32,000 bases of DNA, taken from positions 780,001-812,000 of the forward strand of contig JBAZVE010000001.1 of assembly GCA_041661045.1 (NCBI GenBank), written 5' to 3'. This stretch comes from Candidatus Saccharimonadota bacterium. Lineage in GTDB: Bacteria; Patescibacteriota; Gracilibacteria; UBA1369; 2-02-FULL-48-14. Positions 1-32,000 of the stretch are shown one piece after another (within the stretch, counting starts at the first letter, position 1; every line of letters starts with the position of its first letter). The translations under genes and the position numbers were made by a program. A model generated the notes under the pieces. It worked only from the letters and a program-made list of their open reading frames with translations, was not told the origin of the DNA and searched no databases.

Positions 1-101
1 GCCGCTACTTCTTCAGTAACGGGCTCTTGTAAAACATCTTCTCGAGCGCTGAGTTCGGCAGCTCTTGTGTACTCCGTTCTGCCTGGGGCTTGATTTAGCA
101 T

Positions 102-130
102 TTGACAAGCAAGTTAATATGTTATATGCT
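102..130 (+). promoter_or_regulatory. candidate sigma70-type promoter for the 162..1169 gene
   Basis: TTGACA at 102-107, 17-nt spacer, TATGCT at 125-130, about 30 nt upstream of the ATG at 162. Motif match only. Confidence 0.3.
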
Positions 131-161
131 CCTGAGCTAGCAACTATAACTCCCTTATCCA

Positions 162-1169
162 ATGGAAACAAGCCAATTTGATTACTCAAAGCGAACTCTC
201 GACAGAGCTAATAAGGGATTGATGGATTCAGAATACCGAGGAGTTCCCGGGGTTAAAGAATTCCGCGGAGAGCAAGCTGGACCTTCTGATCCAGTATTGT
301 TCATTGGTACTCATACTCATGGAGATGAACCCGGATCAGGTGCGATTCTCCCTGCACTTATGAGTGGAAAAGTTCAACTGGAGCGAGGTCGTGTGATTGT
401 AGCGGCCAATAATCTTGCTGCAGCGCGAAACGGAAAGCGTGTGATACCTGGTGGATTGAATTACAACCGTCTTCCCGCAGATGATGTTCTAGCTCAAGCT
501 CATGTGAATAATCCTTCTGTGGATATTCAAAGAATGCGAGCGTTGGCACAAGCAGGTTTACTTGAAGCAACACACGGTTTGGATCTCCATACTATCCCTC
601 ATTCAAAGATTCCTGGATTTAAACTCCACGAGAAGGGTGATCCTGCTTTTGCAAATGCTATTGGTCTTGAAACTTTTATTGCTGACATCACCAACAACCA
701 GTTTGATGCAGAGAATCCTACTGGACCTAAGACTGTGGCTTTTGGAAACTACATCGGAGGTTTGCATAATCCTATTCCAGTTGCTGAAATAGAAGGAGGA
801 GGTAAAGAAACCCCTCGAGTGCGTCAAACCGTTGCTCAAGGAACGCTTTCTGTTATGGCTCAATTGGGAATGATTGATCCTAGCCGTTATGGATTAAAGT
901 CAAGAGAAATGGAACAACGCTTATACACGGTTACCGACTGGGCTTGGGCACCTGCTGGCTATACTATGGCTCGCGAATTCGAACCTTATGCGGAAGTACA
1001 AGAAGGAGAGCCTGTAATGATTGACGCTACTGAACAAGGGCGGTCACCAATCTTGGCTCCTAGAAGGGGGCACTTGATTATGCCACCCCCATTTGGGAAA
1101 CCTCTCGAGGGAAATGATGACTGGTGGTATTCAGCTCCAGTAGAAGTGAGCCGACAGATGGTGCTTTAA
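162..1169 (+). CDS. succinylglutamate desuccinylase/aspartoacylase (AstE/AspA, M14-like zinc deacylase) family protein
   Basis: 335-aa ORF. 'GTHTHGDEPGSG' fits the HxxE zinc-ligand motif (HGNE-type) of this family, and 'GLDLHT' fits the distal His ligand. Confidence 0.6.
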   Translation: METSQFDYSKRTLDRANKGLMDSEYRGVPGVKEFRGEQAGPSDPVLFIGTHTHGDEPGSGAILPALMSGKVQLERGRVIVAANNLAAARNGKRVIPGGLNYNRLPADDVLAQAHVNNPSVDIQRMRALAQAGLLEATHGLDLHTIPHSKIPGFKLHEKGDPAFANAIGLETFIADITNNQFDAENPTGPKTVAFGNYIGGLHNPIPVAEIEGGGKETPRVRQTVAQGTLSVMAQLGMIDPSRYGLKSREMEQRLYTVTDWAWAPAGYTMAREFEPYAEVQEGEPVMIDATEQGRSPILAPRRGHLIMPPPFGKPLEGNDDWWYSAPVEVSRQMVL

Positions 1170-2701
1170 ACTTCTGGAATCTCTATACAAGGTTCAGCCT
1201 TATCGTGAAGTCCGATCATGGTGTTGAGGTCCTTCTCGGTTATCGATTCCAAATCGGGGTCCCATTCGGATTTGTCGTAGGAGATTTTGTACATTTCAGG
1301 CATCAGTGGGGTCAGGGCTTCTTCGAAAGTGATTTGTTTGGCGGAATCTACCAGGCGTTGCCAGCTGTCCTCCTTACCATAAAGAATTAAATCGGGGCCA
1401 CTGGCCAGGGCTACCTCGTGATCGCCATATTCCATAAAGGCAAAGCTGAGTCCGTCACAGATTTCCTTGGTTTGAGCCCGAGCGCAGACTTCAATACTGC
1501 GGTAATTCCCAATATCTACATTCATTTTAATGTATCCGTTCTTCATGTGAGTGAGGTAGTTCACTTGGTTGAATCCCCCAAGACATTTCACGCCGTAGTA
1601 AAAAGAAACGGTTGAAAAAGCCAGTAAGAGACCTGGGATAAGTTCTTTTTCTTCCATGGCTTTTTGAATAATTTCTGGCTTGAGTTCGATCTTGTAAGAT
1701 TCATCTTTGGAAACCAAGAAATTGCCCTTTCTCCAGAGTTGAAGATTGTGTTTGCTCCCTTTGGGCAGGGCCCAGAACAGATAGGTTCCTGATTCATCGG
1801 CTCGTGAGAAAGATCCAAAAATCCCTTCAAAGTACTGATTGATGTAGGGTTCGTAAGTGGGGTCAAAGAGGATGTGGTTTAAGATGGTGTCTTGATTGAG
1901 GTGATGCTTGATGAGCAGGCGGACGACAATATCCTCCAATTCCAGGTAAACCAGGTTGGGGAGTTTCACCTTGCTGGCTTCGAAGAGTCGTGGCCAAAGT
2001 TTGAAATTGGTTTTGCTGATTTGCTCTGTGTAAGTACTTGAGTTGTACACTTCGGGTTGGTCGTAGACTTCTTTCATGAGCTGACTCATTTTTTCATATT
2101 CCATAGAGCCAATCTCAGCTTTATCGAGCTTGATTTTGAGTTCTTTTAGAATTTTTTCCACTTCTACCTTGGTATATGGAGGGAGGGTGTAAACAGCGGC
2201 GGGGCGAGTGTTGGCGGAGAAGAAAGACATGCGGTGAGTTTGCAGTTTTCCTTCTCGTACATTGTGAAAAAAGAGTCCACGGGGAAAGGAAGAATTGTCC
2301 ACGGAAATATTGGCGCAAGCCAGCACTATGACATTTTGAATCGCAGAGTCTGAATGATCAGCCATGGCTGCTGCCGTCAGCAAATTGGAATTCAAAAAGA
2401 AGGGGTGGGTGATGGGGCCATCGTGATCGGCGGTAGAAACGAAATAGTATTTCTTAAGCTGATTGACCACGGAATCTGCCAATTTCTTACCAAAACGGGC
2501 TTCCACTACTTCCGCTATTACACCCAGGAATTCATTTTGTCTTCGAGGAATGGTAGGGGGCAGGTTCACATCCACATAATCATGGGAGTATTCGAAGAGT
2601 TTTTTTGAACCTCGTTTCTTTAGAATGGCGTTAAGTACAGGTCTTTTTATAAGCACCTTCTCTTTTAAGCGTGCAAATCGGTCCCTTAAGTCGTCCTGCA
2701 T
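1166..2701 (-). CDS. hypothetical protein, 511 aa, no family recognised
   Basis: Long uninterrupted ORF with ordinary globular composition. No catalytic or nucleotide-binding motif I can name. Its stop overlaps the stop of the convergent gene within TTAA. Confidence 0.6.
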   Translation of the reverse strand: MQDDLRDRFARLKEKVLIKRPVLNAILKKRGSKKLFEYSHDYVDVNLPPTIPRRQNEFLGVIAEVVEARFGKKLADSVVNQLKKYYFVSTADHDGPITHPFFLNSNLLTAAAMADHSDSAIQNVIVLACANISVDNSSFPRGLFFHNVREGKLQTHRMSFFSANTRPAAVYTLPPYTKVEVEKILKELKIKLDKAEIGSMEYEKMSQLMKEVYDQPEVYNSSTYTEQISKTNFKLWPRLFEASKVKLPNLVYLELEDIVVRLLIKHHLNQDTILNHILFDPTYEPYINQYFEGIFGSFSRADESGTYLFWALPKGSKHNLQLWRKGNFLVSKDESYKIELKPEIIQKAMEEKELIPGLLLAFSTVSFYYGVKCLGGFNQVNYLTHMKNGYIKMNVDIGNYRSIEVCARAQTKEICDGLSFAFMEYGDHEVALASGPDLILYGKEDSWQRLVDSAKQITFEEALTPLMPEMYKISYDKSEWDPDLESITEKDLNTMIGLHDKAEPCIEIPEV

Positions 2702-2793
2702 AGACTCGTTCGCTTTTAGATGGAGGTAATTTAGACCATTTTAAAGAAAGATGCAAAGGGGTTGGCTAAAGCACTTGCATCGGGGTGGGCGAC

Positions 2794-2821
2794 TTGACTT
2801 TTTTGTTAATTATATTATACT
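2794..2821 (+). promoter_or_regulatory. candidate sigma70-type promoter for the 2841..3329 gene
   Basis: TTGACT at 2794-2799, 16-nt spacer, TATACT at 2816-2821, within an AT-rich intergenic region 19 nt upstream of the ATG. Confidence 0.45.
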
Positions 2822-2840
2822 TAAAATACTAACCCTTTAA

Positions 2841-3329
2841 ATGATGAGTAACAAAGAAGCTGTCTCAGGAGCTCCTGAAGTTCAAACTGGTGTCTTGGAA
2901 GCTTCGATTTGGAAGGTTCTGTTGTTGACTCCATATATAGGAGAAGCTCAGACTCAGGGAGTGCTTCAGTTCTTGAGTAGAGAAATTACAATAAACGGTA
3001 AATCTTATTTAATTGAACAGCGGAGTGAGCATGGGCCTGGATATAGCGGATATGATTTACTTACGGTTACAGATACTTCCAGTGGAGGGGTTACTGTAAA
3101 GATTGGTGTAGCTTATGTGGCTGTTGATGTTGGTGGGGAACGGGTTTATACAAGGACTGGTGATCAAGTTGTTGGAGATGTAGCTTTGGCTGCATGCATT
3201 GTTGATGCAATGGTAAGCGATTTCACTGATTATGGGGCACGGAAACATCCAGTGGAGGCAACGAAAAATATAGCAAGCCAGTTGGGTCATGAGTTTAAGC
3301 GCTTGATAGACGGAGCTTCTCAAGATTAA
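2841..3329 (+). CDS. hypothetical protein, 162 aa
   Basis: ORF preceded by a good promoter match. No recognisable motif. Visibly more AT-rich than rlmN next door. Confidence 0.5.
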   Translation: MMSNKEAVSGAPEVQTGVLEASIWKVLLLTPYIGEAQTQGVLQFLSREITINGKSYLIEQRSEHGPGYSGYDLLTVTDTSSGGVTVKIGVAYVAVDVGGERVYTRTGDQVVGDVALAACIVDAMVSDFTDYGARKHPVEATKNIASQLGHEFKRLIDGASQD

Positions 3330-4408
3330 GCTCCCTTCTTCCCGCCCAGCACTATCAATTGGCCGCAGGCGGCGGCGATGTCGTCGCCCATGGTTTTGCG
3401 GAGGGTGACGGGGACGCCGCGGGATTCGAGGATGGCTTTGAAGCGGTCGATTTGGGCACGGGTGGAGCGCTCGAGGCCGATGTCGGTGAAGTTGTAAGGG
3501 ATCATGTTCACTTTGAGGGGCTCGTGGGCGTGGCGGCGGGTTTGGCTGAGTTCGCGGACCAGGTCGGCCAGGACTTCGGCGTGGTGGTCGGTGTCATTGA
3601 CAGCGCGCAGCATGACATATTCAAACGACAGGTGGTGGCGGCGGTTGCCGTGGATCTGCTGGTAGCGTTGGATCCAGTCTTTGAGCTTGGGGATGAACTC
3701 TTCAAAAGAGCTGGGCACGATTTCCTTACGGGTGATGGGATCGGCGCTGTGAAGGGAAATGGCGAGGCGGGCATCGGGCCAGTCGGGATCGATGAGGATT
3801 TTTTCGAGTATGGGGAGCACACCCACGGTGGAAACCACGATATGAGTGGGGCCCAGATCGGTGTTTTTGAGCCAGGTGTGGATGGTCTTTTTTACATTTT
3901 CATAATTGGCGAGTGGTTCGCCCATTCCCATGAACACCACATTGGAAATGCGCTGCTCGCCCTGGAGTTCGGCGGCGATGAAATGCTGCCAAAATCGATA
4001 TTGATCGGTGATCTCGTCGCTGGTCAGGCTGCGGAGCAGACCCATTTTTCCGGTGGCGCAAAAAGTGCAGGCCATGGCACAGCCAACCTGGGACGATACA
4101 CAAATGGTCCAATCACCTCGTTTGTTTTCCATGAGCACGGTTTCCACTTTTTGTCCGTCCTCCAACTCGAGCAGGGCTTTGTGGGTATCCCCTTTGGCGC
4201 TGCGCATGATTTGGGAGCCCTTGTAGGCCAGCCAGGGAACTTGTTCCGCAAGAACTTCACGCATGGGCTTGGAAAGGTTGGTGATGTCCATCCACCCCTT
4301 TTTTTCAGGTTTAAAAAGGTTCTCTTCAATTTGCTTCCAACGAAAGGCCTTTTCATTTGGGAAAAGTTCGTGGAAGGCTTCGTAACGGGTTTTTATGGGG
4401 GTGAGCAT
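3326..4408 (-). CDS. rlmN: 23S rRNA (adenine2503-C2)/tRNA methyltransferase RlmN (radical SAM)
   Basis: Radical-SAM CxxxCxxC in 'GCAMACTFCATG', plus 'MGMGEPLANY' and 'MIPYN'. Start set to the ATG at 4408 (MLTPIKTRYE...), because the longer ORF to 4516 reads through the tRNA gene. Confidence 0.9.
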   Translation of the reverse strand: MLTPIKTRYEAFHELFPNEKAFRWKQIEENLFKPEKKGWMDITNLSKPMREVLAEQVPWLAYKGSQIMRSAKGDTHKALLELEDGQKVETVLMENKRGDWTICVSSQVGCAMACTFCATGKMGLLRSLTSDEITDQYRFWQHFIAAELQGEQRISNVVFMGMGEPLANYENVKKTIHTWLKNTDLGPTHIVVSTVGVLPILEKILIDPDWPDARLAISLHSADPITRKEIVPSSFEEFIPKLKDWIQRYQQIHGNRRHHLSFEYVMLRAVNDTDHHAEVLADLVRELSQTRRHAHEPLKVNMIPYNFTDIGLERSTRAQIDRFKAILESRGVPVTLRKTMGDDIAAACGQLIVLGGKKGA

Positions 4409-4418
4409 GAGTTTGAAT

Positions 4419-4495
4419 TGGTCGGAGTGGCGGGACTTGAACCCACGACCTCGGCGTTCCGAACGCCGCGCGCTAGCCAACTGCGCTACACCCCG
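4419..4495 (-). tRNA. tRNA-Pro (anticodon CGG), CCA encoded
   Basis: The reverse complement folds by hand as a cloverleaf. Acceptor CGGGGTG/CACTCCG; D arm GCGC/GCGC; anticodon stem CGGCG/CGCCG; anticodon loop TTCGGAA; T arm GTGGG-TTCAAGT-CCCGC; discriminator A followed by CCA. 77 nt. Confidence 0.9.
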
Positions 4496-4569
4496 ATGGG
4501 CCTCAGTGTAATGCAAAGTTCTTGAAGGGGGAAGGGGGATGAGTTAGGATTGTGTTTTAAAACAGGTTT

Positions 4570-5175
4570 ATGGAGGTGATGTTGGCCGTTCCGCTAGAGG
4601 GGCAACCGTATGAGCACTATGGGTGTGGGAAGCATTCTGCTGAGATGCTTTGGCGGTTTCGTGCGGGAGACAACATAAAGCTGCCTTGGAAGCATGTGGA
4701 TGAAGAAGGGCTGTGCCACAGTAAGGAAGCCGATGTGGATAATGATGATTTGGCGACTATCCTCATGCGACTTTTTGACTGCAGGGTGAGGCAGGGGGCT
4801 TGTATTCAGGAAATTGTGGAAGCCATTGATGAGGGTCACCCGGTTTTGATCAACTTCTTGATTCCCTATGATGAGGGGGATCCGAATTCAAAGAATCCGG
4901 ATGCGTGGCAATTCCATAATATAAAAGATTTTCCTTTGCCGAATGGAAAGCGTGCGGAGCATATGGATGGTCATTATTGCGTGGTGGTGGGGTATCGCGA
5001 AGAAGAGGGGGAACGATTGATTTTGATCCTCAATGATCCTTTGCGGGCGCGCATTGAAATTGCCGCGGAAGAGTTCCTCTGCCTGTGGCGTGCCTATTAT
5101 TCACACCATACCGCTTGGATGATTGTTGCGGGAGAGGTACGGGAGCACATCAAGGTGCTTGCAGTTCTTGGGTAG
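4570..5175 (+). CDS. C39-like (papain-fold) cysteine peptidase family protein, no signal peptide
   Basis: 'GQPYEHYGCGKHSAEML' gives the Gln and Cys-Gly nucleophile context. 'DGHYCVVVGY' gives the catalytic His and 'LNDP' the Asp. Order and spacing are typical of Peptidase_C39_2-type domains. Confidence 0.6.
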   Translation: MEVMLAVPLEGQPYEHYGCGKHSAEMLWRFRAGDNIKLPWKHVDEEGLCHSKEADVDNDDLATILMRLFDCRVRQGACIQEIVEAIDEGHPVLINFLIPYDEGDPNSKNPDAWQFHNIKDFPLPNGKRAEHMDGHYCVVVGYREEEGERLILILNDPLRARIEIAAEEFLCLWRAYYSHHTAWMIVAGEVREHIKVLAVLG

Positions 5176-5704
5176 CTGTTTGGTGCAGGTCGAAGAGAGC
5201 TTTTCGTTTGTCGCTGAGCTGGGTGCTTTGTTCTTCCGCGCCGGAGGCTTTGAGCTCTTCTAATCGGAAATTCATTTCATCCCCGTGTTCTTTCAGTTTT
5301 GCTTTGAGCTCGATTTTAGCCTTTTCGCTCAGTTTTCCTTGGGTGGAAAGTTCTTCGGCTTCGGCCATTCGGCGGGCCATCCGTTCCAAGTCCCATTCGG
5401 CTTTGGCTTCCGGGGTGAAACGGAAAAACTCTTGAACTTCCTCATTCACCTCCACTTTAATGGGATACAATGTGTCTCCGGGGAGGGAAGATTCGGCGGC
5501 ATAAGAAACTCCGCTGCTGAACACGGCAAGAATTCCGAGGCTTGCGGCCAAGGACATGGCCGGGCGGCGCATGGAACCAAAGAATCGGCTTAAGAAGCTC
5601 TTTTTTTCCATGAATGCAATGAATTCGCGGCGACCCTGTTCTTTTTCTTGAACGGTGAGTCGGACGATGCCGAGTGCGGTTTTGAGCGGATTAAGTTCTT
5701 TCAT
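5150..5704 (-). CDS. putative membrane anti-sigma factor (DUF5667-like) partner of the upstream ECF sigma
   Basis: 184 aa with one TM segment (SLAASLGILAVFSSGVSYA) and the 'LPGDTLYPIK' motif, followed by a charged helical region. Its start overlaps the sigma-factor stop by 14 nt. Confidence 0.55.
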   Translation of the reverse strand: MKELNPLKTALGIVRLTVQEKEQGRREFIAFMEKKSFLSRFFGSMRRPAMSLAASLGILAVFSSGVSYAAESSLPGDTLYPIKVEVNEEVQEFFRFTPEAKAEWDLERMARRMAEAEELSTQGKLSEKAKIELKAKLKEHGDEMNFRLEELKASGAEEQSTQLSDKRKALFDLHQTATQELQAP

Positions 5705-6209
5705 GGTGTTTAAAGTGTTTACGGAGTTCTTTCATGGCCCGGTTGAGCCGTACGGAGACTAAATTTGGACTGATCCCTAGAATCTCGGCGGTTTGGTTCA
5801 AGGGGAGGTCTTGCAGATAATGGAGGGTGAGGACTTCGCGGTATTCTTCTTTCAGGAGGTCTAGACTCTTGAGCGCTTCTTTGGCATCCAGCTGATCTTT
5901 CATTTGCTTGCTGTGGTCTTCTCCGGGTTCCAGTCCCGCTTCCACAAGATCTTCGAGGGAAGCTGCTTTTTTGGATCCGGGGCGACGACTGTGGTCGATG
6001 ATGAGGTTGGTCGCAATCTTGTAGAGCAGCGCTCTTAGATTTTCGATGTCTCCTTCGCCCGTTTCCCCATAATGCTTCCAGGCTTTCATGAACGATTCTT
6101 GCATGAGCTCCTTGGCCAGCTCCCTGTCGTAGACTCGGATGAAGCAGTGTCTAAAGATGGCATCCGCATACTTGTCGTACGCCTCGGCAAACTTCTCTTG
6201 AGTCGACAT
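5691..6209 (-). CDS. ECF-type RNA polymerase sigma-70 family factor
   Basis: 172 aa. Region 2 resembles 'DAIFRHCFIRVYDRELAKELMQESFMKAW'. Region 4 HTH is 'LNQTAEILGISPNLVSVRLNRAMKELR'. Confidence 0.85.
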   Translation of the reverse strand: MSTQEKFAEAYDKYADAIFRHCFIRVYDRELAKELMQESFMKAWKHYGETGEGDIENLRALLYKIATNLIIDHSRRPGSKKAASLEDLVEAGLEPGEDHSKQMKDQLDAKEALKSLDLLKEEYREVLTLHYLQDLPLNQTAEILGISPNLVSVRLNRAMKELRKHFKHHERT

Positions 6210-6274
6210 AAAATGCCTAACATTAGGTGTAACGCCAGCCTAGCAAAAATCTTACAAGAAAAGAAGAGACTTGG

Positions 6275-6283
6275 TGCTATACT
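6275..6283 (+). promoter_or_regulatory. extended -10 element (TGcTATACT) for ldh
   Basis: TGCTATACT at 6275-6283, 22 nt upstream of the ATG at 6306. No clear -35. Confidence 0.4.
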
Positions 6284-6305
6284 GGATCCATCTAGCCAAT
6301 ATACC

Positions 6306-7265
6306 ATGCCCAACGCTTGCACTCTTCCTTCTTTTCAAACGCAATTCAAAGTGACCGTGATTGGGGCGGGGAATGTCGGGGCCACGGCGGCTTATGCCAT
6401 GCTCATGGATGGGACTCCGACGGAGTTGGTGCTTTTGGATCGTAACAAAGAGAAGGCGGAGGGCTTGGTCCTCGACATGGAACATTCGATGTCTTTCCTC
6501 AATTACACAAAAGTGCTGGGGACGGATGATTATGCTTATGCGAAAAATTCCCACTTGGTTGTGATTACGGCGGGGGCTCGGCAACAGCCGGGTGAGACGC
6601 GTTTGGATCTGATTGCCAAGAACCGCGCCATTTTAAAAGACATTGCCGGCAAAATCATAAAAGTTTCGCCCAAGGCGATTTTTGTTTTGGTGAGCAACCC
6701 TGTGGATGTTTTGACTTATGAGTTTTATAAAATGACGAAATTGCCTTGGGGCCGGGTTTTTGGAACGGGAACCATGCTCGACACCGCACGCCTGCGTTTT
6801 CATCTTTCGGAGCAACTGTGTTTGAGCTCAAAAAGTGTGGAGGCCTTTGTTTTGGGGGAGCACGGCGACACCTCTTTCCCGGTGTGGAGCAGTGCCAATG
6901 TGGGTGGGATGCCGCTGGCCAAGATGCCCGGATTCACAAAAAGCATGGCGAGCGCATCTTACAAAGACACGCGCGAGGCGGCGTATCGCATCATTCATGA
7001 TGTGGGCTACACCTGTTATTCGATTGGAACGGTGATCAAGGAGCTGATGGTGCATGTGTTCCAACACTCACGGATTGTTTTGCCCCTTTCGATTCCCCTT
7101 GAAAAAGGCCATCGCTTTGGGGGAGTGGAGGGCGTGGCGCTCAGCGTTCCATGTGTGCTCGACAGCACGGGCGTGACCCAAATCATTGAACTTCCCCTGA
7201 ATGGACTCGAAAAGAAACAACTTAAAAAATCAGCCGCAACTTTGAAGGCTTATTTAAAGAAGTGA
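6306..7265 (+). CDS. ldh: L-lactate dehydrogenase
   Basis: Rossmann motif 'KVTVIGAGNVGAT'. 'GARQQPGETRLDL' has Gln at the substrate-discriminating position, as in LDH rather than MDH. Also 'GEHGDTSFPVWS'. Start moved from 6072 to the ATG at 6306 (MPNACTLPSFQTQFKVTVIG) because the upstream part overlaps the sigma gene. Confidence 0.85.
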   Translation: MPNACTLPSFQTQFKVTVIGAGNVGATAAYAMLMDGTPTELVLLDRNKEKAEGLVLDMEHSMSFLNYTKVLGTDDYAYAKNSHLVVITAGARQQPGETRLDLIAKNRAILKDIAGKIIKVSPKAIFVLVSNPVDVLTYEFYKMTKLPWGRVFGTGTMLDTARLRFHLSEQLCLSSKSVEAFVLGEHGDTSFPVWSSANVGGMPLAKMPGFTKSMASASYKDTREAAYRIIHDVGYTCYSIGTVIKELMVHVFQHSRIVLPLSIPLEKGHRFGGVEGVALSVPCVLDSTGVTQIIELPLNGLEKKQLKKSAATLKAYLKK

Positions 7266-7269
7266 GGGT

Positions 7270-7458
7270 TTAGAACTCGTCGGTGCTTTGAGGGGGGAGA
7301 CTTTCAACTCCAGCTACGCGCGTGCGCGTCTTTAGTATGAGAGGGTGTGCACTTGCATCCAGGTCCCATGTTTTTTCGATACCCTTTGGAGGGGTGGGAA
7401 ACTCATAGGGTTCTTCTTCTACGGCATCTGGATCTGGAAATCCTGTGAGTAGAGTCAT
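7270..7458 (-). CDS. small acidic/Pro-rich hypothetical protein (62 aa)
   Basis: ORF with a strong promoter match immediately upstream (next feature). No homology recognised. Confidence 0.35.
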   Translation of the reverse strand: MTLLTGFPDPDAVEEEPYEFPTPPKGIEKTWDLDASAHPLILKTRTRVAGVESLPPQSTDEF

Positions 7459-7479
7459 GCGATCTTTTTAAGAGACCGC

Positions 7480-7509
7480 ATATTACGGGCTGATGCTGGC
7501 TTTTGTCAA
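7480..7509 (-). promoter_or_regulatory. candidate sigma70-type promoter for the 62-aa ORF
   Basis: On the minus strand: TTGACA (plus-strand 7504-7509), 18-nt spacer, TAATAT (7480-7485), 21 nt upstream of the ATG at 7458. Confidence 0.4.
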
Positions 7510-7583
7510 GAAAAGCGCGAATATGAAAGAGAATGGCTTATTTAAGCCATGAATTGAGGCAAAATCTGTGCCCGGGCAAGGAT

Positions 7584-7976
7584 TTACTCGGGCTTGGTGT
7601 ATTGAGAGAGGCCCAAAATGTTGCCTTCGGAATCTTTGAACCAAGCGAGGTAACCCATGGAGCCGCCTTCGCCAAGAGGAGTTTTGGCACGGACCACGGC
7701 GCCGCCGTTTTTTACGATTTGCTCCAGAGTTTCGTCAATGTTGTCCACATCCATGTAAAACATGGGGTGAGGCATCTCCGGATCGCGCTTGCTGCATCCA
7801 CCATTGATGAAACCGGGCTCGCTGGGCTGCATTTGCTCGTTGATCGGTCCAGTCTGCCAACTGGTGTAGCCGAACTGTTCCCACTCGGTAGGCTTCCATC
7901 CAAAAACACCCTCATAGAATTTCTTTGCTCGTTCTTTGTCGTCCCAGGGGAATTCAAAATGTACGACTTTGTTCAT
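7584..7976 (-). CDS. VOC (glyoxalase/bleomycin-resistance fold) family protein
   Basis: 'MNKVVHFEFPWDDKERAKKFYEGVFGWK' is a typical VOC N-terminus and 'WFKDSEGNILGL' a typical C-terminal strand. The start is either the ATG at 7976 or the one at 8006. Confidence 0.7.
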   Translation of the reverse strand: MNKVVHFEFPWDDKERAKKFYEGVFGWKPTEWEQFGYTSWQTGPINEQMQPSEPGFINGGCSKRDPEMPHPMFYMDVDNIDETLEQIVKNGGAVVRAKTPLGEGGSMGYLAWFKDSEGNILGLSQYTKPE

Positions 7977-8118
7977 GGGGGTGGGGTTAGGGAAATTCCA
8001 GTACATTTTACGACTGAATTGGGGGAAAAGCGAGAATGAGTGATGGTGTATGTCGCAAAAGGCCTTGGCGGTGAGTAGATGCTCACCTACAATGAGATTG
8101 TATTTAATTTCTCAACTT

Positions 8119-8965
8119 ATGAGTGAAAAAGTGACTTCGATTATCATGTTTAAACAGAATGGCATCCGCAGACATTGGGATGACCTGGGGAAGATTTGGT
8201 ATTTTTCAATCGTTGATGTGATCGCTGTGTTGACGGAGTCTACAGTGCCAAGAAGATATTGGAGCGATCTTAAAAAAACTCGATAAAGAAGGAAGTCAGT
8301 TGTACGAAAAAATCGTACAGCTGAAATTGACTTCATCTGATGGCAAAAAATATTTAACAGACTGTTTTTCAACTCAGGATTTACTTAGAGCCATTCAATC
8401 CATCCCTTCTCCAAAAGCAGAGCCATTCAAAATGTGGCTTGCTGAGATTGGGAAAGAGAGGCTTGATGAGATAGAAAATCCAGAATTGGCGCAAGAACGG
8501 ATGAAAGCATTGTATGAAAAGAAAGGATATTCAAAAGATTGGATTGATAAGCGCTTGCGTGGGATTGCGATTCGGCAGAATTTGACGGATGAATGGAGGA
8601 ATCGCGGCTTAACGCACGAAAAAGATTATGTGATTTTGACTGCTGAGATCTCTAAAGCCTCGTTTGGCATGACGCCGAGCGAATACAAGAAATACAAAAA
8701 TATCCCCGAGAAAACAAAAGCAAATTTACACGATAACATGACGGACTTGGAACTGATTTTCACGATGCTCGGAGAAAAGATGACAACCGAAATTTCTCAC
8801 GAAGAAAAGCCAAAAGTGATGGTGGAGCATAAAAAAGTGGCTAGACATGGAGGCGGAGTGGCGGGTAGTGCCCGCAAGCACGCAGAAAAGGAATTGGGAC
8901 GAAGCGTGATTTCAAAGGGGAATTATCTGCAGAGTAGTACGAAAAAACAGTTGAAAAACCTATAG
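8119..8965 (+). pseudogene. Bro-N domain / antirepressor-like protein, interrupted by a +1 frameshift in an A7 run
   Basis: The 8119-8286 ORF (…WYFSIVDVIAVLTES…YWSDLKKTR*) and the 8300-8965 ORF (…IQSIPSPKAEPFKMWLAEIGKERLDEIENPELAQERM…DWIDKRLRGIAIRQNLTDEW…) are the two halves of one widespread conserved protein. Removing one A from A7 (8272-8278) gives the continuous sequence …DLKKLDKEGSQLYEKIVQLKL…, 281 aa. Confidence 0.7.
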
Positions 8966-9000
8966 AATATCTGAATTGGACGAAATGGGAAATACTAATA

Positions 9001-9471
9001 TTATTCCCCTTGACTTTGATCTAATTCCACATCCCAAGCAGCGGGTCCGACTTTTAGATCAAGGTCCCCTTGTTTGTTAAAGAAATCGATATAATCTACT
9101 TCCGTTGGCAGGTGAAGTGCGTGTTGGCACCCATCCAATTGTGTGGCCATCAAGATAGCTAGTATTGTTTTTTTGGTATGTTTTTGGAGTAAATAGATTG
9201 GCAGTCTTATAGGTACTGTCGACAGTCTAAGGAGTGCTTTTTTCGTTGCAAAGGCTTTATACTCTGGGCTTCGCATCATCTTTACTTCAACTTCAAATGC
9301 GTATTCAATCCCAAGGATTTCCATGATTTCCTCTATTCCTCCCGCCTTAGTAAAGGCAATCATTTTTTTGGGATCGGTCAGCATGTCGTCTATTCTTTTT
9401 TGGAGTACTGAGCTTCTCGTTATTTGATCCTTCAATCTGGTTATACCCTCTAAGGAATCCAAACGGTGCAT
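9001..9471 (-). CDS. hypothetical protein, 156 aa
   Basis: ORF with its own promoter match. AT-rich. No family recognised. Confidence 0.5.
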   Translation of the reverse strand: MHRLDSLEGITRLKDQITRSSVLQKRIDDMLTDPKKMIAFTKAGGIEEIMEILGIEYAFEVEVKMMRSPEYKAFATKKALLRLSTVPIRLPIYLLQKHTKKTILAILMATQLDGCQHALHLPTEVDYIDFFNKQGDLDLKVGPAAWDVELDQSQGE

Positions 9472-9498
9472 ATAGTGATAAGTTTTAGGTAAGGGGTG

Positions 9499-9526
9499 AT
9501 TTTAACAGAATCGTTTTCTTAGTCAA
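9499..9526 (-). promoter_or_regulatory. candidate sigma70-type promoter for the 9001..9471 gene
   Basis: On the minus strand: TTGACT (plus-strand 9521-9526), 16-nt spacer, TAAAAT (9499-9504), 27 nt upstream of the ATG at 9471. Confidence 0.45.
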
Positions 9527-9533
9527 AGAAAAA

Positions 9534-9610
9534 TGGTCGGAGTGGCGGGACTTGAACCCACGACCTCTTGGACCCCATCCAAGCGCGCTAGCCAACTGCG
9601 CTACACCCCG
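9534..9610 (-). tRNA. tRNA-Pro (anticodon GGG), CCA encoded
   Basis: Same acceptor, D and T arms as the tRNA at 4419-4495. Anticodon stem CTTGG/CCAAG with loop ATGGGGT, giving anticodon GGG and G37. 77 nt. Confidence 0.9.
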
Positions 9611-9623
9611 ACATGCAACTGTT

Positions 9624-10892
9624 TTAGCAGATTTTTATCGTTTGCGAAATCCTTTTAAGTCCGAGCAGGGTCACGGTGCTCTCCGCGGCGATGGCGGAAA
9701 AGAGGATGAGGAAGGTTTTTAGGATCGGGTCTTGGAGGGGTAGGGAGAGGCCTAGGATGATGAGGAAGACCAGGAGAGCGAGGCCTTCGCGTTTGAGGAG
9801 CCAGAGGTCTTGTTCGTAGGCGAAAAGGGTGATGAGGACCAGATCATAAAAATAAGAAACGCCCGCGAGGATGAGGAGGAGGGGGAGTAGGAACCAAAGT
9901 TCGGGGAGGATGAAGTCTTTGCCGCTGAGGAGTTCGATGGCGGTGGGGGCGACGAAGGAGCCCCCTAAAATCATGAGCAGGGCCATGAGGAGCAGGGTTT
10001 TTTTGAGGGTGCGGAAAAGGTCGCAGATTTTTTTACTTTCCTTGTGTTGAATGGCCTGTTTGAGGGCGGGGAGGGAAGAGAACATGAGCAGTGTGGACAG
10101 CAGGCTCGCCGTGCTGGCAAGATGCAGACTGAGATTGTAGGAGCCGTATTGCGCGTCCGTGAGGGTTTGCGAAATGAAGTAGCTGGGCATAAAGCGGAAA
10201 TACAAATTGTTGAGGATGTTGATGATTCCGAAGGGCAAAGCGGTGAGCAGCAGCATTCTCATGAGGGCGGGATCCAGCTTCCATTCAAAGCGGATCAGTT
10301 GGCGGACAAAAAGGAGAGAAAGCGTGCTGGCCACGGCGGCCCCCGTCAGGGGGCCTAAAAAGAAAAGGGGTGCGCTCGCGGGCGCTTCTAAATAAATCAA
10401 TAAGGCGATGAGCCCCAGACTGGCGGCTCGGCCGAGCACCAGGGCCGCTGTGGCGCGCCCCATTTTATAATTGGCCTGCAGCATTCCGTCGCAAACGGAG
10501 GTGATGTAATCCAAAAATAAAGAGCTCATAAAAAAGAGCACGCCGAAGAAAAAGATGCTGTTTGGAATCCAGATCCAAGCGAAAAGGGCTCCCACCGCAA
10601 AAAAAGTGCCGGCTGTACCCATGCGCAGCACCAGGGCGTTTACAAAGAGTTTTCCATCGTGTGGGCTCTCGGACATTTTGCGCACCGTGTTTCCAAAAAT
10701 CCCCAAGTTTGCCACCACAGAAAAGAACAAGGCGTACTCGGAAATCTTGCCATACACGCCATATTCTTCCAGCCCCAAGGCATGCGTCACCATCCTAATG
10801 CTCACAATTCCCAGCACTATTTGCGCCACTTTCCCAAAAAGCTGCACCACGGTGGACCAAACGATCTTATTTTTTAGTGCGTGTGAAAGCAT
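9624..10892 (-). CDS. polysaccharide/oligosaccharide flippase (MOP superfamily, Wzx/PST-like)
   Basis: 422 aa and polytopic (about 12 hydrophobic segments). The N-terminus 'VVQLFGKVAQIVLGIVSIRMVTHALGLEEYGVYG' is typical of the Polysacc_synt family. Confidence 0.7.
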   Translation of the reverse strand: MLSHALKNKIVWSTVVQLFGKVAQIVLGIVSIRMVTHALGLEEYGVYGKISEYALFFSVVANLGIFGNTVRKMSESPHDGKLFVNALVLRMGTAGTFFAVGALFAWIWIPNSIFFFGVLFFMSSLFLDYITSVCDGMLQANYKMGRATAALVLGRAASLGLIALLIYLEAPASAPLFFLGPLTGAAVASTLSLLFVRQLIRFEWKLDPALMRMLLLTALPFGIINILNNLYFRFMPSYFISQTLTDAQYGSYNLSLHLASTASLLSTLLMFSSLPALKQAIQHKESKKICDLFRTLKKTLLLMALLMILGGSFVAPTAIELLSGKDFILPELWFLLPLLLILAGVSYFYDLVLITLFAYEQDLWLLKREGLALLVFLIILGLSLPLQDPILKTFLILFSAIAAESTVTLLGLKRISQTIKIC

Positions 10893-11614
10893 CAGGGTAA
10901 AACCTCAATTATGCGAGCTTCGCCCAATAAAATATCCGTGTCGTGGTAATCGTGCAGGGCGTTTTGGATGGTTTCCCAACTGTAGACATAATCCGCGCCG
11001 TTGCGTGTGCCCACATCGTGCGTCACGATCTGCATTTTATCCGCATCGTACCCTTTCACCACGACCATGTGGTAGATGGGACCTCCATTTTGAAAGTTGG
11101 GATTGTAGAGCAGTTTCCCTGCAAAAGGCGCAATAATCAGGTGACCGCTGGCCAGAATCTTTTGAAAATCTTCGAAACTCGGATCCTCGTGCACCACGGT
11201 TTCGAGTCCGTATTGCGTCTCAATCATCTCTACCGTTTGGGCTACTGTGGTGTGTTCGTAGGCTCCAAACACTTCTATTTCCCAATCCACCAAACGCAAG
11301 AGTTCCGCGTTGTAAGCCTCCCGATCCAAATTCATATCTTTATACTCGTTGGCCACCAACAGCACGCTGGCTTCCTCACAAGCCTCCTGCCAGGGGTAAT
11401 CCCAGTTGGAGTAGGGGGCTTGCGTGTAAAAAGGCATATCGATGTTGACTTGCGCGGGGAGGGTTTCTTGCACTTGGGGCAGATCCTCCAGATCTATTGC
11501 CACCGGTGCCACCGGACCCTCCAACCTTTCCGCTCGGAGCACTTGAATTTTTTCTCTACTCCAGTATGCTCCCGCCACTGCAGCTGTTCCGATCGCTAAA
11601 ACGAGCAAAACCAC
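10892..11614 (-). CDS. membrane-anchored C39-like (papain-fold) cysteine peptidase family protein; start uncertain
   Basis: 'FYTQAPYSNWDYPWQEACEEASVLL' gives the Gln and Cys. 'IYHMVVVKGYD' gives the His and 'THDVG' the Asp. An N-terminal TM segment is present (VLLVLAIGTAAVAGAYW). There is no in-frame ATG after the AT-rich intergenic stretch, so I chose the GTG at 11614. The only ATG (11884) would read through the divergent promoter and the 5' end of the GGDEF gene. The TGA stop overlaps the flippase ATG (TGATG). Confidence 0.6.
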   Translation of the reverse strand: MVLLVLAIGTAAVAGAYWSREKIQVLRAERLEGPVAPVAIDLEDLPQVQETLPAQVNIDMPFYTQAPYSNWDYPWQEACEEASVLLVANEYKDMNLDREAYNAELLRLVDWEIEVFGAYEHTTVAQTVEMIETQYGLETVVHEDPSFEDFQKILASGHLIIAPFAGKLLYNPNFQNGGPIYHMVVVKGYDADKMQIVTHDVGTRNGADYVYSWETIQNALHDYHDTDILLGEARIIEVLP

Positions 11615-11631
11615 TGCCCAGCGCCACCCTC

Positions 11632-11659
11632 TTGATTTAAAGTTGTATTGTGGTATAAT
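11632..11659 (+). promoter_or_regulatory. strong sigma70-type promoter with extended -10 for the GGDEF gene
   Basis: TTGATT at 11632-11637, 16-nt spacer, TGGTATAAT at 11651-11659, 31 nt upstream of the ATG at 11691. Confidence 0.55.
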
Positions 11660-11690
11660 ATTAAGGTTAGGTAATCTTATTTTAATCCAA

Positions 11691-12782
11691 ATGACTGTTG
11701 AAGCACAAGTGGCGGATTGGGAGGCGGATGCTGGAACTGAAGCTGAAGCCGCTATAGAGGGGATGTTCCCTTTGGACTTTAAATTTCCGGATAATGTTGC
11801 TGAACGATTTCTTGTTGAAGCTGGGCTCAACTCTCTCAAACCTGGCCTTCGTTTTCCTTCCTGTCTTAGTAGGGTTGCCCTCACTTGTATAAAAGAACAG
11901 TTTGGGCCGGAATTTTCGTCGGGGGCTTCGGGATCTTACCTTCGCCAGAGCTTGCGTGGATTTATGGATGAGGTGATGGATTTGCCAGCAGTGAATTTGA
12001 AGAATATGTTGCCGCAAAATTTTTGGCTTGAGTATGTTCGTCCCAATCTGAGAGCGCTTCAACGGGATATTAAAAAAGATGTGCTCCTTTTGCGTGAACG
12101 GGCGGCGGCAAAAAATAAAATAGATGAGCTCCTGGAGGATCTCAATGCGGTAGGGGATGAAAGAGACCACTTTAGACGCCGTTTTGAGGAGGCTCAGGCG
12201 GATTCTCTTACCGACAGCTTAACCACTCTTCCAAACAGGAGAGCCATGGAGGAAAGAATGCGCAAAATAGCTCAAGAGCAGCCGGCGGCTCCATTTGTCT
12301 TTATGGTTTTTGATTTGGATAAATTTAAGGACCTCAATGACGAGTTTGGTCATCTGGCCGGAGATAAGGCTTTGTATCAACTCGGTGGCTTTATCAGTGA
12401 TCTTTCAAGTACTCTTCGTTATGACGATATTTGTCGTTGGGGTGGAGATGAGTTTGGGGTTTTGATTCCCAATGGGGATGGTCGCGCGGAGGAGGTTGCA
12501 GAACTGATTCGTAATAAAGTGGCAGAGAGTACCTTTATATTGCCCACGAATAGTGGAACCAGAACGGAGATCAAGAAAACCCTGTCTATTGGATTGGCTC
12601 ACTGTACGGGAGCTGATCTTGCTACGGATGCTCCTTATCGTAAGGCTGATGCCGCTTTGCATTTGGCCAAGGGGCATCGACTCGATGCTGAGGACCGCGT
12701 TTTGGAACGGAATGTGCTGCCTGGTCGTGATAGGGTCGTGGTTTATGGAAAGCCCTCTACTTATCCCCAAGCGGAGGTCTAG
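11691..12782 (+). CDS. diguanylate cyclase (GGDEF domain) with an uncharacterised N-terminal region
   Basis: 'LTTLPNRRAMEE', 'FDLDKFKDLNDEFGHLAGDKAL' and an intact 'RWGGDEFGVL' active-site motif. Start set to the ATG at 11691, downstream of the promoter. Alternative starts are 11643 and 11964. Confidence 0.85.
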   Translation: MTVEAQVADWEADAGTEAEAAIEGMFPLDFKFPDNVAERFLVEAGLNSLKPGLRFPSCLSRVALTCIKEQFGPEFSSGASGSYLRQSLRGFMDEVMDLPAVNLKNMLPQNFWLEYVRPNLRALQRDIKKDVLLLRERAAAKNKIDELLEDLNAVGDERDHFRRRFEEAQADSLTDSLTTLPNRRAMEERMRKIAQEQPAAPFVFMVFDLDKFKDLNDEFGHLAGDKALYQLGGFISDLSSTLRYDDICRWGGDEFGVLIPNGDGRAEEVAELIRNKVAESTFILPTNSGTRTEIKKTLSIGLAHCTGADLATDAPYRKADAALHLAKGHRLDAEDRVLERNVLPGRDRVVVYGKPSTYPQAEV

Positions 12783-12828
12783 GCCTCTTTACATCTCCAC
12801 GGGGCTTCATTAAAATCCGGGGGCATTT

Positions 12829-13851
12829 ATGTTTACCTTAAAAAATAAACTCGATAAGGCGACTTGCCTTAAAAATTTGGCGGCGGAGCCGTTTAAACGG
12901 ATTACGCTATCGTTTTACAGATATACCAAGATTCAGCATCCGCGGGATTTTAGGGATCAACTGTATAGGGAGTGGAGTGAGTTGGGTGTGTTTGGGCGGA
13001 TTTATTTGGCTCGAGAGGGGATCAACGCACAGATGAGTGTGCCGGAGCCGCAGTTTGAGGCGTTTAAAGCCAATTTGGAGAGCCACGCGGCCTTTAAGGC
13101 GATGCCGCTCAAGATAGGGGTGGAGCAGGGCGAGTCTTTTTACAAGCTCACCATTAAGGTTAAAAATCAGATTGTGGCGGATGGACTTCCGGAGGACAGC
13201 TACGACCTTTCGCAAGTGGGAAATCATCTGACGGCAGAAGAGTTCAATAAGGCTCTGGAGGATGCGAATACGGTGGTGGTGGACATGCGCAATTTTTACG
13301 AAAGCAAGATTGGTCATTTTGAGGGAGCGGTGTGCCCGGACAGCAATACTTTTAAGGAAGAGTTGCCGATGGCTTTGGAGGCCCTGAAGGGAAAGGAGGA
13401 TCAAAAAGTGTTGCTCTATTGCACGGGAGGCATTCGTTGTGAAAAGGCCAGCGCTTACCTTAAGCATCAAGGATTCAAGGATGTGAATCAATTGCACGGT
13501 GGGATTATTGCGTACAAACACGAGATTGAGCAGAAAGGCCTGCCGTCCAAATTCAAGGGGAGCAATTATGTGTTTGATGAACGGATTAGTGAGCGTATCA
13601 CGCCGGATGTGCTCAGTGAGTGCGATCAATGTGATGTGCGCTGTGATCGTTATGTGAACTGCGCCAACGCGGCGTGCAATTTGCTTTTTTTACAATGTGA
13701 GGCTTGCCGTGAGCGCATGCATGGCGCGTGTACACCGGAGTGCAAAGGGGTCGCGGACTTGCCGGAAGAGGAGCGCAAGGCGTACTACGCGGCGCAGGAA
13801 AAATGCACTTATGCCGTGTATGTTTCGCGGATCAGGCCGAATTTGAAATAG
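12829..13851 (+). CDS. trhO: rhodanese-domain tRNA uridine(34) hydroxylase TrhO (YceA/UPF0176 family)
   Basis: 'ISFYRYTKI', 'GRIYLAREGINAQMSVP', and the rhodanese active-site loop 'YCTGGIRCEKASAYLKHQGF'. Cys-rich C-terminal tail. Confidence 0.85.
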   Translation: MFTLKNKLDKATCLKNLAAEPFKRITLSFYRYTKIQHPRDFRDQLYREWSELGVFGRIYLAREGINAQMSVPEPQFEAFKANLESHAAFKAMPLKIGVEQGESFYKLTIKVKNQIVADGLPEDSYDLSQVGNHLTAEEFNKALEDANTVVVDMRNFYESKIGHFEGAVCPDSNTFKEELPMALEALKGKEDQKVLLYCTGGIRCEKASAYLKHQGFKDVNQLHGGIIAYKHEIEQKGLPSKFKGSNYVFDERISERITPDVLSECDQCDVRCDRYVNCANAACNLLFLQCEACRERMHGACTPECKGVADLPEEERKAYYAAQEKCTYAVYVSRIRPNLK

Positions 13852-13969
13852 GCCGGCGGGGCAAAGGTGACTATACCCTCACCATGGTTTTTGTCATGTG
13901 GAAATGAGGGTTTGAATCTGTTAATTGGGTGGTTTTGTGGTAGAATTGAGTTTCCTTAACCCCTCCACT

Positions 13970-14752
13970 ATGACAGACCAAGAACTGTATGAAAAAGCCA
14001 AACTTTATGGAAAGAATGTCCTGTTGTGGCGGAGGAAGTTCATGGGCTTACTGCCGGAAGTGGAGAAGCGTCGGCTCTACCTGGTGAAGGGTTTTGGTTC
14101 TGTGTTTGAATTTGCTTTTAAGCTGGCCGGACTGAGTGAAGAGCAAGTACGAATGGCGTTGAACCTGGAAAAACGGTTTTCGGACCTGCCTGCTTTGAAG
14201 GCTCTTTTGGAACGAGGTGAGGTGAGTGTGAATAAGCTGGTTCGTATTCAATCCGTGGTCACCGCAGAGAATGAATCTTTTTGGGCGCAGCAGGTTCAGC
14301 TTCTTCCCAAAAAAGCTTTGGAGACTTTGGTGCGGGATGAAAAATCTTTGCCCGGGCAAAGGGTTCCGCTACAAATTTCGGATGCTGTCAAAAGCAGGCT
14401 CGAGCACTTGCAAGAGAAAGGAATAGATGTCAGTGCTTTGCTCACGGAATTGCTTGACCGCCATGAAGAGGAAATTGCGGAGGAAAAAGAAGCCATTGCA
14501 GTAAGCCTGCCTGAAACGCAGTCCCGTCATGTACCGGTGCGAACCAAAAAAGTCCTCGAAAAAGAACACGGCAGTAAGTGTTCTGTTCCAGGTTGCCAAA
14601 AACCCTCCGAGCAGCTTCATCATACGCAAACCTTTGCGCTCAGTCATCGGCACGATCCGCACTACTTAGCACCACTCTGCAAAGAACATCACCTCATTGC
14701 ACACTCCATTAATGTGAAGGTGCAGGAACACAGAATGAGGGTGGTAAAATAA
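13970..14752 (+). CDS. HNH endonuclease domain protein (DUF222-like N-terminal region)
   Basis: C-terminal 'CSVPGCQKPSEQLHHTQTFALSHRHDPHYLAPLCKEHHLIAHS' is an HNH/zinc-finger signature. Start set to the ATG at 13970; the ORF-track start at 13925 is a TTG. Confidence 0.7.
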   Translation: MTDQELYEKAKLYGKNVLLWRRKFMGLLPEVEKRRLYLVKGFGSVFEFAFKLAGLSEEQVRMALNLEKRFSDLPALKALLERGEVSVNKLVRIQSVVTAENESFWAQQVQLLPKKALETLVRDEKSLPGQRVPLQISDAVKSRLEHLQEKGIDVSALLTELLDRHEEEIAEEKEAIAVSLPETQSRHVPVRTKKVLEKEHGSKCSVPGCQKPSEQLHHTQTFALSHRHDPHYLAPLCKEHHLIAHSINVKVQEHRMRVVK

Positions 14753-14815
14753 AAGAGACCGCTCCGGCGCAGATGAACTTTAGCGCCTCACGGTCTCTTT
14801 AATTTTAGGTTTTTA
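14752..14815. terminator. bidirectional stem-loop terminator between convergent genes
   Basis: AAGAGACCG (14753-14761) pairs with CGGTCTCTT (14791-14799). An inner GGCGC/GCGCC helix lies within. T-runs follow on the plus strand and a U-rich tract follows on the minus strand. Confidence 0.55.
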
Positions 14816-14823
14816 GTGCAGGA

Positions 14824-17394
14824 CTAATTGTAGAACTCTTCGTAAGCCAGGTCGATGATCTTGGCGGCTTCGGCACGGGAGAGGTCGTTGGAAGGACCAA
14901 AGGATCCGTCATTGTAACCGTTGATGATGTCGAGGTCATCGGCGAGTACCACGGCCCAAGCGAACCAGTTGCTGTAGCTCACATCAGAGAAATCGATATC
15001 GCTGGAGCTGTAATCGTAGTCTTCTTCACCGGCGATGCGGAACATGATCACGAGCGCTTCGGCACGGTTGATGTCTTCGTTGGGACGGAATGTTCCGTCG
15101 CTGTAGCCTTCCACGAAATCCTTGGTGGTGGCGTAGCTCACGAATTCGTAGAACCAATCGCTGTCATCCACATCATCGTAATAGACTGAAGTGTCGTAGG
15201 TATCTTTTTCCGCTCCGAGCAAAGCCATTTTGAGGAATTCCGCACGGCTCACATCATCATCGGGCTTGAAGTAGTATTGGTTGTACCCATCCACGACATC
15301 ACGATCGTAGAGATTGCAGATGTACTCTTCACCCCAGTGACCGTCGATGTCCACGAAATCTCCACATGAGCCATTTTCAGGATCTTCTTCGAGTTCATCT
15401 TCGTCTTCTTCACGACAGTTGTTGCTTTCGTCATCCTCATCCACGCTGTCTCCCACATCGATACACACCTCGACATCGTACTGGCTTCCATGATCATCGA
15501 GGAGATTATCACCCACATTGATGGTGCTGCTGTCTCCGCTTTGGAAGAAATCAGATGTATCATCGCTCTCATCAATCACAAGGGTGTATTCCACCGTTCC
15601 TTCCACATAGACATAGAGTTTCACGCTTTCGCTGTCATCTACATCGTCGTCTCCGGTATTGCTTACTACAACAATCAGGTCGTCGTCGGATTCCAAGTAG
15701 AGGTCTTCCACTTCAAGATCCACTCCATCTCCGCTACCGTTGATGCTGAGTGTTTCTTCCATACAGTTGTTGTCCTCATCTTCTTCATCCACGGTGTCGG
15801 TGGAATCCACACAGATTTCCACTTCGTACTCTTCGTCTTCGTCATCAAAGAAGTTGTCGCCAAGATCGAAGTCCTCTTCTTCACCGGCATCCAACCAATC
15901 GTCACCGGATTCGTTTTCGAAGTATTCGTAGTATTCACGGTCTCCGTCGACATAAATCGCCACATAAACATTTTCGCTGCTACTAACGGCTTCGTTCCCT
16001 TCATTTTGAAGAGTGAATGTGAAGTCTCCATCACTGTCCCAATCCATGGTTTCTACGGAAAGATCCGGACCATCGGAAGTGGTGTTTTCTCCAACGGTGA
16101 ATGTTTTTGTAACTTGAGAATCGGAGTTGGAGTCACGAGTGCTGGAGAATTCGCTGGTCACGGTATCAAAACCGCTTCCGCTGATACGAATTTCTGCATC
16201 TTCGTCCGTTGGAACCACGCATCCGTATTGACCGGCGGAAATGTATTCACAATCGATATCAAAACTGCTTCCCATTTCTACACTGGCGTTGCTCACGGTG
16301 TCTCCATCTTCATCCTTTACGGTTGCGATGTAGGCGTAATTGAGGACCGCTGTGTTGGTGACTTGTGCGCTGCTGTCACTGCTTCGATCTTGAAGAGCGA
16401 TGCTGGTGGGCGCGTATCCATCGGCATAAATAGTGGCGGTGGAATTGTCATTTGCGGCAGTAACGGGACAGTAGGCTTTATCGTTGTCCATCACACAGGC
16501 AACACCGGTTGTACCTGCAGTTGCAGAGTCGATTTCCACTCCGTTTCCGGTATCAGGATCTTCTGCCACGAGTACTTGGGTGTATTGCAATTCAATGCTT
16601 GTGGTTCGTACGGCTTCACTTAAAGAAACGGATGCACTTTTTTGTACAAAACCATCCACAGTGAATGTGGCGGTGTAGGTGGTTGTGCTTGGTGTGTAGA
16701 GGGCGTAGGCATAAGAATCATCGTGTACAAATCCTTCCGCGTAGATGGTGGTGTCTCCTGTTGAAGAACTGAAAGAAACATCGCCTTCCCCCATGCTCAC
16801 CCAGTCACCCAATTCAGAATCCACATTGAACACGGCGTTGTAATCCAAAATTCCGAGTTGGTCGGCTTTGATGGTGTTGGAATAATCGTTGGTGATTCGG
16901 ATGCGAGCGAAGTAGAGACTTGGGCTTGGGACATTTACTTCTCCAGACGCAGTGAAATCGATTTCAACGGTGGTTTTGGTCCAGTCGCTTGGTCGTTCCC
17001 ACTCCAGCGCAAAAATTCCGCTCGTGCTGTCGTTTTGAATGTTATCTGTGCTGTTGGCGAGCAAGGTTTCCCAAGAGCTTCCATCCCAATATTCAGTGAT
17101 GAACTCTCCGCTGCTTGCCGAAGTACCGATATCAATGGAAACTCCATCGAAGGCTTGGGCAAAGCCAAAATAAAAGTCATCTCCCACTGCTTCTCCCACA
17201 ATCACATCGGAAGAGTTGGCGTCAGCGGCATCCGAAGTTTTTTCGAAGGTGGACACGCCTTCCGTATAAATAACGGAATCCGCGAAGGCGTTGGAGTTGT
17301 CCACGCCGGAGTAGGTGGAGGCGGCCACCGCAGTGAACGCCACATTGCCGGCCATCAACATGGCGAGGCTCAGTAAGGAGATAAGTTTTTTCAT
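14824..17394 (-). CDS. secreted, extremely acidic cell-surface (S-layer-like) protein: two CARDB-like repeats plus three C-terminal SLH domains
   Basis: Signal peptide MKKLISLLSLAMLMAGNVAFTAVA. Two about 110-aa acidic repeats at aa 443-552 and 558-662 (DNA 15409-16068) share the pattern DL.VE…V…YV.G……D…C.D..D.V.E.DE.NNC. Three SLH-type repeats lie at aa 679-852 (DNA 14839-15360), e.g. 'FSDVSYSNWFAWAVVLADDLDIINGYNDGSFGPSNDLSRAEAAKII'. Confidence 0.85.
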   Translation of the reverse strand: MKKLISLLSLAMLMAGNVAFTAVAASTYSGVDNSNAFADSVIYTEGVSTFEKTSDAADANSSDVIVGEAVGDDFYFGFAQAFDGVSIDIGTSASSGEFITEYWDGSSWETLLANSTDNIQNDSTSGIFALEWERPSDWTKTTVEIDFTASGEVNVPSPSLYFARIRITNDYSNTIKADQLGILDYNAVFNVDSELGDWVSMGEGDVSFSSSTGDTTIYAEGFVHDDSYAYALYTPSTTTYTATFTVDGFVQKSASVSLSEAVRTTSIELQYTQVLVAEDPDTGNGVEIDSATAGTTGVACVMDNDKAYCPVTAANDNSTATIYADGYAPTSIALQDRSSDSSAQVTNTAVLNYAYIATVKDEDGDTVSNASVEMGSSFDIDCEYISAGQYGCVVPTDEDAEIRISGSGFDTVTSEFSSTRDSNSDSQVTKTFTVGENTTSDGPDLSVETMDWDSDGDFTFTLQNEGNEAVSSSENVYVAIYVDGDREYYEYFENESGDDWLDAGEEEDFDLGDNFFDDEDEEYEVEICVDSTDTVDEEDEDNNCMEETLSINGSGDGVDLEVEDLYLESDDDLIVVVSNTGDDDVDDSESVKLYVYVEGTVEYTLVIDESDDTSDFFQSGDSSTINVGDNLLDDHGSQYDVEVCIDVGDSVDEDDESNNCREEDEDELEEDPENGSCGDFVDIDGHWGEEYICNLYDRDVVDGYNQYYFKPDDDVSRAEFLKMALLGAEKDTYDTSVYYDDVDDSDWFYEFVSYATTKDFVEGYSDGTFRPNEDINRAEALVIMFRIAGEEDYDYSSSDIDFSDVSYSNWFAWAVVLADDLDIINGYNDGSFGPSNDLSRAEAAKIIDLAYEEFYN

Positions 17395-17426
17395 AGAAAG
17401 GGTTTAAAAGATGAAATTAAGGACTT

Positions 17427-17454
17427 ATATTACTATAATTTTTTAAAAAAGCAA
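17427..17454 (-). promoter_or_regulatory. candidate promoter for the SLH surface-protein gene
   Basis: On the minus strand: TTGCTT (plus-strand 17449-17454), 16-nt spacer, TAATAT (17427-17432), 32 nt upstream of the ATG at 17394. Confidence 0.35.
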
Positions 17455-17457
17455 GGG

Positions 17458-18258
17458 CTACTTGATTACGGGCTTTAAAATGAGAGAAATAAAGAATCCG
17501 ACGATGCAGACCAATACGATGGAGCTTCCGCTGGGAACAGAGCTTATATAAGAGAGAATGAGTCCAATGAGGACGGCGGCTTCTGCGAAAAGAATGGCCA
17601 GAACGGCGGTGGAGCGGAAACTGTTGGCCATTTGTAGGGCCGCGAGCACCGGGATGACCATGAGTGCGCCGATGAGCAAGCCTCCGATAATTTTTAAGGA
17701 GAGGGAAACGGTGAGAGCGGCCAAAATGCCGAGACCTGTTTTGAAAAACTGAACACGGAGGCCGGAGGCCTCGGCCAGTTCTTCATTAAAAGCCAAAGTG
17801 ACGAGGGGCCACCAGAATAGGCCTATGCCTACAAAACTTCCCACGGCAAGCAGACTCAAGAGCACGAGATCTTGTGTGCTGACGGTGCTGATGCTTCCAA
17901 ACAAATAGCTTTCGAAAGAAAGCGTGGAGTGAGAAAGACTGATGAGGGCTACGGCGAGAGCCAATCCTCCCGAGAGGAAGAGCGCATGCACGGCTTCGGT
18001 TCCCAATCTGCCCCGTGCCACGATCTTTTCAATTCCGGTTGCGGCTAAAATGCTCACGAAAAGTGCGCCCAATAAAGGAGAGACCCCGGCGACCATGCCG
18101 ACTCCAACTCCCGCCAAGGCGGTGTGTGAGAGTGTGTCCGTGAGCATACTGGAGCGACGGGCCACCAGAAAAGTTCCCAAAAGGGGAGCGGAGGCTCCCA
18201 CAAGGAGTCCCGCCACCAGGGCTCTGGTCATGAAACTGTATTCAAAAAAATCAAACAT
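17458..18258 (-). CDS. metal (Zn/Mn-type) ABC transporter permease, ABC-3 family
   Basis: 266 aa and polytopic. 'MTRALVAGLLVGASAPLLGTFLVARRSSMLTDTLSHTALAGVGVG' is characteristic of ZnuB/MntB-type permeases. Overlaps the ATPase gene by 8 nt. Confidence 0.8.
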   Translation of the reverse strand: MFDFFEYSFMTRALVAGLLVGASAPLLGTFLVARRSSMLTDTLSHTALAGVGVGMVAGVSPLLGALFVSILAATGIEKIVARGRLGTEAVHALFLSGGLALAVALISLSHSTLSFESYLFGSISTVSTQDLVLLSLLAVGSFVGIGLFWWPLVTLAFNEELAEASGLRVQFFKTGLGILAALTVSLSLKIIGGLLIGALMVIPVLAALQMANSFRSTAVLAILFAEAAVLIGLILSYISSVPSGSSIVLVCIVGFFISLILKPVIK

Positions 18259-19009
18259 GATGCGCGCTGTGTTTTATGGGTTTAAATTCTTCTCCAAAAG
18301 TTCTGTCCCACATTCCGTGGGTGCTGAGTTCTGCCGGTTTGCAACTGGCATGCAAACGGTGATTGAGGCAAAGGACTCGAGATGCTTTTGCGGTGACCAT
18401 CTCTAAATCATGGGTGACCATTACGATGGTGAGTTTTTTCTTTTTATTGAGATCGGAAAGAATTTGATAGAAATGTTTTTGAGAGGGAAGGTCCACGGCA
18501 CTGAGAGGTTCATCCAAAAAAAGAATGGAAGGCTTGCTCACCATGGCTCTGGCAATCACCACTCGTTGGCGTTGTCCGCCCGAAAGATCCGAAAACATGC
18601 GTCGTTTGAGTGTGCTCGCGGAAACCACTTCGAGCGCTTCATCGATGGCGCGCTGATCCTCCTTGTCCAACCATCCGAATCCACGACGGCTTGCAAGCCC
18701 CGTGGCCACTACTTCATGCACGCTCATGGCAAAAGGGAAGGAACTGGTGGTGAAGTGCTGCGGTACGAAGCCAATGTTTTTACGAGCCGCAAAATTCTTA
18801 TTCTTCTTTCCTTTGATGTAAATTTCTCCTTTGTCGAATGGAATCAAACCCAGCATGGCTCTTAATAGTGTTGTTTTTCCCCCGCCATTGGGTCCCACTA
18901 TCCCCACATATTCTCCCGCTTGAATGCTGAAGCTGATTTCTTCAAGCACACGATGCTTGCCCAGCATGATGCTTAGATTCTCCACTTCCAGTACGGGGTT
19001 ACTTTTCAT
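18251..19009 (-). CDS. metal ABC transporter ATP-binding protein (ZnuC-like)
   Basis: Walker A 'GPNGGGKTT', signature 'LSGGQRQRV', Walker B 'ILFLDEPLSAVD'. His-containing C-terminal tail. Confidence 0.85.
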   Translation of the reverse strand: MKSNPVLEVENLSIMLGKHRVLEEISFSIQAGEYVGIVGPNGGGKTTLLRAMLGLIPFDKGEIYIKGKKNKNFAARKNIGFVPQHFTTSSFPFAMSVHEVVATGLASRRGFGWLDKEDQRAIDEALEVVSASTLKRRMFSDLSGGQRQRVVIARAMVSKPSILFLDEPLSAVDLPSQKHFYQILSDLNKKKKLTIVMVTHDLEMVTAKASRVLCLNHRLHASCKPAELSTHGMWDRTFGEEFKPIKHSAHHV

Positions 19010-19024
19010 TCTTTGTGGTTTTTA

Positions 19025-20149
19025 CTATTGTCTCCTTAAGTTGAGACTTTTGAAAGTGGAAATCTTTGTGCAGGCAAAAAGTGTGGTGATGGGCACCGTT
19101 AAAATCAGTCCGATGCTGCCCACCAAGGTTTGAATGATTTCTTCGGCCACAAATTCATAATTCAGGACTTCGTAAAAACTGTGAGAGTGATCGATGAAAA
19201 GTAAAAGAAGAGGGAGGGAAGCTCCCGTGTAGACGAGAACCAGAGTGTTCACCATGCTCGCGATGTGATCTTTACCCACGCTCATGGTTCGTTTGTAGAG
19301 TTCAAAAAAGGAAATGTTTTCCTTGGCGCCTTGCAGTTGCTCGGCCACAGAGGCTTGGGAAATACTGACATCATCCAGAACTCCAAGCATGGAGATGAGC
19401 ACTCCGGCGAGGAGGAGGCCTTGGAAGTTGATCCGTTCACCTGTATCAGATTTAAGGAAAGAGGCGGCTTCATCCGCCAGTCCGGTGAGACTGCCCCAGT
19501 TGGCGAAAAGGCCGGCCAAGAGTCCTGTTAAAATGAGAGTCACGAGAGTTCCAAGAATGGCCACGGTGGTTTTGCGATTGATGCCGTGAGAAAGATAAAA
19601 ACTTGCCGGAATGATGAGAGCCGAACCCAAAATGGCCGCCCATACGGGGCTAAATCCCGCAAGGATGAGCGGCAGTACGAGTCGGAAGAGGACGAAGAAA
19701 GAGAACACCATGCCGAGCAAAGAGCGGAGACCTTGTTTTTGAGAGACGACTAGGACAACAGCTATGAATAAGAGGAAAAGCCAAAATAAAAGGGGGCGGC
19801 GCACGGTGTCTACAATGGCAAAAATATTTTCGTCGTAACCGCTCGCGGATTTTAGGAGCACCAGGCGATCCCCCAATTTATATTCTTGAGAATAGATGCT
19901 GGGCATGATTCCATTCTCCACTTCCACGATTTCTCCCTTGAGGGAACCTCTTGTCACCTCCATTTGCAGTACTTGATAGTATTGCGGTCCATCCACCGTT
20001 TCTTGTTGCTCGCTTGTGGTGAGTTCCACGACCGTGGCTTCCAGGACTTCTTCATAGGAGCTGCTGCTGTCCGAAGGAGGATTGATGTCCAAAAAGAAGA
20101 GGACAACGGTAATAATGAGAAGGAAAGCCGGAAGGATTTTTTTGAACAT
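19025..20149 (-). CDS. YibE/F family integral membrane protein
   Basis: 374 aa: N-terminal anchor, extracytoplasmic domain, then about 7 TM segments. 'GKDHIASMVNTLVLVYTGASLPLLLLF' resembles YibE/F family members. Confidence 0.65.
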   Translation of the reverse strand: MFKKILPAFLLIITVVLFFLDINPPSDSSSSYEEVLEATVVELTTSEQQETVDGPQYYQVLQMEVTRGSLKGEIVEVENGIMPSIYSQEYKLGDRLVLLKSASGYDENIFAIVDTVRRPLLFWLFLLFIAVVLVVSQKQGLRSLLGMVFSFFVLFRLVLPLILAGFSPVWAAILGSALIIPASFYLSHGINRKTTVAILGTLVTLILTGLLAGLFANWGSLTGLADEAASFLKSDTGERINFQGLLLAGVLISMLGVLDDVSISQASVAEQLQGAKENISFFELYKRTMSVGKDHIASMVNTLVLVYTGASLPLLLLFIDHSHSFYEVLNYEFVAEEIIQTLVGSIGLILTVPITTLFACTKISTFKSLNLRRQ

Positions 20150-20163
20150 TGGAGTGGGAGGGT

Positions 20164-20793
20164 TTAGAGAGTTTCGGGTTCACCACCGATGGTTTCCGGA
20201 CTCTTGATATAAAGATCCAACAAAGCCTTGTAGACTGCGAACCATTCGCGAAGATCGTAGTAATCTTCAAAAACATAGGGTTGTCGGTCGGCGATCATGC
20301 CGATGCTTTGAACACCGAGCGCGTTGCAAGTGAAGAGGGCGCGCGGGAGGTGAAATTTTTGCGTGACGAGAACGGCTTCTTCGATGCCCCAAATTTCTTT
20401 GGCACGGAGGCAGGAATCATAAGTCCGCGCGCCCGCAAAATCTTCCGCAATGGCATCTTCTGGGATTCCCCACAAGACCAAAAATTCCTTCATGGCGGCG
20501 GGCTCGTTGTAATATTCGTCCGTTATATTGTCACCCGAGACCAGAATTTTTTCCACGGTTCCGTTTAAATAGAGGCCCGCCGCCACGATGAGGCGATCGG
20601 CCAGCGCATCCGATGGCCGTCCATTCACATTCAATCCCGCTCCAAAAACCAAAGCCACCGGTGCTGCCGGAATATTTTCTTCCGCGCTGTAGATTTTTCC
20701 GCTTTCCGCTACTTTAAGCAGCGCCGGAAAAAATATAACCCCGCACAAAACCAAGATGAGCCCGAGAAAGATAAATCTTTTCTTTATTTTCAC
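20164..20793 (-). CDS. SanA/YdcF (DUF218) family envelope protein
   Basis: N-terminal TM segment, then 'ALVFGAGLNVNGRPSDALADRLIVAAGLY…ILVSGDN…YNEPAAM…GIPEDAI..DFAGARTYDS..RA…VLVTQKFHLPRA', matching the SanA/DUF218 pattern. Confidence 0.7.
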   Translation of the reverse strand: MKIKKRFIFLGLILVLCGVIFFPALLKVAESGKIYSAEENIPAAPVALVFGAGLNVNGRPSDALADRLIVAAGLYLNGTVEKILVSGDNITDEYYNEPAAMKEFLVLWGIPEDAIAEDFAGARTYDSCLRAKEIWGIEEAVLVTQKFHLPRALFTCNALGVQSIGMIADRQPYVFEDYYDLREWFAVYKALLDLYIKSPETIGGEPETL

Positions 20794-20815
20794 GAGCCCA
20801 TCTTAGCAGTTCCCT

Positions 20816-22492
20816 TTAGATTTCGAAATAGTCCAATGGGTTTACCTTCATGCCGTCCAATTCCAATTCAAAGTGCAATAAAATTCCTGTATTTCCATAC
20901 ACTCGTCCTGTGGCCCCCATGACTCCAATTGCTTGGCCCTTGCTCACGGTATCTCCCACTTGTACAGAAATACTGTCCAAATGAGAATAACGAGTCATGA
21001 ATCCATTTTGATGATCGATCCAAATATTATTTCCGTAGCCCCCATTCCAGCCTCCGTCTGCGGAGGTAAAGACCACCACGCCATCTGCTGCGGCCCAAAC
21101 GGTTGGTTTTTCTGCATTTGCGATATCGATTCCGTTGTGCCTTTCCGTGAATCCTTGAGTTAACGAGCCTTGGCTTGGTATCAAGAGAGAGAAGATGGAA
21201 GCCAAATCTCCGGTGAAGATTTCTTCAGTTGATGTTTGGGCTTCGTCGACTTCTTGTCCAACAAGGCCCTCATATTCATTGCCGGAATTGCTGGGATTAT
21301 AAAGCTCTTCCACAAGATCCGTAAAACCTGCGTTCCATTCACGAATTCCGTCCTCAGGCACTTGATTCAACAAGGCTGCTGCATCCGCTTCGCTCATTTT
21401 CTCTCCTTTATAATAACAACCATTCTCTTGCACGAATTCCGGAACATTTGCAGAAAAACTCATTCCGGTGGCTTCTACATCGTACTTGGAAGGATCAAAA
21501 ATCTCTTCCGCGTTCAGCCCTTCTTCATACCCTTGCGTGAGGAAAGTGGTGAGGTCATAACGATTGGGTTCATCAGCAAAGGTGAGTTTTTGTTTTTCAA
21601 GTTTGTAAGTTTCTTCGTTGAAGTACGCGTAGAGGGTGCGCATGTGAACTCCATCGCCATCGCGAGCGCGCAAGTCTTGTCGAAACACTAGGTAGCCATC
21701 CTCACGGTACGCTTTTGCATTTTCCAATATCTCTTGCATGTTTGAAGCAGAGTTCTCTCCACTGAGCAGTTCTCCAAGAATGTGTTCGGTATCTATTTCC
21801 TCTTCTTGACCTTGTTCGTTTAAAGGAATGCTATCATTGATCACCATGTAAACAGTGGGATCTTCTTCCGCGATGCGCAGGAGCGAGCTGATTTGAGCGT
21901 CCACAGTCTCTTCTATTTGCGCGCAAATATATTTTTCTCCCATAAAAATTTGTGACCATTCATCCCCTTCCTCCACAATGAGTCCATGCTCTTCTATGGC
22001 TGAGGTGGAGTGAAAAGAGAAATTGTCTCCAAATTCATTCATGTTCTCCAGTACCACTTGTTCGATTTCTTTGGTGTCCGGATTGCGAACGATGTGAAGG
22101 AAATTTTCGTCGTCGGTCCATACTTCTTCCAAAGATGCTTCCACAGCGACTCCATTTTCAAAGCGTTGGCTCAATCGTTCTTCGTGAAAAATTCCATTTT
22201 GATTTTGGTAGAGCTCGGAGGCTTTCACTAAAAATTCCTGCGAGTTTATTTGTTTTGGTACGGTGATGATAATGCCCATGGCCACAAGCACCAGTGCGCT
22301 TACATATATAAATGAATACCGTTTCATGGAATGTAGGATTAAGTCTAAGCTCGAAGCTTTATCCCCCAATAAAATTTCTTCCGCTCGCATGAGCAAGCGT
22401 TGCTTGAGTGCGTCCACAAAAGCGGGATCTGCGGGTTTTCGACTGGCCTGCAGGGCCTTCAAGATTTTTTTATTGGAAGAGAAGTGCTTCAT
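20816..22492 (-). CDS. single-pass membrane protein with C-terminal LytM/M23 peptidase domain; putative anti-sigma partner of the upstream ECF sigma
   Basis: 558 aa. Short cytoplasmic N-terminus, TM segment 'YSFIYVSALVLVAMGIIITVP', and an extracytoplasmic region of about 360 aa with no recognisable family. The M23 domain has 'HNGIDI' (HxxxD), 'YSHL' and 'GNTGILLHFELE'. Lies 27 nt downstream of the sigma gene on the same strand. Confidence 0.8.
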   Translation of the reverse strand: MKHFSSNKKILKALQASRKPADPAFVDALKQRLLMRAEEILLGDKASSLDLILHSMKRYSFIYVSALVLVAMGIIITVPKQINSQEFLVKASELYQNQNGIFHEERLSQRFENGVAVEASLEEVWTDDENFLHIVRNPDTKEIEQVVLENMNEFGDNFSFHSTSAIEEHGLIVEEGDEWSQIFMGEKYICAQIEETVDAQISSLLRIAEEDPTVYMVINDSIPLNEQGQEEEIDTEHILGELLSGENSASNMQEILENAKAYREDGYLVFRQDLRARDGDGVHMRTLYAYFNEETYKLEKQKLTFADEPNRYDLTTFLTQGYEEGLNAEEIFDPSKYDVEATGMSFSANVPEFVQENGCYYKGEKMSEADAAALLNQVPEDGIREWNAGFTDLVEELYNPSNSGNEYEGLVGQEVDEAQTSTEEIFTGDLASIFSLLIPSQGSLTQGFTERHNGIDIANAEKPTVWAAADGVVVFTSADGGWNGGYGNNIWIDHQNGFMTRYSHLDSISVQVGDTVSKGQAIGVMGATGRVYGNTGILLHFELELDGMKVNPLDYFEI

Positions 22493-22519
22493 GCTTATAG
22501 AGAGAAGAAAAATTAAAAA

Positions 22520-23053
22520 TTACTGCAGGTTTTTCCAGCGATCCCTCAGCGTTTTTAGGGCGCGGGACAGGTTGGAGGCTACTGTTTTTTGTGAAACGGA
22601 AAGCAGCTTGGCGATTTCTTTGTTTTTTAAATCCGAAAAATATCTCAGCGTCAGTGTTTCTTGTTGTTCGCTTGGAAGCGCTTCAATTAAAATTTGAATT
22701 TGTTTTGCGTCTTCGTTCTCTTCCGCGAGTTCGTTCGGAGACCGTTCAGAACTTTTGAATGTGTTTTTTTCTTCATCAAGCTCCACGACTTTTTGGTTTT
22801 GTTTTTCTTTGAAGTATTTATTCAGCGCATTGCGTGCGATGGTGAAGAGCCATGCGCGGAACACAACTTCTTTATTGGAATTTAAGTGCGAAATATTTTT
22901 TAAAACGGCTTCCCACACGATGCTGGTGAGATCCTCCGCTTCGCTTTTTGTGTGTAAACGAATCAAAAAATATTGATACACGGCTTGCACATGCTCTTCA
23001 TACAATTGTGTGAATGCTTTGGGGTCGATTTTGGCACGATGAATGAGACTCAT
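22520..23053 (-). CDS. ECF-type RNA polymerase sigma-70 family factor
   Basis: 177 aa. Region 2 resembles 'VYQYFLIRLHTKSEAEDLTSIVWEAVLKNI'. Region 4 HTH is 'NKEIAKLLSVSQKTVASNLSRALKTLR'. Confidence 0.85.
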   Translation of the reverse strand: MSLIHRAKIDPKAFTQLYEEHVQAVYQYFLIRLHTKSEAEDLTSIVWEAVLKNISHLNSNKEVVFRAWLFTIARNALNKYFKEKQNQKVVELDEEKNTFKSSERSPNELAEENEDAKQIQILIEALPSEQQETLTLRYFSDLKNKEIAKLLSVSQKTVASNLSRALKTLRDRWKNLQ

Positions 23054-23258
23054 TGTGTATGAAGATCGCTTTTTAAAAAAATTACTGCATGTTTATTTTT
23101 TGTAGTGTAGCACGATTTTGTGATTCTGAGTACATAGACCTGATTTAGAAAATAAATTTACATTTGCGTGAGTCATTTTGAAAAATCCTCCTTGTCGAGT
23201 GATGAGAAAAAGAGGAGATTTTTTGTAGTTCTTTTTTTACTTCATTACCCACAACGCC

Positions 23259-23414
23259 ATGCCGGTAAAAAAGAAGAAAGCATCTAAGCCAGCCAAGAAG
23301 GCTGCACCTAAGAAAAAGGTTGCTAAGAAACCCGTAAAAAAGGTTGTTAAGAAAGTTGTTAAGAAGGCTGTGAAGAAAGCAGCGCCAAAGAAGAAGGCTG
23401 CAAAACGACGTTAA
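23259..23414 (+). CDS. 51-aa Lys/Ala/Val-rich highly basic protein (histone H1-like / nucleoid-type tail composition)
   Basis: ATG at 23259, TAA at 23412-23414. Translation: MPVKKKKASKPAKKAAPKKKVAKKPVKKVVKKVVKKAVKKAAPKKKAAKRR. Followed 14 nt later by a strong intrinsic terminator. Too short for the ORF track; the 97-aa ORF listed there is its antisense. Confidence 0.6.
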   Translation: MPVKKKKASKPAKKAAPKKKVAKKPVKKVVKKVVKKAVKKAAPKKKAAKRR

Positions 23415-23428
23415 GCCCTCTCTACGCC

Positions 23429-23459
23429 AAAACTCCACCTCCGGGTGGAGTTTTTTGTT
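23429..23459. terminator. rho-independent, bidirectional terminator
   Basis: AAAACTCCACC (23429-23439), TCCG loop, GGTGGAGTTTT (23444-23454), giving an 11-bp stem. A T-run continues to 23456. On the minus strand the A-run becomes the U-tract for the convergent lipoprotein gene. Confidence 0.75.
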
Positions 23460-23471
23460 ATACGGTTTTTA

Positions 23472-23954
23472 TTACTGCAGTTGCAGCGGGAAGTAATAAT
23501 GCGCACGGCCTTCGTTCACAAAATCTATAAGAATGTGCAGCACGATTTCTTTTTCATCGTCGGGAAAAGGTTCTTCAAAAACAAATGTATTTGCATCTTG
23601 CATGGTGTAAGGCAATTCACGGTGCGTAACTTCACCCGCTGTGTTTAGTGTTTTAATACCGAGCGCGTTGATGGAGTCGGTGAATTCCACGGTGAAGAAG
23701 AGGTCCGTTCCATTGGTGTAGGGAGTGTAAGAGAGCGTGGAAAAATCGGGATCCGGAAAATTCATGCATACGATGGCGGTGCAGTAGTTTCCCGAAATTC
23801 CGGGTATGGAAGTTCCATCCTCCAAACTCAAATTTATTGTGGGTCGTTTCCTGAGCTCACTCTGCATGTCTACATGCAAAGGCTCTTCCTTTGAGCACGC
23901 GCTGAAGCTGAGTAAGAGGGCGAAGAGGGTGAAAAGGATAAGCGGTTTCTTCAT
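23472..23954 (-). CDS. putative lipoprotein, 160 aa, unknown function
   Basis: Signal peptide with a lipobox-like 'LLSFSAC' (MKKPLILFTLFALLLSFSACSKE). Confidence 0.55.
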   Translation of the reverse strand: MKKPLILFTLFALLLSFSACSKEEPLHVDMQSELRKRPTINLSLEDGTSIPGISGNYCTAIVCMNFPDPDFSTLSYTPYTNGTDLFFTVEFTDSINALGIKTLNTAGEVTHRELPYTMQDANTFVFEEPFPDDEKEIVLHILIDFVNEGRAHYYFPLQLQ

Positions 23955-23961
23955 GGGAATC

Positions 23962-23990
23962 TTGACAGGTGAGGGTTCTTTGTGGATAAT
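23962..23990 (+). promoter_or_regulatory. sigma70-type promoter for the RND transporter gene
   Basis: TTGACA at 23962-23967, 17-nt spacer, GATAAT at 23985-23990, 13 nt upstream of the ATG at 24004. This implies a very short leader. Confidence 0.55.
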
Positions 23991-24003
23991 ACCGTTTCAA
24001 ATT

Positions 24004-27000
24004 ATGGATTTCAATACTCGACTCAGTTCGTTCTTTCTTCACAACAATCGTTTAACAGTTTTGTGTCTCCTGTTTTTGGTCCTTTTGGGGGTGGGCAGTG
24101 CCCTTTTGCTCAAAACAACAGGTTTCCCGAGTCCGGATCTTAAATTTGCTTCAATTCAAACTTTGTATTTTGGGGCTTCTTCCGAAACCGTTGCGCAGGA
24201 GGTCACGGCACCTCTGGAAGCCGCGATTCGCGATGTCCCCGGGGTGCACAGTTTTACTTCCACCAGCAACAATTCTTTCTCTTTTATAGGAGTCACGGTG
24301 GCGGATGGATTTGAGACGGATACGGTGGTGACCAAGTTGAATGCGGCGCTCAGCAGCGTGCAGTTGCCGGAGGGCAGTGAAGAACCTGAAGTGAGTGTTC
24401 CTTCTATTGCAGGGCCGGATATTTTGTATTCCTTGGTTTCTAAGGATGAAGAAGAACTCTACAATTTGTATGAGTCGATTGAGGCGGAGCTTTTGCAGAT
24501 TCCGGAAACCGCCCAAGTGGCGCCGCTCACGGCCATTGAGAAACGACTTTTGATTATTTTGGATCAAAGCAAGATGGCAAGTTTGGGTCTCACGGCCATG
24601 CAGGTGCAGCAGGCACTGTCTTCTTTTGGAGAAGTTTTACCCGTGGCCTCGGATTTGGATTTGGATGGGGAGAATCGTAGTCTTTTGACGCGGCTTGATG
24701 AGGAAGACTTGGAAGATATTAAGAATCTCTCGTTTGGGGTTGCTCGGCTTAAAGATTTTGCAAAAATAGATTGGGATTATGCGTTCGTGGGAGATAAGGA
24801 GTCTTTTATTGGTATTCATAGTGATGGGGATGCTTTGGTGCTTAAGGCACTGCACTTTCAAGTGAAGGCGGTTAAGAACACCGATATGGGAGATTACACT
24901 GAACAAGTGGAAGCGGTTTTTGAAGAGCTGGGCACGGTGCAGTTGGTGAAGAATTTTGAATTCGAGGAAGGCTTTGAGCAGGCCTTGGTGATTGAGGATT
25001 ATTCCGTCAACAACGACAATAAACGACAAGTGGAGGAAGTGGTTGCGGGTTTGATTGGTGGAGAACTGCATGGAGATGCGCCTTGGTCTTATGCCGGATG
25101 GTTTTTGGGAGGGATGCAGTTGGTGTTTTTAGTCATGGTGCTTTTTGTTTCCTTTCGTGCGGCCATTGTGGCGGCCTTGGCCATTCCGCTCAGTTTGATG
25201 TTCTCCACTCTTTTCGTTTATGCGATTGGAGAAAATTTGAACACCTTGGTGCTCTTTTCTTTGGTTTTGGCCATTGGTTTGGTGGTGGACCCTGCTTTGG
25301 TTCTGCTGGAAAGCATTCAAAGAAAAGTGGACACAGGGCTTCGTGGGAAGGAAGCGGCGATTGCTGCGGTCAAAGACACCGGAATGGGACTCTTCTTAGC
25401 CTGTCTCACCAGCATCATTGTGTTCGTTCCCTTTGGAGTGGTCTCCGGGATTTTAGGACAAATTATTGCGTATATTCCTATGACCATCATCCCCGCTGTA
25501 GTGGGATCTTATATTGTTCCTTTGGTTTTCTTGGCCTGGATGGGTGGATTCTTTTTGAAGCCCAATCCTAAAAAGACAGGGGATGAAGAAGAAAACTTGT
25601 GGGGCGTTGCTAAACTTGTGATTGCTATTAATGAATGGGTGCTCAATCATTCCCGGTTTTTGCGGTTTTTGATTATTCTTGTGGCACTGGTGGTGCCTCT
25701 TATGGTTGCGGGGTATTCGTTTCAAAGTGGAGCGGTGAAAAGTGTGCAATTTGCGAGCAGTGACAATGCGGATTATTTGCAGCTTGGGTTTGTGCATAAG
25801 TCGGATACGAGTGCATCGGAGCGGGTTCGCTTGGAGAAGAAAGTTTTAAAAACTATTGTGGCCAATGAAGAAGTTTTGGGAGTGTTCCCCATGCCAGGGG
25901 ATGTGTATATGGCTTTGCTTAAGCCGGCGCTTGAACGAGGGGACACGCTTTCGGTGGACATTGCGGAGGACCTCAATGAAGTCTTTGCAGATTCTTTGCT
26001 TGAGGATTTCTTTGATCTTCAAATTGGGGTGATTTCCAACGGGCCCCCCACGGCCAATTATCAGATTGCTCTGGCCCTCAAGTCTTCTGATTTGCAGGAT
26101 TTGCAGAAGGCGGCGCAGGAGGTGGGAGGCGATCTTGAAAATCTTTGTTTTGAATCCAATGCCTTTAGTATGAATGCTTCTTGTGAAGGCGAAAGGGTGA
26201 TCACCAAAGTGGATGATGGCTATGCCGGGAAAGAAACTTCAGTGATTGAAGTGATTTTGGATCGGGAAAAACTTCAAGCGGCTCAACTCACCATCCCGGG
26301 TGCTCCGCTCACCGCTTATGTGAACGCGGTGCTTCGAAACTTGTTTAGCATCAATAATGGAGACGCGGTTGGAAAAATCACTGTGGACGGAAAAGATTTG
26401 GACATTGTTTTGGAAAAAATGGCGAAAGATCCGGTTTCCATTGATGAAATTAAAAACACGGTGCTTTTTGCACAGGGGGAAACGGTGCTTCGCTTGAAAG
26501 ACATTGCGAGCATTGAGGAGAAGCAGAGTCAATCCAGTATTCAACGCGTGAATGGAGAAACCATTGCGGTGGTGAAGGGCCGACTTACTGACGAGCATGG
26601 AGATCCTGGGTCCGCTGCCATGGCAGCTCAGGTGGTTTTGGACTTTTATGAGGAGAATCCTTTGGACAATGGGGTGGAGATGGAGCAATACAGTGAAGGA
26701 GATACGGCGGGATTCATCCGTTCGTTTCAAGAATTGTTCACGGCTTTGGCATTGGCAATTGTTATTACTTATGTCGTTTTGGTGGTTTTCTTTGAGTCCT
26801 TCACTCAGCCTTTGGTTATTTTGTACACGGTTCCACTCACTTTTTTGGGAGTATTTCCGGCGCTTGCTTTGTTTGGTGGAGGACAATTCGGCTTCCTCGA
26901 AATCATTGGACTCATTATTTTGGTGGGAGTGGTGGAGAATGTGGCGATCTTCCTTATTGATGCGGCCAAACAAAAAATTCATGAAGGGTGGGATGAAGTT

Positions 27001-27234
27001 CGAGCCATCAGTTATGCTTCCGGAGTCCGTTTTCGCGCAGTAATCCTTACTAAACTTACGGCGCTCGCTTCGCTCGCGCCCCTTGCCGTCCTCAGTGAAC
27101 AGTATCGTTCCATTTCGCTCGTTATTATGTTTGGCTTGCTCACTTCCGGAATCACTTCGCTGTTCACCACGCCGATTCTGTTTATTTTCTTCCGCTCCGT
27201 TTCTGCGTTTGTCCGTGGCAAGAAGGTGCTATGA
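24004..27234 (+). CDS. RND superfamily efflux transporter permease (AcrB/AcrD/AcrF-like)
   Basis: 1076 aa. The N-terminus has a TM segment followed by 'LYFGASSETVAQEVTAPLEAAIRDVPGV', the classic AcrB porter-domain start. Two 6-TM bundles with large loops. Start set to the ATG at 24004 because the longer ORF from 23806 overlaps the divergent lipoprotein gene. Confidence 0.9.
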   Translation: MDFNTRLSSFFLHNNRLTVLCLLFLVLLGVGSALLLKTTGFPSPDLKFASIQTLYFGASSETVAQEVTAPLEAAIRDVPGVHSFTSTSNNSFSFIGVTVADGFETDTVVTKLNAALSSVQLPEGSEEPEVSVPSIAGPDILYSLVSKDEEELYNLYESIEAELLQIPETAQVAPLTAIEKRLLIILDQSKMASLGLTAMQVQQALSSFGEVLPVASDLDLDGENRSLLTRLDEEDLEDIKNLSFGVARLKDFAKIDWDYAFVGDKESFIGIHSDGDALVLKALHFQVKAVKNTDMGDYTEQVEAVFEELGTVQLVKNFEFEEGFEQALVIEDYSVNNDNKRQVEEVVAGLIGGELHGDAPWSYAGWFLGGMQLVFLVMVLFVSFRAAIVAALAIPLSLMFSTLFVYAIGENLNTLVLFSLVLAIGLVVDPALVLLESIQRKVDTGLRGKEAAIAAVKDTGMGLFLACLTSIIVFVPFGVVSGILGQIIAYIPMTIIPAVVGSYIVPLVFLAWMGGFFLKPNPKKTGDEEENLWGVAKLVIAINEWVLNHSRFLRFLIILVALVVPLMVAGYSFQSGAVKSVQFASSDNADYLQLGFVHKSDTSASERVRLEKKVLKTIVANEEVLGVFPMPGDVYMALLKPALERGDTLSVDIAEDLNEVFADSLLEDFFDLQIGVISNGPPTANYQIALALKSSDLQDLQKAAQEVGGDLENLCFESNAFSMNASCEGERVITKVDDGYAGKETSVIEVILDREKLQAAQLTIPGAPLTAYVNAVLRNLFSINNGDAVGKITVDGKDLDIVLEKMAKDPVSIDEIKNTVLFAQGETVLRLKDIASIEEKQSQSSIQRVNGETIAVVKGRLTDEHGDPGSAAMAAQVVLDFYEENPLDNGVEMEQYSEGDTAGFIRSFQELFTALALAIVITYVVLVVFFESFTQPLVILYTVPLTFLGVFPALALFGGGQFGFLEIIGLIILVGVVENVAIFLIDAAKQKIHEGWDEVRAISYASGVRFRAVILTKLTALASLAPLAVLSEQYRSISLVIMFGLLTSGITSLFTTPILFIFFRSVSAFVRGKKVL

Positions 27235-27243
27235 TGTCCGCAC

Positions 27244-28119
27244 ATGAAAAACTCTGCTCCCGCTCTTTCGTTCAAAGGACTTTCCAAAATCTATTCCAAT
27301 GGCGTGCACGCCTTGGAGAATATTAATCTTGAAATCGAACAAGGAGATTTTTTTGCGCTCTTGGGACCCAATGGGGCGGGCAAAACCACTTTGATCGGAG
27401 TGATTGCGGGGCTTGTGGAAAAAACGGATGGGGAAGTGCGTATTTATGGATTGGAAAGGGAAAAGCATGCGTCCGCCCTTAAACAACGGATTGGTTTGGT
27501 CCCTCAGGAATTCAATTTTAATATTTTTGAAAAGGTTTTGGACATTGTGGTGACTCAAGCGGGATACTTTGGTATTCCGCACAAAGAGGCCATGAACCGT
27601 GCGGAAAAAATTCTTGGTGATTTGGGACTGTGGGACAAACGAAACACACCTTCACGCATGCTTTCTGGCGGGATGAAACGCCGTTTGCTCATTGCCCGAG
27701 CTTTGATGCATGATCCGGATCTCCTCATTTTGGACGAGCCCACCGCCGGGGTGGATGTTGAACTTCGTCATGGCATGTGGAAATATTTGAAAGACTTGAA
27801 TGAGAGTGGAAAAACCATTGTGCTCACCACGCATTATTTGGAAGAAGCGGAAAAGTTGAGTCGAAGGGTGGCCATTATTCAAGCCGGAAAAATCATTCGC
27901 GAGGGGAATGTAAAAGCCTTGATTGGAGCCATGGAGAAAAAAACCTATATCTTTTCTTTTGGTGGAGGTAAAGAGGAAGAAGTGGTGCTTGGCTCAAAAG
28001 ATTCTTTGGTGTCCTTGGTGGAGAAATTTAAGGCGGAAGGAAAGGACATTTTAGATATTCGGCCCAAAATGAATCCTTTGGAAGAACTCTTTTTAGATCT
28101 CTTAAAAACAGAATCATGA
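27244..28119 (+). CDS. ABC transporter ATP-binding protein (ABC-2 exporter type)
   Basis: Walker A 'GPNGAGKTT', signature 'LSGGMKRRL', Walker B 'LLILDEPTAGVD'. Confidence 0.9.
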   Translation: MKNSAPALSFKGLSKIYSNGVHALENINLEIEQGDFFALLGPNGAGKTTLIGVIAGLVEKTDGEVRIYGLEREKHASALKQRIGLVPQEFNFNIFEKVLDIVVTQAGYFGIPHKEAMNRAEKILGDLGLWDKRNTPSRMLSGGMKRRLLIARALMHDPDLLILDEPTAGVDVELRHGMWKYLKDLNESGKTIVLTTHYLEEAEKLSRRVAIIQAGKIIREGNVKALIGAMEKKTYIFSFGGGKEEEVVLGSKDSLVSLVEKFKAEGKDILDIRPKMNPLEELFLDLLKTES

Positions 28120-28889
28120 ATTTAAAAGGTCAATGGATTGCCTTCACCACTATTGTGCGAAAAGAAGTGACCCGTTTCATGCGCATTTGGGTGCAAACGC
28201 TTTTGCCTCCAGTTATCAATCAAATTCTTTACTTTATTATTTTTGGAGCTTTCATTGGGGCACAAATTCGTGAACTGAATGGGATTCCCTACGCGTCTTT
28301 TATTGTGCCCGGGCTTATTATGATGGCGGTTATTAGCAATTCCTTCTCCAATGTGGTGAGTTCCTTTTTTGGCACCAAGTTTATGCACAGCGTGGAAGAG
28401 CTGATGGTGTCTCCCACAAAAAATGCGGTGATTTTGCTTGGTTATAGTGTGGGGGGGATGCTGAGAGGAATTTTGATTGGGCTCATTGTCTTTTTGGTTT
28501 CTTCGTTTTTCACACCCATTTCTTTGGATCATCCTTTTGTTGCGATTCTTTTTGCGGTGCTTTGTTCCGCTCTATTTTCTTTTGCCGGATTTTTGAACGC
28601 CCTCTTTGCCAAAAAATTTGACGATGTCAGCGTGTTCCCGACTTTTGTGCTCACTCCGCTCACTTATTTGGGAGGTGTATTTTATTCCATTGATGCGCTC
28701 CCTCCTTTTTGGCAGACCATCTCCAAATTCAATCCCATCGTTTATATTGTGGATGGATTCCGCTACGGTTTCTTTGGATTCAGTGAAATGAATGTTTGGG
28801 CAAGTCTCGCCGTTTTATGCGTCTTCACCTTGGCTCTTTTCTTCCTCAACCTTCATCTTTTGAATCGTGGAACGGGACTGAAGAGTTAG
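28116..28889 (+). CDS. ABC-2 type transporter permease
   Basis: 257 aa with 6 hydrophobic segments. 4-nt ATGA overlap with the ATPase gene. Typical size and topology for ABC-2 permeases. Confidence 0.75.
   Translation: MNLKGQWIAFTTIVRKEVTRFMRIWVQTLLPPVINQILYFIIFGAFIGAQIRELNGIPYASFIVPGLIMMAVISNSFSNVVSSFFGTKFMHSVEELMVSPTKNAVILLGYSVGGMLRGILIGLIVFLVSSFFTPISLDHPFVAILFAVLCSALFSFAGFLNALFAKKFDDVSVFPTFVLTPLTYLGGVFYSIDALPPFWQTISKFNPIVYIVDGFRYGFFGFSEMNVWASLAVLCVFTLALFFLNLHLLNRGTGLKS
28882..28889. repeat. left copy of the 8-bp target-site duplication AGAGTTAG
   Basis: Identical octamer at 29133-29140. Both copies directly abut the terminal inverted repeats. Confidence 0.75.
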
Positions 28890-29132
28890 GGTACTGCTCA
28901 CAGACCTTGGACTCTAGAACTTTTCTGAGAGCGCCCTTCCTCGGAGCGGGCCCCGGAAGCGCTTCGCTTTCCGCCCGGCTTCGTCAGGCCCCTCCCAGAA
29001 AAGTTCACCACTAAGACTGTGACACTTACAACACTGGGGATGGAGGGCCAGGTGTTTTGAAGACAACATAAAGGCTCCCGTTGTCTGAAAGATACCTGGC
29101 CCTCTCAAAGCTGCAGTGTTGTGAGCAGTACC
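28890..29132. mobile_element. 243-bp non-autonomous MITE-like element
   Basis: GGTACTGCTCACA (28890-28902) is the perfect reverse complement of TGTGAGCAGTACC (29120-29132). Flanked by the 8-bp direct repeat AGAGTTAG. No credible ORF inside. Additional internal hairpins are present. Confidence 0.75.
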
Positions 29133-29140
29133 AGAGTTAG
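29133..29140. repeat. right copy of the 8-bp target-site duplication AGAGTTAG
   Basis: Identical to 28882-28889 and abuts the right terminal inverted repeat. Confidence 0.75.
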
Positions 29141-29177
29141 TCCTAGTCAGCAGCGATGAAAGGTGTATACTCAGTTC

Positions 29178-29501
29178 ATGAAAGCTTTGAGTTTGTTTCT
29201 GGTTTTGACCCTTTCCCTGGGTGCGTTTTGTCCCATGAGTTTGGGTATGGATGATATGAATCATGGGGGAGCGATGGAGCACGAGGGATGGGCTGAAGAG
29301 GATTGTTTGACTGGTGAGTGTCTTGTGGGCATGAATGATGAAGAGCCCCTTTTGGCTTTGAGCGGATATACGGTTGTTCCAGCTTTGCCCGCGCAAGATT
29401 TTGAAAGCACGGTTCCTTGGGCCGTAGGAGAACTTTTTTCATCTGTGGCCCCGCCCTTGGTCAAAATATCGCCGACCAAAACCATTGTGCTCCGGCTCTA
29501 G
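29178..29501 (+). CDS. small secreted protein with a Met/His-rich motif (putative metal-binding)
   Basis: Signal peptide MKALSLFLVLTLSLGAF followed by 'MDDMNHGGAMEHEGW'. First gene of the copper cluster. The start is either the ATG at 29178 or the GTG at 29163. TATACT at 29165-29170 lies 7 nt upstream of the ATG. Confidence 0.5.
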   Translation: MKALSLFLVLTLSLGAFCPMSLGMDDMNHGGAMEHEGWAEEDCLTGECLVGMNDEEPLLALSGYTVVPALPAQDFESTVPWAVGELFSSVAPPLVKISPTKTIVLRL

Positions 29502-29540
29502 AATGAGAATAGCGGTTTGTTATTCTTAATTCTTTTTGAT

Positions 29541-30896
29541 ATGGACAATAAGGAAAATTTTTATGTTAAAGGCATGACCTGCGCCAGCTGTGAGCTTTTG
29601 ATTGAACGAAAGCTTAAAAAGGTGCCGGGAGTGCTCAGTGTGCACTCCAATTATAGGAGTGGATTCACGGTGGTGAAGACGGACTCAGAGAATCCTCCCT
29701 CTTCCGCCGCCCTCGAAGCGGCCATTGAAGAAGCCGGATATTCACTCACGGAGAAATCCATGCAGGCTTTGGAGGGGAAGGACCAGAAGTGGCTTGAAAT
29801 TGGAGCCTGTTTGGTTTTGATTTTTGCTCTTTATAAAGTCTTGCAGGGTTTTGACTTCTTCTCTTTTAGCGCGAGTGCGTCAGGCCTTGCGGACTTGGGT
29901 GGTGTGTTTGTACTCGGTCTTGTGGCGGGAACTTCCAGTTGTTTGGCGGTGACGGGTGGGCTCTTGCTCAGCATGGCGGCCAAACACAACGAACTGAACC
30001 CCACAGCTACGCGTTGGCAAAAATTCAAACCGCTGCTTTCTTTTAACGGAGGGCGATTGATTTCCTACTTCTTTTTGGGTGGACTGGTTGGTTTGCTCGG
30101 GCAATCTCTTACTCTCAGTCCCTCTGTGACGGGTGTCCTTAATATTGTGGTGGCCCTGCTCATGTTCTTTTTGGCACTCTCCATTTTAAAGATTCTCCCC
30201 AAGAATCATTTTATTGCACGACCGCCCAAGTGGTTCACCCATTGGATTGCCGGACTTTCTGAGCATCCGCATCCTTTTGCACCGCTGCTTTTGGGGGCGC
30301 TGACCTTCTTTTTACCCTGCGGCTTCACGCAATCTTTACAGATTTCCGCTTTGGCCTCCGGCAGTTTTGTGGAAGGAGCTTTGACGCTGTTTGTGTTTGC
30401 CTTGGGGACTTTGCCGGCTTTGCTCGGCATCAGTGCAATCTCTTCTTATGCCAAAGGCCGAACCGCTCGACTTTTTCTACGATTTTCCGGGACGCTTGTC
30501 CTGGTTTTGGCTCTTTTCAACTTGAAAAGCGGACTGGTGCTCAGTGGCGTGGACATGAGTGCTTTTTTGCCCCAGTCCAGTGTGGAAGAACAGGAAAATG
30601 CCGTGACGATGGTGGATGGAGTTCAAGTCATTCACTTGCAGGCGTCTGCGTATGGATACTCCCCAAGCTCGGTGACGATTGCCGCCGGTACCCCCACACG
30701 AATTGAAGTGGAGTCTTTGGACAATCTTTATGGCTGTGCGGCTGCGATCACGGTACCGAAGTTTGGTTTTGGGGAATATTTGAGCCCCGGCACCACCATT
30801 ACGCTCGGGTTCATTGAAGATCCTCAAGAAGATTTCATCATCACCTGCTCCATGGGCATGGTGAGCACTAATGTTAAAGTTATTTCTAATCTTTAA
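29541..30896 (+). CDS. three-domain fusion: N-terminal HMA metal-binding domain, UreH-like/DsbD_2-type membrane domain, C-terminal cupredoxin-like domain
   Basis: HMA 'GMTCASCELLIERKLKKVPGV'. The polytopic core has 'GTSSCLAVTGG' and 'FFLPCGFTQSL' motifs. The C-terminal beta-domain 'YSPSSVTIAAGTPTRIEVES…YGCAAAITVPKF…FIITCSMGMVSTNVKVI' resembles the cupredoxin_1 pattern. Confidence 0.75.
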   Translation: MDNKENFYVKGMTCASCELLIERKLKKVPGVLSVHSNYRSGFTVVKTDSENPPSSAALEAAIEEAGYSLTEKSMQALEGKDQKWLEIGACLVLIFALYKVLQGFDFFSFSASASGLADLGGVFVLGLVAGTSSCLAVTGGLLLSMAAKHNELNPTATRWQKFKPLLSFNGGRLISYFFLGGLVGLLGQSLTLSPSVTGVLNIVVALLMFFLALSILKILPKNHFIARPPKWFTHWIAGLSEHPHPFAPLLLGALTFFLPCGFTQSLQISALASGSFVEGALTLFVFALGTLPALLGISAISSYAKGRTARLFLRFSGTLVLVLALFNLKSGLVLSGVDMSAFLPQSSVEEQENAVTMVDGVQVIHLQASAYGYSPSSVTIAAGTPTRIEVESLDNLYGCAAAITVPKFGFGEYLSPGTTITLGFIEDPQEDFIITCSMGMVSTNVKVISNL

Positions 30897-30907
30897 ACTT
30901 TTTTATT

Positions 30908-31123
30908 ATGAAAACAACAGTATCTATTCCCGGCATGCACTGTAACTCGTGCGCCACGACGGTTAAAGAAGTGAGCAGTGATTTCCCGGCGATCCAAACC
31001 GTTGAAGTGAATTTGGAGACGAAGGTGGTCTCCGTGGAACACGACGAAAACTTTGATTTGGCCGCGTGGACGGAGGAAATTGAAGCTTTGGGAGAGGAGT
31101 ACCGTGTGGAGTCCCATTCTTAA
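30908..31123 (+). CDS. copZ: CopZ-like heavy-metal-associated (HMA) metallochaperone
   Basis: 71 aa with 'GMHCNSCATTVKE' (MxCxxC), in a ferredoxin-like HMA-sized protein directly upstream of copA. Confidence 0.8.
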   Translation: MKTTVSIPGMHCNSCATTVKEVSSDFPAIQTVEVNLETKVVSVEHDENFDLAAWTEEIEALGEEYRVESHS

Positions 31124-31132
31124 CCCATTTTT

Positions 31133-32000
31133 ATGAAGGATCGATTGCTTCTTTCTATTGATGGGATGCACTGCAGCAGTTGTGCGGCTTTGATCACTAG
31201 AAAACTAAAAAAAACGCCGGGCGTTGAGGAAGCCAATGTTAACTTTGCTTCGGCGCGCGCGAGGATTGAATTTGATTCTGATAAGGTGCAAGTGGAGGGG
31301 CTTTTATCGGCGGTTAAGGCCGCCGGTTACAAGGCTACTGTGGCGGATGAGAAGGATAGGGATGCCGAAAAAAAACGAGCGGAAAAGGAAATGAAAATGT
31401 ATAAAAAGAAATTTTTATTCGCCTTGGTCTTGAGTTTGCCCATGCTTTATTCCATGTTTGATCCGCGGGCTTCCGTGCTCTCCTTCTTTTTGGCCACACC
31501 CATTCAGTTTTGGCTTGGAGCCGGATTTTATCGGTCGGCTTGGTCCACTTTAAAGATGAAGTCCTTCAACATGGACAGTTTGATTGTGATTGGGACTTCG
31601 ACCGCTTATTTTTATAGTGTTTATCAGTTTTTATCGGGGGCAGAAGAACTTTATTTTGAAGTCGCGGCTTTGCTTATTACTTTTGTGCTTTTTGGTAAAT
31701 GGTTGGAATCCAAGGCCAAAGGTAAGACGGGAGAAGCCATACAAAAACTCATGGGGATGCAGGCCAAGACCGCGCGGGTTTTGCGTGAAGGAGTAGCCGT
31801 GGATATTCCTGTTGAAGAAGTGCTTGTGGGGGATATTGTTTTGGTTCGTCCCGGTGAAAAAATCCCTGTGGATGGAGTGATTGTTAAGGGCAGCTCTTCG
31901 GTGGATGAATCCATGCTCACGGGAGAAAGTATTCCTGTCGAAAAAAATCCGGAGTCCAAAGTTTTTGGAGCTACCATGAATGGTCACGGAAGTTTTGAAT
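31133..32000 (+). CDS. copA: copper-translocating P1B-type ATPase CopA, 5' part (runs off the window)
   Basis: ATG at 31133. Not in the ORF track because there is no stop before the window end. N-terminal HMA '[21 protein letters not shown]', TM helices, '[23 protein letters not shown]', and actuator motif '[11 protein letters not shown]'. Confidence 0.9.

Follow-up and report, generated by a model that had tools for sequence, protein, structure and literature searches.

The 3' end of an ABC-2 permease gene and a downstream copper module are separated in this genome by a segment that carries inverted repeats near both of its ends. Is this segment a transposed element, as had been proposed from the sequence (below, the original prediction), or a structured RNA that belongs to one of the two flanking operons, and has it altered the transcription of the copper genes? 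The window, i.e. the whole stretch of 32,000 nt that contains the locus, was analysed together with neighbouring DNA of the same genome and with related loci.

Termini, target-site duplication and base composition

The element and its insertion site are delimited by the following features.

28116-28889, + strand: ABC-2 type transporter permease (PF01061, 3.4e-37), whose stop codon lies inside the left copy of the duplicated octamer
28882-28889: left copy of the target-site duplication, AGAGTTAG; native sequence, namely bases 2 and 3 of a Lys codon, a Ser codon and the TAG stop of the permease
28890-28902: left terminal inverted repeat, GGTACTGCTCACA, with a tip of the GGnnnTG type; pairs with the right repeat at 13 of 13 positions
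29120-29132: right terminal inverted repeat, TGTGAGCAGTACC; pairs with the left repeat at 13 of 13 positions
29133-29140: right copy of the target-site duplication, AGAGTTAG; the extra copy arising from the insertion

The perfect 13-bp inverted repeats and the 8-bp duplication of the original prediction were both recovered. The octamers directly adjoin the two repeats and leave 243 bp between them. Complementarity of the termini is perfect up to 13 bp, followed by scattered matches only, and exact matches to the repeat occur in the window at the two termini and nowhere else. A perfect 13-nt inverted repeat is by itself unremarkable: one was observed within 500 nt, compared to an expectation of 0.27 per shuffled window. 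It is the adjoining exact 8-mer that makes the configuration non-random. An exact abutting 8-mer repeat arises by chance with a probability of approximately 4^-8 (about 1.5e-5), and multiplied by the shuffle count this puts the two features together at about 4e-6 expected per window. From the window and neighbouring Logan contigs, 48.7 kb of the source genome (3.7% of 1,317 kb) were assembled and scanned for any perfect inverted repeat (11 nt or more) that is directly flanked by a direct repeat (5 nt or more). The 243-bp element was the sole return of this generic scan.

The interior had been described as GC-rich and as devoid of a credible open reading frame (ORF). Indeed, none of the frames contains an ORF with a start codon, and the G+C content of the element is 55.6% compared to 47.7% for the window, which suggests a foreign or separately evolving sequence. 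The six frames were additionally compared as a pseudo-protein query with 5.8 billion protein clusters (E up to 1), a search aimed at spurious ORFs called across other copies of the element; it gave no match.

The insertion site in the permease gene and in related loci

The permease ORF ends with AAG AGT TAG, and its last codon and stop are supplied by the left octamer, in agreement with the original prediction. The insertion leaves its reading frame intact. In relatives, the permease genes end at the same stop codon position with AAGAATTAG, CGCAATTAA or AAGAACTAA; the encoded C-terminus is ...G-L-K/R-N-stop in these proteins versus ...G-L-K-S-stop here (10 loci). This shared stop position in all relatives identifies the left AGAGTTAG as native coding sequence. 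A native left octamer and an added right one match the prediction for a target-site duplication. Removal of the element and one octamer leaves 37 nt (29141-29177) in front of the ATG at 29178, as had been calculated before, and the reconstructed empty site reads ...GGGACTGAAGAGTTAG/TCCTAGTCAGCAGC... An identical copy of the locus is present on a Logan contig from SRR18595301. In NCBI, the permease has the accession MFA6024336.1 and a neighbouring protein the accession MFA6024338.1.

At the permease, the element is absent from all 10 related loci (permease protein 74-81% identical), where the next gene follows after 0-140 nt and differs between loci. Nor does it precede the conserved copper module in any of six related loci (77-86% identity), where the upstream neighbours differ and the upstream gaps are short. 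Searches of 15 related loci (142 kb) with blastn and nhmmer returned nothing. No exact empty site exists among the relatives examined, because none of them has the permease-to-copper junction. The original prediction had named, as the outcome that would point to a conserved structured RNA, the same sequence with covarying substitutions at orthologous loci. This was tested, and the element was absent from every related locus; with all 16 of them lacking it, no covariation can be counted.

The interval between the ABC-2 permease (or the AcrB-like gene) and YajQ is variable, as is evident from a comparison of the window (28889-31200) with L002, L005, L007, L009, L011 and L012. Depending on the relative, it is occupied by the copper module, by a class-A beta-lactamase-like gene, or by an ECF sigma factor and a putative anti-sigma factor. 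The insertion marks this interval as a variable spot, in which the cargo differs between relatives. The genes upstream of the element code for an AcrB-like protein, an ABC ATPase and the ABC-2 permease. In most of the permease relatives examined (L002, L003, L005-L009), an erythromycin-esterase gene lies upstream of that for the ABC ATPase; the window has no such gene. The TGA stop of the ATPase overlaps the permease start as ATGA (28116-28119), and the ATPase has the same length, 291 aa, as in the relatives. It follows from this overlap and the matching length that this metagenome-assembled genome, which is labelled Gracilibacteria, reads TGA as stop (standard code) and not as glycine (code 25). 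A toxin-antitoxin pair of the HepT-like/nucleotidyltransferase (MNT) type is located about 5 kb upstream of the window (L034 4817-5433).

Folding of the interior

Inverted-repeat and folding analysis revealed two large hairpins between the termini.

28917-29006: hairpin A, GC-rich, about 35 bp in three stacked helices (28917-37/28986-29006, 28942-51/28973-83 and 28955-61/28965-71)
29026-29124: hairpin B, about 38 bp, with the helices 29026-39/29111-24 and 29041-67/29080-107; contains a tandem G.A/A.G mismatch

The internal hairpin named in the original prediction is present with arms at 29043-29067 and 29080-29104; the equally large hairpin A had been overlooked. In the overall fold, the terminal repeats close the two long hairpins into a three-way structure. 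The base of hairpin B competes with the inner half of the right repeat, and in the minimum-energy fold the pairing of the two termini is limited to their outer 8 bp. Their inner CACA/TGTG segments pair instead with internal look-alikes at 29018-29023 and 29026-29031. The + strand, which has the sense orientation of the two neighbouring operons, folds with an energy of -129 kcal/mol (z = -9.15), 76% of its bases are paired, and none of 200 shuffled sequences was as stable. The minus-strand fold is weaker (z = -6.07). Folded by itself, the element reaches -127.1 kcal/mol on the + strand and -116.9 kcal/mol on the - strand, with seven and three G.U pairs, respectively. In a single sequence, this strand asymmetry is at most a hint at selection on the RNA level, and the G.U difference is both insignificant for one sequence and biased by the folding algorithm.

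Could the element be a structured RNA that has never been mobile? One would then have to assume a lineage-specific non-coding RNA gene or a cis-regulatory RNA, either a 3' element of the ABC-2 operon or a leader of the copper operon, with the terminal repeats as closing helix and the octamer repeat as a coincidence. The strength of the fold, the better folding and the larger number of G.U pairs of the + strand, and the tandem mismatch in hairpin B are in line with this assumption. However, the element matches no Rfam family at the gathering score, and permissive thresholds (E up to 10) gave only generic noise of the microRNA-hairpin type. Moreover, there is neither conservation nor covariation at the orthologous permease and copper-module loci, no promoter-like or terminator-like signal is present in or at the element, and the assumption leaves the exact abutting 8-mer, whose left copy belongs to the permease gene, to a chance of about 1.5e-5. 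We therefore consider an immobile RNA very unlikely. The native left octamer, the absence from relatives and the missing Rfam match argue instead for a lineage-specific insertion with a target-site duplication.

The layout also resembles that of retron RNAs (msr-msd), in which complementary a1 and a2 segments at the ends, with a G after the 5' arm, enclose internal stem-loops. The element has complementary ends of 13 nt, its 5' arm is immediately followed by a G, and long hairpins lie in between. It was rejected as an orphan retron-like RNA because neither the window nor the flanking DNA encodes a reverse transcriptase (Pfam and gene lists; 48.7 kb). In addition, no Rfam retron family was matched and the 8-bp duplication would be left unexplained, which makes this origin extremely improbable. 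ARAGORN found no tRNA in the element. The only tRNA genes of the window are two tRNA-Pro genes on the minus strand (4419-4495 and 9534-9610) with the anticodons CGG and GGG. They are 5.1 kb apart, share 86% identity over 81 nt including their flanks, and are surrounded by ORFs without Pfam matches.

A transposed element, too, has to account for the fold. Two fused ends of an insertion sequence (IS) would be expected to yield a much less structured interior, and this counts against a miniature inverted-repeat transposable element (MITE). A combination of both properties is conceivable, namely a mobile cassette that is spread by a DDE transposase and carries a functional Y-shaped RNA, the hairpins of which are under selection as + strand RNA. 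This seems quite unlikely; if true, the cassette would be a portable module for RNA processing, stabilisation or insulation in a genome of the candidate phyla radiation (CPR), and not inert selfish DNA.

Search for further copies and for a transposase

The original prediction had stated that the window contains no transposase. A Pfam search of the ORFs of the window indeed found none, and the same applies to the 48.7 kb of the source genome (Pfam and gene lists), which include an extension of 9.8 kb upstream. This stretch contains a single copy of the element and, with up to two mismatches, no other terminus-like site. By our own estimate, one copy in 48.7 kb excludes only very high copy numbers, roughly above 80.

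DNA collections were searched with patterns derived from the termini. A pattern of 12+12 nt for both ends with a gap of 203-233 nt had no match in the genome collection, and a degenerate 23-nt pattern for either end had none in the metagenome and viral collections. Since these patterns match the window itself and still gave zero matches, the source genome is absent from the collections, which therefore say nothing on its copy number. The gapped pattern was not matched in the viral collection either. There was no match among plasmids, and those among phages were chance matches of 26-31 nt at E = 0.8. Every match that was obtained turned out to be false, and the genome, metagenome, viral, plasmid and phage collections hence contributed no true relative of the element.

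The false matches of the looser patterns are of two kinds. A gapped 11+11-nt pattern had three matches in the metagenome collection, all of which are located on snap-back palindromic contigs with unrelated interiors. These JGI contigs (L018 1700-2583, L019 1701-2599 and L020 6147-6389) contain near-perfect palindromes with arms of hundreds of bases, which extend from 118 to more than 400 nt past the matched 11-mers, and are most likely snap-back assembly artefacts. Contigs of this type yield false positives in any pattern search of the form repeat, gap, inverted repeat. The 13 matches of a one-sided 21-nt pattern in the genome collection are without exception internal to long ORFs, and a partner terminus is missing from each locus. 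Several of them encode '...CEQY...' and were judged to be coincidental coding matches. Among them, the Acidobacteriota contigs L024, L025, L028, L029 and L032 share a conserved coding stretch with the same 19-21 nt as the left end of the element; its frame, ...KVCEQYRGPVASIMK..., was translated for L024 and L029 only, and the match to the element is coincidental.

A single copy in 48.7 kb and the lack of relatives in the collections searched are in agreement with a remnant that formed in situ: a full-length IS would have produced the 8-bp duplication on landing, and its interior would have been deleted afterwards; the miniature form would never have been mobilised and would be single-copy. The terminal repeats and the duplication are explained equally well by this course of events. 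In contrast, the interior does not look like decayed coding sequence. No similarity to a transposase or another protein was detected in any of its six frames, and it consists of two near-perfect long hairpins with a higher G+C content; the body is not a leftover transposase gene. Furthermore, the perfect repeats and the perfect duplication suggest a recent event, which leaves little time for the complete erosion of an ORF. An origin as in-situ remnant is therefore unlikely, and a miniature element remains the preferred interpretation.

The copper module and its promoter

The copper module downstream of the element codes for a secreted protein of 107 aa, an HMA-DsbD_2-cupredoxin protein, a CopZ-like protein and a P-type ATPase. 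Its start comprises two features.

29144-29171, + strand: promoter-like sequence TAGTCA-16-TATACT, separated from the right copy of the duplication by 3 nt; the only such site in the region
29178-29501, + strand: first gene of the copper module

The -10 box of the promoter-like signal ends 6 nt before the ATG at 29178. A similar arrangement occurs in relatives: L011, the closest one without the element, has TTTACA-17-TATGCT, the end of which is likewise 6 nt away from the ATG (5845-5880), and L014 has GGTGTATACT-N6-ATG. Judged from these motifs, the copper operon seems to have a core promoter of its own, which is located outside the element and was left intact by the insertion; its transcript is possibly leaderless.

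According to the original prediction, the insertion may have re-wired transcription into the copper genes by means of an outward promoter. This part found no support. Candidates for an outward or hybrid promoter or for a terminator provided by the element were looked for on both strands, and no promoter-like or terminator-like site was found inside it. Given the promoter-like signal of the copper operon just outside the element, there is no evidence for re-wiring. A conserved leader RNA of the copper operon was rejected as well, as relatives with the same module lack the element. For annotation, this means that the apparent 'intergenic region' of about 290 nt is an insertion, and that no leader or riboswitch of the copper operon should be annotated there.

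The first copper gene encodes a small secreted protein of 107-112 aa without a Pfam family, which has a signal peptide with an FCPM motif and a C-terminus of the form ...PTKT/NIVLRL/C (here ...PTKTIVLRL). It is conserved at 29178-29501 of the window and in L011 (5880-6206), L014 (7624-7962) and L016 (284-685), and in relatives it is always located directly upstream of the HMA-DsbD_2-cupredoxin gene. Its context suggests that this protein may be an undescribed component of copper handling.

A probable miniature transposon at the end of the permease gene

Taken together, the locus harbours a real insertion of an unclassified, small, non-autonomous element of the DDE type; MITEs as such are known. 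Its body is made up of two long hairpins, with the terminal repeats as closing helix. The small size, the absence of a transposase ORF, the terminal inverted repeats and a target-site duplication with one pre-existing copy are characteristics of a MITE, and the element is probably a 243-bp miniature non-autonomous DNA transposon that was inserted at the end of the permease gene by DDE-type transposition. MITEs in the generic sense also occur in several copies per genome with differing flanks and have a cognate autonomous IS with the same ends; the 48.7 kb covered here contain one copy and no transposase.

The following course of events is plausible. A DDE-type transposase that is presumably encoded elsewhere would have recognised both GGTACTGCTCACA termini, and the GG tip, G7 and the 8-bp duplication point to an enzyme of the IS6/IS26, IS1 or IS1595 type. 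It would have opened the target AGAGTTAG, the last eight nucleotides of the ABC-2 permease gene, with a stagger of 8 bp and joined the element to the cut ends; gap repair would then have duplicated the octamer. The permease would have remained unchanged because the left octamer copy keeps the original Lys-Ser-stop codons, and the spacer between its stop and the first copper gene would have grown from 37 to 288 nt. If transcribed as 3' tail of the ABC-2 operon, the element should form a very stable three-way structure. The consequence is most likely neutral, or a modest effect on the stability of the 3' end of the upstream transcript or on read-through, of the kind reported for other MITEs of bacteria.

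An insertion of this kind is an ordinary event, and its interest is modest: what distinguishes the element is its unusually strong folding and that no other copy was found. It indicates that DDE-type transposition was recently active in a streamlined CPR genome of 1.3 Mb. Small non-autonomous elements are hardly described in this group; a full-text literature search for MITEs in combination with the group gave nothing related. If more copies exist, the structured body would be a test case for selected RNA structures in bacterial MITEs.

Comparison with known transposable elements

The ends of the element were compared with three transposase families. The 14-bp end consensus of IS6/IS26 is GGTTCTGTTGCAAA, with G1, G2 and G7 nearly invariant and G10 highly conserved; recorded duplications have a length of 8 bp, and GGnnnTG ends are common to this family and IS1 (PMC6807381). 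The end motifs 'cTGTt' and 'caaa' and an 8-bp duplication are also given for this family (PMC7986276), and its MITEs of 227 and 336 bp are listed in ISfinder as MITEBth2 and MITEHarch3 (PMC6807381, PMC7986276). The element shares with these MITEs a similar size, the lack of an ORF, short perfect terminal repeats and the 8-bp duplication. Its tip GGTACTG contains G1, G2 and G7 and agrees with the consensus GGTTCTG in six of seven positions, the mismatch being at a position called variable (PMC6807381). The motif 'cTGTt' appears as CTGCT and 'caaa' as CACA. In contrast, the conserved G10 is a C, and the inner half of the terminus diverges; the whole terminus matches GGTTCTGTTGCAAA in 8 of 14 positions ungapped, or in 10 of 13 with one base deleted. 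Further differences are the lack of an IS6-type transposase within 48.7 kb, the CPR host and the strongly structured interior.

IS1 generates duplications of 8 or 9 bp (PMC12428005). The element has the same GGnnnTG tip and, with 8 bp, a fitting duplication length. Its terminus matches 9 of 13 positions of the sequence that we take to be the left end of IS1, GGTGATGCTGCCA. The repeats of IS1 are imperfect, about 30 bp long, and bound by InsA/InsAB', whereas the perfect complementarity of the element ends at 13 bp, with scattered matches further in, and no gene of the InsA/InsB type is located within 48.7 kb. Members of the IS1595 family, which includes the ISPna2 and IS1016 groups, usually make 8-bp duplications, and the related eukaryotic superfamily Merlin has conserved GG termini (PMC8101967). 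The element has the duplication length of IS1595 and a GG tip as in Merlin; it differs in that no DDE_Tnp_IS1595 protein is encoded within 48.7 kb.

The loose resemblance to IS1 ends that had been suggested originally thus holds in part: the GGnnnTG tip and the 8-bp duplication fit this family, but not this family alone. The tip is common to IS1 and IS6/IS26, and IS1595 also duplicates 8 bp, so that the transposase family is ambiguous. Compared at this level, the ends are compatible with IS6/IS26, IS1 and IS1595 and diagnostic of none.

With regard to its architecture, the element can be compared with the Correia elements of Neisseria, the enterobacterial ERIC and the pneumococcal RUP, which are structured intergenic MITEs of bacteria. 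These are small, ORF-less and co-transcribed with their neighbours, and their stable RNA folds can alter mRNA processing or stability. They generate TA or other short duplications, and one hairpin extends across the whole element. The element described here has no detected sequence similarity to them and differs in its 8-bp duplication and in its three-way layout of a closing helix and two independent hairpins. It has in common with them that it is small, ORF-less and located between genes, and these families would be the model for its way of working if it has any effect.
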